From positions 1-55,481 of the forward strand of contig CASDQF010000036.1 in NCBI GenBank assembly GCA_949282845.1: a stretch of 55,481 nucleotides of DNA, given 5' to 3'. The translations under genes and the position numbers were made by a program. Position 1 is the first letter of the stretch, and each line of letters begins with the position of its first letter. Shown here piece after piece: positions 1-55,481 of the stretch. Source of the DNA: an uncultured Alphaproteobacteria bacterium. GTDB taxonomy: Bacteria > Pseudomonadota > Alphaproteobacteria > CAAHEQ01 > UBA3637. The notes beneath the pieces are model-generated. The model was not told where the DNA came from. It saw nothing but the letters and a program-made list of their open reading frames with translations, and did not search any database.

Positions 1-44
1 CCCAGCATCTCTATCATACTGCGGCCAGTTTGTTTCTTTTTCAT
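1..44 (-). CDS. 5' end of a prepilin-type (class III signal peptide) pilin-like gene, cut by the window edge
   Basis: Reverse complement of 1..44 reads MKKKQTGRSMIEMLG, the same N-terminal motif as the ORFs at 14512, 52116 and 52543. An AAGGAG RBS (plus-strand ctcctt 51..56) lies 6 nt upstream of the ATG. Confidence 0.55.
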   Translation of the reverse strand, partial: MKKKQTGRSMIEML

Positions 45-126
45 GAGTGTCTCCTTATAATTACCGATGAACTGTATTATCTAACATAATTATTATTTTT
101 CAAGTATTATATTTCTAAATATAAAA

Positions 127-684
127 TCAAATTATTGCGCTACGTGGTTGACAGCCGCAATAAGTTTGTCTATAGAGTTGTAGCTCTTTTTGCATAGTTT
201 GTCGAATCTGTTCTAATCCTCCCTTGCGCCAATTCACTGGAAAATAAGGAATTGAACTTTCCTTAAATGCTTTATTTGCAGCACGATTAACCTGTTCAAA
301 ATCTTTATACTTTGAAACTCCTAAAACACTCGATACTGCCTTAAAACCATGCTCTTGCGCATATTTTGCAACTTTCCGCAAACGCATTTCAAAACAAATA
401 TCGCAGCGCTTTCCTCGCTCTGGTTCGGATAAAAGCCCTTTCGTTTTTTCACACCAACATTCATTATCATATTCTAAAGAAACAAAAGGTACGCTAAACT
501 TCTTACATAGTTTTTCATTTTCTTGCCGTCTTCGTTCATATTCCTCAAAAGGACGAATATTGGGATTATAAAAAATAACTGTAAAATTAATGCCAATCTT
601 AGACAAATGCTGAATAACAGCACATGAACAGGGTGCACAACAAGATAAGAGCAACATAGGCTCCGGTAAATTAATTGCGAACAT
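127..684 (-). CDS. queH: epoxyqueuosine reductase QueH (DUF208 family)
   Basis: Motifs LLLSCCAPCS near the N-terminus, CDICF and YCGC near the C-terminus, and a size of about 185 aa. Start chosen at the internal Met (MFAINLPEP) rather than 729. It overlaps the upstream gene's stop by 14 nt. Confidence 0.85.
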   Translation of the reverse strand: MFAINLPEPMLLLSCCAPCSCAVIQHLSKIGINFTVIFYNPNIRPFEEYERRRQENEKLCKKFSVPFVSLEYDNECWCEKTKGLLSEPERGKRCDICFEMRLRKVAKYAQEHGFKAVSSVLGVSKYKDFEQVNRAANKAFKESSIPYFPVNWRKGGLEQIRQTMQKELQLYRQTYCGCQPRSAII

Positions 685-1615
685 GTGCTTCCTCTCGTAA
701 AAAGTACAAATGACCGTTCCAACAATCATCCCCCTCCCACAAACTTTGGGGATTAGATCGCTCTATCAAGTCAGATAAACCATTAAACAGTTCCTTTTTC
801 CCTGAAAGACATCCTTCTAAGGGCCATTGAGGATGATAAACAACTGCTCGCCGAGCTGTGTCCATAATGTCTATCGCCTTTTGCTCCATCACTTCATCGG
901 AAATGATAGGAGAATCATCAAACTCTTTAAAACCATCTACTAATATTTTATGATACGCATTCTTTCGTACTTTATTATCTTCGCTTTTATAAATATCCGA
1001 TAAAACTGGCTCTATCAGAGAAAAAAAATACTCAGGAACACCTTTCATATGTTGGAGAAAAATTTTTTTCAAACATTGTCTCTTCTTTATTAAATCTGCT
1101 TTAAGAGCAAAATTATCTGTTACTCTAATCATGCTATGCATTTGTTTTAAAGTTTGACACACTAATTCTCCTCCGATGAAGAAGAAATTTCGAGCATTAG
1201 AATTGCGAGAACCAAAGTAATTACTTTTATTCATTTGTTTTATCTTTTCAAAAAACTCTATAGGGTAATAAATCCCTTTCATTTCTTGAGAATGTTTTTC
1301 CATTTTTTTTAAACTTAATGGCAAAACTAAAGCATGCATAATATCGTAATCAATTTCCGGACGAATCTGCTTCAATTCATCAAAAGCTTGTAATTCACAA
1401 GTAATAGCCGTTAACACATCCTCAGAACTATAAACTTCATGTTCCCCACTACTCAAATCATCTTCCAAGCTTAAACGTTGAATAAAATCTCGATATTCTT
1501 TGACCGACATTAAGCCTAAGTACAGAAATATAGACGGATGATAATTACCGTCTTTAATGTATTTAAAAAAAGGATTTTGATGAGGCTTTAAAATTTTATT
1601 GAAAAATGAAGCCAT
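671..1615 (-). CDS. hypothetical protein (314 aa), no recognisable domain
   Basis: Long uninterrupted ORF in AT-rich DNA with protein-like composition. Its 3' end overlaps the queH start, suggesting co-transcription. Confidence 0.6.
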   Translation of the reverse strand: MASFFNKILKPHQNPFFKYIKDGNYHPSIFLYLGLMSVKEYRDFIQRLSLEDDLSSGEHEVYSSEDVLTAITCELQAFDELKQIRPEIDYDIMHALVLPLSLKKMEKHSQEMKGIYYPIEFFEKIKQMNKSNYFGSRNSNARNFFFIGGELVCQTLKQMHSMIRVTDNFALKADLIKKRQCLKKIFLQHMKGVPEYFFSLIEPVLSDIYKSEDNKVRKNAYHKILVDGFKEFDDSPIISDEVMEQKAIDIMDTARRAVVYHPQWPLEGCLSGKKELFNGLSDLIERSNPQSLWEGDDCWNGHLYFLREEAHVRN

Positions 1616-1773
1616 ATTTCTTCTCCTTTTTTAAGTTGATTATATAGATTTTCTTTATTTTGTCAAGATTTTTAAATCCTAGATAACTTCAATTTATTTC
1701 TATTAATAGTCTTTTAAAAAAGATAAAAATCAATAAATTATAATACTTTAAAATAGATATATTAGAATATTTT

Positions 1774-1799
1774 AAAAGGGATACGAAAGTATCCCTTTT
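1774..1799 (-). terminator. rho-independent terminator downstream of tRNA-Arg
   Basis: Stem aaaagggatac / gtatccctttt with a gaaa loop. On the minus strand it is followed by TTTTAAAATATT. Confidence 0.6.
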
Positions 1800-1805
1800 C
1801 ATGTC

Positions 1806-1882
1806 TGGCGCGCCCAAGAAGATTCGAACTCCTAGCCTTCTGATCCGTAGTCAGATGCTCTATCCAATTGAGCTATGGGCGC
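1806..1882 (-). tRNA. tRNA-Arg (anticodon ACG), CCA encoded
   Basis: The reverse complement folds as a cloverleaf. Acceptor stem GCGCCCA/TGGGCGC, anticodon stem TCTGA/TCAGA with loop CTACGGA, T-arm AGGAG-TTCGAAT-CTTCT, 77 nt ending GCCA. Confidence 0.95.
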
Positions 1883-1930
1883 AAGATGAGAGTGTTATAT
1901 CCGAATTCCCTCTTAATTGCAAGCTTTTTT

Positions 1931-2662
1931 TTATGCACATCGTTCGTTTGTTTTCTTAGTCAGCTCAAACGGTAAAGAAAAACGAGACTTAACTTCTGTT
2001 TTTCTTATTAAAAAGCTCGAATCCAAACCAAGCTTTTGAGCATAAAAAGAAACTTTTTGTTCAAATAAATCTTCATTAATATTCTTTGCCGACTCTGGCC
2101 AATACTTGGAAACAGTCTTTAAAGCGTTTTGTAGAGAATTCATTTGTGTTAAAGTCTCAGAACCCATCTCCAAATTTTGAGCCTCTAATACGGCAGTACA
2201 ATTTATACGATAAGAATTCCAGACCTGATCTTGATAAATACCACCGATAGAATCAACAGCTGTTAAAATATCTAAACAAGCCGCTTGATCTTCCTGTTTT
2301 TTAGCCTCCTCATAAGCTGCATATAGAACAGTTAATCCCTTTTCCAAAAAAGCAAAAGAATGCTGAGGGAACGAATCAACCGAAGAATGAAGACGTACTT
2401 CAGCAGATCTTCTAGAAAACTCGACATCTTGAACACGTAGACCAACGAAAACCGAACGCACATTTAAGTAATGTTGTGCAGCTTTCAAAACAAATAAATT
2501 GTTACATACAACATCATACAAAGACTCATTAGATGTTTGTCTGTTTTCCTGGCCAAAAAGGACCTTCATGGCTTGCTCTATGGAACCTTGCACTTTTGCG
2601 CTGTTTCCACAATCCGTCCAATCCTTGCTTAACATGTCAAAACTCTCCTTTTCTCTTGACAA
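1931..2662 (-). CDS. hypothetical protein (243 aa), no recognisable domain or signal peptide
   Basis: Long ORF. The alternative start at Met10 (MLSKDW) cannot be excluded. Confidence 0.55.
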   Translation of the reverse strand: MSREKESFDMLSKDWTDCGNSAKVQGSIEQAMKVLFGQENRQTSNESLYDVVCNNLFVLKAAQHYLNVRSVFVGLRVQDVEFSRRSAEVRLHSSVDSFPQHSFAFLEKGLTVLYAAYEEAKKQEDQAACLDILTAVDSIGGIYQDQVWNSYRINCTAVLEAQNLEMGSETLTQMNSLQNALKTVSKYWPESAKNINEDLFEQKVSFYAQKLGLDSSFLIRKTEVKSRFSLPFELTKKTNERCA

Positions 2663-3046
2663 TTTTTACTTTTTTCTCAAACAGGAATAAAAATCCATTA
2701 TAACGAAAGCAGAGATTTATGTCAATAAAAAATTAACAAAAAGTTAACAAAGAACATTCTTATGACACTTCTCATTAAAAATCTTTATTTTACAAAAGGA
2801 AAATCTAGAAAAAAGTTTTTATCAACGACTCGATTATTTCTTTTTTCACAAAGAAAAACGAATCAAAGTGAAGAATGATTTTACCTTTAACAAAAAAAAT
2901 AACTCACCGTTTCAAAATAAATAGCTTATTCTTTTTTCTTCAATAATTAACCTCATGCGATATTTCTGTTAAAATAAAAGTAAGTAATATAAACTCAAAA
3001 GAGGAGAAAAATAGCTCTTTTAAAAGTACTTTCAAAAGTTGGAAAA

Positions 3047-3274
3047 ATGACAACATCTCTTGCTGCCTCCGCAACGTTTCTTTTATCACCAAATGTGAAA
3101 GCTGATGAAGAAAATGACGCTAAAAAAATTGAAATTTTAACAGAAACATTTAATGGAACAACTGTGATAGAACCGATAAAAATAGAACAAACTTATACTG
3201 AAGAAAACAGAAATACAGACACTCGGAAGAATAATGCTATGCGCAACATTTTGAAAGGACAAAACAATCGTTAA
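3047..3274 (+). CDS. small hypothetical, possibly secreted protein
   Basis: 75-aa ORF. The in-frame upstream sequence from 3011 (ATA) would add a basic n-region, giving a textbook signal peptide ending VKA|DEEN. A GAGGAG RBS at 3001..3006 fits 3011 better than 3047. Confidence 0.35.
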   Translation: MTTSLAASATFLLSPNVKADEENDAKKIEILTETFNGTTVIEPIKIEQTYTEENRNTDTRKNNAMRNILKGQNNR

Positions 3275-3318
3275 TAATAATTTGTTATTGAATAGAAGAT
3301 TTTAAAAGTAAAAAAAAC

Positions 3319-3347
3319 TTGCTATTTTTTTAATTCTATTATATAAG
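3319..3347 (+). promoter_or_regulatory. candidate sigma70-type promoter for rpmI-rplT
   Basis: TTGCTA (3319..3324), a 17-nt spacer, then TATAAG (3342..3347), about 80 nt upstream of the rpmI ATG. Confidence 0.35.
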
Positions 3348-3428
3348 AGAATCCTTGACAGCTAAAAAGGCTATGGGATGCCTTCAGGCTAAAGGTTTTA
3401 ACGTTAATAAAATAATAAAGGATAAAAA

Positions 3429-3623
3429 ATGCCCAAATTAAAAACAAAATCTGCCGTGAAAAAGCGGTTTTCTTTAACTGCAACCGGCAAAATCAAAAGA
3501 ACAACGGCTTTCAAACGCCATTGCTTAGCTTGTAAAACAACAAAAATGAAACGTCAGGCACGTGGTGGTCGCATTTTAGATGTGACGAATTTTAAAACAG
3601 TCGAACGTTTTATGAACGGTTAA
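3429..3623 (+). CDS. rpmI: 50S ribosomal protein L35
   Basis: [15 protein letters not shown]-terminus, 64 aa, highly basic, directly upstream of rplT. Confidence 0.95.
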
Positions 3624-3637
3624 AAGGAGTTTGAAAA

Positions 3638-3997
3638 ATGGCTAGAGTAAAAAGAGGCGTTGTTTCTCACGCTAAACATAAAAAAATCTTGGATTTGGCA
3701 AAAGGCTATAGAGGCCGCAACTCCAAAGTTTACACTGTTGCAAAAGAAAAAGTTGAAAAAGCTTTAGTTTATGCCTATCGTGATCGCCGTCGGAAGAAAA
3801 GTAATTTCCGCTCTTTGTGGATTGCTCGTATCAACGCAGGCGTCCGGGCTGAAGGCTTAACTTATTCCCGATTTATGAACGGGCTGAGACAGGCCGGAAT
3901 TGAACTGGACCGCAAGGTTTTAGCAGATATTGCTTTAAATGATGCGACAAGCTTTGCCGGTTTGGTTGAAAAAGCCAAGACGGCATTAAAAGTGTAA
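3638..3997 (+). CDS. rplT: 50S ribosomal protein L20
   Basis: [18 protein letters not shown]...GYRG...[10 protein letters not shown]...LWIARINA, the typical L20 sequence. Confidence 0.97.
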
Positions 3998-4020
3998 AAA
4001 AAACACGCTAAAAAAAAGAA

Positions 4021-4050
4021 AAGGCCGTTGCAAAAAACGGCCTTTTTTAT
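4021..4050 (+). terminator. rho-independent terminator or attenuator between rplT and pheS
   Basis: Stem aaggccgtt / aacggcctt with loop gcaaaa, followed by ttttat. Confidence 0.75.
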
Positions 4051-4086
4051 TATGCTGTAGTATCCAAAAATAAAGGGGATATAAAA

Positions 4087-5172
4087 ATGAACAAAGTAGA
4101 GGAACTTAAACCACAAATTTTAACAAGAATCAATGAAGCGTCTTCATTACAAGTATTAGAAGATATCCGCGTTTCCGTTCTAGGGAAAAAAGGTGAAATA
4201 ACAGAAATGATGAAAACACTTGGCAGTTTACCTCCCGAAGAAAGAAAACTGGCCGGACAAGTTTTAAATGAATTTAAAACTGAAATCACGACAGCTCTAG
4301 ATGCTAAAAAAACAGCTTTAGAAGAAGCTGAATTAAACAGACGTTTAGCTACTGAAACCATAGATGTGACACTTCCGATTCGTCCCAAACAACAAGGGAG
4401 AGTTCATCCTGTTAGCCAGGTGATGGAAGAAATGCTCACAATCTTTGCTCAAATGGGCTTTGATTTAGCCGAAGGACCTGATATAGAAGATGATTGGCAT
4501 TGTTTTGAAGCTTTAAATTTTCCCCCTTCTCACCCGGCACGTCAAATGCAAGCAACTTTCTTTATGGAAAACACAGATGGAAATGTCTTAAGGACACATA
4601 CCTCTCCTGTTCAAATTCGTGCGATGGAGAATCAAAAACCACCTATTCGAATTGTTGCCCCCGGGAGAACTTATCGCTGCGACTATGATATGACACACAC
4701 ACCAATGTTCCATCAAATTGAAGGACTCGTGATTGACACAGAAACAAACATGGGACATTTAAAAGGTGTTCTAGCTGATTTTATGAAAAAGTTTTTTGAA
4801 GTGGATGATGTTCCTATTCGTTTTCGTCCTTCTTTTTTCCCTTTTACAGAACCTTCTGCGGAAGTTGATATTGGTTGTTCACGTAAAAACGGTGAATTTA
4901 AAATTGAAAGCGGTAAAGGTTGGATGGAAGTATTAGGATGTGGAATGGTTCATCCTAATGTTCTTAAGAATTGTGGTTTAGATCCAGAAGTTTATCAAGG
5001 TTTTGCCTTTGGGTTTGGCGTAGATCGTTTTGCAATGTTAAAATATGGCATTCCAGATTTACGCGGTTTCTTTGATGCCGATATGCGTTGGCTAAAACAT
5101 TATGGTTTTGTCCCATTGGATATTCCGACGATTACAAGTGGTTTAAGCGCGAATGGAGGCGCAAAAAGATGA
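4087..5172 (+). CDS. pheS: phenylalanine--tRNA ligase alpha subunit
   Basis: Class II aaRS motifs: [55 protein letters not shown]. Confidence 0.97.
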
Positions 5173-7529
5173 AATTTTCTCTTTCTTGGTTAAAAGATTA
5201 TTTAGATACAACAGCATCTGCAACAGACATTTCTGAGACACTGACTCGTATTGGATTAGAGGTTGAAGAAATGACAGACACAGCTTCAGCGTTAAAAGAT
5301 TTTATCGTTGGGGAAATCAAAACTGTTGAAAAGCATCCTAATGCAGACAAGCTGAATTTACTGACTGTCTGGACAGGAAAAGAAACTTTACAAATTGTTT
5401 GTGGAGCTCCTAATTGCCGTGTTGGTATGAAAAGTGTTTTAGCCTTACCCGGTGTTATGATTCCGAAATATGGTGAAAAACTAGAAAAAGGTGTTATTCG
5501 TGGTATAGAAAGTCAAGGAATGATGTGTGCGGAAGATGAACTTTGCCTTGGCGCAGACCATACCGGCATTATTGACTTAAAAACAGACTTACCTGCAGGA
5601 ACTCCTTTTGTGGATATTTTGCAACCGGATATCATCTTCGATGTAAATGTAACTCCTAATCGAGGTGATTGTTTTGGCGTTAAAGGAATTGCCCGAGATT
5701 TAGCTGCTGCCGGCTTAGGAACACTCAAAACAACAGATGTGTCTCCAGTTCAGGGGACATTCAAAAGCCCGGTTAATGTCACAATTGAAACGCCAGATTG
5801 CCCCGTATTCGTTGCTCGTTACATTAAAGGAGTTAAAAATGTTGAAAGCCCTGCTTGGCTGAAGAAAAAACTAATTGCAGCTGGCTTACGTCCTATTTCA
5901 GCATTAGTAGATGTGACCAACTATTTCAATATTGGCGAAAATAGACCTCTCCATGTCTTTGACGCAGATAAATTAACAGGAAATTTATGTGTTCGCTCAG
6001 CAAAAGACGGAGAAAAGTTAGACGCACTAGATGAACGAATTTATACTTTAAAAGAAGGCATGGTTGTTGTCGCGGATGAAACAGGACCTCAGAGTATCGC
6101 CGGTGTTATGGGAGGCACTCCGACAGGATGTAGTTCTGAAACAGTTAATGTTGTTTTAGAATCGGCCTATTTCAATCCGATTTCCATTGCAAAAACAGGC
6201 CGTGAATTAAATGCTGAATCAGATTCCAGAACACGTTTTGAAAGAGGAATTGATCCTAAAGCAACTATTCAAGGAGCAGAAAATGCAACACGGTTAATTT
6301 TAGATATTTGTGGAGGAGAAGCTTCTGAACTTGTTATTGCTGGTGCTGAACCCAATGAAAAACGTATCATCAATTTCAATTGGAGTACTGTCAACAAACT
6401 GTGTGGCATGGATATTGCAAAAGAAAAGATGATTGAAATTTTAACTCATTTAGGGTTTGAAATCAGTGGTAATGCTATCACTGTTCCTTCATGGCGTTTA
6501 AATGATATTCGATATCCGGCCGATATTGTAGAAGAAATCGTTCGTATTTACGGCTACGATTCTTTACCTGCTTTATCCATGAAGACAGATGAAATTATTA
6601 CATCAACTTTAAAGCCTCATCAAAAAAATGAGATTGCTGTCCGTAGAGCTTTAGCAAATGAGGGCTTATGTCAGGCCATCACTTGGTCATTCATGGACAG
6701 TCGTCTTGCAGCTTTATTTGGTTCAAAAGGTTTAAAAATTTTAAATCCAATTGCTTCTGATTTAGATGAAGTACGTCCTTCTCTTGTTCCGAACTTATTA
6801 TCCGCTGTTAAACGAAATAATGACAAAGGAATTGCTGATGTCGCTTTATTCGAAGTCGGACCAGCATTTACAGGTGTTCAACCAGGAGAACAAAAAACAA
6901 TTGCCTGTGCTATTCGTTCAGGAAAAACAGGACCACGTCATTGGGCAGAAAAAGAACGCTCTATTGATGCTTTTGATGCAAAATCTGATGCTATTGCAGT
7001 TTTAGCAGCCGTTAACGCACCTATTACAAGCCTCCAAGTATTTAAAAATGCACCGGCTTGGTATCATCCTGGTCGTTCCGGTGCTTTATGCTTAGGAAAA
7101 ACTGTCCTAGCTGTCTTTGGAGAATTACATCCGAAGATTTTAAATGCATTCGATGTAAAAGGACCTGTTGTCGCATGTGAAGTCTATCTAGATGCTGTGC
7201 CTCCTTCTAAAGGGAAGACAAAAGCTAAGGCCTTAAAAGTTTCTGCATTAATGCCATTAACTCGAGATTTTGCTTTCGTAATGGATCAAAATGTAGAAGC
7301 TTCAAAACTTTTAAATGCTATCAAAGGCTTGGATAAAGAGTTAATTGAGGATGTTCGTATCTTTGACGTTTACCAAGGAGACAAACTCCCAGAGGGAAAA
7401 AAATCTCTTGCCGTAGAGGTTGTTATTCAACCTAAAGAAAAAACGCTCACAGATGAAGAAATCGACTTATTATCTCAACGCATCATTGGTATCGCTGCCA
7501 AAGTTGCAGGTGCCGAACTAAGAGCATAA
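5169..7529 (+). CDS. pheT: phenylalanine--tRNA ligase beta subunit
   Basis: Starts [12 protein letters not shown] with an ATGA overlap on the pheS stop. Has the tRNA-binding domain (EKHPNADKL) plus B3/4 and B5 regions and a C-terminal anticodon-binding-like domain. Confidence 0.97.
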
Positions 7530-7543
7530 AAAGCAATACTTTT

Positions 7544-7573
7544 AAAAGCCTCTCTTTTGAGAGGCTTTTTTTT
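7544..7573 (+). terminator. rho-independent terminator after pheT
   Basis: Stem aaaagcctctc / gagaggctttt with loop tttt, followed by a T-run. Confidence 0.8.
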
Positions 7574-7650
7574 ATATTAATGTTAAAAATTTGACTATTC
7601 TTTTCGCCTTACATATAATAAATTACATAGGATTAAAGAGGAAAAGGAAA

Positions 7651-8264
7651 ATGCCTGTAAAACAAGTTTATCATCTTCTTATTTTTATTCACTAATTTAC
7701 ACACTTATTTTTATATTTGCATGTGAATCTCTTTCAATAGCAAAAACGATTAATCGAAAAGCTTACAAAGTTTGCAAAGAACAAGAAACTGCCTATTGGA
7801 ATGGATCTTCTGCCGGTTGTTGTGATACGACAGCTAATTATGCTTTAGTCAAAAATTATATTGATGGTCAAACAGAAACACCTTATATCTGTTGCAAGCT
7901 TCAGAAAGACGACGGAGACTATACTGATTATACAGTAGTAGGTGCAGTCAATGGAACGTGTTGTGGTGGATATGCTAAAAATGAGTACAGCATGATAACC
8001 CCAGATGATGCTGATCCAAGCAAAGAAGCAATAGTTCATTTTTCACATACAGAAACTTTTTCCGTTCAAAAAAATCAAGGGGGTTATTATTGTGGATCAG
8101 AATATAAATACATTATAACATATAAAGGAGAAACAACCACTAATGTAGAAACAAAGCTTGTCACACCAGAAAAATGGTGTTTTTACAATTATCTTGATCC
8201 AAAAGGAAATTATTGTGTATGTAGTTCAATTGGTGATCCCGAAAGTGGAGAAATTTGTAGCTAA
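7651..8264 (+). pseudogene. Cys-rich secreted protein with its signal peptide split by a 1-nt frameshift; the ATG-initiated remnant ORF is 7992..8264
   Basis: ATG at 7651 with RBS AAGAGGAAAAGGAAA gives MPVKQVYHLLIFIH then a stop. The frame of ORF 7992..8264 is stop-free back to 7587 and reads LIYTLIFIFACESLSIA|KT... followed by CC-doublet-rich sequence. It has no ATG, GTG or TTG before 7992. One extra T in the T5 run at 7682..7686 would join the two frames. Confidence 0.5.
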
Positions 8265-8387
8265 ATAACTTCATTTTCAGTTTTAGATTATTTAACTTTT
8301 TTCAAACTCTCATAACAAAGTTCACACTTAACCTCTAATTCTCTCCAAGAGACCTCTCGAATCTTTTAAAGAATATCTGATTAAGGA

Positions 8388-10505
8388 TTAATTATTTAAT
8401 GTACTACCTATTCCAGATGTTGGCTGTTGTTCAGGCGGAACATGAACCGTTGATTGATCGAAATTCGGATCATTCTTTAATTCTAACTGTTGCTGACGCA
8501 TAGCATCATATTCCGGCGTATTTCCTGTTCCTGTCGATTGCTCTTGTTGAATAGCACTAACATCTGCCACCATTTGCTTATACATTTCGGTCATAGCAAG
8601 ATTTTTTTGAGCATCTGTCATCGTTGTATTAGCTTGTAAAGCTTGTGCTTGGGCCGTATAGTTTTGTACAACAGAACCATAAACCGGAGGTAATTCTGTC
8701 ACAGTAGCAACTGTCGGCGTTCCATTTGAAGAAGAACCAGAGCCCAAGAATTGATCCAAAATATTAGCCCCTGAATTAATGCCGGAAACAATCGAATTAG
8801 CTGCATTAGACATACTAGTCGAACCAGTTGCCGCATATTCTGCATTTCGACCTGCCGCGATCAACTGATAAACAGCTGATTGAACATCTGACATCGTTCC
8901 ACTACCAAATGCGCTTTGAGCCAAACCGCCGATACCCTGTCCAGCTGTTGTTACTGTTGATTTAATATTGGAAATATCATTAAGCATTTGTTGAGCCTGA
9001 TCAGCATATCCAAGATCAACTCCGGTAATTTGTTGAAATGAATTTTCGAGTCCTGTCGCTGTATTTGTTAGATTTCTTAAAAAACCTTCCAAATTATCAA
9101 CATTGCTTGTTCCAATACCCAAAAATTCTAACGCACTATTAAACGTCTCCTCCAACTTTTCACCTGTTGTCTTGGCTGCCCATTCTTTATCAGATATTTC
9201 ATCAATCTTATCTGTAATTGCACCATATTTTTCTTCAAACTCAGTTTCTTTTTGTGCCAGCATCTTATCTTTTTCTTCCTGGCTTAATGCACTTTCTTCA
9301 ATAGTTTTTTTAGTTTGTTCAAATTGTGCCTTTGCTGCATCAGCTTGAGCTTGTAAATCTTGCTTTTCCTTTGCCCATTCCTGTTTTTTCTGTTCTAAAG
9401 CCTGTTCAGCTGCTTTTTGCTTTTCTTGAACTAACTGATTAGCTGCCTCTTTTTGAATTTCAAGTTCTTGCTTTTGAGCTGCTTCAATTTCAGCTTTTGT
9501 TTCAGCCAATTCTGTATCTATTTGCGCTTTAGCCATAGCCTTTTCTTCTTCCGACATATCCGGATTATTATCTATTTCCTCTTTACGCTGAGCTGCGGCC
9601 TCTTCTGCTCTTTCGGTAGCTGTTTTTTCAAGAGAAGCGCGTTCTTGCTCCAAACCTTCCAATTCGCCCATACGAGAAGCTTCCAACTCTTCCAACATAA
9701 AGTTACGTTCTTCTTCGGACAGGCTTTGATCATTTAAAATACTATCCATTTGTTCATTGTAACGTTGATTAACTTCATCTTGAGCGGCTTGATTTTCTGC
9801 GATTGCTTTTTCTTGTTCTCTTTGCTCTGTGGTTTTGCTAAGTTCTTTTTCTTGTTCTTGCAGAGGAGCTAATGCTTCTTGTCGCTTCAATTCATTCTCT
9901 TCCAATAAGAGATCACGCTCTTCATCTGTCAAATTTGGATCATCTAAAATAGCCATCCGCTCAGCATCATATTGCGCATTTATGTCATCCTGCTGAGCTT
10001 TATTAGCTTCTAAATCTTTTTGACGTTGAGCCTCATCAGCAACAGCTTTTTCATGTGCAATGCGATCTTCTTCTTTTTTAACAATTTCCTGATATTTTGC
10101 TTCCTCTGCCGCAATTAATTTAGCTTTTTCATCCTCGGTTAAATTTGGATCTGCTTGAATTTTAGCAATATTCGTATCACGCTCATAAAGAGCCTTATCT
10201 AATTCAGAAACTGTCGTTGGGAAAGAAGTGGCTGTTGAAGGAGACGCAACACCATCCAACTTAATTGTATCTTGAGTTATTTCATGGAAATTTACAGTTT
10301 GCCCCATTAATGCATCATCATAGACATGCAAATTACCGAATTCATAAGGAATATAACTTGAAGAAGATGATGATGATGTTGTTGTTGCTGTCGTCGTAGT
10401 CGATGTTGTCGTTGATGTATCAGTCGTCGGCTGTGCCATTACACCTTCTGAAACGCTTAATAAACCAACAGTTAAAATTGTTGTCAGCAATAATTTATTC
10501 TTCAT
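8388..10505 (-). CDS. secreted 705-aa protein: signal peptide, Thr/Ser run, acidic coiled-coil repeats, Gly/Ser/Ala/Gln-rich C-terminal region
   Basis: Signal peptide MKNKLLLTTILTVGLLSVSEGVMA|QP. Run TSTTTSTTTTATTTSSSSSSS. Five degenerate repeats seeded by DPNLTEDEK, DPNLTDEER, DQSLSEEER, NPDMSEEEK and SALSQEEKD within aa 119-440. Confidence 0.8.
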   Translation of the reverse strand: MKNKLLLTTILTVGLLSVSEGVMAQPTTDTSTTTSTTTTATTTSSSSSSSYIPYEFGNLHVYDDALMGQTVNFHEITQDTIKLDGVASPSTATSFPTTVSELDKALYERDTNIAKIQADPNLTEDEKAKLIAAEEAKYQEIVKKEEDRIAHEKAVADEAQRQKDLEANKAQQDDINAQYDAERMAILDDPNLTDEERDLLLEENELKRQEALAPLQEQEKELSKTTEQREQEKAIAENQAAQDEVNQRYNEQMDSILNDQSLSEEERNFMLEELEASRMGELEGLEQERASLEKTATERAEEAAAQRKEEIDNNPDMSEEEKAMAKAQIDTELAETKAEIEAAQKQELEIQKEAANQLVQEKQKAAEQALEQKKQEWAKEKQDLQAQADAAKAQFEQTKKTIEESALSQEEKDKMLAQKETEFEEKYGAITDKIDEISDKEWAAKTTGEKLEETFNSALEFLGIGTSNVDNLEGFLRNLTNTATGLENSFQQITGVDLGYADQAQQMLNDISNIKSTVTTAGQGIGGLAQSAFGSGTMSDVQSAVYQLIAAGRNAEYAATGSTSMSNAANSIVSGINSGANILDQFLGSGSSSNGTPTVATVTELPPVYGSVVQNYTAQAQALQANTTMTDAQKNLAMTEMYKQMVADVSAIQQEQSTGTGNTPEYDAMRQQQLELKNDPNFDQSTVHVPPEQQPTSGIGSTLNN

Positions 10506-10580
10506 GTTCCTCTCCTTATTTCATGTCCTTCTTTTAGAATAGCTCTTTTTAGGGGAACTGTCAATAAATTCTCTCATTTT

Positions 10581-10611
10581 AAAGGCCTTCTTTCACGAAA
10601 AGAAGGCCTTT
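10581..10611 (-). terminator. hairpin downstream of infC
   Basis: 12-bp stem aaaggccttctt / aagaaggccttt with a 7-nt loop. The T-tract on the minus strand is weak (TTTAAAATG). Confidence 0.5.
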
Positions 10612-10616
10612 AAAAA

Positions 10617-11180
10617 CTATTTAGATGAGGCTGGACTGACTAACATTCCCATCGCTTTTCCCTCAAGCTTAGGTTCCTGTTCAACTTTACCAATTTCGAT
10701 TAAATCTGTTTTAATTCTATTTAACACATCCAAGCCTTGGTCTTGATAAGATAATTCTCGTCCTCGGAACTTAAGCGTAAACTTGACTTTATTTCCTTCT
10801 GCCAAAAAACGTTTCGCACTTTTAAGTTTTACTTCATAGTCATGTGTATCAATCATCGGAGTTAATTTTAGTTCTTTTACTTCAACGACTTTTTGCTTTT
10901 TCTTGGCTTCATTTTTACGCTTTTGCATTTCATATTTATACTTACCTAAGTCTAATATTTTGCAAACAGGTGGAACAGAATTGGGTGAAATTTCAACCAA
11001 GTCTAATCCTTCTTCTCTGGCCTTTGTTAAAGCCTCACGTGTAGAAACAACCCCTACATTATTTCCGTTAGAAAGGATTAAACGCACTTCTCTGGCGGAA
11101 ATTTTTTCATTTGCTCTTGGACCTTCGTCATTCATCGGTTCAAACGCATTATTATTTTCGATAACTATTGTAGCCTCCAT
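10617..11180 (-). CDS. infC: translation initiation factor IF-3
   Basis: ISAREVRLI...VGVVSTREAL..A.EEGLDLVEISPN..PPVCKILDLGKYKYE plus a C-domain EVKELKL...HDYEVK. The true start is uncertain because IF-3 often uses a non-ATG start. Confidence 0.93.
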   Translation of the reverse strand: MEATIVIENNNAFEPMNDEGPRANEKISAREVRLILSNGNNVGVVSTREALTKAREEGLDLVEISPNSVPPVCKILDLGKYKYEMQKRKNEAKKKQKVVEVKELKLTPMIDTHDYEVKLKSAKRFLAEGNKVKFTLKFRGRELSYQDQGLDVLNRIKTDLIEIGKVEQEPKLEGKAMGMLVSPASSK

Positions 11181-11278
11181 TTGATTATTAACACATATCA
11201 GAAAGAGAATCTCTTTCTGTTGTTATAGAATACTTATTTTTTTGACAGAATCAACTTTTTTTATATATACTCATATTC

Positions 11279-13072
11279 ATGAAATGGATTTTTACATTTT
11301 TTATTCTTTTCTTCTCTTTTTGCGCTACCGCGCAGGAAGAACAATTACCATCTTCTATCTTATCTGTTGCTGAATTTGTGGAAAAAACAAAAAATCAACT
11401 TCAAGCAGCTCAAAAAAGCTCTTCTGAAGATCTTTATCAACAAGCTCCTTCTTGGACAACCGCGCTTTATGCTGATGAGAAATCGATGAGCCCTATTACA
11501 GGGACAGAAGGAGCGACTCCTTGGACACAAACAACATTCGGTCGCATCCGCTTACTGACATGTCATACAGGAACTCAAAATTTAAATAATCTATGGTTAA
11601 CCTTAGATACCGAAATGAAAACAGGATGGTCTATTCACATTCCTCAACTCGTTATCCGTCCAACACCACAAATTACAAAAGTACAAGTTTTTATTCCTAA
11701 ACTCCCTCCTTTCGATGGCAAAACACCTAAGCAGTTTGTTAAAAGCGCCTCTTTCCCTGTCCATTTACAGTTCACCGAAACTGAAGCACCTTTAACCATA
11801 AATATGGACACAAGTTTTGAAGCCTGTTTTCAAAATAATTGCCAAATAATCCAATCACCGATTTCAATCACTCTTCCTCATACGCAAAGTAAACCTTCTC
11901 CTTTTTGCCCATATATCCGTCGTTCAATGACGTATGTACCTCCAGAAGCCTCAAAAGAAGAGTTATTTTTTTTCCTAACACCGGAAAATTATTTACAAAT
12001 TCGGGCCTCTTTTGAAAAAAAAGCTATTCAACCTCAAGTCTTATTGACACAAGGAAAGCAAATTTTTTATCAGATGTTATCTCAAGAAATTGCTCAAAAT
12101 AAAGTTAATATAACTCTTTTGCCTCAAAATTGGTCTCCGACTGATCCCATTACGGTGACAATCCTAAACAGACGACAAATAATGGAAAAAACAATGATTC
12201 CTTCCCCGGGAAGAGCACCAAATTTGTCTTTCTCTTTTCCTCAACCTCATAAAACATTACCTTTTATTCTTTTCTTTTTAACAACTCCTTTAATGTCTTA
12301 CCTTCTACATGTTTTCTTTAAAAATGAATACATAACTCGTCGAAAAAGTCTTTTCATTGCTTGCGTTTATATTTTAAGTGGTGTTTTATTCCAATTTCTT
12401 TTTCATTATCTATCTAATGAACATCTTTATGAGTCGCTATTTTGGGCTTGGTCAATGGGCATAATTTTCATATTGGCTGCTTTTTTCATACGACATTTGA
12501 CTCTTTTATCCTTTATTACCCTAACTTTTTTAACTCCTCTCATCTATCTTTATCCTCTGATACAATGCGCTGAAAATTGGCTTTTTATTCAACTAGCTTG
12601 TATAGCTGCTCTCCCTTATTTATTATTTGCTTACGCCCCATCATTAGGCGTTAACTGGAGTCGCTTCACACAAAAGTTATCCCCTTTATGGAAACGCCTC
12701 CCTCTACTAGCAAATGCTGCCGTTTGGGCGTTGATACTACTTTGCTTAGTTTATCACACACTTGTGCCTACCCAAATATCTCAAAAAAACCCTCAAGCAG
12801 AACTAACACTTATCAGCCCACCTTGGCATATCAAAGGAACTCTTTTTGATATAACCGCCACACAATTAAGCACGGGAAAAGAGTTACAAAAGAAAGGCAT
12901 ATTATCAATCAAAAGACAAACCCCTCAATCAAAAATAGATATTCAAACAGAAACAATACCTCTTTTCCCTTTTGCTCTTTTAAAAGGGGAAAAACTATCA
13001 GAACCACTTATTTTAAAACCGACTTTATCAACTTATCAACTGACAGATTATTTTAATTCTGCTTTTAAATGA
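11279..13072 (+). CDS. DsbD/ScsB-like membrane protein: N-terminal DsbD-alpha-like domain, polytopic membrane core, degenerate thioredoxin-like tail
   Basis: Signal peptide MKWIFTFFILFFSFCATA|QEE. GWSIH..P and EACFQNNCQIIQSP resemble the DsbD N-terminal domain. Several hydrophobic helices span aa 320-500. Positions expected to read TPC.LP and WC..C read TTPLMS, LTPLIY and PPWHIKG. Confidence 0.45.
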   Translation: MKWIFTFFILFFSFCATAQEEQLPSSILSVAEFVEKTKNQLQAAQKSSSEDLYQQAPSWTTALYADEKSMSPITGTEGATPWTQTTFGRIRLLTCHTGTQNLNNLWLTLDTEMKTGWSIHIPQLVIRPTPQITKVQVFIPKLPPFDGKTPKQFVKSASFPVHLQFTETEAPLTINMDTSFEACFQNNCQIIQSPISITLPHTQSKPSPFCPYIRRSMTYVPPEASKEELFFFLTPENYLQIRASFEKKAIQPQVLLTQGKQIFYQMLSQEIAQNKVNITLLPQNWSPTDPITVTILNRRQIMEKTMIPSPGRAPNLSFSFPQPHKTLPFILFFLTTPLMSYLLHVFFKNEYITRRKSLFIACVYILSGVLFQFLFHYLSNEHLYESLFWAWSMGIIFILAAFFIRHLTLLSFITLTFLTPLIYLYPLIQCAENWLFIQLACIAALPYLLFAYAPSLGVNWSRFTQKLSPLWKRLPLLANAAVWALILLCLVYHTLVPTQISQKNPQAELTLISPPWHIKGTLFDITATQLSTGKELQKKGILSIKRQTPQSKIDIQTETIPLFPFALLKGEKLSEPLILKPTLSTYQLTDYFNSAFK

Positions 13073-13500
13073 AGCTCTTCAATAAAACGACGAGCCAAAA
13101 AATCGACGCGTTCATTTTCCGGATGACCATTGTGTCCTTTAACCCAAACCCAAGTCAAGCGATGTGGAAGACTAAGCTTTAATAGTTCTTGCCATAGCTC
13201 AATATTTGCTACCGGCTTTTTAGCTGAACTTTTCCAATTTTTAGCAACCCATCCGGGAAGCCATTGAGTAAATCCTTTTAAAACATAAGTGCTATCTGTA
13301 TAAATCGTTGCATCAACAGGCTCCTTAAGCTGTCGAAGAGCTTCAATAACCGCCGTTAGCTCCATCTGATTGTTAGTCGTTTCCTCAGAACCACCAAACA
13401 TTTCTTTTTCTTTTCCCTTATAGCGCATCAAAACCCCCCACCCACCGGGTCCTGGATTACCGCTACAAGCACCATCTGTATAAATCTCTACTTTCTTCAT
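13048..13500 (-). CDS. rnhA: ribonuclease HI
   Basis: IYTDGACSGNPGPGGWG, TTNNQMELTA, YTDSTYV, WVKGHNGHPENERVD. Its 3' end overlaps the convergent gene by 25 nt. Confidence 0.95.
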   Translation of the reverse strand: MKKVEIYTDGACSGNPGPGGWGVLMRYKGKEKEMFGGSEETTNNQMELTAVIEALRQLKEPVDATIYTDSTYVLKGFTQWLPGWVAKNWKSSAKKPVANIELWQELLKLSLPHRLTWVWVKGHNGHPENERVDFLARRFIEELHLKAELK

Positions 13501-13761
13501 GTCTTGAAGATGACCGATTTTTTACCTATATTCAAGTATAAAGATAAAAAATCTTATTTTAGGTCATATACTTTACACCATAATCTAAAATTTAGATTGT
13601 CTTATCTCTAAAAAAATAGCAATATAACAGGAAGAAAATATTATAAAATTCCCATTCTTATTGGATGTTTTTTATAAGCTAATGCATTTTAATATAAATT
13701 TTTTTTATTTTTTTTTAAAAAATACAAGTATAAACACTTTCGAGAAATGAAATAACATAAG

Positions 13762-14130
13762 ATGATAAACAACATGACAAAAGAAAATTTTAGCAAAGTA
13801 TTGGGAAATCGCATTCGGGAGCTCAGGAAGATGAATGGGATGAGCCAATTGGATCTCGCTACAGAAATGGATGTAACCTTAAATACTGTTTCTGGAATCG
13901 AGTGTGGAAAAACTTCACCAAAAATTGAAACATTATGTCGAATGGCATTAGCTTTAGACATTCCATTAGAAGACTTTTTCTCTTTTCCGGAACAATTTCC
14001 TCGTGATAAAAATGTCCGGCGTAAAGTTGAAAACCTTGCTCGTCAACTATTAATATATGACGAGGATTTTATCGACTTAATCATTGAAAACATTCATACG
14101 ATGATGAAAATTAAAGGACCTAGAAAATAG
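13762..14130 (+). CDS. XRE-family helix-turn-helix transcriptional regulator
   Basis: LGNRIRELRKMNGMSQLDLATEMDVTLNTVSGIECGKTSPKIETLCRMALALDIPLEDFF is a classic HTH_3 pattern. Met5 (13774) is an alternative start. Confidence 0.8.
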   Translation: MINNMTKENFSKVLGNRIRELRKMNGMSQLDLATEMDVTLNTVSGIECGKTSPKIETLCRMALALDIPLEDFFSFPEQFPRDKNVRRKVENLARQLLIYDEDFIDLIIENIHTMMKIKGPRK

Positions 14131-14140
14131 GTCCTTTTTA
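14113..14140. terminator. hairpin shared by the convergent XRE gene and the nrdD-like mini-ORF
   Basis: Stem aaaggacct / aggtccttt followed by ttatttc. It overlaps the XRE stop codon. Confidence 0.55.
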
Positions 14141-14144
14141 TTTC

Positions 14145-14330
14145 TCAAGCGACTTTCTTAGGCGTTATTTTAGAAATATGAAGAGCTTTATTTTCGCTGA
14201 AACAGACACGTTCGGCATATTCGCTTTGCTTTCCTTTATTAAAATGATTAACAGGTCTAAAATATCCCATCACACGCGTCCACACTTCACAAGGTTGACG
14301 TTCTTCATCTTTTAAATGAACAGCACACAT
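14145..14330 (-). CDS. free-standing 61-aa protein resembling the C-terminal glycyl-radical segment of anaerobic ribonucleotide reductase NrdD
   Basis: TRVMGYFRPVNHFNKGKQSEYAERV matches my recollection of the NrdD C-terminal pattern RV.GY..(P)...(F/W)N.GK..E...R. A strong RBS GGGAGG lies 6 nt before the ATG. There is no upstream NrdD coding sequence, since 14331..14511 is AT-rich and non-coding. Confidence 0.55.
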   Translation of the reverse strand: MCAVHLKDEERQPCEVWTRVMGYFRPVNHFNKGKQSEYAERVCFSENKALHISKITPKKVA

Positions 14331-14511
14331 TTTTTCCTCCCTAAAATTTACTTCATTTTACAATATAACATAAAGAGTTAAAAAAAACGTTAATTTAAAA
14401 ATCTTTAAAACTTTATAGTTATGTAGATAAGTATTGTTTTTCCTTCTTAAATGATATATATCTTTATTAACTTAGGTAATAAAAAATATTTTTATCATTA
14501 GGAGAAAAGAT

Positions 14512-16185
14512 ATGCCTGATAAAAAAAACACACTTCAAATTGGACGGAGTATGATTGAAATCATCGCTGTTTTAGCGATTATTGGTATTTTAACTGCTCT
14601 TAGCCTAACTTTATATAGCTATTTAATCAACAAACACCGCGCTAATAACACAATTTATGATACAATGTTACGTGCTACTAATGTCCCAATGTATTATGAG
14701 ACATATAAAGAGGCAAACGAAGGTACTCTTTTTAATTTCCCTGACCTAGGCCCAACGACACCAGACTCCTATCCAACTCAAGCCATTCGTGAACCCTTAA
14801 CATCTCCCTACATTTTCCGAGTAGAAGTAAGTGCTATTCCTAATGAAGTTTGTCGACATTTGATTGATTTAAATCCAACTGACATAGATCTTATCAAAAT
14901 AAACTCAACAGAAAGGAGCAAACCAGACTCCACATCCGCAGATTGCTCGAAACAAAAATTAAATACCTTCTATTTTTATTTCGAACCGACAACCCCCTCT
15001 TCGCCTGAAGAGGATGACGACATTCAGGAAGGAGGCTGCACAGAAGATTCTTGTGAAAATTGTCATTTCTGTGATTCAGAAAGTGGGCAGTGCGTGCGTG
15101 AAGATTGCCCAATTCTAACCTGTCCGACAGGTTCTTATGCAACAGGTGTCGATGATTGCAACTGTATTATATCTTGTCAAGATTGCCCCGAGTTTACGCC
15201 ATGTAATACTTGTTTTGATACTCTATATGACGCAAAAGGTTGTCCCACGGGTTGTACTCCCAGTACCTCTCATGAATGTTTATGTCCGGATGAACCTGTG
15301 TCTTGTAACCCTTTGTGCGAGACAGAAGGACAAGATAATAACGGCTGTCGAACATGTACTTCTTTATGTACAGAATCATGCACAGTCTGTGGAGAAAATG
15401 GATGTGAAGCAAGTGATGCTCCAGAATGTCAGTGTCCGGAAGGATGTGATGCTTGTGAACAATGCGTCAACGGTGTATGTCAATTTATGTGTGGAGCAGA
15501 GGAAGTTTGCAACAGCGAAGGAACATGCGTGCACTGTCCGTTAATTTTAAATGAAGGCAGAACTTGTCCTGATAATGGTCAGGGCGCTCTCTACATTACT
15601 TGGTGTCATAAAGAATCTTTAGGAGATAACAGCTGTGGTTGTTGCATATCTTGTCCTGGAGAAGGAGTAGCTTATGCTTTCAAACGAAATCCAGAGTCGC
15701 CAGAAGAGTGTTGTTTTGAAGAAGTTATTCAAAAATCAAATGGAGAATGGATGTGCTGCTCATCAGATTCATCTCTTTATGATATGAAATATGCATCTGG
15801 TTACCGCTTTGACAGCAATGATAATCCTTATCTTGTAAGCCCAGCTCTTATTGATACTTTGTGTTGTAAAGCATCACCTCTTTGTCAATGGGGCTTGGAT
15901 TACAAAGGAATAGAGATTTGTTATAGGCCTTATCAATGCTGCCCAGAAGGTTCAAAACCGCATATTATTTCGATGGTTGATAGAGGAGAACATGACATCG
16001 AATTTTTTTCAGGATGCTGTGCTGGTACAGTATCATTAAAATATTCTTGCGATTATACAGATTCTGATCCATCCAGTCCCTGTTATTATATTAGCGGCGG
16101 TCATGCTGAGGCTTATACTTGTTCTACTGGGTGGATAGAAGATTGCTCAACTTGTACTTCCTCAGGCTTTTATACGGTAGAATAA
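14512..16185 (+). CDS. prepilin-type N-terminal domain protein fused to a very cysteine-rich C-terminal domain (557 aa)
   Basis: MPDKKNTLQIG|RSMIEIIAVLAIIGILTALS has Glu at +5. A pilin-sized module with 2 Cys occupies aa 1-160, followed by the linker EPTTPSSPEEDDD. From aa 176 the sequence is dense in C-x2-C and CC motifs, with 60 Cys in total by hand count. RBS is AGGAGA. Confidence 0.75.
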   Translation: MPDKKNTLQIGRSMIEIIAVLAIIGILTALSLTLYSYLINKHRANNTIYDTMLRATNVPMYYETYKEANEGTLFNFPDLGPTTPDSYPTQAIREPLTSPYIFRVEVSAIPNEVCRHLIDLNPTDIDLIKINSTERSKPDSTSADCSKQKLNTFYFYFEPTTPSSPEEDDDIQEGGCTEDSCENCHFCDSESGQCVREDCPILTCPTGSYATGVDDCNCIISCQDCPEFTPCNTCFDTLYDAKGCPTGCTPSTSHECLCPDEPVSCNPLCETEGQDNNGCRTCTSLCTESCTVCGENGCEASDAPECQCPEGCDACEQCVNGVCQFMCGAEEVCNSEGTCVHCPLILNEGRTCPDNGQGALYITWCHKESLGDNSCGCCISCPGEGVAYAFKRNPESPEECCFEEVIQKSNGEWMCCSSDSSLYDMKYASGYRFDSNDNPYLVSPALIDTLCCKASPLCQWGLDYKGIEICYRPYQCCPEGSKPHIISMVDRGEHDIEFFSGCCAGTVSLKYSCDYTDSDPSSPCYYISGGHAEAYTCSTGWIEDCSTCTSSGFYTVE

Positions 16186-16222
16186 TGGGGAAAAGTAGTG
16201 AACAATTATCAAAATGATGCTT

Positions 16223-16241
16223 TGAGGCTTTTAAAGCCTCA
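16223..16241 (+). terminator. hairpin after the Cys-rich pilin gene
   Basis: Palindrome tgaggct-tttaa-agcctca 38 nt after the stop codon. There is no clean T-run. Confidence 0.35.
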
Positions 16242-16490
16242 TAATAATTCTCTATGATATTTCGTTCAAATAGAGGGAATTCTGAGAAAACTTTTAAAAA
16301 TTTTAAAGAGTTATAAAATAGAGCTTTACTCAATAAGTCTGTTTTATTCCAGAACCTAAGGTTAAATAGAGTGTTTATTCTGAAAGAAAACCACAGAGAT
16401 AATTTGAATAAAACATAAAAAAATACATATAACTACATTATAAAAATTACATCTATAGAAAAAGTTCAAAAAGAAAATATTGGCATTGTT

Positions 16491-16515
16491 AAAAAACCCC
16501 TGTAAAAAACAGGGG
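16491..16515 (-). terminator. rho-independent terminator after ptsN
   Basis: Stem cccctgt / acagggg. On the minus strand it is followed by TTTTTT (plus-strand A-run 16491..16496). Confidence 0.7.
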
Positions 16516-16532
16516 CTTTTCATAAATTTCAC

Positions 16533-16988
16533 CTATTCATCAGCATCTGCTGTTTGAATAACTTTCAACGTTTCTTCTTTTGTTTTCGCGGAACGCAGCT
16601 GAGCACAAACATCTTCATTACGTAATAATTTAGAAATTCGTGCCAAAGCTTTTAAATGATCTGCACCAGATTCTTCCGGCACTAATAAGAAAAAGATTAA
16701 ATCTACGGGCTTTCCGTCTATTGCCTCGAAGTCCAAAGGTTTTGTCCGCATAAAAGCACAAAATAAATCTTTTAAGCCTGGTAACCTGGCGTGAGGAATA
16801 GCAACACCTTTTCCAATTCCTGTTGTTCCCAAACGTTCTCTTTCAATTAAAGCATCAAAAACCGCTTGATGTTCACATCCAGTTAAAGGAGCAGAAACCT
16901 CAGCCACTTCTTCGAGTGCTTGCTTCTTTGAAGCCGCCTCCACATCTAAAAAGACAAGATTAGGCTTTAAAATATCCACAATTTTCAT
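16533..16988 (-). CDS. ptsN: PTS IIA-like nitrogen regulatory protein PtsN (EIIA-Ntr)
   Basis: ERERLGTTGIGKGVAIPHARL contains the active-site His motif. 151 aa, located immediately downstream of hpf. Confidence 0.92.
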   Translation of the reverse strand: MKIVDILKPNLVFLDVEAASKKQALEEVAEVSAPLTGCEHQAVFDALIERERLGTTGIGKGVAIPHARLPGLKDLFCAFMRTKPLDFEAIDGKPVDLIFFLLVPEESGADHLKALARISKLLRNEDVCAQLRSAKTKEETLKVIQTADADE

Positions 16989-16994
16989 GAGAAC

Positions 16995-17546
16995 TTAGCC
17001 TTTATTTTTAGGATCAACCCAACCGATATTACCATCTGGACGACGGTAAACCATATTCAGACCACCATGAGCCGAATTACGGAACATTAAAGCCGGTAAA
17101 TCTGCTAAATCCATACGCATGACAGCGCCGCTGACCGAACAAATAGGTAACTCTGTTTGCATTTCAGCAACAATAACAGGAGCAGTTCCTTTAATTTCTT
17201 CTTCTTCCTCTGGTTCAATAACGGCAGCATCCACCATCTCAAATTTAATATTTTTATGCTCTGTTAAGCGGTTTTTATAGCGCCGTAATTGACGTGCAAT
17301 CCGGTCACAAGCTTGATCAAAAGCAACATAAGCATCAGCTCCTTTTGCGGAACCCTTTAATAAAGCGCCGGAACCAGGATGAACAGTTACTTCAGCCTTA
17401 ATAGCATCGCCTTCACGAGAAAAAACGATTGATGCATCAATTGCGGCATCAAAATATTTATCAACGACCGCAGCCAAGTTCTTTTCTGCATAAGACTGCA
17501 TATTGTCGCCTAAATTCAATTGTTTTCCAGTAATTGTTATTTGCAT
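16995..17546 (-). CDS. hpf: ribosome hibernation promoting factor, long form
   Basis: MQITITGKQLNLGDNMQSYAEKNL.., an S30AE/YfiA fold plus a C-terminal dimerisation domain (MRMDLADLPALMFRN...NMVYRRPDGNIGWV). Start set at the internal Met preceded by AAGGA; the ORF's upstream 21 codons were rejected. Confidence 0.9.
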   Translation of the reverse strand: MQITITGKQLNLGDNMQSYAEKNLAAVVDKYFDAAIDASIVFSREGDAIKAEVTVHPGSGALLKGSAKGADAYVAFDQACDRIARQLRRYKNRLTEHKNIKFEMVDAAVIEPEEEEEIKGTAPVIVAEMQTELPICSVSGAVMRMDLADLPALMFRNSAHGGLNMVYRRPDGNIGWVDPKNKG

Positions 17547-17636
17547 TTTTTTATCCTTAACTATAAACCATAGACTTATCAATCTAAAAGCCTTTGCTAT
17601 AAAAGTCAAGGTTCTTCTTTAGCAACATTTCGTTTC

Positions 17637-18302
17637 TTACGAGAGACGCCCTCCACGTCGCTGAAAAAGTCTAATTTCAGTGCGCCGACGTATGCGAAAC
17701 TTATCATTGATTTGATTATACAATTCCCAATCTTCCGGAGAAAAATTATTTTCTCTAAATTGTACCTCCCATACATGATGGTTGGCGCGTATTAAATGAG
17801 AAGTGCGTAAAAGAGAGGTTTTAGTAGCTCCTATATTTTTAGCTTCAATTCTATTCCATATCACATCAGGACGCATCGCCTCATCCAAAAAGAGCTGCAA
17901 ACCTTGATCTCCTAAAGGATTCCCTGAGACTGTCAAACGACCTACTCTTTTAGAGCTCAATACTTGGGCTAAGGCACCGGCAGAAGCTGCCGTCATACGA
18001 CAATTTTCTAAGTCAATTGTTGTACAATGCGTATTATTTTTTAAACATAAAGCCAATTTCAAAATCATATTATCTTCAATTTGTTGCCCAGCCCAATTTA
18101 AGCTATCTAAACCTGTATCATTCTGAGCTAATTGATTCAGCTGATATTTTAGTTGTTCCGAAGACAATTTAGGGATATATTCTTTACATTGTTTTTGATG
18201 GATTTCTTTTTCTTCCTGATCTGTTTTTTCTTTTTCAATTAAAGCTTTTCGTTCTGTTTCAGTCATATTGACCATATATTGAAATTTTAAACCAGATGTC
18301 AT
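17637..18302 (-). CDS. leucine-rich repeat protein of the ribonuclease-inhibitor (RNI) type
   Basis: About 28-aa repeats: LDSLNWAGQQIEDNMILKLALCLKNNTH / CTTIDLENCRMTAASAGALAQVLSSKR / VGRLTVSGNPLGDQGLQLFLDEAMRPDV. Basic C-terminal tail, no signal peptide. Confidence 0.6.
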   Translation of the reverse strand: MTSGLKFQYMVNMTETERKALIEKEKTDQEEKEIHQKQCKEYIPKLSSEQLKYQLNQLAQNDTGLDSLNWAGQQIEDNMILKLALCLKNNTHCTTIDLENCRMTAASAGALAQVLSSKRVGRLTVSGNPLGDQGLQLFLDEAMRPDVIWNRIEAKNIGATKTSLLRTSHLIRANHHVWEVQFRENNFSPEDWELYNQINDKFRIRRRTEIRLFQRRGGRLS

Positions 18303-18391
18303 AATGTCCCTCCTTGCCTCCTATTAAAATATAGCAAAAAATTGACAAAAAATCAATTGATTTTTCATGTTGAATTGTTTACGCTATAAGA

Positions 18392-19444
18392 ATGGAAAAA
18401 TTTGGTATTTATGTTCATTGGCCTTTTTGTCTGTCTAAGTGTCCGTATTGCGATTTTTTCTCATTGCCAGCAGCCTCTTGGGACGAAAAGATTTTAGAAA
18501 GCGCTTATATACGAGATTTAAAACGCATTCCTACTCGAACAGTGACAAGTTTATTTTTTGGCGGAGGAACCCCCTCGCTGATGAGCGCTCGATTAATTCA
18601 TCGTTTAATAACGGTCATCCGAGATAATTTTCCCGTTGCCTCAGAAGTAGAAATCTCCTTGGAAGCCAATCCGGATGCTATCGACAAACTTAAAATGGAA
18701 GCCTTCCGTGCCGTAGGGATAAACCGCCTCTCTTTAGGGGTGCAAGCTTTAAATGAAAAAGACTTAAAATTTTTGGGAAGACGACATACTTTAGAGACGG
18801 CCTTACAACGAATTGAAGAAATGAAATCTGTTTTCCATAACTTTTCTTTCGACTTAATCTACGCTCGTCCCGGGCAAACTTTACAAGCATGGCAAGATGA
18901 ACTAAAAGAAGCTCTTTCCTTTCATCCGCCTCACCTATCCTTATACCAGCTGACAATTGAAGATGATACACCTTTTTCCAAAAGAAAAATCAACATGTTA
19001 GATGATGAAACAGCCAGAACCCTTTATGAATGGACATTAAAAGCTATGAAAGAAGCAGACTGCCCTTTCTATGAAGTTTCTAATTTTGCTCATCCAGGTT
19101 TCGAATGCCGACATAACCTTCTTTATTGGGAGGGGAATGATTATGCGGGTATTGGTCCGGCAGCTCATGGCAGATTAGGACTGATTGCAACTGAAAACCC
19201 AAAGAATTTAACGAATTGGTTAAAAGGAGAAACGATAACAACTCTGCTTTCTCCCGTTGAAAGACAAGAGGAAAAACTTATAATGGGACTTCGTCTCAAA
19301 AAAGGCATATCCGATAAAGGAATATCATCAGCCAACATTCAAAAAGCAGTTGAAAAAGGATGGCTAAAGCAAGAAAAAGGGCGTATTTCGGCGACACATG
19401 ACGGTCTTATGATGCTCAATCAACTAATTCTGGAACTGATATAA
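18392..19444 (+). CDS. hemW: radical SAM heme chaperone HemW (HemN-like, oxygen-independent coproporphyrinogen oxidase family)
   Basis: YVHWPFCLSKCPYCDF is the CxxxCxxC radical SAM motif. Also FFGGGTPS, the HemN C-domain and a size of 350 aa. Confidence 0.9.
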   Translation: MEKFGIYVHWPFCLSKCPYCDFFSLPAASWDEKILESAYIRDLKRIPTRTVTSLFFGGGTPSLMSARLIHRLITVIRDNFPVASEVEISLEANPDAIDKLKMEAFRAVGINRLSLGVQALNEKDLKFLGRRHTLETALQRIEEMKSVFHNFSFDLIYARPGQTLQAWQDELKEALSFHPPHLSLYQLTIEDDTPFSKRKINMLDDETARTLYEWTLKAMKEADCPFYEVSNFAHPGFECRHNLLYWEGNDYAGIGPAAHGRLGLIATENPKNLTNWLKGETITTLLSPVERQEEKLIMGLRLKKGISDKGISSANIQKAVEKGWLKQEKGRISATHDGLMMLNQLILELI

Positions 19445-20861
19445 CATCTTCCGTTGTTTGAAGAGCTTCCATTTCTTGGCGCGCACGTTCTCGAGCTATT
19501 CTTTGCTGTTCACGATAAGCATTCAAGATTCGAATATCAGACATGTGTTCTTTCATAAAAGCTTCTTCTTCAAAAGATGCCATCGGCTTTTCCAATACTC
19601 GAAAGTTGTTTTTTCCGGCTATTTGAAAGATACCTAATAATCTTTCAGATGAACCATCTTCACGCAAGCGAAACAAACCATCTGTTCCCATAAATCCTCG
19701 AGTACTTGTCAAGCTTTCTTTGGATAAGCCTAATGTTTGAGGCAAAATAGCGGCAAGTGCGACAGCATCATAAGCTAAAGAAGCTAAACGAACAGGTGTT
19801 CGACCATAAGTTTCTTTATATTTTGCAGAAAAAGCATCAAATCCTGAAGAAGGGAGTGCTGCAAAACGACCACCTAATAAAGCGCCTTCATTTGTTAAAG
19901 ACGGTTCATACCAAGTGGACATACCAAGGAACATAACATCTTTTGGTGTCACATCATAAAGGCCGAATAAAGAAGCAATGGATTTTAATCGATTTCCATC
20001 ATCTGCAATAAATAAAGCGTCAAAGTCCAATTGCTCGGAAATCGGAATTTCAGGCTCTACTTTATCTTCCTCATTTTCTTCTTTTTTATCTTTTTTCTTT
20101 TCATCGGCATATTTCTTTTTTGTAGCAAAAGAATCCGGCAATATAGACAATACATAGGGTTCAAAGTTAATAAATGTTGGATTATAAACAGCTAAGCGTG
20201 TAATCTCTATTCCACAAGCAGCAGCAGCTTTTCGAGCTGTATCAATTGCAATATCTCCGGCTTTATTATCCGGCGCCACAATAGCCAACCGCGTTTTTTT
20301 CTGCTCACAAGCATGACGAATTACACGTTCTGTCTGTTGCGTCAACAACAATGCCATTGTATAAACACCGTCTCCGACCGAGTCGGTATCTGATGTAAAA
20401 GAAATAACGGGAATATGTCCGGCTATTTTACGAACGGCATTTACTTCCTCGGCATAAACGGGACCTAAGATGAGTTGGACATTATCTTTCTTCGCTTTTT
20501 CAAAAGCCTCTTTCGCACCTTCTGCGGTCCCTTTTGTATCATAGAACTGCAAAACTAAATTATCATTTGCCAGTTCAAACTGTGCTAACATACCGGCATT
20601 ACGAAGTTCTTCTCCCAAACGCTTTGATTTTCCCGTTAAAGGAAGCAACATTCCAACACGAACGCTGACATTTTGTTTAGACGACTTGAGTAAATCCTCG
20701 TATTGAGGAGCACCAACGCTTCCCTCATAATAGGGAATAATAGAAGCAGGAAGTTCTCCGGAAATAGGTTGTTCATACTTATTTTTTACTGCACATGCAG
20801 CAGTAAAAAGCATACACCCCAAACAGGCTATTTTGGAAAAGAAAGTCCTTTTTTCTAACAT
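19416..20861 (-). CDS. LpoA/LppC-like lipoprotein (penicillin-binding protein activator family, type-I periplasmic binding fold)
   Basis: Lipobox LFTAAC. VRVGMLLPLTGKSKRLGEELRNAGMLA...LILGPVYAEEV is typical of this family. It sits divergent to rsmI-yraN, as in the conserved enterobacterial neighbourhood. Contains a Lys/Glu-rich insert KKKYADEKKKDKKEENEEDK. Confidence 0.6.
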   Translation of the reverse strand: MLEKRTFFSKIACLGCMLFTAACAVKNKYEQPISGELPASIIPYYEGSVGAPQYEDLLKSSKQNVSVRVGMLLPLTGKSKRLGEELRNAGMLAQFELANDNLVLQFYDTKGTAEGAKEAFEKAKKDNVQLILGPVYAEEVNAVRKIAGHIPVISFTSDTDSVGDGVYTMALLLTQQTERVIRHACEQKKTRLAIVAPDNKAGDIAIDTARKAAAACGIEITRLAVYNPTFINFEPYVLSILPDSFATKKKYADEKKKDKKEENEEDKVEPEIPISEQLDFDALFIADDGNRLKSIASLFGLYDVTPKDVMFLGMSTWYEPSLTNEGALLGGRFAALPSSGFDAFSAKYKETYGRTPVRLASLAYDAVALAAILPQTLGLSKESLTSTRGFMGTDGLFRLREDGSSERLLGIFQIAGKNNFRVLEKPMASFEEEAFMKEHMSDIRILNAYREQQRIARERARQEMEALQTTEDVISVPELVD

Positions 20862-20945
20862 GTTATCAAAAATATTTTTATTATTTATCTTCTTTTGGTA
20901 TAATCGAAAATAATTAAAATTTCAACAAAAAAGAGGATTCTTTTC

Positions 20946-21779
20946 ATGACGGCAACCCTTTTTCTTGTCTCGACACCTATCGGCAACCTTGGTGATTTTT
21001 CCGACCGTGCAAGAGAAGCTTTTCAAAAAGCACATTTAATTGCATGTGAAGATACGCGTAACACAAAAAAACTGATTGGACTTTTAGGGATTGAAACTCA
21101 AGCTGACTTTTTATCCTATCACGAGTACAATGCAGATAAAATGCGTCCTATTCTCATAGAAAAATTATCGGAAGGATTAGATATTGTTTTAGTGTCCGAT
21201 GCAGGAACTCCCTTAATTTCAGATCCGGGATACAGACTTGTCCGAGATTGTTTAAAAGCCGAAATAAAAGTTGTTCCAATCCCTGGAGCAAACGCAGTGC
21301 TGCCTGCTTTACAACTGTCCGGTCTCCCGTCCGATCGTTTCATGTTTGTCGGTTTTTTGGAAACAAAAACGACTGCTCGCCAAAAAGAACTTTCCGAATT
21401 TAAAACTGTTCCGGCAACTTTAATTTTTTATGAGTCGCCTCATCGCGTTTTAGAAACTTTGAAAGACATACTTACTGTTTTAGGAGATAGACCTGCTGCT
21501 GTTGTTCGAGAACTCACAAAGCGCTTTGAAGAAAGTAAAATCGGCCTTTTATCTGAACTGATTGCTTTTTATGAACAAAATGGAGAACCAAAAGGTGAAA
21601 TTGTTATTTTAGTCGATAGACCCTCTGAAAAGACTCCTATCAATTTTGATATTCATGCAATGCTAACGCAAGCCATGAAAAATAAAACATTACGAGATGC
21701 TGTTGATGAAGTAACTTCTGCGACTGGCTTAGACCGCCGTAAAATCTACAAAGAGGCTATTGAGATTAAAAATGGATAA
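20946..21779 (+). CDS. rsmI: 16S rRNA (cytidine1402-2'-O)-methyltransferase
   Basis: LFLVSTPIGNLGDFS, CEDTR, SDAGTP.ISDPG, FYESPHR. Confidence 0.93.
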   Translation: MTATLFLVSTPIGNLGDFSDRAREAFQKAHLIACEDTRNTKKLIGLLGIETQADFLSYHEYNADKMRPILIEKLSEGLDIVLVSDAGTPLISDPGYRLVRDCLKAEIKVVPIPGANAVLPALQLSGLPSDRFMFVGFLETKTTARQKELSEFKTVPATLIFYESPHRVLETLKDILTVLGDRPAAVVRELTKRFEESKIGLLSELIAFYEQNGEPKGEIVILVDRPSEKTPINFDIHAMLTQAMKNKTLRDAVDEVTSATGLDRRKIYKEAIEIKNG

Positions 21780-22155
21780 ACGCACCCGCGGACAAACAGC
21801 TTATATTTCTGGTCATGCTGCTGAACAAACGGCTCTGAGTTTTTTAGAAAAAAAAGGTTATATTTTAGTTGCAAAAAATCTAAAAATGCCAAAAGGAAGC
21901 GGCGCTAATGAATTGGATTTAGTTGTCAAAAAGAATCAAATGCTGGTTTTTGTCGAAGTCAAAAAGCGTCAAACAATTGATGAAGCGGCTTCTTGTATCA
22001 CAAACGAAGCAAAAAAACGTTTACTAAAAGCTGGTGCTTTTTTTCTATCGCTACATCCTGAATTTGAAAATTTTGATTGCCGCTTTGATGTTGTTCTCTT
22101 TTCAAAAGATAACGAGTGCCTTCATCTTGAAAATGTCTTATGGGAAGGAGCATGA
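21760..22155 (+). CDS. yraN: YraN-family (UPF0102) endonuclease-like protein
   Basis: G..AE..A..FLEKKGY.ILAKN....GELDLV........VFVEVKKR pattern. 21760 is a TTG start. The ATG at 21772 (MDKRTRG) is an equally likely start. Confidence 0.85.
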   Translation: MRLKMDKRTRGQTAYISGHAAEQTALSFLEKKGYILVAKNLKMPKGSGANELDLVVKKNQMLVFVEVKKRQTIDEAASCITNEAKKRLLKAGAFFLSLHPEFENFDCRFDVVLFSKDNECLHLENVLWEGA

Positions 22156-22724
22156 AGTACTTATTTCCTCTTTTTTTACTTTTGACTGGCTGCCAAATCA
22201 TTGGAACGACTTATAATGTCGGTAGCAAAGTCGGTTCTGTCCTCATGGATGAAAGAACATTAGAAGATGATTGGAAAGATACACAAATCAATATAGCTCT
22301 TCGAACAAAATTAATGAGTGAAAAATTTGCTTATGTTTTAGATGTTGAAATTACTGTTTTTGAAAGTGAAGTTATGCTCAACGGAGCTATCCCAACCATT
22401 GAAGACATGGAACGTATTGTTGAAATTGCTTGGAAAACAGAAGGTGTCAGTAAAGTTTACAATCACATTCGACTTGAAAATCCCGCTCAAATCACAGATA
22501 CTTCTGAAGATGCTTTCATCGCAGCATCCATTCGCACACAATTAGCCTTGACGCAAAACGTTTCTTCTGTCAATTATAAGATAACGGTTGATGATAATGT
22601 CCTATATGTTATGGGCATTGCTAAAAACCAAGCCGAATTTGATGCTGTTATGAATGCTATCAAAAGTACAAAAGGAGTTGAAAAAGTTATTTCTCATGTC
22701 AGAAAATCATATGAACAACAATGA
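22140..22724 (+). CDS. BON-domain lipoprotein (DolP/YraP/OsmY-like)
   Basis: Lipobox LLLTGC. Two BON-like segments (VEITVFESEVMLNGAIPT... and YKITVDDNVLYVMGIAKN...). An alternative start at 22152 overlaps the yraN stop as ATGA. Confidence 0.8.
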   Translation: MGRSMKYLFPLFLLLTGCQIIGTTYNVGSKVGSVLMDERTLEDDWKDTQINIALRTKLMSEKFAYVLDVEITVFESEVMLNGAIPTIEDMERIVEIAWKTEGVSKVYNHIRLENPAQITDTSEDAFIAASIRTQLALTQNVSSVNYKITVDDNVLYVMGIAKNQAEFDAVMNAIKSTKGVEKVISHVRKSYEQQ

Positions 22725-22920
22725 ATTATTAAATCTGCTTTTGTCTTTTATCCCACCAGGGAACGAATCTTTAAAAGATCGCGCTATTCTTTTAGCAACT
22801 TTCGAAAATTTAAAAGACGCTATCGAAGCAATGGAAGCCTATATTGCCAATGCAGATCCAGATGAAGATACTTCTAAAGAACGAGAATTTTTAGAAAAAA
22901 TGAAAAATCATTTGAATTAA
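22711..22920 (+). CDS. small hypothetical protein (about 69 aa)
   Basis: ORF overlapping the end of the BON gene. Start is ambiguous (22654, 22696 or 22711). Predicted helical and acidic. Confidence 0.4.
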   Translation: MNNNELLNLLLSFIPPGNESLKDRAILLATFENLKDAIEAMEAYIANADPDEDTSKEREFLEKMKNHLN

Positions 22921-23028
22921 AGAATCTCTTTTATAGAAATATTATAAGGTTTCTTTTTTATTTATCAAAAATAATTATTATTTTCAATACCTTATTTGAC
23001 AGCGCACATCTCAGAAATAAAGAGAAAA

Positions 23029-23057
23029 TTGACTTCTTTACTCTTCCATGTTATACT
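23029..23057 (+). promoter_or_regulatory. near-consensus sigma70 promoter
   Basis: TTGACT (23029..23034), a 17-nt spacer, then TATACT (23052..23057), 31 nt upstream of the ATG at 23089. Confidence 0.5.
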
Positions 23058-23088
23058 TTTTCTATTCATTGAGAAAGGCTATTTTAAC

Positions 23089-23298
23089 ATGAAACGAAAA
23101 ATCGTCTTTACACAAAAAACTCCCACCATTCCTCTACCAAAAGAAAAAGACTATGATAAAGAAGCCTATCAACATTTTTTATGTGAAGGAATAAATGGTA
23201 AAGGCTGCGGAATCGAAAAGCAATATATTTCTCACTACCGCCGAGAAAGAACTTGGAAAGAACTCTGTCATTCGTTTTGGCAACATGACGGAGATTAA
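23089..23298 (+). CDS. small hypothetical protein (69 aa) with Cys/His residues
   Basis: MKRKIVFTQK... The ATG lies downstream of the promoter above. The TTG-initiated extension from 22996 would overlap the promoter and was rejected. Confidence 0.45.
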   Translation: MKRKIVFTQKTPTIPLPKEKDYDKEAYQHFLCEGINGKGCGIEKQYISHYRRERTWKELCHSFWQHDGD

Positions 23299-23300
23299 AA

Positions 23301-23320
23301 AAGGGAGCTTTTGCTCCCTT
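23301..23320. terminator. bidirectional rho-independent terminator between the small ORF and leuS
   Basis: Stem aagggagc / gctccctt with loop tttt, flanked by an A-run upstream and a T-run downstream. Confidence 0.8.
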
Positions 23321-23322
23321 TT

Positions 23323-25842
23323 TTATTTCACCACGATATTTAACAATCTTTTTGGCACATAAATTACTTTAACGATTTCTTTGCCGGACAAATAATCCGT
23401 CAAACGAGGTTCTGCTTGAGCAATTTTCAAGACCTCCTCTTGCTTTGCCTCCACAGGGACCAAAATTGTCGCTCGTTTTTTACCCATAATTTGAACAACA
23501 ATTTCGATTTCACTTTCTTGTAACATCGCTTCATCATAAGTTGGCCATTTTTCATAAGTTAAAGTTGTCTTGTGCCCCAAACGCTCCCACAACTCTTCCA
23601 TCATATGAGGCGCAATAGGAGATAAGAGAAGCACAAAGTTTTCCATGATAGAGCGATTCACTTTATCAACCTTGCTAATGGCGTTCGTTAACTCCATCAT
23701 TTTCGCGATAGCGGTATTAAAAGACATTTTTTCCATATCGTCCGATACACCTTTAATTGTTTTATGTATCAGCTTTTCTAAAGAAGCATCTCCTCCTTCT
23801 GAAACAATGCGTGTTGAAAGCTGATCATCTTCACTGACAAAAAGGCTCCAGACACGCTTTAAAAAACGAGAAGCGCCATTAATGCCCTCATCCGTCCAAG
23901 GTTTCTCTGCGGAAACAGGTCCCATAAACATCTCATAAAGACGCAAGGCATCTGCTCCATAATCTCTGACAACATCGTCTGGATTTGCAACATTATATCG
24001 AGACTTACTCATCTTTTCGACCTGAGTATTCACTCTGACACCAGTTGCCTTGACAAAATAGTCATTTCCACGACGTTCGACATCTGTCGGGTGATAATAT
24101 TTACCGTTATCATCACGATAAGAATAAGCCGTAATCATTCCCTGATTAAATAACTTTTGGAAAGGTTCTTTTGTAGAAACCAATCCAGCATCGAATAAAA
24201 CTTTATGCCAGAAACGAGCATATAATAAATGCAAAACAGCATGCTCTGCTCCTCCGATATAAGTATCGACAGGCATCCAATATTTTTCTGCTTCTTGACT
24301 CCAAGCCTCTTTATCATTTGTCGGATCGCAATAGCGTAAGAAATACCAACTGGAACCAGCCCATTGAGGCATAATATTTGTTTCTCTTTTAGCCGGAAGG
24401 CCTGTTTCTTCGTCTATTGTATTCACCCAATCGGTTGCCTTTGATAAAGGAGGTTCTCCATCCTTTGAAGGACTAAAATCTGTCATTGGAGGCAACAAAA
24501 CTGGTAAATCCTTTTCTGGTAAAGACTTGATAGTTCCATCCGCACAGTGAATAATCGGGAACGGTTCTCCCCAATAACGTTGACGAGAAAACAACCAGTC
24601 CCGCAATTTATAATTAACGGTCCCTTTTCCTAGTCCACGTTCCTCCAACCATTCGGTCATCTTTTTCTTGGAATCTGCCACATGAAGACCATTTAAAAAA
24701 CCCGAATTGATTAAAGCACCATCACCTTCCCAAGCTTCTTTGGAAATGTCTCCGCCTTCAATGACTTGAATAATCGGTAAGTTAAATTTTTTTGCAAAAT
24801 CATAGTCTCGTTGATCATGCGCAGGAACAGCCATAATCGCTCCATAACCATAATCTCCTAAAACATAATCAGCAATATAAATAGGTATTTTCCGCCCATC
24901 AACCGGGTTGACTGCATAAGCTCCAGTAAAAGCCCCTGTCTTTTCTTTAGCTTCTGCTAATCGGTCTTGAGCAGACTTCTTTGAAGCTTCGGCAACATAA
25001 GCTTCAACATTGGCACGTTCTGCTTCTGTCGTAATCATCTTTACCAAAGCATGCTCCGGAGCTAAAACGCAATAGGTTGCTCCGAATAAAGTATCCGGAC
25101 GAGTTGTATAAACCGTAAATTCCGCATCAGCTCCGTCAACTTTAAATTTAACATCAGCTCCGGTTGATTTTCCAATCCATTCCCGTTGCATGACTTTAAT
25201 TCCCTCAGGCCAATCCAAATCATCCAAATCTGTCAACAACCGCTCTGCATATTTTGTAATTCTAAGCATCCATTGACGCATCGGTTTTTTAATGACCTCG
25301 TCCCCAGTCTCGACATACTTACCGTCTTTGACTTCTTCATTTGCCAAAACAGTCCCTAATTTCGGACACCAATTAACGGGAACCTCAACTTCGTATGCTA
25401 ATCCTTTATCAAACAACAGCTTAAAAATCCACTGTGTCCACTTATAATAAGAAGGATCTGATGTCTTAATTAACCTGTCCCAATCATAAGAAAAACCGAC
25501 ACCTTTCATCTGTTGCGTAAAATAATCACAGTTTTTATGAGTTACTTCACTGGGATGAATACCTTTACGTTCAGCATATCTTTCAGCCGGAAGACCAAAA
25601 CTATCATATCCCATAGGATGCAAGACATTAAAACCACGCATTCTTTTATAGCGTGCAATAATATCAGAAGCGGTATATCCTTCAACATGACCGACATGCA
25701 AACCATCTCCCGATGGATAAGGAAACATATCCAATACGTAATATTTTGGTTTATTTTTATCAATTTCAGCCTTAAAAGTCTTATTATCTTCCCAATATTT
25801 TTGCCATTTTTTTTCAATCGCTTGATGATTATACTCAGCCAT
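23323..25842 (-). CDS. leuS: leucine--tRNA ligase
   Basis: Starts [23 protein letters not shown]. Class I motifs [14 protein letters not shown] (HIGH) and VEKMSKS (KMSKS). RBS is AAGGAG. The 47 upstream codons of the ORF were rejected. Confidence 0.97.
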
Positions 25843-25960
25843 TTCCAACTCCTTTGTTAAATATGTCCGAAAATAGCATAAATCCAAATGAATAGCAATA
25901 AAGAAGTGTGAGACTTTTGCTTCAAAAATTATCCATAAAAAAAACAAAATAAGACGAAAC

Positions 25961-27178
25961 TTATTGATACCGCAAAGCTTCAATCGGGTCTAATTTCATC
26001 GCTTTAATAGCTGGAAACAAACCAGAAGCCACCCCAACAATAACAGCGACAGAAAAAGAAATAACAACTGTCCATATAGAAATCGGAACATTTTTATCAA
26101 AAATCGCACCGCCTATTTGCGATAAACCAATGCCGATAACTAACCCCATAATACTTCCCATAAATGATATTAAAATTGATTCAACCAAAAACTGAACCAT
26201 AATCCATCTATTAGGTGCCCCTAAAGCCTTTCGCGTTCCAATTTCACGTGTTCTTTCCGTCACGGAAACTAACATCATGTTCATAATACCTATAGAACCG
26301 ACGATTAAAGAAATGGAAGCAATAGCCGCCAACAATAATGATAAATAAAAACCAACTTTTTTAACTTGCTCTACCAATTCTGCCATATTTCGAATTGTGA
26401 AGTCATCATCCTCTCCATTTTTTAAATGATGACGTGCTCTCAATAAATAACTAACTCTTTGTTGAACAGCTTCAATTTTACTCTCATCGGCCACTTTCAC
26501 AAAACCGATGTTAACCATTTGAGGCATACGAGCTCCTCGAATTTTCTGTCTTAAAGTCGTAAAAGGCATAAAAATTAAATTGTCTTGATCCTCTCCGGTT
26601 AAGCCGGGACCTTTTGCTTTTAAAGTCCCGACAACGGTAAATGGAATATTTTGAAGTCGAATAACTTTACCAATCGGATTTTCAAAACCAAATAACTCAT
26701 CAACAACTGTTTGTCCTAAAAGAATATGAGATGCCGCAGATTTTAAATCTCTTTCTGTCAGTCCAATACCTCTATCAATTTCCCAATTACCAACAATCAT
26801 ATAATCTGGCGTTATCCCTCGAGCCGACACATTCCAGTTATTTTTACCGTAAACAGCTTGAACAGTCGCATGTGTCGCATAAGATGTCGTTTGAACATCT
26901 TTTAGCTCCTTCATCGCATCCATATCTTGACGACTGACCGTCGGACGACCCATGGCCGTCCGAACGCCCCCACTAACAGAAGCTCCCGGCAAAACAATCA
27001 GAAGACTTCCGCCCATGCTCTCAAAACTCTCGTCTATGACATTTTGAACAGTCTGACCAACAGCGACCATCAAAACAACAGCAGCAACACCGATCATAAT
27101 ACCAAGTGTTGTAAGAAATGTCCGCATCTTATAAGCTGTAATTGAAATCCAAGCTTCGCTGAAAATCAGTCTGAACAT
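25961..27178 (-). CDS. MacB-type ABC transporter permease (MacB periplasmic core domain plus FtsX)
   Basis: N-terminal TM helix, a large periplasmic domain, then three C-terminal TM helices with the [15 protein letters not shown] motif. Confidence 0.9.
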
Positions 27179-27191
27179 CGATTATTTCCTC

Positions 27192-27881
27192 TTACTCATC
27201 ATCATCGTCTGATTCTGAAATTTGAGTGAAATGATCATAGGCTGCTTGATCATAAACCGTCACTTCAGTTTTTTCATTGCCACTGGCGATTAATTTCCCG
27301 GAAGCATCATAAACATACCCAATATCTCCCTTTTGCGTCACAGTATAAAGTAATTTTTTTGTTTTTGCATCAGAATAAGTCGCTGACATTGAACCATCTG
27401 CCATCATATTGATTTTTGTTTCAACACCATTTTCAACCTGAGTAATAGTTCCTATAGGTTTCCCTTTTACCATTTGAACATCTATCTGATTACCCATTCC
27501 TGATGCCTTAATACGACCGGACAATTCCTTTTCATTCAAATCGGTTAAATGCATTTCCAATTTTTCTCCAGTCGGATAATCTTGAACAACATCTAAATAT
27601 TCATCTTTCTGTCCAGAAATGCGGCTAACAACTTTTCCTGTCGTTTCATCTGTCGCCACATGATGAATAGCACCCGTATCAGGATTATATTGAGAATTAA
27701 TTTTAACTCGCTCGGCTCCTTGCGGATTCGAAATTTCAATTTCTGCCTCTGTATCTGTCAAATGCTTAACATCTATATCTGCTTGATGTTCTCCATAATA
27801 AACTCTTTGAGATGGCAGTGTTTGCGCTTGTGCCACACTGAAAAATGTTATGCCCAAACAAACTAATAATAATTTTTTCAT
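27192..27881 (-). CDS. secreted hypothetical protein embedded in the efflux operon, with an acidic C-terminal tail
   Basis: Signal peptide MKKLLLVCLGITFFSVAQA|QT. Predicted beta-rich and ends ESDDDDE. It sits between the ATPase and permease genes with 13- and 60-nt gaps. Confidence 0.6.
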   Translation of the reverse strand: MKKLLLVCLGITFFSVAQAQTLPSQRVYYGEHQADIDVKHLTDTEAEIEISNPQGAERVKINSQYNPDTGAIHHVATDETTGKVVSRISGQKDEYLDVVQDYPTGEKLEMHLTDLNEKELSGRIKASGMGNQIDVQMVKGKPIGTITQVENGVETKINMMADGSMSATYSDAKTKKLLYTVTQKGDIGYVYDASGKLIASGNEKTEVTVYDQAAYDHFTQISESDDDDE

Positions 27882-27941
27882 TTTTTTCTCCTTTTTTCAT
27901 TCTTCATAAGTTTTTGAACAATCAAAATTTTCTTTCATAAA

Positions 27942-28658
27942 TCACAAATGTTTCTTTTCAAAATATCTTTTAACAGAACCATCGTACTCAATTGTCCCAT
28001 CGGCGATACGTATCAAGCGTTTAGCATATTGAGCCACATCTGGCTCATGTGTCACCAAAATAATCGTAATTCCTGTTTCGTTTAACTTTTGAAAAAAAGT
28101 CATAATCTCGTCAGAAGTACCACTGTCAAGATTACCTGTCGGTTCATCAGCCAAAATAATTTTAGGATTATTAATTAAGGCTCGTGCAATCGCAACTCTT
28201 TGCTGCATACCACCCGATAATTGGTTAGGAACACGATCTTGATACCCAGAAAGTTTGACTTTTTTAATCATTTCCACAGCACGGTCATAACACTCTTTCT
28301 TCCCGCATCCTTGATAAATCAAAGGAAGAGAAACATTATCAGCAATTGTTCTTTTCATCAGTAAGTTAAAACTTTGAAAGACAAAGCCTAATGTTTTACC
28401 TCTTAACTCGGCGAGCTCATTGTCTGTTAGTTTTGAAATATGATTCCCTGCTAAAATATATTCTCCGGAGGTCGGACGGTCCAAACATCCCAAGATATTC
28501 ATCAGTGTTGATTTACCGGAACCTGAATGTCCCATAATAGCAACGAATTCACCTTCTGTAATTGTAAAGTTAACATCCTTTAAAACCTGCTGGCTTAAAC
28601 CTCCAGGCATGTAATACGTTTTTTTCAGATGTTTAACTTCGACAACTGACTGAGACAT
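27942..28658 (-). CDS. MacB/LolD-type ABC transporter ATP-binding protein
   Basis: Walker [10 protein letters not shown], signature [15 protein letters not shown], Walker B ILADEPT, H-loop VTHE. Confidence 0.93.
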
Positions 28659-29785
28659 TACCGTCTAAAACCTCCACTGGAACCATTTGAAATAAATTCA
28701 GAAATAAGCTCTTCTCCTTCTTTTAATCCACCTGCGACCTCGGCATACATAACATCACTTAAGCCGACTTGAATAACATGAGGCTTTAACCCTCCATCTT
28801 CAAAAGTATAGACAACAGCCTCCGAAGGTTTGATATCTTGAGGACGAGCACCCGTCAAATGCTGCCTCAAAAAAGCGTTCGGTTTAAATTGAACAGTTGT
28901 ATTGGGAATACGCAAAACATTATCTTTTGCTGCTGTTACAATCGTTACGAATGCCGTCATTCCCGGTAATAATTTTTTATCATCATTTGCAACTTCAACA
29001 ATAACCGTATACATCACCACATTTTGTTCTTCAGTCGGATTAAGCCGAACTTGTTGAACGGTTCCTGTAAAAACTTCAGTCGGATAAGCATCTACGGTAA
29101 ATTCTGCTTTCATCCCTTGTTGGATTTTGCCGATATCTGCTTCGGAAACATTGGCTTCTATCTGCATAAGCTTTAAATTTTCTGCAATTTGAAAAAGCGT
29201 CGGTGTAGAAAAAGACGCGGCGACAGTCTGTCCCTGCTCTATTTCTTTTGATAGAACTGTTCCGGAAACAGGCGATTCTATCCGAGCATAATCCATATTT
29301 TGCTTTGCTTTATTATATCCTGCTTGAGCGCTTTTTAAATTCGCTTCTGCTGTTGCCAAAGAAATTTCAGCATCTTCCATTTCCGCTTTAGCAATCAATT
29401 TTTGCTCATACAAATCCTTATATCGTTGATAGTTCATCTCTGCGACTTTATACTTACTTTGAGCTAATTCCAAAGCCGCTTGATTATCCATCAAACTTTC
29501 ATTTAATAAAAATTTATCTAACTCTGCTAAAAGTTGCCCCTTTTCCACTTCATCATTGTAGTCCACCAATACTTTTTCAATAATTCCGGAAACTTGTGTC
29601 CCAACACTTACCACATTAATCGGTTGCAATGTTCCGGTTGCTGTCACTTTTTCGACAACAGGACCTTTTTCGACTTTAACAAACTCAAATTGATTACGGC
29701 TCAGATGACTTGACGGCCTAAAAAAAGCATATCCTCCCACACCAATTAACGCTACAATTCCTAAAATAACCAAACTTTTTTTCAT
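28658..29785 (-). CDS. efflux periplasmic adaptor (HlyD/MacA family membrane fusion protein)
   Basis: N-terminal anchor, lipoyl-like segments flanking a coiled-coil hairpin (AALELAQSKYKVAEMNYQRYKDLY...), and a beta-barrel domain. Its stop overlaps the ATPase start by 1 nt. Confidence 0.9.
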   Translation of the reverse strand: MKKSLVILGIVALIGVGGYAFFRPSSHLSRNQFEFVKVEKGPVVEKVTATGTLQPINVVSVGTQVSGIIEKVLVDYNDEVEKGQLLAELDKFLLNESLMDNQAALELAQSKYKVAEMNYQRYKDLYEQKLIAKAEMEDAEISLATAEANLKSAQAGYNKAKQNMDYARIESPVSGTVLSKEIEQGQTVAASFSTPTLFQIAENLKLMQIEANVSEADIGKIQQGMKAEFTVDAYPTEVFTGTVQQVRLNPTEEQNVVMYTVIVEVANDDKKLLPGMTAFVTIVTAAKDNVLRIPNTTVQFKPNAFLRQHLTGARPQDIKPSEAVVYTFEDGGLKPHVIQVGLSDVMYAEVAGGLKEGEELISEFISNGSSGGFRR

Positions 29786-29830
29786 AAAACAACTCCCATA
29801 CTCAACTGAAAAAGAAAACGTCTTCTGATA

Positions 29831-31180
29831 TTACGAACGTGCCTCCATCTTGCCTAACACGCGCATTAAATTATTCTTAGCGATTAAAAAATTATAAAAA
29901 CTGGTGCTAAATTCAATTCGGGCATTTGCTAACTGTGCTTGAGCATCTAAAAGAGTTAAAATATTAACTCGACCAACTTTATAAGAAGCAAATGCAACGC
30001 GTTCAGACTCTTCCGCACTTTTTAATAAAGTTTGAGAAATCGTATGTGTCCTAAAAGAAGTCTTATAATCCTGCACAGCTGCCCAAACTTCATTTTCAAT
30101 TGTGTTTTTAAAATCTGCCAATTCATTTTGTGCTTGTTCATATTGATATACGGCTTGTCCGATTTTATAAGACTGTTGAAAGCCTGTAAAAATGGGAACA
30201 GATAACTGCAACCCGGCAGAAGAGCTATAAGTCGTATCACGCCCACGACGCAAATCATCTCCGATGCCGGCACCGGCATTAGCTGATAAAGTTGGTAATC
30301 CACCTGATTTTGCAATTTCAATATCCAATTCTGCAGCTTGCTTGGCTAGTTCTTTAGCCTTATAATCTGGCCTGTTTTTCAAAGCTTGTTCTATTAATTT
30401 TTCAATTTCATCAACATTTTCCGTGTCTTGAATTTTTTCATCTCGCCTGTTTAACTTTAACAAAGTATAAGGAGGTAAATTCATTAAATTTGCAAGATTT
30501 CCTCTTTGAATAGCAATCTCTTTTTGAGCCACGGTAGAAGACAACTTAGCTTGAGCATAAGCCGTTTCAGCCTGCAGCTTATCTGATAATGGTACAAGCC
30601 CCAAATTAAAACGACTAGACGCTTCCTCATAGGCTTTTTGAGAAGCCTTTTCACTCTCTAGTAATCCTTCATACTTTTCCTCTGCGGATAAAACACTAAA
30701 AAAACTTTCTGCGACATCATAAAGTAATGTTTGCAAACTGTTGTCATAGGTGTAATAAGCACTGTTCAGATAAGTTTTAAATTGTTCAGCCGTTGCAGAA
30801 CGCCCCCCGAAATCCAACAAAAGCCAACTTAATGAAAGATCAGCATTTGTATCTGTTTGATCATCTGAACCATCGCCATCTACTTTTGTATTACGCTGTG
30901 TTAAAGAGGCTGCCCCATCAATACTCGGCAAATAAGAAGACAAACTTTGACCATATTGAGCACCTGAAACTTTTGTCGCTAAATAACTTACTTTTAAAGA
31001 GGGATTCTGACAAACGGCAATTTCCATGACATCGAATAAATCTAAATTGTCTGTTATTTTTTTATGACTACAGGTCGATTCATTTTTTTGATCATAGACA
31101 CCAAAAGGATCCAATGCAAAAGCTGGAAAAACAAAGAAAAGAAAAAAAAGGCTAAAATTTATTTTTTCAATGATTTTCAT
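29831..31180 (-). CDS. TolC-family outer membrane efflux protein
   Basis: Signal peptide and two OEP repeats (..A..QY..A...LLP.L.. patterns, NLMRVLG near the C-terminus). First gene of the efflux operon. Confidence 0.88.
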   Translation of the reverse strand: MKIIEKINFSLFFLFFVFPAFALDPFGVYDQKNESTCSHKKITDNLDLFDVMEIAVCQNPSLKVSYLATKVSGAQYGQSLSSYLPSIDGAASLTQRNTKVDGDGSDDQTDTNADLSLSWLLLDFGGRSATAEQFKTYLNSAYYTYDNSLQTLLYDVAESFFSVLSAEEKYEGLLESEKASQKAYEEASSRFNLGLVPLSDKLQAETAYAQAKLSSTVAQKEIAIQRGNLANLMNLPPYTLLKLNRRDEKIQDTENVDEIEKLIEQALKNRPDYKAKELAKQAAELDIEIAKSGGLPTLSANAGAGIGDDLRRGRDTTYSSSAGLQLSVPIFTGFQQSYKIGQAVYQYEQAQNELADFKNTIENEVWAAVQDYKTSFRTHTISQTLLKSAEESERVAFASYKVGRVNILTLLDAQAQLANARIEFSTSFYNFLIAKNNLMRVLGKMEARS

Positions 31181-31262
31181 AATTAACTCCTTTTATTATC
31201 ATAAATTCCTTTTCTTAACAAAATATAAATTATTTTATTGATAAAAATGATTAAATACAAAA

Positions 31263-31284
31263 AAAGCCCTCATTAGAGAGCTTT
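31263..31284 (-). terminator. imperfect hairpin terminator after the RHH gene
   Basis: aaagccctc / gagagcttt with one mismatch. The minus strand follows with a T-run (plus-strand A7). Confidence 0.45.
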
Positions 31285-31304
31285 TTCTATTTACCTTAAA
31301 AAAC

Positions 31305-31511
31305 TTAACTATTTACGAAAAAAGAAACTTTGGGACGAGGGTCTTTCAACTCTAAAGCTTCAGAGTTATCGTAAAAATCATCCCACATATCCAGCGCATC
31401 GCAGACAGCCTGAATTAAGAAATCCTGAACACTTTCTCCATTTTTATGAGCATGTTTTTCCAACTTCTCATATAATCTTTCGTCAATGTTAAGCGCTATC
31501 TTACGTGCCAT
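31305..31511 (-). CDS. ribbon-helix-helix (CopG/Arc-like) DNA-binding protein
   Basis: MARKIALNIDERLYEKLEKHAHKNGESVQDFLIQAV fits a beta-strand plus two helices. RBS is AGGGAGAG. The 21 upstream codons of the ORF were rejected. No toxin-like partner is adjacent. Confidence 0.6.
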   Translation of the reverse strand: MARKIALNIDERLYEKLEKHAHKNGESVQDFLIQAVCDALDMWDDFYDNSEALELKDPRPKVSFFVNS

Positions 31512-31542
31512 TCTTCTCTCCCTATTTTCAGTTTCTAAATTT

Positions 31543-31571
31543 GTTATAGACGCCCTGGTCAGAGACTGCAA
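31543..31571 (-). promoter_or_regulatory. candidate sigma70 promoter for the RHH gene
   Basis: On the minus strand: TTGCAG (31571..31566), a 17-nt spacer, then TATAAC (31548..31543). Confidence 0.4.
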
Positions 31572-31934
31572 CAAAAAAATATGACTTTTTCTGCCGAGTC
31601 GCTCTAAAGTTTCTCTTATACGACTCGCAAAAGCGCAGAAAGTCTAGCTTTACGCAAGATAAAAATTTTTTTAAAAAGAGTTATTATTTTGCCTATTTTT
31701 TAAGCAATTTTGTTTTCAACAATACTTTTTTTGATTTATCCGATTCGAATCGAATATTCGTCTAACATGTCATCTCTTAAACGACATTAAAAATCTATAT
31801 TTTCTCTCACAATATCTGATTTATGCTTTTATTTTAATTTTATAAACAAATTCTTTCAAATGTTCATTTGTTCTTTTTTTGTTCTTAAATTCTTCATAAA
31901 AACTCTAAAAAAATGACTCATTTCCTACATAAAT

Positions 31935-31970
31935 TCCCATTGACTCCCATCTCATCCCATGATATCCCAT
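31935..31970 (+). promoter_or_regulatory. four phased direct repeats (candidate MraZ boxes) overlapping a possible dcw promoter
   Basis: TCCCAT at 31935, 31945, 31955 and 31965, exactly 10 bp apart (complement ATGGGA contains TGGGA), 49-84 nt upstream of mraZ. TTGACT at 31940..31945, then 17 nt including TGa, then TATCCC at 31963..31968. Confidence 0.6.
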
Positions 31971-32018
31971 AAGAAGAAAATAAACAGGAAGCGAGTCGTA
32001 TAAAAACAGGGGAACATT

Positions 32019-32492
32019 ATGGTCAAGAAAAGCTGTCTTTTCCTTGATACCATTCAAAATAAAATCGATACTAAACTTCGTGTATCGGTTCCCGGTTCAT
32101 TTCGCTCCGTGTTAGAGGAAATGAATACAGAACTAATTCTATATGCCTCTTTCAAGCAACCCTGTTTGGAAGGTCTAACAGGTGATATGTTAGAAGTTCT
32201 TGCTCAAGGTATTTACGAACAATATGATATGTTCTCAGAAGAAGAAAGTGATTTAACAAGCATGATTTTTGCAGAATCTCGTGTTTTTCCTCTAGATAGC
32301 ACGGGGCGTTTAACACTGATTCCAAAACTGATGGAACACGCTGAATTATCTGATACGGCTCTGTTTGTCGGAAAGGGAAAAACCTTTCAAATCTGGAATC
32401 CTGAACTCTTTGCGAAAGAACAACAAAAAGTTCGTGAGAAGATGAAAACCCGACCACTCACTTTCCGTCTAAAAAAGGAGGCAAATGAATGA
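32019..32492 (+). CDS. mraZ: transcriptional regulator MraZ
   Basis: Two SpoVT/AbrB-like halves (DTKLRVSVPGSFR and DSTGRLTLIPKL). First gene of the dcw cluster. Confidence 0.9.
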   Translation: MVKKSCLFLDTIQNKIDTKLRVSVPGSFRSVLEEMNTELILYASFKQPCLEGLTGDMLEVLAQGIYEQYDMFSEEESDLTSMIFAESRVFPLDSTGRLTLIPKLMEHAELSDTALFVGKGKTFQIWNPELFAKEQQKVREKMKTRPLTFRLKKEANE

Positions 32493-33400
32493 GCCGCCAC
32501 ATTCCCGTTCTATTGAAAGAAGCTGTGGCAGCCCTTCAAATTCAAGATAACGGGGTTTATGTAGACGGCACCTTTGGAGCGGGTGGATATACCTCTTTCA
32601 TTTTAGAACAAAATCCGACTGTCCGTGTCTATGCTTTAGATCGAGATGAAACCGCTATTTCAGCCGGGCAAGCGCTCGTAAAAAAATACGCTCCTCGACT
32701 TCATTTAATTCATGGTTGTTTTGGAGACATGTCAGAACTGATACCGGAAACCGTGAACGGAATTGTATTAGATATTGGTGTTTCTTCAATGCAGATTGAT
32801 ACACCCGAACGTGGTTTTTCATTTCAAAAAGACGGTCCTTTAGATATGCGTATGGAACAAACGGGTCTGACTGCTGCCGATATAGTTAATACATTTAAAG
32901 AAAATGAGTTAGCCGATATCTTGTTTCAATATGGGGAAGAAAAGAAAAGTCGATTAATCGCAAAAAAAATCATTGAACGTCGCAAAGAAAAGCCTTTTAA
33001 AACTACCCTTGATTTAGCACAACTTATTCACGGATGTATGCCGCACAAAGAAGGCGAGATTGATAGTGCGACACGAACATTCCAAGCTTTACGCATTTAT
33101 GTAAATGATGAACTAGGAGAATTAGAACGAGCTTTAATTGCTTCTAAGAGCTTATTAAAGCCTGCCGGAATTTTAGCGGTTGTTTCTTTTCATTCTTTAG
33201 AAGATAGAATCGTCAAACGCTTTTTCCAAGAACAAAGTGGACATACCCCCAATACGAATAAGCATCTTCCTCCTGTTCAAAAAGAAAAACCCAGTTTTGA
33301 ACTGTTAACAAAAAAGCCTATAACGGCGACTTCAGAAGAAAAGAATGCCAATCCTCGCTCAAGATCCGCCAAACTCCGTGTGGCAAGGAGGCTGGCATGA
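32489..33400 (+). CDS. rsmH: 16S rRNA (cytosine1402-N4)-methyltransferase
   Basis: HIPVLL.E, VDGTFGAGGYT, DIGVSSMQID, GPLDMRM, SFHSLEDRIVK. ATGA overlap with mraZ. Confidence 0.96.
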   Translation: MSRHIPVLLKEAVAALQIQDNGVYVDGTFGAGGYTSFILEQNPTVRVYALDRDETAISAGQALVKKYAPRLHLIHGCFGDMSELIPETVNGIVLDIGVSSMQIDTPERGFSFQKDGPLDMRMEQTGLTAADIVNTFKENELADILFQYGEEKKSRLIAKKIIERRKEKPFKTTLDLAQLIHGCMPHKEGEIDSATRTFQALRIYVNDELGELERALIASKSLLKPAGILAVVSFHSLEDRIVKRFFQEQSGHTPNTNKHLPPVQKEKPSFELLTKKPITATSEEKNANPRSRSAKLRVARRLA

Positions 33401-33732
33401 AACGTTTTTTATTTAATATGATTTTCGTATTGCTTGCCTTTATGTCTTCTGCCGGTATGTTTATTTTAAAGTATCAGGTCATTGACCAAGAAGAAAAACT
33501 TGCCTCTCTTCAACATGAGATTATCAAAAACCAACGAACTATTCATGTTTTAAAAGCTGAATGGTCTCATCTCAATGATCCCGAACGCATTCGAACATTA
33601 ATTGAAGCACATACAAAGCTGGCTGTTGTTAAGTCTACTCAAATTATTCAATTAGAAGATGTCGCTTTAAAAGAACTCCCCGCTCCGAGACGCAAACCGC
33701 AAATTGTTCCTGTCGCCTACGAAAGACCATAA
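33397..33732 (+). CDS. ftsL: cell division protein FtsL (alphaproteobacterial type)
   Basis: 111 aa with a single N-terminal TM helix then a coiled-coil segment (EEKLASLQHEIIKNQRTIHVLKAEWSHL). Canonical position between rsmH and ftsI. Confidence 0.8.
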   Translation: MKRFLFNMIFVLLAFMSSAGMFILKYQVIDQEEKLASLQHEIIKNQRTIHVLKAEWSHLNDPERIRTLIEAHTKLAVVKSTQIIQLEDVALKELPAPRRKPQIVPVAYERP

Positions 33733-33733
33733 A

Positions 33734-35467
33734 ATGCCTTTTAAGAAAAAAAAAGAAACTTTCTTCTATGTCGGACAAGAAATTCCTGTTTCCGGAGGCG
33801 ACCGTTATCGTTTTTTAGATAAAGCCACCGTTTCTGCTTTAAAAACAGGACGTTTAAGAATGTTGTTTGTTGCCTATGTTTTTTTGCTGGCTTTTCTCAT
33901 CCTGGGAGGTCGCCTTTTTGAACAAACGATTTTAAAAAAGAATATCAATCCACCTCGACGACAACTTTCTTTAACAGACTTACCCGTTAAACGGGCCGAT
34001 ATTGTTGATAGAAACGGAACAATCTTAGCGACTAGTCTCCCAACCGTTGATTTATATATTGATGCACGTCATGTACCGCATCCGCAACAACTGGCAGAAG
34101 ATTTAATAAGTGTTCTGCCGGATCTAAAAAAAGAAACAATTTTAAAACAAATTGCAACAAAAAGCAGTTTCCGGTTTATCAAAAGAAATTTAACACCAAA
34201 AGAACAATACGCGGTCAATCGTCTGGGCTATCCGGAATTAAATTTCATAGACGGAGAACAACGCATTTATCCCCAAAGTCATTTGTTTTCACATTTGTTA
34301 GGTTTTACCAACATTGATAATAAAGGCATAACCGGACTTGAAAAAGCATTTGATGAACAATTAACCCAAGATACTACACCAATTCGACTTTCTGTAGATA
34401 CCGGCATTCAAAATATTGTGCGTTATGAATTAGAAAAGGGCATTCAAAAGTTCAACGCCACCGGAGGAGCCGCTGTTGTTATGAATGCCAAAAACGGAGA
34501 AGTATTAGCTCTTGTTTCTCTTCCTGATTTTGATCCGAACCGTGCGTCGACGCGAACAAATCAAAATCTTTTTAACAAAGCAACCTTAGGTGTTTATGAA
34601 ATTGGATCTGTTATGAAGCTCTTCACAGTCACAATGGGTCTTGAAAGTAAAACTATCACGCCTGATGATAAAGTTGATGCGACTGAACCTTTAAAATATG
34701 GTCGTTTCCGTATAACAGATTATCAAGGGAAAAATCGTTTTTTAACTATTCCGGAAGTCTTAATTTATTCATCTAATATTGGCTCGGCAAAAATAGCTTT
34801 AGCCATGGGAGAAGAACAACAACGAGCGTTTTTAGAGCGTTTTGGCTTATTGTCACCTTTATCATTTGAACTGCCGGAGAAAGGACGACCAATGTATCCT
34901 GATCCTTGGCGAGAAATTAACACTGTCACTATTGCGTATGGATATGGTCTGGCTATTTCACCGCTTCATGTAGCTTCTGCCGTCAGTGCTATTGTGAATG
35001 GAGGTTTATACCATCATCCGACTGTTTTAAAGGGGAAAAATGACACTGAACCGGCGACACAAGTCATATCACCCCAAACATCTCGCATCATGCGTTTTAT
35101 GATGAGAGCTGTTGTTGACATAGGCTCAGGAAAAAGCGCTAACATTAAAGGATATTTAGTCGGAGGAAAAACAGGCTCTGCAGAAATGCAAGATGAAAAC
35201 GGACGATACGTTAAAGGAACTTTAAGAACTTCTTTTGTCGGAGCTTTTCCTATGGATGATCCTAAATATGTCGTTTTTGTTATGATGGAAAACCCAATGA
35301 AGCGCAAAGAAGACTGGTATTTCAATACGGCCGGTTGGAACGCTACCCCCACGGGAGGGCGCATTATAGAAGCCATTGCACCTCAACTTGGTATTATTCC
35401 AAAAGAAGAACTTGAAAAACCTGCCTATATTGAGGTAGCCTATAGTCAGTATAAAAAGAAAAAATAG
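33734..35467 (+). CDS. ftsI: peptidoglycan D,D-transpeptidase FtsI (PBP3)
   Basis: SxxK (GSVMKLF), SxN (YSSNIG) and KTG (GGKTGSA) motifs with an N-terminal TM anchor. Start set at MPFKKKK, one nt after the ftsL stop. Confidence 0.93.
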   Translation: MPFKKKKETFFYVGQEIPVSGGDRYRFLDKATVSALKTGRLRMLFVAYVFLLAFLILGGRLFEQTILKKNINPPRRQLSLTDLPVKRADIVDRNGTILATSLPTVDLYIDARHVPHPQQLAEDLISVLPDLKKETILKQIATKSSFRFIKRNLTPKEQYAVNRLGYPELNFIDGEQRIYPQSHLFSHLLGFTNIDNKGITGLEKAFDEQLTQDTTPIRLSVDTGIQNIVRYELEKGIQKFNATGGAAVVMNAKNGEVLALVSLPDFDPNRASTRTNQNLFNKATLGVYEIGSVMKLFTVTMGLESKTITPDDKVDATEPLKYGRFRITDYQGKNRFLTIPEVLIYSSNIGSAKIALAMGEEQQRAFLERFGLLSPLSFELPEKGRPMYPDPWREINTVTIAYGYGLAISPLHVASAVSAIVNGGLYHHPTVLKGKNDTEPATQVISPQTSRIMRFMMRAVVDIGSGKSANIKGYLVGGKTGSAEMQDENGRYVKGTLRTSFVGAFPMDDPKYVVFVMMENPMKRKEDWYFNTAGWNATPTGGRIIEAIAPQLGIIPKEELEKPAYIEVAYSQYKKKK

Positions 35468-35476
35468 GATGAGAAT

Positions 35477-38284
35477 ATGAAACTTGCTGAATTACTCAAA
35501 GCTGCCCATGTTATAACACCTTTTGAAACAGACATCGATATTCGAGGTATTGCCTCCGACTCGCGAGAAGTAGAAAAAGATTATTTATTTGTAGCTCTTC
35601 CTGGCACAAATGATAATGGCTTAAAATACGTTCCAGATGCAATTGCGAAAGGAGCGGCGGCTATTTTAACACAAGAAACAATCGAAGCATCTGTTCCCGT
35701 CTTTCAAACGAAACACATTTATGAAGCCTTATCTACAATGTGTGTATTATTTTATGAACCTCATCCGGGAACACTTGTCGCTGTTACGGGAACCAACGGC
35801 AAAACATCGACTGTTTTTTTTACACGACAAATTTTTGAACACGCAGGCTTTTTAGCAGCCAGCATGGGGACTTTAGGAGTTCAATCTAAAAATTTTCACT
35901 CTTATAGCGGAATGACCACGACAGGTTCCGTACACCTAAATCAAGATTTGCAAGCCTTAGCTGAAAACGGAATTACACATGTCGCTATGGAAGCATCCAG
36001 CCACGGCTTAGAACAACATCGGCTGGATGGATTGACTTTTAAAGCTTCTGCTTTTACAAACCTGACACGTGATCATTTGGATTATCATCTAACGATGGAA
36101 GCCTATCTTGAGGCAAAGTTAAAACTCTTTACACAACTGACAAGTGAAATTGCGGTTTTAAACGCTGATGTGCCGGAATATGAAACAATTAAAAATGTTT
36201 GTATTAACAAAGGATTACGCGTTTTTAGTTATGGGAAAAACGGAGATGAAATCCGTCTGCTTTCACAAGCTTTACACGAAACAGGACAAGAATTAAGCTT
36301 TGAACTATTTGGACATGTTTACACGGTTGATGTTCCTGTTGCCGGACATTTTCAAGGAATGAATATTCTGGCGGCATTAGGTCTTGCTATTGGTGCCGGA
36401 GTAGACAATGAAAAAGCTGTTGAAGCTCTAAAAACGCTTAAAAGTCCTGATGGACGAATGGAATTAGTGGGGCGCACGAAAAAAGGCGCATCTATTTTTG
36501 TCGATTATGCTCATACTCCGGACGGTTTGAAAACGGCTTTAAAGTCTCTCCGCTATCATACGCAGGGCAAATTAAGTGTCGTTTTCGGCTGTGGAGGGAA
36601 CAGAGACACGGGGAAACGTCCCATGATGGGAAAAATTGCAACAGATTTAGCCGATACGGTTATTGTGACAGATGATAACCCCCGTTTCGAAGATGCAAAG
36701 CTCATTCGTTCTCAAATTTTAGAAGCAGCTCCTCATGCCATTGAAATTGCTGACAGAGCCAAAGCTATTTTTTATGCTATTTCACACTTAGAGGCTGGGG
36801 ATGTTTTATTACTGGCGGGCAAGGGACACGAAGAAGGACAGCTTATTAATGGTTTTATGCATCCGTTCAATGACAAAATTCAAGCGATTCTCAGTTTAAG
36901 AACTTTAGAAGAAAAACCTCTTTGGACAAGTGATGAATTAATAGAAGCAACTTCAGGAAAGGCTTATAAAACTTTTGTAGGCTACGGTGTTTCCATTGAT
37001 ACACGCACATTGGTCCCCGGAGACATCTTTATCGCGCTCAAGGGAGAACGGCTTGATGGTCACGATTATGTGGCTGAAGCACTTAAAAAAGGAGCTGCCG
37101 CTGCCATAGTCAGCCATGATATCCCGGATGTTCCAGACTCGGCCAAGCTCTTCTTTGTCGTCAACACAGATGAAGCTTTAGAAGATATGGCTCGTTATGC
37201 AATGCGTCATTCTCGGGCCTTAAAAATCGGGATTACGGGCAGTTCAGGGAAAACAACAACAAAAGAAATGCTGGCTTTAGCTTTGAACGGACAAGGGACT
37301 ATTCATGCGACTAAAGGCAACTTAAATAATCAATGGGGTGTTCCTTTAACATTAGCACGTTTACCCCGTCTAACAGACTACGCCATTATTGAAATGGGGA
37401 TGAATCATGCGGGGGAAATGGAATATCTTTCTCATTTAGTTGAACCGGATGTCGCTATGATTACAATGATTGGCTCAGCTCACCATGAGTTTTTCAAAAC
37501 ACTTCAGGATATTGCGGCGGCTAAAGCCGAAATTTTTATTCATATGAATAAATTAGGTACGGTTGTTTTACCTCGAGATTCCGAACATTATGAATTTTTA
37601 CAAACGAAAGTCATGGAATATACGATTGCCCACCAAATTTCTTTTGGGCAAAATCTAGACGCTGATGTTCGCCTTTTAAAGGCAGAACAAACACCGGAAG
37701 GAACATCTGTTTCTGCCAGTGTTATGGGAGAGCTGGTCACATTTTCGCTACAAACGACAGGCATGCATTTTGTTATGAATGCCTTAGGTGTTCTGGCAAT
37801 CATTAAAGCTTTAGGTGCGGATATTAAAAAAGCATGTCAAAATTTATCCAGAATGAAACCGCTCAAAGGACGTGGTGCACAAACTCAAGTATCCGTTGAT
37901 GGCAAACTCATAACTTTTATAGATGACAGCTATAATGCAAATCCCTCATCCATGAAAGCGGCTATTTCCGTTTTGGGGCAAAAACAGGGTCGTAAGCTTG
38001 CTGTTCTAGGAGACATGCTTGAATTAGGTGAGCAATCCAGAACATTGCATACTGCTTTAGCTCAAGATTTGGTCAACCAAAAAGTAGATCGGCTTTATAC
38101 GGTCGGACGAGAAATGCGAGCTTTGTTTGAAGCCGTTCCAGCGGAAATGCGTGGTTGGGCTGCACAAACAGCATTAGAATTGCTTCCTATTCTGAAACAA
38201 GATTTAAAAAATGGAGATGTTGTTTTGTTTAAAGGCTCAAACGGAACAAAAATAAGCCGTTTAGTCGAAGCTCTTCAAAATTAG
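35477..38284 (+). CDS. murE/murF: fused MurE-MurF: UDP-MurNAc-tripeptide synthetase plus UDP-MurNAc-pentapeptide synthetase in one 935-aa ORF
   Basis: Two complete Mur-ligase modules. Module 1 has GTNGKTST..., DDNPR and GKGHE. Module 2 has DTRTLVPGDIFIALKGERLDGHDY, GSSGKTTTKE and DDSYNANP. No stop in between; the junction is near 36890..36930. Confidence 0.9.
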   Translation: MKLAELLKAAHVITPFETDIDIRGIASDSREVEKDYLFVALPGTNDNGLKYVPDAIAKGAAAILTQETIEASVPVFQTKHIYEALSTMCVLFYEPHPGTLVAVTGTNGKTSTVFFTRQIFEHAGFLAASMGTLGVQSKNFHSYSGMTTTGSVHLNQDLQALAENGITHVAMEASSHGLEQHRLDGLTFKASAFTNLTRDHLDYHLTMEAYLEAKLKLFTQLTSEIAVLNADVPEYETIKNVCINKGLRVFSYGKNGDEIRLLSQALHETGQELSFELFGHVYTVDVPVAGHFQGMNILAALGLAIGAGVDNEKAVEALKTLKSPDGRMELVGRTKKGASIFVDYAHTPDGLKTALKSLRYHTQGKLSVVFGCGGNRDTGKRPMMGKIATDLADTVIVTDDNPRFEDAKLIRSQILEAAPHAIEIADRAKAIFYAISHLEAGDVLLLAGKGHEEGQLINGFMHPFNDKIQAILSLRTLEEKPLWTSDELIEATSGKAYKTFVGYGVSIDTRTLVPGDIFIALKGERLDGHDYVAEALKKGAAAAIVSHDIPDVPDSAKLFFVVNTDEALEDMARYAMRHSRALKIGITGSSGKTTTKEMLALALNGQGTIHATKGNLNNQWGVPLTLARLPRLTDYAIIEMGMNHAGEMEYLSHLVEPDVAMITMIGSAHHEFFKTLQDIAAAKAEIFIHMNKLGTVVLPRDSEHYEFLQTKVMEYTIAHQISFGQNLDADVRLLKAEQTPEGTSVSASVMGELVTFSLQTTGMHFVMNALGVLAIIKALGADIKKACQNLSRMKPLKGRGAQTQVSVDGKLITFIDDSYNANPSSMKAAISVLGQKQGRKLAVLGDMLELGEQSRTLHTALAQDLVNQKVDRLYTVGREMRALFEAVPAEMRGWAAQTALELLPILKQDLKNGDVVLFKGSNGTKISRLVEALQN

Positions 38285-38298
38285 GAAAGGGATGAAAC

Positions 38299-39378
38299 AT
38301 GTTGTATTGGCTTTTACTTCCGTTATCTCAAAATTATACAATTTTTAATTTACTCAAATATCAAACTTTCCGTTCAGGAGCGGCACTTTTAACAGCTTTA
38401 ATCATTTGTCTTATCATAGGTCCGCGCTTAATCAAATTTTTAAAATCAAAAAGCAAACAACCGATTCGTAAAGATGGTCCTCAAACGCACCTAAAGAAAG
38501 AAGGAACACCGACAATGGGCGGTCTTATGATTTTAATCAGCTTGTTTGCTTCAGTTCTTTTATGGGCGGATTTAAGGAGCCCCTATGTTTGGATGCTTTT
38601 GATTGTCACCGCCGTCTATGGATTATTAGGTTTCAGAGATGATTATCTAAAAGTCATTAAACATAATCCGGATGGTGTATCCGGCCGTAAAAAACTTTTT
38701 TGGCAATTTATAACGGCGGCTGGATTGGTTTTTTGGATTATGAGTTTAGCTCCGGCAGAAATGGCAACGGAATTAGCTTTTCCTTTTTTTAAAAATCTCT
38801 TTTTAAATTTAAGTGTTTTTTATCTATTTTTTGGAGCAATTGTCATTGTCGGTTCTTCTAATTCAGTCAACTTAACAGACGGTTTAGATGGCCTCGTTTC
38901 CGTTCCGCTCATTATGGCGAATTTAGCTTTTGTTATTATTGTTTATGTTTGCGGCAATGCTATTTTTGCTAATTATCTGCAAATTCCTTATGTTCCTGGT
39001 ATCGGAGAAATGACGATTTTTGGCTGTGCCGTTATTGGTGCTGTCCTTGGTTTTTTATGGTTTAACGCTCCGCCGGCTGAAATTTTTATGGGAGATACCG
39101 GATCTTTAGCTTTGGGAGGCGCATTAGGTACAATGGCTGTGGCAGCTAAACATGAACTGGTTCTGGCCGTCGTAGGAGGCTTATTTGTCATTGAAGCACT
39201 TTCTGACATCATTCAAGTTGGAAGTTATAAAATGCGTAAAAAGCGCGTCTTTTTAATGGCTCCCATTCATCATCATTTTGAAAAAAAAGGATGGCCGGAA
39301 ACAAAAGTTGTTATTCGTTTTTGGATTATTTCAATTGTACTGGCGCTTATAGGTCTTTCTACTTTAAAAATTAGGTAA
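38299..39378 (+). CDS. mraY: phospho-N-acetylmuramoyl-pentapeptide transferase
   Basis: [37 protein letters not shown]. Confidence 0.97.
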
Positions 39379-39380
39379 AA

Positions 39381-40517
39381 ATGAAAATAAAAAAACAACT
39401 TCAAGAAATACGATTTTTTTTAGCAGAATGGTATCGAACTTTAGATACGTGGCTATTATGGTCTATTGCCGGTTTAATTGTTTGCGGAATTTTTTTGACT
39501 TTTTCAGCCAGCCCTGTTGTGGCAGAGCGCGTTTTAAAAACGCAAGACACTTTTTATTTTGTTAAAAAACAACTGTTTTTTTTAATTCCCTCTATCGGGT
39601 TGATGTTAGGCGTTTCAATGTTATCACCCAAACAAATTCGACGACTGGCATTTATTGTTTTTACAGCTTCCTTAATTGCTCTAGTCTTAACCTTAGTTGT
39701 CGGCATGGAAGTTAAAGGGGCAAAGCGATGGCTTTATTTCCCGGGCTTTTCTATTCAACCATCCGAGTTTATGAAACCGGCTTTTGCAGTTATTTGTGCT
39801 TGGATATTTGCTTCTGGTCGTTTGATTGATAAATTCCCTGGTATTCGAATTGCGGGGTGTATTTATCTAACGACAATTATGTTGCTTCTTTTACAACCGG
39901 ATATTGGTCAAACACTCACCATCAGCACGATTTGGGGCTGTCAGTTATTTTTGGCAGGTATTTCTGTTTTATGGGTTATTGCGTTATTGGGAATCGGTAT
40001 CTTTGGCGTTATTGGGACATATTTCATTTTTCCACATGTCCAAAGCCGTATAGATCGTTTTCTTAATCCAGAAACCGGAGATGTTTTCCAAGTTCGCACC
40101 TCATTAGAAGCTTTTCACAATGGCGGCTGGTTTGGACGAGGGCCTGGAGAAGGAATCATTAAAGGAAAATTGCCAGATGCACATACAGATTTTATTTTAG
40201 CGGTTGCAGCAGAAGAGTTCGGATTTTTCCTTTGTGCTTTTTTGATTTTTTTATTTGCCTTTATTATCTTCCGAGGCTTTTTAATCATGAGCAAAGAGAA
40301 AAATCTTTTTAATATGCTGGCTGTTGCTGGACTTTTAACACAATTTGGTGTACAAGCTTTCATTAACATGGCATCGACCCTGAACCTCATTCCGACAAAA
40401 GGAATGACATTACCGTTTATTTCATACGGTGGTTCATCGCTTTTATCTTTGGCGTTCGGGTTCGGAATTATCTTGTCTTTGACAAGACGCCATCCGACAC
40501 AAGGAGGATTGGAATGA
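39381..40517 (+). CDS. ftsW: SEDS-family peptidoglycan glycosyltransferase FtsW
   Basis: IQPSEFMKPAF, DFILAVAAEEFGF, KGMTLPFISYGGSS. About 10 TM helices. Confidence 0.93.
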   Translation: MKIKKQLQEIRFFLAEWYRTLDTWLLWSIAGLIVCGIFLTFSASPVVAERVLKTQDTFYFVKKQLFFLIPSIGLMLGVSMLSPKQIRRLAFIVFTASLIALVLTLVVGMEVKGAKRWLYFPGFSIQPSEFMKPAFAVICAWIFASGRLIDKFPGIRIAGCIYLTTIMLLLLQPDIGQTLTISTIWGCQLFLAGISVLWVIALLGIGIFGVIGTYFIFPHVQSRIDRFLNPETGDVFQVRTSLEAFHNGGWFGRGPGEGIIKGKLPDAHTDFILAVAAEEFGFFLCAFLIFLFAFIIFRGFLIMSKEKNLFNMLAVAGLLTQFGVQAFINMASTLNLIPTKGMTLPFISYGGSSLLSLAFGFGIILSLTRRHPTQGGLE

Positions 40518-41611
40518 AAAAGAAATTGATTGTATTGACAACAGGCGGTTCCGGAGGACATGTTTTTCCCGCAGAAGCTTTAGCGACTGAAATGAAAGGG
40601 AAAGAATATGATCTTGCTTTTATCACAGACAAGCGGATTCAAAACAAAATTCAAGGAACATTAGCAACTTTACCTATTTATTACGTCTGTGCAGAAGCAG
40701 TAACGGGAAAAGGTCTTCTGGGAAAATTAGCCAGTGCTTTTAAACTTTTAACAGGAACCGTTCAATCAATTATTCTCTTAACAAAATTAAAACCCTCTCT
40801 TGTCGTTGGTTTCGGAGGATATGCTTCTATACCTGCAACATTAGCGGCACAATTGCTTCATATTCCGGTTGTCTTACATGAGCAAAATGCTATCTTAGGT
40901 CGAGCTAATCGTCTTCTAGCGCGACGGACTCGTTTAATTGCTACTTCTTTCACTCCGACGCAACTGATACCAGAAGGTATTAGCACTCGACAAACAGGTA
41001 TGCCGGTTCGCCCTCAAATTATGGAAAAGAAAGGAACACCCTATCCGACGGATAAAGATGAATTCCGTTTATTGATTATCGGAGGAAGTCAAGGTGCTCG
41101 AGCTTTTTCAGATATTATCCCAAAAGCCTTAATTAATTTAGCACCTGATTTAAAAGCAAAACTCGTTTTAACACAACAAGTTCGCCCGGAAGACGAAAAC
41201 CGAGTAAAAGAAGAATATCGTAATTCTGGCATTAAAAGTGTTACTTTGTCTTCATTTTTTAATAATATTCCCGAACTTTTATCTAAAGCTCACCTTGTTA
41301 TTTCGCGTTCCGGCTCTTCGAGTCTTGCCGAACTCTCTGCTTTAGGAAGACCCGCTTTACTTATTCCGCTCCCCACTTCAGCTGATGATCATCAAACAGC
41401 CAATGCTCGAGTATGGACTGCGGACGGAAGTGGTTGGCTTATGATTGAGAAAGACACAACACCTGATAAATTATCAAGTCGACTAACAGAACTGATGGAA
41501 AATCCGTTAATTTTACAAAGAGCTGCTGCTTGCGCTCTGGGAAAGAACCAAACTCGGGGAGCAGAAGATTTAGCTGAAACGATTTCGACTATTTTAAAGG
41601 AAAAAGAATGA
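40514..41611 (+). CDS. murG: UDP-GlcNAc:lipid I N-acetylglucosaminyltransferase
   Basis: TGGSGGHVFPA, GGYAS.P, HEQNA, GGSQGA, SRSGSSSLAEL. Confidence 0.96.
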   Translation: MKKKLIVLTTGGSGGHVFPAEALATEMKGKEYDLAFITDKRIQNKIQGTLATLPIYYVCAEAVTGKGLLGKLASAFKLLTGTVQSIILLTKLKPSLVVGFGGYASIPATLAAQLLHIPVVLHEQNAILGRANRLLARRTRLIATSFTPTQLIPEGISTRQTGMPVRPQIMEKKGTPYPTDKDEFRLLIIGGSQGARAFSDIIPKALINLAPDLKAKLVLTQQVRPEDENRVKEEYRNSGIKSVTLSSFFNNIPELLSKAHLVISRSGSSSLAELSALGRPALLIPLPTSADDHQTANARVWTADGSGWLMIEKDTTPDKLSSRLTELMENPLILQRAAACALGKNQTRGAEDLAETISTILKEKE

Positions 41612-43002
41612 GCTATCTTTCGAATAAAACGATTCATTTTATCGGCATTGGCGGAATCGGAATGAGTGCTATTGCCGAATCATTATTACAAATGGGAATT
41701 CATGTTCAAGGTTCAAATAATGTCGAAAATGAACATGTCATTCGTCTGCGTGAAAAAGGTATTCAGGTTTTTATTGGACAACGTGATGGAAGTTGTCTCA
41801 AAAATGCTGATATGGTTGTTATTTCTTCAGCAGTTCCAGAAAACAATCCAGAATTATTGGCTGCAAAAGAAAAAGGCTTACCTATCGGTCATCGTTCAGA
41901 AATGTTGGCAGAATTGTTGCGTTTAAAACAAGGGATTACAGTTGCCGGGACACATGGGAAAACGACAACAACCGCTATGATTGCCGATGTCCTAGAAAAA
42001 GGCGGATTAGAACCTTCTTATATTGTAGGCGGCATTATGAATGTTTGCGGAAGTAATGCTAAAATCGGACGAAGCGACTGGATGGTTGTCGAAGCGGATG
42101 AATCAGACGGTAGTTTTTTGCGCCTGCCTAAAATGATTTCTGTCGTCACAAATATTGACCCGGAACACCTTGATTATTACGGCTCCTTTGAGCAAATGAA
42201 AAAAGCTTTCATTCATTATCTGCAAACCACATCTTTTTATGGATTTTGTGTTGCTTGCTTAGATCATCCCGTTGTCAAAGAAGTCATTGAGCACATTCCA
42301 AACAGACGTATTATTACTTATGGATTGGATAAAGCAGCTGAAATTCATGCCGAAAATATCCATATTGAACCAGGGAAATTGAATTTTGATATTGTAATTA
42401 AAAATGAAATTTTCCCAAACTGGACATTACCCATGTTTGGAACACACAATATTTTAAATGCAATGGTTCCGATTGCCATAGCAAAAGAACTAGGCATGCC
42501 TTTGGAAAAAATAAAAAAAGCTTTATCTTATTTTGATGGCGTTCAACGTCGTTTTACCAAACGCGGGACCTTTAATGGCATAACAATTTACGATGACTAC
42601 GCTCATCATCCTGTAGAAATTGCCGCCGTTTTAAAAGCCGCAAGAGAAGCCGTTGGGACACATCAAGTTGTTGCTATTTTTCAACCACATCGCTATTCTC
42701 GAGCGAAAGATTTGGCGGATGCGTTTGCTCACTGTTTTGAAAAAGCCGATCGTGTTTACGTAACAGATATTTACGCAGCTGGAGAAGCGCCCTTACCAGA
42801 CATTAGCAGAGATATTTTGATTGAGAAGATAAAAGCTTCGGGCCATAAAGGCGCTTTTGCTCTTACAAATAAAAACGAATTAAAAGATATTGTTTTAAAA
42901 CACATGAGTGCCGGTGATTTAATGATTGGTCTTGGCGCGGGAGATATTTCAAAATGGATGAAAGAATTACCGGAAATTTTAAATGAAAGAGAGGCTGTAT
43001 GA
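41608..43002 (+). CDS. murC: UDP-N-acetylmuramate--L-alanine ligase
   Basis: HFIGIGGIGMSAIAE, GTHGKTTTTAM, EADESDGSF, DDYAHHP. Confidence 0.97.
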   Translation: MSYLSNKTIHFIGIGGIGMSAIAESLLQMGIHVQGSNNVENEHVIRLREKGIQVFIGQRDGSCLKNADMVVISSAVPENNPELLAAKEKGLPIGHRSEMLAELLRLKQGITVAGTHGKTTTTAMIADVLEKGGLEPSYIVGGIMNVCGSNAKIGRSDWMVVEADESDGSFLRLPKMISVVTNIDPEHLDYYGSFEQMKKAFIHYLQTTSFYGFCVACLDHPVVKEVIEHIPNRRIITYGLDKAAEIHAENIHIEPGKLNFDIVIKNEIFPNWTLPMFGTHNILNAMVPIAIAKELGMPLEKIKKALSYFDGVQRRFTKRGTFNGITIYDDYAHHPVEIAAVLKAAREAVGTHQVVAIFQPHRYSRAKDLADAFAHCFEKADRVYVTDIYAAGEAPLPDISRDILIEKIKASGHKGAFALTNKNELKDIVLKHMSAGDLMIGLGAGDISKWMKELPEILNEREAV

Positions 43003-43937
43003 TTTTTGATAAATTAAAAAGTTTTTTCATTACCAGAAAGCCTTCATTTACTTTGCCTCGAACCAAAAGTGAAATCAAAAAAAACTTTCCTTTAGCAAAA
43101 AAAACTTGGATGGGTGTTGGTGGTGAAGCTGAATTTTATTTTGAGCCATTTGATGAAAAAGATTTGAGTTTTTTTATAAAAAATAAGCCGGCTTTACCGA
43201 TGACGGTTTTAGGAGGCGGCTCTAATGTCATTATTCGAGATAAAGGCGTTCCGGGGATTGTTGTTCATTTGGGAAAAAGTTTTGCCAATATTACTCGAAA
43301 GGAAAATATTATTACTTGCGGAGCTGGTCTTTTAACAATTGATCTAGCAAAATTTGCGCAAAGAGAAGGATTATCCGGTTTTGAATTTTTATCAGGTATT
43401 CCTGGCTCTGTTGGAGGAGCTCTTCGGATGAACGCAGGAGCCTACGGATCCGAAATAAAAGATATTTTGACATCAATTCGTCTTATTGACGGTAACGGGT
43501 CTATTCAAGAATTTTCGCCTCAACCTGATTTTTTTCAATATCGTCGCAATGCTTTGCCGGATGATTGGATTTTTATAGGGGCCTCTTTCAAAGGAAGTCC
43601 GGCTGAACCGACAATTATTCAAGCGAAAATGGACGAACTGAAGAAGAAAAGAGAAGCGGGTCAACCAACCGGAGTTAAAACATGTGGTTCTACCTTTAAG
43701 AACCCGGAAGGATTAAAAGCTTGGCAATTAATAGATAAAGCTGGTTGTCGAGGTCTTAAAAGAGGAGATGCGATTGTATCGGAAAAACATTCTAATTTTC
43801 TGATTAATCAAGGGAAAGCAACGGCAGAGGATGTAGAGGAACTTGGTGAAGAAGTTCGTCGACGTGTTTTGAAAAAATGCGGTGTCCATCTGGAATGGGA
43901 AGTTAAACGAATTGGTATTCGAGGAGATGAGGAATGA
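42999..43937 (+). CDS. murB: UDP-N-acetylenolpyruvoylglucosamine reductase
   Basis: FAD-binding GGGSNVIIRD, GIPGSVGGALRMNAGAYG, GSTFKNP. Confidence 0.95.
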   Translation: MIFDKLKSFFITRKPSFTLPRTKSEIKKNFPLAKKTWMGVGGEAEFYFEPFDEKDLSFFIKNKPALPMTVLGGGSNVIIRDKGVPGIVVHLGKSFANITRKENIITCGAGLLTIDLAKFAQREGLSGFEFLSGIPGSVGGALRMNAGAYGSEIKDILTSIRLIDGNGSIQEFSPQPDFFQYRRNALPDDWIFIGASFKGSPAEPTIIQAKMDELKKKREAGQPTGVKTCGSTFKNPEGLKAWQLIDKAGCRGLKRGDAIVSEKHSNFLINQGKATAEDVEELGEEVRRRVLKKCGVHLEWEVKRIGIRGDEE

Positions 43938-44857
43938 AAAAAGTAGCTGTCGTTGCTGGCGGAATGTCTTCGGAACGAGAAATATCGTTGATGACGGGAC
44001 AAGGCGTTTTAGAATCTCTGTTAAGACAAGGATACGATGCTTTTTTATTAGAGTTAACGCCTCACATTTTTGACTTTGTTCGGACCTTGGAAAAAGAAAA
44101 ACCGGATGTTATTTTTAATGCGCTTCATGGCCGCTTTGGAGAAGATGGCAACATCCAAGGTTTATTCAATTTGATGCAAATTCCTTATACACATTCAGGT
44201 GTATTAGCTTCTGCTCTGTCAATGAATAAGAAAATGGCAAAGATACTTTTTGAAAAAGAAGGATTACCAGTAGCTGAAGATAAAATCATTACTCTTTTTG
44301 ACTTAAAACAAAAAGAGCATTTACCATATCCGTATGTTATCAAACCTTTAAATGAAGGCTCTTCAGTCGGCGTATACATTATCACAAGCCTTGAAGATGA
44401 AGAAGCTCTTATTAAACGTTGGCCTTTTGGCGGAGCCGCTGTGATGATGGAAGAATATATCCAAGGACGTGAAATGAGTGTTCCTGTTTTAGATGAGAAA
44501 GCGATTGGGGTCGTTGAAATAGCTCCTAAAAAAGGATTTTACACATACGAAAATAAATATCAGGAAGGAAGGACAGATCATTTTATTCCTGCGCCTATTC
44601 CTCAAAAGCAAACAGCTCTTTTAATGGATTATGCTGAACGCGCGCATCGTATTCTAGGTTGCAAAGGAGCTTCCAGAACAGATTTCCGTTATGATGATAC
44701 TCAGCCAGATAAAGAACCTCGTCTTGTTATTTTAGAACTGAATAATCAACCCGGAATGACGGCTCTTTCTTTACTGCCGGAAGTCGCAAAAAAAGCTGGT
44801 ATTTCATATGATGACGTAGTATCATCCTTGGTGGAGGAAGCTGAATGCGAAAAATAA
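43934..44857 (+). CDS. ddl: D-alanine--D-alanine ligase
   Basis: GGMSSEREISL, HGRFGEDGNIQG, P.VIKP..EGSSVGV, ELNNQPGMT. Confidence 0.96.
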   Translation: MKKVAVVAGGMSSEREISLMTGQGVLESLLRQGYDAFLLELTPHIFDFVRTLEKEKPDVIFNALHGRFGEDGNIQGLFNLMQIPYTHSGVLASALSMNKKMAKILFEKEGLPVAEDKIITLFDLKQKEHLPYPYVIKPLNEGSSVGVYIITSLEDEEALIKRWPFGGAAVMMEEYIQGREMSVPVLDEKAIGVVEIAPKKGFYTYENKYQEGRTDHFIPAPIPQKQTALLMDYAERAHRILGCKGASRTDFRYDDTQPDKEPRLVILELNNQPGMTALSLLPEVAKKAGISYDDVVSSLVEEAECEK

Positions 44858-45702
44858 AAAAACAACGAAAGAAAGCTAAACTGACATTTCGTCAATCTGT
44901 CGCGCGAATAGTTAAAATATTTTTCTTTTTTGTTTTTTTATGCCTTATCGGAGCAGGTGTTTGGAGCTTTAAAACAGGCTATCTTCAAGACAAATGGATT
45001 AATGCTCAACTTTTTTTCCATCAAAGTATGGGGAAAGCCGGTTTTTCGGTTGAAGATGTTTTTATTCAAAATCGTGTCAGAACTTCTTTTTCCAGTCTTC
45101 AGAAAGCAATTGCGGTCGACCAAAACATGCCTATGACACAAGTCGATATTCACGCAATGAAAGAACGCATTAAATCCTTACCTTGGGTAAAAGATGTTAT
45201 CATAGAACGAAAGCTTCCCAATCAATTATTCATTCATTTGACCGAAAGACGTCCTATTGCTTTATGGCAAAAAAACGGCCGTCATCACCCCTTAGATGAA
45301 GAAGGAAATGTGATTAATGTTTCTCCGAAAGGATTAGAATATCTACTTATTACGGTCGGAGAAGATGCTCCTCATCATACGCCCGAATTAGTGAACGAAC
45401 TGGTAAAATATCCTGAATTAAACCGTCGCGCTATGTCAGCCATCCGAATCGGAGGTCGACGTTGGAACTTAATTTTAGATAAAGTCGATGATGGCCTTGA
45501 AATTTATTTACCGGAAGACGGCGTTCCAGAAACATTAGAACGTTTGGATCGTTTAAATCGAGAACACGATTTATTAAATCGTCAGCTTAAACGAATTGAT
45601 TTACGATTACCAGACCGCCTTATTGTTCAAACCATTGACAATCGTCCTATTGAACCTTTACGACCAAAGATGAAACCTTTAACAGGAGGACATGATGTCT
45701 AA
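44845..45702 (+). CDS. ftsQ: cell division protein FtsQ
   Basis: N-terminal TM helix, a POTRA-like segment (VEDVFIQNRVRTS...IKSLPWVKDVIIERKLPNQLFIHLTERRPIALW). Canonical position. Confidence 0.88.
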   Translation: MRKIKKQRKKAKLTFRQSVARIVKIFFFFVFLCLIGAGVWSFKTGYLQDKWINAQLFFHQSMGKAGFSVEDVFIQNRVRTSFSSLQKAIAVDQNMPMTQVDIHAMKERIKSLPWVKDVIIERKLPNQLFIHLTERRPIALWQKNGRHHPLDEEGNVINVSPKGLEYLLITVGEDAPHHTPELVNELVKYPELNRRAMSAIRIGGRRWNLILDKVDDGLEIYLPEDGVPETLERLDRLNREHDLLNRQLKRIDLRLPDRLIVQTIDNRPIEPLRPKMKPLTGGHDV

Positions 45703-46945
45703 TCTGATAAAAAATGGTTTTGTCACTGCTTTGGATATAGGTTCCACAAAGATTTGCTGCTTAATTGCTAAAGTTCTTTCGGACGGTTCTTTTCATATTA
45801 TCGGCAGCGGATATGCTCAAGCAAAAGGGATTAAAAACGGTGTTATTGTTCACTTAAATGATGCAACGGCATCCATTCAAGACGCTATCATGATGGCCGA
45901 AGAAAAAGCTGAACGACGTGTTGAATCTGTCATCGTTAATATTTCTTCGACACAATTAAAATCAACTTTTGCCAAAGCAGAAATAGAAATTGCAGATAAT
46001 AAACCTGTTTCCTCCAATGATGTTCGTAAGTTAATTGATTTAGCTTTACAAAAAGCTGAATTATCTGACCAAGAAATCATTCATCAACTTCCCCTTTCTT
46101 ATGACTTAGACGGACAAAACGATATAATAGAACCATCCGGACTTTACGGTAAAAAATTAAGTATCATTTTACATGTTATTTCCGTTCCCCTATCTCAAAT
46201 TAGAAATCTCACTCTTGCTCTTGAACGGTGTCATGTTTCTATTGATGCGAAAGTCGCAACACCTTATGCATCGGCACTGGCTGTTTTAAGTGAAGATGAA
46301 AAAGAAACCGGCGCGACATTGATTGATATCGGTGGAGGAAATGCCTCAATGGCTATTTTTTCCGGCGGATTTATTCGTTACGCAGCAGCTCTTCCTTTAG
46401 GAGGGCTTTTACTAACAAAAGATATTGCACAAGTGTTAAAGACGCCTTTACCTGACGCTGAGCGTGTTAAAACGCTTTACGGAAGCGCTTTTTTATCTCC
46501 TCAAGATGAAAAAGAAACCCTCAGCGTACCACTTATCGGAGAAACAGAAGAAGGAACTTTGACAACTTTACCACGTTCCTATTTGATTTCCATCATGGTT
46601 CCTCGTATTGAGGAGATGTTGGAATTAACAAACGGCTATTTAAAAAGTCAAGAAACAGATGATTATGCGACGCGTCGAATTGTCCTTTGCGGCGGATGTA
46701 GCCTTATTCCCGGTCTAAGAGAAAAAGCGAGTGCTATGTTAGAAGCTCAAGTTCGCCTTGGGAAGCCGCTTATGATAAAAGGCTTGCCTGATTTTATGCC
46801 AAGTACGACATTTTCAACAGCAACGGGGCTCTTGCGTTATGCAGCGAATCGGCGTATACATTCAGAAGATAAACGCATAAAACCAACAACCTCCTCAACC
46901 AATTTTATAAAAAGGGTAACAAAATGGCTGATGCAGAATTTTTAA
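45692..46945 (+). CDS. ftsA: cell division protein FtsA
   Basis: Actin-like ATPase motifs [21 protein letters not shown] and [10 protein letters not shown]. Confidence 0.95.
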
Positions 46946-48462
46946 AAACAGAAGCAGATACAGACTTAAAAATTGGACTACCGGAGCAAGGTCCTGAAAT
47001 TTTGCTAACCCCCAACATCGGCGTTATCGGCGTTGGCGGAGCCGGTGGAAATGCGGTTAATAACATGATTAGTTCTCATTTAGCCGGAGCCTCTTTTATT
47101 GTAGCAAATACAGATGCTCAAGTCATGTCTAAATCCCTCACACATGAACGGATACAATTAGGTTCTACACTTACACAAGGATTAGGAGCAGGCTCCAATC
47201 CGGAAATAGGAAAAGCTGCTGCAGAAGAAAGTGCTGACAAAATCAAAGAGGCTATTCAAGGTTTACACATGTTGTTTATTGCCGCCGGCATGGGAGGCGG
47301 AACAGGAACAGGAGCCTCCCCTGTTATTGCGCGCATTGCCAGAGAAATGGGGATTTTAACGGTTGGAGTTGTTACAAAACCTTTCCGTCTAGAAGGGTCT
47401 AAACGAATGCGCACAGCTGAAGCCGGTATTGAAGAGTTAGCTAAATATGTTGACACTCTGATTATCATTCCTAATCAAAATTTATTCCGCATTGCCAAAG
47501 AAAACACATCATTTGTCGATGCTTTCAAAATCGCAGACGATGTCCTATTCCAAGGTGTGAGAAGTATTACCGACTTAATGATGACACCCATGTTAGTCAA
47601 CTTAGATTTTGCAGACTTAAAAACAGTCATCTGCGAAATGGGAAAAGCAATGATGGGGGCAGGAGAAGCCGAGGGAGAAGGTCGAGCATTGGCAGCTGCT
47701 GAGAAAGCTATTTCAAATCCACTATTAGATGTTTCCATGAAAGGCGCCAAAGGTATTTTAATTAACATTTCCGGAGGCAAAGATTTAACCTTAATGGAAG
47801 TAGATGAAGCTGCTGAACGCATTCGCGAAGAAGTAGATGAAGATGCTAATATTATTTTCGGCGCCAGTTGTGATGAAAGCTTAGAAGGGAAAATCCGCGT
47901 TTCAGTCGTAGCAACCGGTTTATCCGGAGATATAAAATCAAAAGCACCTGAAACGGAAAAATTGTTAAAAGAAACACAAGAAATTGTTCAAATAACACCT
48001 CCGGTTTCAGAAATTATTGTTCCAAACCCAGATGCTTTAAGTACAACCCTTACTCAAGAAACAACTTTAGTAGATAAAGAAGATAATGTTGTTGCTTCTT
48101 TTTCATCAGAAACAACAATTACAAAACATGACGAAGGACAAACAATAGATAACATTTCCTTGGAAGAAACTTTTATCCCGGAACCCGCAGTTATGTCGAA
48201 GCCGGATGTGGAAGATTTAGAAGAAGAAACTGAAGAAGAATTTGTTCCTTCTTTGGATGATTTTAAAGATGAGCCTGTTGAAACAACACCAAAACGTTCT
48301 TTTTTAGGAGATGGTTTTCTACCGGGTATTTTTGGAGACAGAAGTTTTACAAAAGACAAAAAGCGAAACAAACACTTAAAAGAAGAAGGCGAACGGGAAT
48401 TGCCTAGAATCAATGAAGAAGATTTAGAAATTCCTTCTTTCCTCCGGCGAAAAAATGACTGA
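46924..48462 (+). CDS. ftsZ: cell division GTPase FtsZ
   Basis: [35 protein letters not shown], a long acidic linker, and the C-terminal peptide [10 protein letters not shown]. The ATG start overlaps ftsA by 22 nt. A downstream TTG start cannot be excluded. Confidence 0.95.
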
Positions 48463-49711
48463 TTCACTTCTTTCTCGAAAAGCAGCTCTCCGAATTTTAG
48501 AACAAACAGCTCGACAAGGGAAAAGCTTAGAAGATGTTTTTGAAAGAGAAGCTCAAGCATTAGATAGTCGAGATAAAGCTTTTATTCGTATGTTAACATC
48601 AACGACTTTTCGTCGTTTAGGACAAATTGATAATTTGCTATCAAGTTTATTAAAAAAACCGCTTCCTAGTCGAGCTCAAAAAGCACAGGATATTTTAAGA
48701 CTTGGTATCACACAACTCTTATTTATGGAAACACCGTCACACGCTGCCGTATCCACTTCGGTCGAATTGGCTCGCCAAACAGGAGAAGATTTTTATGTTC
48801 CCCTCATCAATGCATTGCTCAGAGAATTAACGCGTCGCGGAGAGAGCCTTTTAAAAATGCAAGATGCAGTTTTACTCAACACACCTTCTTTTCTCTGGAA
48901 TAGTTGGGTAAAATCTTATGGACAAGACAAAGCTCGCGCCATTGCAGCAGCCAACATGACAGAACCGGCCGTTGATATTTCTGTCAAAGAAAATCCAGCC
49001 TATTGGGCGAAGCAATTAAATGGAGAATTATTACCAACCGGATCTGTTCGTCTTGCTCCTAATAGTTATATTCCGGAACTTCCCGGCTTTCAAGAAGGAG
49101 CCTGGTGGGTCCAAGATGCCGCGGCTGCTTTAGCTGTTCGATTAATGGGTACTGTAAAAGGATTAAAAGTCGCAGATTTATGTTCAGCTCCGGGTGGAAA
49201 AACGGTCGGGCTCCTTAATGCCGGAGCTTTAGTGGATGCTTATGACATCTCAGCAAAAAGATTACAACGAGTTCAAGAAAATCTAAAACGACTCAACTTA
49301 TCTGCAACTTTAATTGCAAAAAATGCTAATGAAATAGAAGGTAAAGAAATTTATGATAAAATTTTAATCGATGCCCCTTGTTCTGCCACAGGAACATTAC
49401 GAAGACATCCGGATATTATTGTTCATCGAACAGCTCAGGATATTGAACGCTTACAAATCGCTCAAGAAAACTTGTTAAAAACAGCTCATCGTCTGGTGAA
49501 AAAAAACGGAATTGTTGTTTATTGTACTTGTTCCTTGCAACAAGAAGAAGGAGAAGATGTTATTGATAAGTGTGCTTTCTTATTTGATAGAGTTCCCATC
49601 ACCGATTCGCTTTTACATCCCTATTTGACAATCTACGGAGACATCAGAACCTTCCCGATGGACGGAACAGATGGCTTTTTTATGGCAAAATTAAAGAAAA
49701 AAGGAGATTAA
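48455..49711 (+). CDS. rsmB: 16S rRNA (cytosine967-C5)-methyltransferase RsmB/Sun
   Basis: NusB-like N-domain, [38 protein letters not shown]. The start overlaps the ftsZ stop (ATGACTGA). Confidence 0.9.
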
Positions 49712-49712
49712 T

Positions 49713-50294
49713 ATGCCGAAAACAATTGCTTTTTTATTCTCGGGGAAAATTGAAAGTCCAACAAATTTAGCTCTTTTAACTGGAATGGATGCCTTAGATA
49801 AGTCTCAATATACTCCTATCGCATTTGTCGAAGATATAAATGGAAACTTTGCAAAAAAAATACAAAAGCAGAAACTCACTCTTGTCCCTTTTCAGCTAAA
49901 ATGTCCTGTTGATCCCAAAGCTTCTCGCCTCAAAGGAGCCTGGCAAACATTCCGTAATTCTTTAATGGTTTTAATGTTGGTAAAACGTTATCAAATTGAT
50001 TGCGTTGTTTCGGCAGAAATGGGATTAACTTTAGCTTTCTCTCCGGGGGTTTATGCCGCTCATAAAAAAATCATTTGGATGCAAGAATCTTTATGGGAAG
50101 ATTATCCAATCGCAGAACTCTGGTCTGGATACATGGGAGGATTATTTGTCAGTTCAGAAAAAGTATTAAAATCGCTTCCACCCTCGCTACAATATCATGC
50201 AAAGATTTTAGAACCTCCTTCCTTTGAAGAGGCTCTTAAAAAGAAAAAAATTGCAAAAAATTACATAGAAACACTTTTTAAAGATTGCAATTAA
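49713..50294 (+). CDS. hypothetical protein, faintly like the N-terminal half of a GT-B (GT4-type) glycosyltransferase
   Basis: 193-aa ORF starting 2 nt after rsmB. The pattern KTIAFLFSG...DCVVS...HKKIIWMQES resembles a Glyco_trans_4 N-domain, but no catalytic C-domain follows. Confidence 0.35.
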   Translation: MPKTIAFLFSGKIESPTNLALLTGMDALDKSQYTPIAFVEDINGNFAKKIQKQKLTLVPFQLKCPVDPKASRLKGAWQTFRNSLMVLMLVKRYQIDCVVSAEMGLTLAFSPGVYAAHKKIIWMQESLWEDYPIAELWSGYMGGLFVSSEKVLKSLPPSLQYHAKILEPPSFEEALKKKKIAKNYIETLFKDCN

Positions 50295-50347
50295 AATTCT
50301 TTCGTTGTAAAACTAAAAATAGTTAGGCAATCACAAAGGAGAAATAA

Positions 50348-50866
50348 ATGAAAAAAACTTTTTTAGCGATATTGGCCGGTATGATTCTGTTTTCCAGTCC
50401 TGTTTTAGCACAAACGAATAAACGCTTGGAAATGCTTGGAACGTTTGGTTCTTGGACTGCATACAAAATGGATGAAAAAGACGGTAAGTTATGTTATATG
50501 GCTTCCGTTCCTCAAAAGTCAGAAGGAAAATACAAACGCCGCGGAGATGTTGTGTTAATCGTAGCTCACCGTCCAAATGAAAAAACATGGGACGTTGTTA
50601 GTTTAACTGCCGGTTATACTTATAAAAAAGATTCTTCTGCGTCCATTAAGATTGATAACCAAAAAGCGATTAGTTTATTCACGCATGAAGATACGGCTTG
50701 GGCAAATTCTTCCAAAGCCGACTCACAATTGGTCCGTATGATGAAAGCGGGGAATAAAGCTGTTATTCAAGGAAAATCATCCCTGGGTACTTTAACAACT
50801 GACACGTTCTCTTTATCAGGCTTTACAAAAGCATACAACGCCATCAGCAAAGCTTGCGGTAAATAA
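50348..50866 (+). CDS. invasion-associated locus B (IalB) family periplasmic protein
   Basis: Signal peptide ...SSPVLA|QT. The pattern FGSWTAYKMDEKDGKLCYM.. and a size of about 170 aa. The position just upstream of rlmN is common in Alphaproteobacteria. Confidence 0.7.
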   Translation: MKKTFLAILAGMILFSSPVLAQTNKRLEMLGTFGSWTAYKMDEKDGKLCYMASVPQKSEGKYKRRGDVVLIVAHRPNEKTWDVVSLTAGYTYKKDSSASIKIDNQKAISLFTHEDTAWANSSKADSQLVRMMKAGNKAVIQGKSSLGTLTTDTFSLSGFTKAYNAISKACGK

Positions 50867-50869
50867 TAA

Positions 50870-51934
50870 ATGAAAGATTTAGTGGGCTTGTCCCGCGAAG
50901 CGCTTCTGACCGAAGTCACAGCTTTAGGTGAGAAGCCTTTTCGCGTTAAGCAATTGTGGCAATGGATTTATAACAAAGGCGTAACTGATTTTACGCAGAT
51001 GACAAATATTGCCAAACCTTCACAAAAACGATTAGCGGAAAATTATTTTATTTCAAGACCTCAAATCGTCACAGAAAAAAACTCAACGGATAAAACACGC
51101 AAATGGCTTTTCCGCTTCGCAGACGGAAAAGAAGTCGAAACCGTTTATATTCCAGAAGAAGATCGTGGAGCAGTTTGTCTATCCACCCAAGTGGGCTGTC
51201 AAATGGGATGCCGCTTCTGTCACACAGGGACACAAGGCTTTACGCGCAATTTAACTGCCGGCGAAATCGTCGGCCAATTTATGGCCGCGCGAGACAGTTA
51301 TGGTGAATGGCCCTCCCCCACGGATGAAACGCGTTTTTTATCAAATGTTGTCGTCATGGGCATGGGCGAACCGCTTATGAATTACGATAATTTAGTAACG
51401 GCGATGCGAATCTTAATGGACGGAGAAGGAATTGCTTTATCTAAACGTCGAATAACCGTTTCAACCTCTGGCATTGCTGATAAAATTCCGAACTTAGCAA
51501 CGGATTTAGGGGTAAAACTAGCTGTCAGCTTACATGCTCCGACTGATGACATTCGAAATCAAATCATGCCCATTAACCGACGTTTCCCTTTAAAAGATTT
51601 AATGGAAGCGTGTAAAGAATATCAACAAAAATTAGAGCATCGTCAATATATTACAATGGAATACGTTATGTTGAAAGATGTTAACGACTCGATTGAGCAA
51701 GCTCACCAATTGATTGATTTGGTTAAGGGATTGGAAGTAAAATTTAATCTGATTCCTTTTAATCCCTGGGACGGTTGCCCTTACGAATCTTCTTCTAACA
51801 ATGCCATCCGCCGCTTTCAAAAAGTTTTAGAAGAGGCTTGGTTCCCTGCGCCGATTCGCGTTTCCAGAGGTCAAGATATCATGGCAGCCTGTGGTCAACT
51901 TAAGTCCGTTTTCCATAAAGAACAAAAGAAATAA
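50870..51934 (+). CDS. rlmN: 23S rRNA/tRNA adenine-C2 methyltransferase (radical SAM)
   Basis: FRVKQLWQWIY, CLSTQVGCQMGCRFCHTG, GMGEPL, ITVSTSG, SLHA, AACGQL. Confidence 0.96.
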   Translation: MKDLVGLSREALLTEVTALGEKPFRVKQLWQWIYNKGVTDFTQMTNIAKPSQKRLAENYFISRPQIVTEKNSTDKTRKWLFRFADGKEVETVYIPEEDRGAVCLSTQVGCQMGCRFCHTGTQGFTRNLTAGEIVGQFMAARDSYGEWPSPTDETRFLSNVVVMGMGEPLMNYDNLVTAMRILMDGEGIALSKRRITVSTSGIADKIPNLATDLGVKLAVSLHAPTDDIRNQIMPINRRFPLKDLMEACKEYQQKLEHRQYITMEYVMLKDVNDSIEQAHQLIDLVKGLEVKFNLIPFNPWDGCPYESSSNNAIRRFQKVLEEAWFPAPIRVSRGQDIMAACGQLKSVFHKEQKK

Positions 51935-51948
51935 GCTATTTTTACATG

Positions 51949-51973
51949 AAAAGGTATGCATTTTTTACCTTTT
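51949..51973 (+). terminator. weak AT-rich hairpin terminator after rlmN
   Basis: aaaaggta / tacctttt with a 9-nt loop, followed by att. Confidence 0.4.
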
Positions 51974-52115
51974 ATTAAGAGATTATATCGTATCTTGTCT
52001 CTCAAGAGAAGAAATTGCCCACGGGCAGTTGAATTTTCTTGTCTTCCAAAATTAGTTATGCTAGTTTTGGAATTGGTTAATTAACCTATAACTTATAAGA
52101 AAAGGATTTTTAAAA

Positions 52116-52520
52116 ATGAAAAATATTCAACAAGGTCGTTCTATGATTGAAATGCTCGGCGTTTTAGCCATTATCGGTGTTTTGTCCATCGGTGGCTTGG
52201 CCGGTTACACAATGGCGATGAACCGCCACAGAGCAAATCAAATCTTGGACTATGTCTCTCGTGCTGTTGTGATTGCTCAAACAAAAGGTGATGGTGCACA
52301 AGCTATTAATGATACTTGCCAAAACATTTTGGATGGTGAAGCAGTTCCTGTCTCCGGTATGTCTTGCCAAGTAAATCGTACAGCTGGTATCGATAATAAC
52401 ACAACCGTAGCTGTTGGTGGCGTTAATGCACGTATTGCAGCTGCTTTAGCAAACCGCTCCGGCAACCAAGTAACGATTGCTTCTACTTCAAATGGTGCTG
52501 ATTTCACATTCATGAACTAA
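52116..52520 (+). CDS. prepilin-type N-terminal domain pilin-like protein (134 aa)
   Basis: MKNIQQG|RSMIEMLGVLAIIGVLSIGGLAGY has Glu at +5 and a hydrophobic helix. Two Cys (DTCQ...MSCQ). C-terminal block RIAAALANRSGNQVTIASTSN. Confidence 0.75.
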   Translation: MKNIQQGRSMIEMLGVLAIIGVLSIGGLAGYTMAMNRHRANQILDYVSRAVVIAQTKGDGAQAINDTCQNILDGEAVPVSGMSCQVNRTAGIDNNTTVAVGGVNARIAAALANRSGNQVTIASTSNGADFTFMN

Positions 52521-52542
52521 TTTTCTGAAAGGATTTTTAAAA

Positions 52543-52950
52543 ATGAAAAATACTCAACAAGGTCGTTCCATGATTGAAATGCTTGGTGTTTTAGCCATTA
52601 TCGGTGTTTTGTCCATCGGTGGCTTGGCCGGTTACACAATGGCGATGAACCGTCACAGAGCAAATCAAATCTTGGACTATGTCTCTCGTGCTGTTGTTAT
52701 TGCTCAAACAAAGGGCGATGGAACACAAACAATTTCAAATGAGAATTGCGATGACATTTTGGATGGCGAAGATGTTCCAGTCTCCGGTATGGGTTGCACA
52801 GTAAATAAAGCAACAGGTTATGCAAATATCACTGTTTCTGTAACAAATGTTAACAGCCGTATTGCAGCTGCTTTAGCAAATCGTTCCGGTAACCAAGTAA
52901 CGATTACATCTACTTCAAACAGTGCTGCTTTCACTTTTGCAAGTTCATAG
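52543..52950 (+). CDS. prepilin-type N-terminal domain pilin-like protein (135 aa), paralog of 52116
   Basis: MKNTQQG|RSMIEMLGVLAIIGVLSIGGLAGY. The first roughly 59 aa match the upstream copy except one residue. Divergent middle and a conserved C-terminal block. Confidence 0.75.
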   Translation: MKNTQQGRSMIEMLGVLAIIGVLSIGGLAGYTMAMNRHRANQILDYVSRAVVIAQTKGDGTQTISNENCDDILDGEDVPVSGMGCTVNKATGYANITVSVTNVNSRIAAALANRSGNQVTITSTSNSAAFTFASS

Positions 52951-52970
52951 TTTGCAAAATGAGAAAAAAA

Positions 52971-52997
52971 CGCTCCGAGGTATCGGAGCGTTTTTTT
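52971..52997 (+). terminator. rho-independent terminator after the pilin pair
   Basis: cgctccga / tcggagcg with loop ggta, followed by T7. Confidence 0.85.
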
Positions 52998-53068
52998 ATA
53001 TCTTTTTATGAACGAAATATTGACGCTTTTCTTCATTTTTCCTATGATAAAAAGAAAAAAGGAAAATA

Positions 53069-54121
53069 ATGAACACAGCTTTAGATCTTCTTAACAAAGG
53101 CGTTGAATACGCGCAAAATAAAAATTACATTCAAGCGGAAAAATGTTTCCGTCAATCCCTAGAACTGGATCCGAATAATCCTGTTACTATTCGAAATCTT
53201 GGAAATGCCTGCGCGGCGGATGGCCGAATGACGGAAGGGCTTGTCTATCTGACACAATACTTGGATATGAGACCTGACGACTTAGAAACCATGGGACATG
53301 TCCTTTACTTAAAGTATAATTACTGCATTTGGAATGGATTAGAAAGAATGCAGGAACGCCTTAAAAAAGGATTACAAGAACATACTCTGCAATCCGAACC
53401 TAAACTTTTATTTTTGGGAATGACTTTCGAAGAACGCTATCACTATATGACGAAGCTAGCCGCAGAGAACAAAAAACTTTCTCTTTTGCGCAAAGAAAAA
53501 CCTTTCTCATTACCAACTTATCAACACGACAAGTTAAAAGTCGGTTTTTTCACAACAGATATAGGACCTTCTCCTTGTGGTTTTGTCATTGCCAGTTTAT
53601 GGGAAAACTTATCTCACGATGATTTTGAATGGCATTGTTTTTCTTGCCGAAAACTTTCCGATAAGCCTGAAGATGCTCCCTTAATAAAGCGGCACAAGGC
53701 GGCTTTTGATTTTTTCCATGACGTCTCGAATATAAAAGACTTCCGCATGATGGCTGATACCATAGCAAAAGAAGAAATTGATATTTTAATTGATGTCAAT
53801 ATGCTTATCAATTCAATGTATCCGGCTTTATATTACAAGCCTGCACCGATTATCGTAAATTATTTAGGCTATCCTTCGACAACAGGCTTGCCTTGGTATG
53901 ATTATATGATTGCAGATGCTTGGACCGTTCCTTCAGAAAAAGAACGTTGGTTTACAGAAAAAATTATTCGTATGCCTCATTGTTATCATTGTGTTGACAC
54001 AAACCCTGAAACTTATCCAGGGCTTGCACCTAAATCAATCCTAGGACTTCCAGAAAAAGGAACTATTTTTGCCTGTTTAAAATTACACCTCACTATTGGG
54101 ATATGTGGATGCGCATTTTAA
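53069..54121 (+). CDS. TPR plus N-terminal part of a GT41 (OGT/SPINDLY-like) glycosyltransferase, 5' segment of a frameshifted gene
   Basis: TPR-like N-terminus (AEKCFRQSLELDPNNP...). KLKVGFFTTDIGPSPCGFV and PAPIIVNYLGYPSTTGLPWYDYMIADAWTVP parallel the OGT motifs RVGYVSSDFGNHPTSHL and PAPIQ..WLGYPGT.G....DY.I.D. The frame drifts into non-homologous sequence after ...GTIFACL at about 54079. Confidence 0.75.
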   Translation: MNTALDLLNKGVEYAQNKNYIQAEKCFRQSLELDPNNPVTIRNLGNACAADGRMTEGLVYLTQYLDMRPDDLETMGHVLYLKYNYCIWNGLERMQERLKKGLQEHTLQSEPKLLFLGMTFEERYHYMTKLAAENKKLSLLRKEKPFSLPTYQHDKLKVGFFTTDIGPSPCGFVIASLWENLSHDDFEWHCFSCRKLSDKPEDAPLIKRHKAAFDFFHDVSNIKDFRMMADTIAKEEIDILIDVNMLINSMYPALYYKPAPIIVNYLGYPSTTGLPWYDYMIADAWTVPSEKERWFTEKIIRMPHCYHCVDTNPETYPGLAPKSILGLPEKGTIFACLKLHLTIGICGCAF

Positions 54122-54621
54122 AGGCTGTTCCTGACAGTATCCTTTGGTTACGTTCTTTTAATTTTGAAACTGATGAAAAATTTAAAGAAGAAGCTAAAAA
54201 ACGGGATGTTAATCCCAACAGAATTATTGTATTGCCTAAAATGCCAACTCATGCAGACTTTCTGTATTGCTTCAAAAACGCTGATTTATTTTTGGATACA
54301 GAAATGTACAATGCGCATTCAACTGCTTTAGAAAGTCTTTTCTGTGGTGTCCCCCTTATTACTTGTCCAGGAGACTCTTATGCCTCACGCGTTTCATCCA
54401 GTATGCTGCATGCCTTCGGATTAGATGAAATGATTTGTAAGACAGAAGATGAATATGAAAAAAAAGCAATTGAACTTGGTCTTAATACAGAAAAGCTCAA
54501 TTGTCTTAAAGCAAAAACCGTTTCGTTAATGACACAAAATAATCCACTGTTTGATATGAAATCTTATGCACGAGATTTTGAAAAGCTTTTACGACAAATC
54601 GCACCCGCAAAGAATTCTTAA
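54103..54621 (+). CDS. C-terminal part of the same GT41 glycosyltransferase, 3' segment in the -1 frame
   Basis: The frame is open from about 54077 and reads KITPHYWDMWMRILKAVPDSILWL...NRIIVLPKMP...ADLFLDT..YNAHSTALESLFCGVPLIT.PGDSYASRV. This parallels OGT YKIDP....W..IL..VP.SVLWLL...RIIF.P....ADV.LDT...NGHTT..D.LW.G.P.VT..G..LASRV. Confidence 0.75.
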   Translation: MWMRILKAVPDSILWLRSFNFETDEKFKEEAKKRDVNPNRIIVLPKMPTHADFLYCFKNADLFLDTEMYNAHSTALESLFCGVPLITCPGDSYASRVSSSMLHAFGLDEMICKTEDEYEKKAIELGLNTEKLNCLKAKTVSLMTQNNPLFDMKSYARDFEKLLRQIAPAKNS

Positions 54622-54625
54622 AAGA

Positions 54626-55039
54626 CTAAATCGAAAAATTTGGAGGAACCATCAAAGATGGTTTATCCAATAAATATTTAAAAAAATCTATTCGATCTTG
54701 CACCTGTGCACGTCCGACATCTGAGTGCATTCGTGTTAGCTCTTGTTCTGCATTTTCTAAACGCATATGAATTTTATTTTTATCCATTTCATCAGCATCG
54801 ACGCCCCAAGCTAAGACCGAACAAATATTTCTTCTAATCTCTGCAACACCTGTTGAAATCAAATAACATTTAGGACGACTTCCTTTATTATAGACCCACA
54901 TAGCACCATTTTGCGTCACCGTAAACAACGGGGCTCTGTTCATTAAAACCATTAAATTTCCTTCCCAAGTCGGCAATAAAACCTTATCTGCCACCCCATC
55001 TAGAACGGTATGTGTCGGAGAAATAATATGAACATTCAT
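54626..55039 (-). CDS. atpC: F0F1 ATP synthase epsilon subunit
   Basis: MNVHIISPTHTVLDGVADKVLLPTWEGNLMVLMNRAPL is the typical epsilon N-domain, followed by a C-terminal helical hairpin. Start chosen 13 nt after the atpD stop with a GAAGGGA RBS. The ORF's longer start at 55084 would overlap atpD. Confidence 0.88.
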   Translation of the reverse strand: MNVHIISPTHTVLDGVADKVLLPTWEGNLMVLMNRAPLFTVTQNGAMWVYNKGSRPKCYLISTGVAEIRRNICSVLAWGVDADEMDKNKIHMRLENAEQELTRMHSDVGRAQVQDRIDFFKYLLDKPSLMVPPNFSI

Positions 55040-55052
55040 TTTCCCTTCAACT

Positions 55053-55481
<429 letters not shown>

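Follow-up and report, generated by a model that had tools for sequence, protein, structure and literature searches.

The window analysed here, a 55,481-nucleotide stretch of DNA from an uncultured alphaproteobacterium, contains a complete modular pilin gene at 14512..16185 (identified from the list of open reading frames and its translation; stop codon at 16183–16185), which, like its parts and the palindrome and small pilins described below, is on the forward strand. The predicted product has 557 amino acids and exactly 60 cysteines by count of the translation, the figure that the first-pass annotation had reached by hand. A Shine–Dalgarno sequence, AGGAG (14500..14504), can be read directly 7 nt 5′ of the ATG. 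The leader MPDKKNTLQIG (14512..14544; aa 1–11), which ends in a Gly that is invariant among paralogues, forms a class III signal together with the adjoining RSMIEIIAVLAIIGILTALSLTLY. It is followed by the mature N terminus from Arg +1 to Glu +5 and the α1 helix (14545..14694; aa 12–61; placed by AF2 model and profile alignment), by a globular pilin head with an invariant Cys114–Cys145 pair and an NPTDID motif (14695..14982; aa 62–157; family alignments and model) and by an acidic, Pro-rich linker, EPTTPSSPEEDDDIQEGG (14983..15036; aa 158–175), of which aa 158–170 read EPTTPSSPEEDDD and aa 161–173 have pLDDT values below 50. Paralogues carry Gly/Ser-rich or Pro/Asp-rich linkers in the same place. 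The cysteine positions divide the remainder into a first subdomain of mainly CxxC and CxC motifs with 40 Cys (15037..15639; aa 176–376; aa 204–218 are CPTGSYATGVDDCNC) and a second with 18 Cys (15640..16182; aa 377–557), in which six CC doublets, 15–36 residues apart, lie between aa 377 and 503. The protein thus has the architecture of a modular pilin: a pilin module (aa 1–157), a linker (aa 158–175) and an extra module (aa 176–557). Only two cysteines, C114 and C145, fall within aa 1–165; the other 58 are in aa 176–557, where they account for 15.2% of residues compared with 1.5% in the other long open reading frames of the window. The linker, the two head cysteines and the spaced doublets are all as first annotated.

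Beyond the stop codon, by 39 nt, is a palindrome, GAGGCTTTTAAAGCCTC (16224..16240; read from the sequence, inverted repeat I3/I11), which is possibly a weak terminator and was not called by the terminator scan. The start of another paralogue (..MKKKQTGRSMIEML) is cut by the window edge at 1..26 on the reverse strand, and two tandem small pilins of 134 and 135 aa with a GRSMIE...NRHRAN α1 occupy 52116..52950 (52116..52520 and 52543..52950). An open reading frame at 11279..13072 that had been considered DsbD-like was dropped, as it has no family match even at E 0.5. The target gene itself is not peculiar to this contig: seven sequences at ≥90% identity were found on approximately 11 contigs from independent assemblies.

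We conclude that the N terminus is a genuine type IV pilin module. A class III signal begins with a hydrophilic leader whose last residue is Gly or Ala; the next 20–25 residues are mainly hydrophobic, and position 5 is often Glu (PMC10191384). The target fits this description (IPR012902/PF07963). The residues G−1, R+1, E+5, C114 and C145 are invariant in alignments of the modular pilin family, and the G-R-S-M-I-E register is invariant in more than 140 large proteins and also occurs in 118 of 120 small pilins. Leaders of the paralogues vary freely, and conservation at the DNA level begins exactly at the G−1 codon, where identity rises from around 30% to 70–89% before becoming random by about +480 nt; this onset supports prepilin cleavage indirectly. 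A profile of the pilin module aligns in register with the GFTLIE of PilA and geopilin (E 5e-4 for PilA 9laa and 6e-4 for geopilin). In the AF2 model, a 48-residue α1 helix (aa 14–61; pLDDT 78–93) packs with β-strands between aa 89 and 157 (helix and strands, pLDDT 70–93) into the lollipop fold of pilins, a long α1 on a β-sheet head, usually with a C-terminal disulfide. The top 11 Foldseek matches to this module are all type IVb pilins of the CofA/TcpA class, the best being CofA (9iuf_A; probability 1.00, TMt 0.51, E 0.01), with TcpA (8uhf) and 3s0t also matched, although the E-values are marginal (0.01–0.5) and the mean pLDDT of the model is only 64.

The same evidence bears on the possibility that the N terminus is merely a generic Sec signal-anchor that resembles a pilin, on an otherwise ordinary periplasmic or membrane Cys-rich protein. 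Against pilin signatures, the target itself does not reach the curated cut-offs (PF07963, E 0.32 and 11.1 bits against 21.2; TIGR02532, 10.7 against 16.3), probably because Arg replaces Phe at +1. Arg at this position is atypical for pilins. Among 37 members of the family, 12 nevertheless match N_methyl (PF07963) below E 0.01, the strongest at 2.6e-5, and a mere anchor accounts poorly for the invariant register and head cysteines, the onset of conservation at G−1, the matches to solved pilins and the type IVb fold, or for the family member that sits within a pilus operon (see below). We strongly disfavour this reading and consider it very improbable, which removes one of the grounds on which the annotation might have failed.

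By neither sequence nor fold is the Cys-rich part of the target related to anything beyond the family. It has no match in Pfam or NCBIfam at E ≤ 1 or among PDB sequences at E ≤ 5, and an exhaustive phmmer search of 1.84 billion representatives returned only the target and one spurious match, P0111, which was rejected as a relative because it is an unrelated metallophosphatase-repeat protein. Foldseek searches with two AF2 models of the target found no significant match to the fold of the Cys domain (best E 0.37); the weak, non-significant matches are to EGF- and TNFR-type modules, and aa 180–250 are modelled as small β-hairpin units with pLDDT 84–95. A match to a known bacterial domain family, which could have counted against the first-pass annotation, was thus not obtained in any of these searches. 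The suggested likeness to furin-like or VSP-type repeats survives only as a loose resemblance: the target has neither the signature nor the fold of EGF-like, furin-like or VSP-type proteins, and EGF-type Pfam matches (EGF_2, EGF_Teneurin and EGF_TEN) were precomputed for few of 110 paralogues and recovered in 2 of 37 on rescanning. In GC content the gene resembles the remainder of the genome and hence gives no sign of having come recently from a eukaryote.

The target-type architecture occurs in 110 database proteins and, when loci are included, in at least 142 distinct complete proteins, which settles in the affirmative whether the fusion recurs among homologues. The number of cysteines is even in 129 of these 142 (binomial P = 3.5e-25), from which we predict that the cysteines of the module are probably all disulfide-paired; recurrence and even parity together indicate that the architecture is not a product of chance. 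Across the family the pilin module is constant, whereas the C-terminal parts are hypervariable, Cys-rich (up to 184 Cys) and acidic (D+E 15% compared with K+R 4%), and fall into 28 clusters among 50 complete genes. The members occur in a few gut Alphaproteobacteria metagenome-assembled genomes (MAGs), each with 10–25 paralogues or more. Each paralogue has its own leader and start codon, and usually its own terminator. Homology between paralogues is restricted to the 5′ part, and what they have in common at the 3′ end amounts to generic terminator hairpins; on these grounds we rejected a layout of silent cassettes and gene conversion similar to pilE/pilS. The family is unnamed in every source searched. 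The first-pass annotation, which knew of no described family like it, nevertheless overstated the case, as modular pilins are established (PMC8179133).

The target lies in a repeat-bounded cassette of 2.5 kb that is 96–100% identical between lineages that are approximately 12% diverged elsewhere. In the comparison with locus L001, 14200–16700 is 96–100% identical and flanking genes are 71–92% identical. At the left junction (14309..14345), CTTTTAAATGAACAGCAC, from the ‘..HLK’ site of ptsN, is joined to ACATTTTTTCCTCCCTAAA (direct repeat D1 and comparison with locus L087); the right boundary (16649..16677), defined by the repeats and the same comparison, is a matching repeat copy in the 3′ part of ptsN and coincides with the right edge of the L001 identity island. 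Nucleotide comparison shows two tandem cassette units, or repeat copies, in L087. The junction repeat was rejected as a genome-wide mobile element, as it occurs only at the target locus. From this island of near-identity we infer, by sequence comparison alone, that the cassette at the target locus may have been exchanged between lineages by recombination. Such an island could in principle reflect chimeric metagenome assembly, but this is disfavoured by an identity of 98% rather than 100% and by edges that coincide with repeats.

Machinery of the expected kind is present in a near-conspecific of the organism of the window that was recovered in a different assembly, MAG E27__bin304 (loci L068 and L081). 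This genome carries the target allele at 98.3% nucleotide identity, and the genes flanking it are only 71–92% (about 88%) identical to those of the window. A single seven-gene operon encodes TcpQ (PF10671; 3e-17), a secretin, an R64-type PilO (PAP_PilO, PF06864; 8e-27), an assembly ATPase (T2SSE, 2e-67) and a platform protein (T2SSF, 2.5e-26), has a pilin gene of the family directly after the platform gene and adjoins T4SS genes. In this operon we saw neither GspC/L/M nor PilMNOP nor Tad markers, and its clustered components are those of a type IVb system. All hosts are Alphaproteobacteria MAGs. A long leader, sometimes used to recognize type IVb major pilins, is lacking: small pilins have leaders of 6–9 aa and the target one of 11 aa. 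Leader length is non-discriminatory for type IVb (PMC10191384). Of the four components by which the pilin assignment had been proposed to stand or fall, the ATPase, platform and secretin were therefore found in E27__bin304, and the prepilin peptidase was not: no A24 peptidase or GxGDxK membrane protein occurs in the approximately 1 Mb available (the window and 89 loci, around 10% of each genome), and no Peptidase_A24 lies within 10 kb of the operon, of a small pilin gene or of the operon of a more distant MAG.

Repeats of the CC-doublet type, present in up to 26 copies in paralogue P0005, are not confined to pilins. In L087, a protein with a Sec signal and no pilin module carries them (3046..3753; E 7e-6 to P0005), and a CC-doublet module also follows a Sec signal in the window (approximately 7651..8264). 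The corresponding open reading frame (7704..8261) matches the target only non-significantly (E 0.57), and its likeness is apparent only via the 235-aa protein of L087. We count these same-strain proteins as support for a grafted module. Because an ordinary Sec or lipoprotein signal can also precede the module, pilus display is not required for its function, and this lends some weight to the idea that the pilin part serves export rather than display, as a pseudopilin or membrane anchor, with the protein processed and its Cys-rich domain released by a T2SS-like piston or by later proteolysis of the linker, or else kept in the periplasm on an inner-membrane tether. The linker is exposed and protease-accessible in the model, and the absence of a peptidase gene from the sampled DNA also counts in favour of such a role. 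We consider it unlikely all the same: the machinery shows the type IVb hallmarks TcpQ and PAP_PilO and not T2SS GspC/L/M or GspH–K, a conserved globular head with a D-region-type disulfide would be superfluous for a mere anchor, and the near-identity of α1 in the target and the small pilins speaks for co-polymerization.

A KHRAN motif shared with the 134- and 135-aa pilins had been noted in the target, and it holds, with NKHRAN in the target and NRHRAN in both small proteins. The small pilins have more than 1,125 homologues of 130–160 aa, are conserved over their full length and are far more widespread than the modular family. Only α1 is shared between the two groups (hhalign probability 99.8%, E 9e-29, over 52 columns only). 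The small pilins are probably the major subunit, and their wider spread, full-length conservation and α1-only sharing suggest that the target is accessory. One could instead suppose that the Cys-rich proteins are themselves the major shaft subunits, each tethering its disulfide-rich domain outwards to give ‘bottle-brush’ pili, which would be coated differently by different paralogues. In the R64 pil operon, the platform gene is followed by the gene for the major pilin, and in three genomes (L028, L066 and L068) that position is taken by a family member and not by a small pilin, in L028 by a complete Cys-rich member of 472 aa. All members have flexible linkers, and their pilin heads are conserved, which a subunit that packs against itself would require. 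Nevertheless, if each subunit carried a module of 380–1,060 aa, all of these modules would need to cross the secretin and find room around a thin filament, a conserved and much more widespread small pilin with the same α1 is available (in two tandem copies in the window), and the operon is retained in a more distant Alphaproteobacteria MAG without any pilin gene after the platform gene. We therefore regard shaft-forming modular pilins as rather improbable. Our preferred reading, to which we assign a probability of roughly 0.6, is that the target is an accessory, tip-type modular pilin of the type IVb class, drawn from a variable repertoire of adhesins or antigens; its tip location, ligand binding and expression are inferred.

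If the target is such an accessory subunit, the class III signal would direct the prepilin into the inner membrane, and a prepilin peptidase would cut after Gly11 to expose Arg +1 and Glu +5, as judged from conservation. In the periplasm, the 382-aa C-terminal module would be oxidized to approximately 29 disulfides, with one more in the pilin head, if cysteine parity is a guide. The TcpQ, secretin, PilO, ATPase and platform proteins, for which genes are present in the near-conspecific, may then assemble a filament with a shaft of 134/135-aa pilins, the α1 of which is almost identical to that of the target. The large Cys-rich pilin would join it as an accessory subunit whose most likely place is the tip, as for CofB and TcpB in type IVb pili. 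The flexible acidic linker would project the disulfide-knotted module outwards as a protease-resistant ligand-binding or antigenic head. The independently transcribed paralogues documented above, with their constant pilin module and unrelated C termini, would supply alternative heads, and single cassettes may be swapped between lineages through recombination. The family probably equips the pili of its hosts with sticky or antigenic heads that can be exchanged for one another.

Modular pilins are an established concept, exemplified by PilB (vWA) and PilC (lectin) of Streptococcus sanguinis, in which the extra module is a proposed or demonstrated adhesin that is presented by the filament (PMC8179133). 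The target shares with these proteins a small N-terminal pilin module, a short linker and a bulky module with no specific tie to pilus biology; in both cases the module also occurs away from pilins. It differs in that the graft is an unclassified, disulfide-dense domain (15% Cys) without a signature and the host is a diderm alphaproteobacterium with type IVb-type machinery. A 2021 survey of modular pilins (264 architectures, InterPro-based) describes no genome with 10–25 or more paralogues carrying unrelated modules (PMC8179133). A further comparison is with CofB of the CFA/III pilus of enterotoxigenic Escherichia coli (ETEC) and TcpB of the Vibrio cholerae TCP, which are tip-located type IVb minor pilins (PMC10191384, PMC8179133). 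They and the target are large pilin-like proteins of type IVb systems with extra C-terminal domains behind a linker and an α1 compatible with a small major pilin. Each of the two is encoded by a single gene inside the operon and has β-repeat or β-sandwich domains in place of Cys knots, whereas the target family is hypervariable and has many copies dispersed over the genome, and no sequence similarity of the family to either protein was detected.

The organization of the repertoire recalls other variable systems. In the thin pilus of R64/IncI1, alternative C termini of the adhesin PilV, encoded by a shufflon behind a constant N-terminal part, determine binding specificity, and the shufflon sets mating specificity. 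PilV and the target family have in common a type IVb pilin-like nature and a constant N-terminal part with alternative C-terminal parts, and R64 and E27__bin304 share PilO-type (PF06864), secretin, ATPase and platform genes in the R64 order. R64 varies by site-specific inversion of C-terminal segments, whereas the target family relies on many separate full-length genes, for which neither a recombinase nor sfx-type repeats were seen, and its modules are Cys-rich and hundreds of residues long. With pilE/pilS of Neisseria, the family shares a constant pilin N terminus, a variable C-terminal part and an involvement of recombination, but it has no promoterless silent cassettes. Eukaryotic Cys-rich repeats (EGF, including those of teneurin and tenascin, TNFR CRDs, Pfs25 and Giardia VSP) resemble the target in their dense CxxC and CxC motifs and disulfide-stapled β-hairpins, and Giardia VSPs follow the same logic of a multigene family with a constant anchoring part and variable Cys-rich ectodomains. 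It is possible, although doubtful on present evidence, that the family is a pilus-based bacterial counterpart of a variant-surface-protein system, in which a single type IVb filament draws on dozens of independently regulated genes for disulfide-armoured heads that can replace one another; equally tentative is the idea that recombination at conserved anchors carries individual head cassettes in sweeps across diverged lineages. Were this true, contacts with host structures or partner cells would be determined by the repertoire, possibly together with the adjacent T4SS as in the R64 shufflon, evasion of immunity or of phages would also be possible, and the invariant Arg +1 would represent a new N-terminal chemistry for pilins.

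Modular pilins explain how simple filaments gain functions, and the known examples are single genes with recognizable domains. Here the principle is scaled into a genomic repertoire, in which one pilin module is combined with at least 28 unrelated, extremely disulfide-rich modules, in poorly known uncultured Alphaproteobacteria of the gut. Should the modules prove to be adhesins or antigens, they would be foremost candidates for roles in gut colonization, partner choice or immune evasion, and would add a new family of small disulfide-stabilized folds and an unusual Arg +1 pilin N terminus.

No dedicated partner gene (chaperone, Dsb or regulator) recurs beside family members, the neighbours of which are housekeeping genes. 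A small lectin-like protein adjoins family members in five loci. Contigs end in the conserved pilin module, a cause of frequent breaks in assemblies of these genomes.

The 557-amino-acid Cys-rich modular pilin is encoded by a real open reading frame (ORF; 14512..16185, +) with an AGGAG ribosome-binding site ahead of it, and its composition is as the first-pass annotation described. The hand count of 60 cysteines proved exact (2 in aa 1–165, C114 and C145, and 58 in aa 176–557), the quoted motifs (the leader with GRSMIE, NKHRAN, the acidic, Pro-rich linker and CPTGSYATGVDDCNC) all lie where reported, and the CC doublets of the C-terminal stretch number six within the last 180 aa. Cysteine makes up 15.2% of the Cys-rich part versus 1.5% of the other long ORFs of the window.

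The N-terminal part, already read as a pilin from its signal, is a genuine pilin module; the evidence is strong at the level of the family, although on its own the protein fails to reach the cut-off for pilin signatures (ppdD/GspG models, E = 0.02–0.2; PF07963, E = 0.32). A homology search recovered 110 proteins of 360–880 aa that share its first ~165 residues, with little or no variation in G-1, R+1, E+5, NKHRAN, NVPM, NPTDID and two cysteines of the head. The module profile aligns in register with solved type IV pilins (GRsmiEmlgvLAiiGvLs over GFTLIELMIVVAIIGILA), among them PilA (9laa, E = 5e-4) and geopilin (6e-4), and the N_methyl signature was recognized in 12 of 37 members (best 2.6e-5). 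Among paralogues compared within single genomes, DNA identity is random (27–40%) upstream of the G-1 codon, leaps to 70–89% exactly at this codon, remains high over the next ~200 nt and is random again by about +480 nt. Thus, the leader varies freely and the mature N terminus is constrained, as expected for cleavage between G and R. An AlphaFold2 model (37 sequences) consists of a 48-residue helix (aa 14–61) and a small beta-sheet head (pLDDT 70–93). When this model was compared with the PDB by Foldseek, type IVb pilins took all of the first 11 places, including the CofA pilus (9iuf_A; E = 0.01, prob 1.00, TMt 0.51), TcpA (8uhf and 3hrv) and CofA (3s0t and 3vor); the E-values are marginal and the ranking is consistent.

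A scan of reference genomes with the module returned 79 loci, all but one in a few metagenome-assembled genomes (MAGs) of uncultured gut Alphaproteobacteria. We catalogued every pilin-type N terminus in the window and these loci, and found 10–25 or more family members per genome, with mature sizes of 336 to 1,223 aa and 21–184 cysteines. The cysteine count is even in 129 of 142 distinct complete proteins (p = 3.5e-25), which indicates that the cysteines are essentially all paired and therefore that the domain folds in an oxidizing, extracytoplasmic compartment. Gly, Ser and Thr are abundant in the acidic C termini (D+E 15%, K+R 4%), and the C termini of 50 complete genes form 28 clusters (at least 40% identity). 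Every copy has its own leader and start codon, and usually its own intrinsic terminator. A silent-cassette system is ruled out by the homology between copies, which is confined to the 5′ end. No dedicated partner gene was found beside family members, the neighbours of which are housekeeping genes. The conserved module fragments assemblies: contigs often end within it, including at the left edge of the window, where only the start of another paralogue (..MKKKQTGRSMIEML; 26..1, −) is retained. As contigs in all MAGs tend to break in this module, the family is probably under-counted. In MAG E02__bin238 (loci L058, L059, L071, L078 and L079), several family N termini are frameshifted ~20–40 codons in (..GRSMLEMLGVLAIVGIYLCHEQTQ is one such case), as a result of either pseudogenization or misassembly of the repeated module. 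At five loci, a family gene is closely followed by a gene (L028 11295..11726; also in L010, L015, L017 and L047) for a small secreted protein (~140 aa) without a Pfam match, which has a C-type-lectin-like motif (NWWSA..WC.A.GRHLATM.E.CP); the family member P0104 ends in the same motif.

The Cys-rich module of the target has no Pfam or NCBIfam match and no sequence relative in the PDB at E ≤ 5, and an exhaustive phmmer search of 1.84 billion representatives returned only the protein itself and one spurious match. In a module-only AF2 model of small beta-hairpins, the first ~80 residues are confident (pLDDT about 90) and the rest moderate; Foldseek gave a best E of 0.37, with weak matches to NELL2 EGF repeats, TNFR CRDs and Pfs25. 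Only a handful of the 110 paralogues have EGF-type Pfam matches, and a rescan of 37 members found them in 2. The furin- or VSP-like character suggested in the first-pass annotation thus holds as a resemblance, not as membership of those families. The distal part of the module is a CC-doublet repeat (CC-x13-24-CC), present in up to 26 copies (in the protein P0005). The same repeat stands behind an ordinary Sec signal in a 235-aa protein of locus L087 (E = 7e-6 to P0005), so the module is an independent unit grafted onto a pilin. This architecture meets the definition of a modular pilin, in which an independent module is grafted onto a pilin (PMC8179133). A homologue of the 235-aa protein (E = 3e-10) is encoded at about 7651..8264 (+), where the frame that starts with a Shine–Dalgarno sequence and an ATG (7651) reaches a stop after 14 codons. 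Shifting by one base within a run of T gives access to a second frame, of 186 aa, which includes a lipobox-like IFIFAC and CC doublets at intervals. The locus may be a frameshifted, possibly phase-variable, gene for a secreted Cys-rich protein.

The target allele is also present in MAG E27__bin304 (locus L001), which is near-conspecific with, and not identical to, the organism of the window: flanking genes are 71–92% identical, that is, 8–29% different (infC 87.7%, rnhA 82.3%, ptsN 89.5%, hpf 88.9% and a leucine-rich-repeat (LRR) protein 71.3% identical). By contrast, ~14200..16700, comprising the target and its own intergenic regions, is 96–100% identical; for the gene, identity is 98.3%, and its product has 13 amino acid changes and retains 60/60 cysteines. 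A direct repeat (14309–14337 and 16649–16677) bounds this island, the right copy being a '..HLK' site inside ptsN. L087, which comes from a separate assembly of the strain to which the window belongs (flanks 99.6–100% identical), holds a second tandem unit, the 235-aa CC-doublet gene and a divergent duplicate of the 3′ end of ptsN, with the same junction sequence on either side; this sequence was found at no other locus. The simplest reading is that units of promoter region, Cys-protein gene and ptsN 3′ end were accreted and exchanged by recombination, and that the target allele moved recently between lineages with a divergence of about 12%. Identity of 98% rather than 100% and edges that coincide with repeats argue against a chimeric assembly, although this remains a caveat. 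At the cassette edge, a stand-alone 61-aa ORF (14145..14330, −) matches the C-terminal glycyl-radical piece of NrdD, the anaerobic ribonucleotide reductase (PF13597, 2.6e-9); its first seven codons (MCAVHLK) derive from the junction repeat, itself of ptsN origin, which makes it a chimeric remnant. Two further proteins, a 221-aa LRR-like protein (17637..18302, −) and a 597-aa protein of no family with a signal peptide and multiple transmembrane segments (11279..13072, +), are 71% and 78% identical between the lineages, versus 84–92% for housekeeping neighbours, and are thus candidates for fast-evolving envelope or surface proteins.

Among the assembly genes that the first-pass annotation proposed to look for, a secretin, an ATPase and a platform protein were located in E27__bin304. 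Its pilus operon (L068/L081, contig CALXXX010000040.1) encodes, in order, a 396-aa protein of no family, a TcpQ-domain protein (PF10671, 3e-17), the secretin, PAP_PilO (PF06864, 8e-27), a PilP-sized protein, a T2SSE ATPase (2e-67) and a T2SSF platform protein (2.5e-26), followed by a family-member pilin gene broken by the contig end. At locus L028, the slot after the platform gene holds a complete Cys-rich family member of 472 aa. The presence of TcpQ and the R64-type PilO assigns the operon to the type IVb class and not to T2SS, T4a or Tad systems (as defined in PMC10191384). Its retention in a more-distant MAG, flanked by rplS and ftsJ, shows that it is chromosomal and vertically inherited. 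The sampled DNA (about 1 Mb, covering only about a tenth of each genome) yielded no A24 prepilin peptidase, and none was found near the pilus operon or small pilin gene. Divergent genes upstream of the operon in E27__bin304 encode TrbC/VirB2-like, VirB3-sized and VirB4 proteins and an SLT lytic transglycosylase (L081 5988..9808, −, and 3837..5555), an adjacency that recalls the IncI1 pairing of thin pilus and T4SS and is missing in the more-distant MAG (L083). Near the operon, L028 also encodes a 570-aa protein (12694..14406, −) with a different pilin-like N terminus (..QGSLMVEVLAVLGLIALI; Glu at +5), few cysteines and no Pfam match, a candidate CofB/TcpB-like initiator minor pilin.

The leader end and alpha1 of the family recur (hhalign over 52 columns: E = 9e-29, prob 99.8%) in two tandem small pilins of 134 and 135 aa (52116..52950), which have unrelated heads. 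Their homologues (more than 1,125, of 130–160 aa) are conserved over their full length, with GRSMIE in 118 of 120 and leaders of 6–9 aa, and small pilins are also present in the operon-carrying MAGs. Major and accessory pilins usually have an identical polymerization helix and differing heads, with one small, ubiquitous member. As the same pattern is seen here, we favour reading the target as an accessory, tip-type pilin analogous to CofB and TcpB (PMC10191384), with its localization inferred. That family members themselves form the shaft is not excluded, as one of them takes the slot after the platform gene.

Conceptually, the favoured accessory pilin comes closest to the modular pilins PilB and PilC of S. 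sanguinis. At the level of the system, its nearest counterparts are CofB and TcpB, the minor pilins of type IVb pili, and in function it has an analogue in PilV, the shufflon adhesin of R64. Unlike those systems, this family has unclassified, extremely disulfide-dense modules, a scattered multigene repertoire that arose by amplification, cassette exchange and an invariant Arg at +1. No source names any member, and the function, localization and processing of the target are inferred. The family is clearly of interest to specialists in pili and the gut microbiome.

Directly after the tandem small pilins lies a TPR and glycosyltransferase-family-41 (O-GlcNAc-transferase-like) gene, the product of which may glycosylate pilins. 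Its division between two overlapping ORFs (53069..54121 and 54103..54621) may reflect a frameshift or a pseudogene. In a related MAG, the small pilin gene adjoins an [FeFe]-hydrogenase/NuoF-like cluster (L085/L086 5401..9515), which fits a strictly anaerobic, fermentative lifestyle of the lineage.
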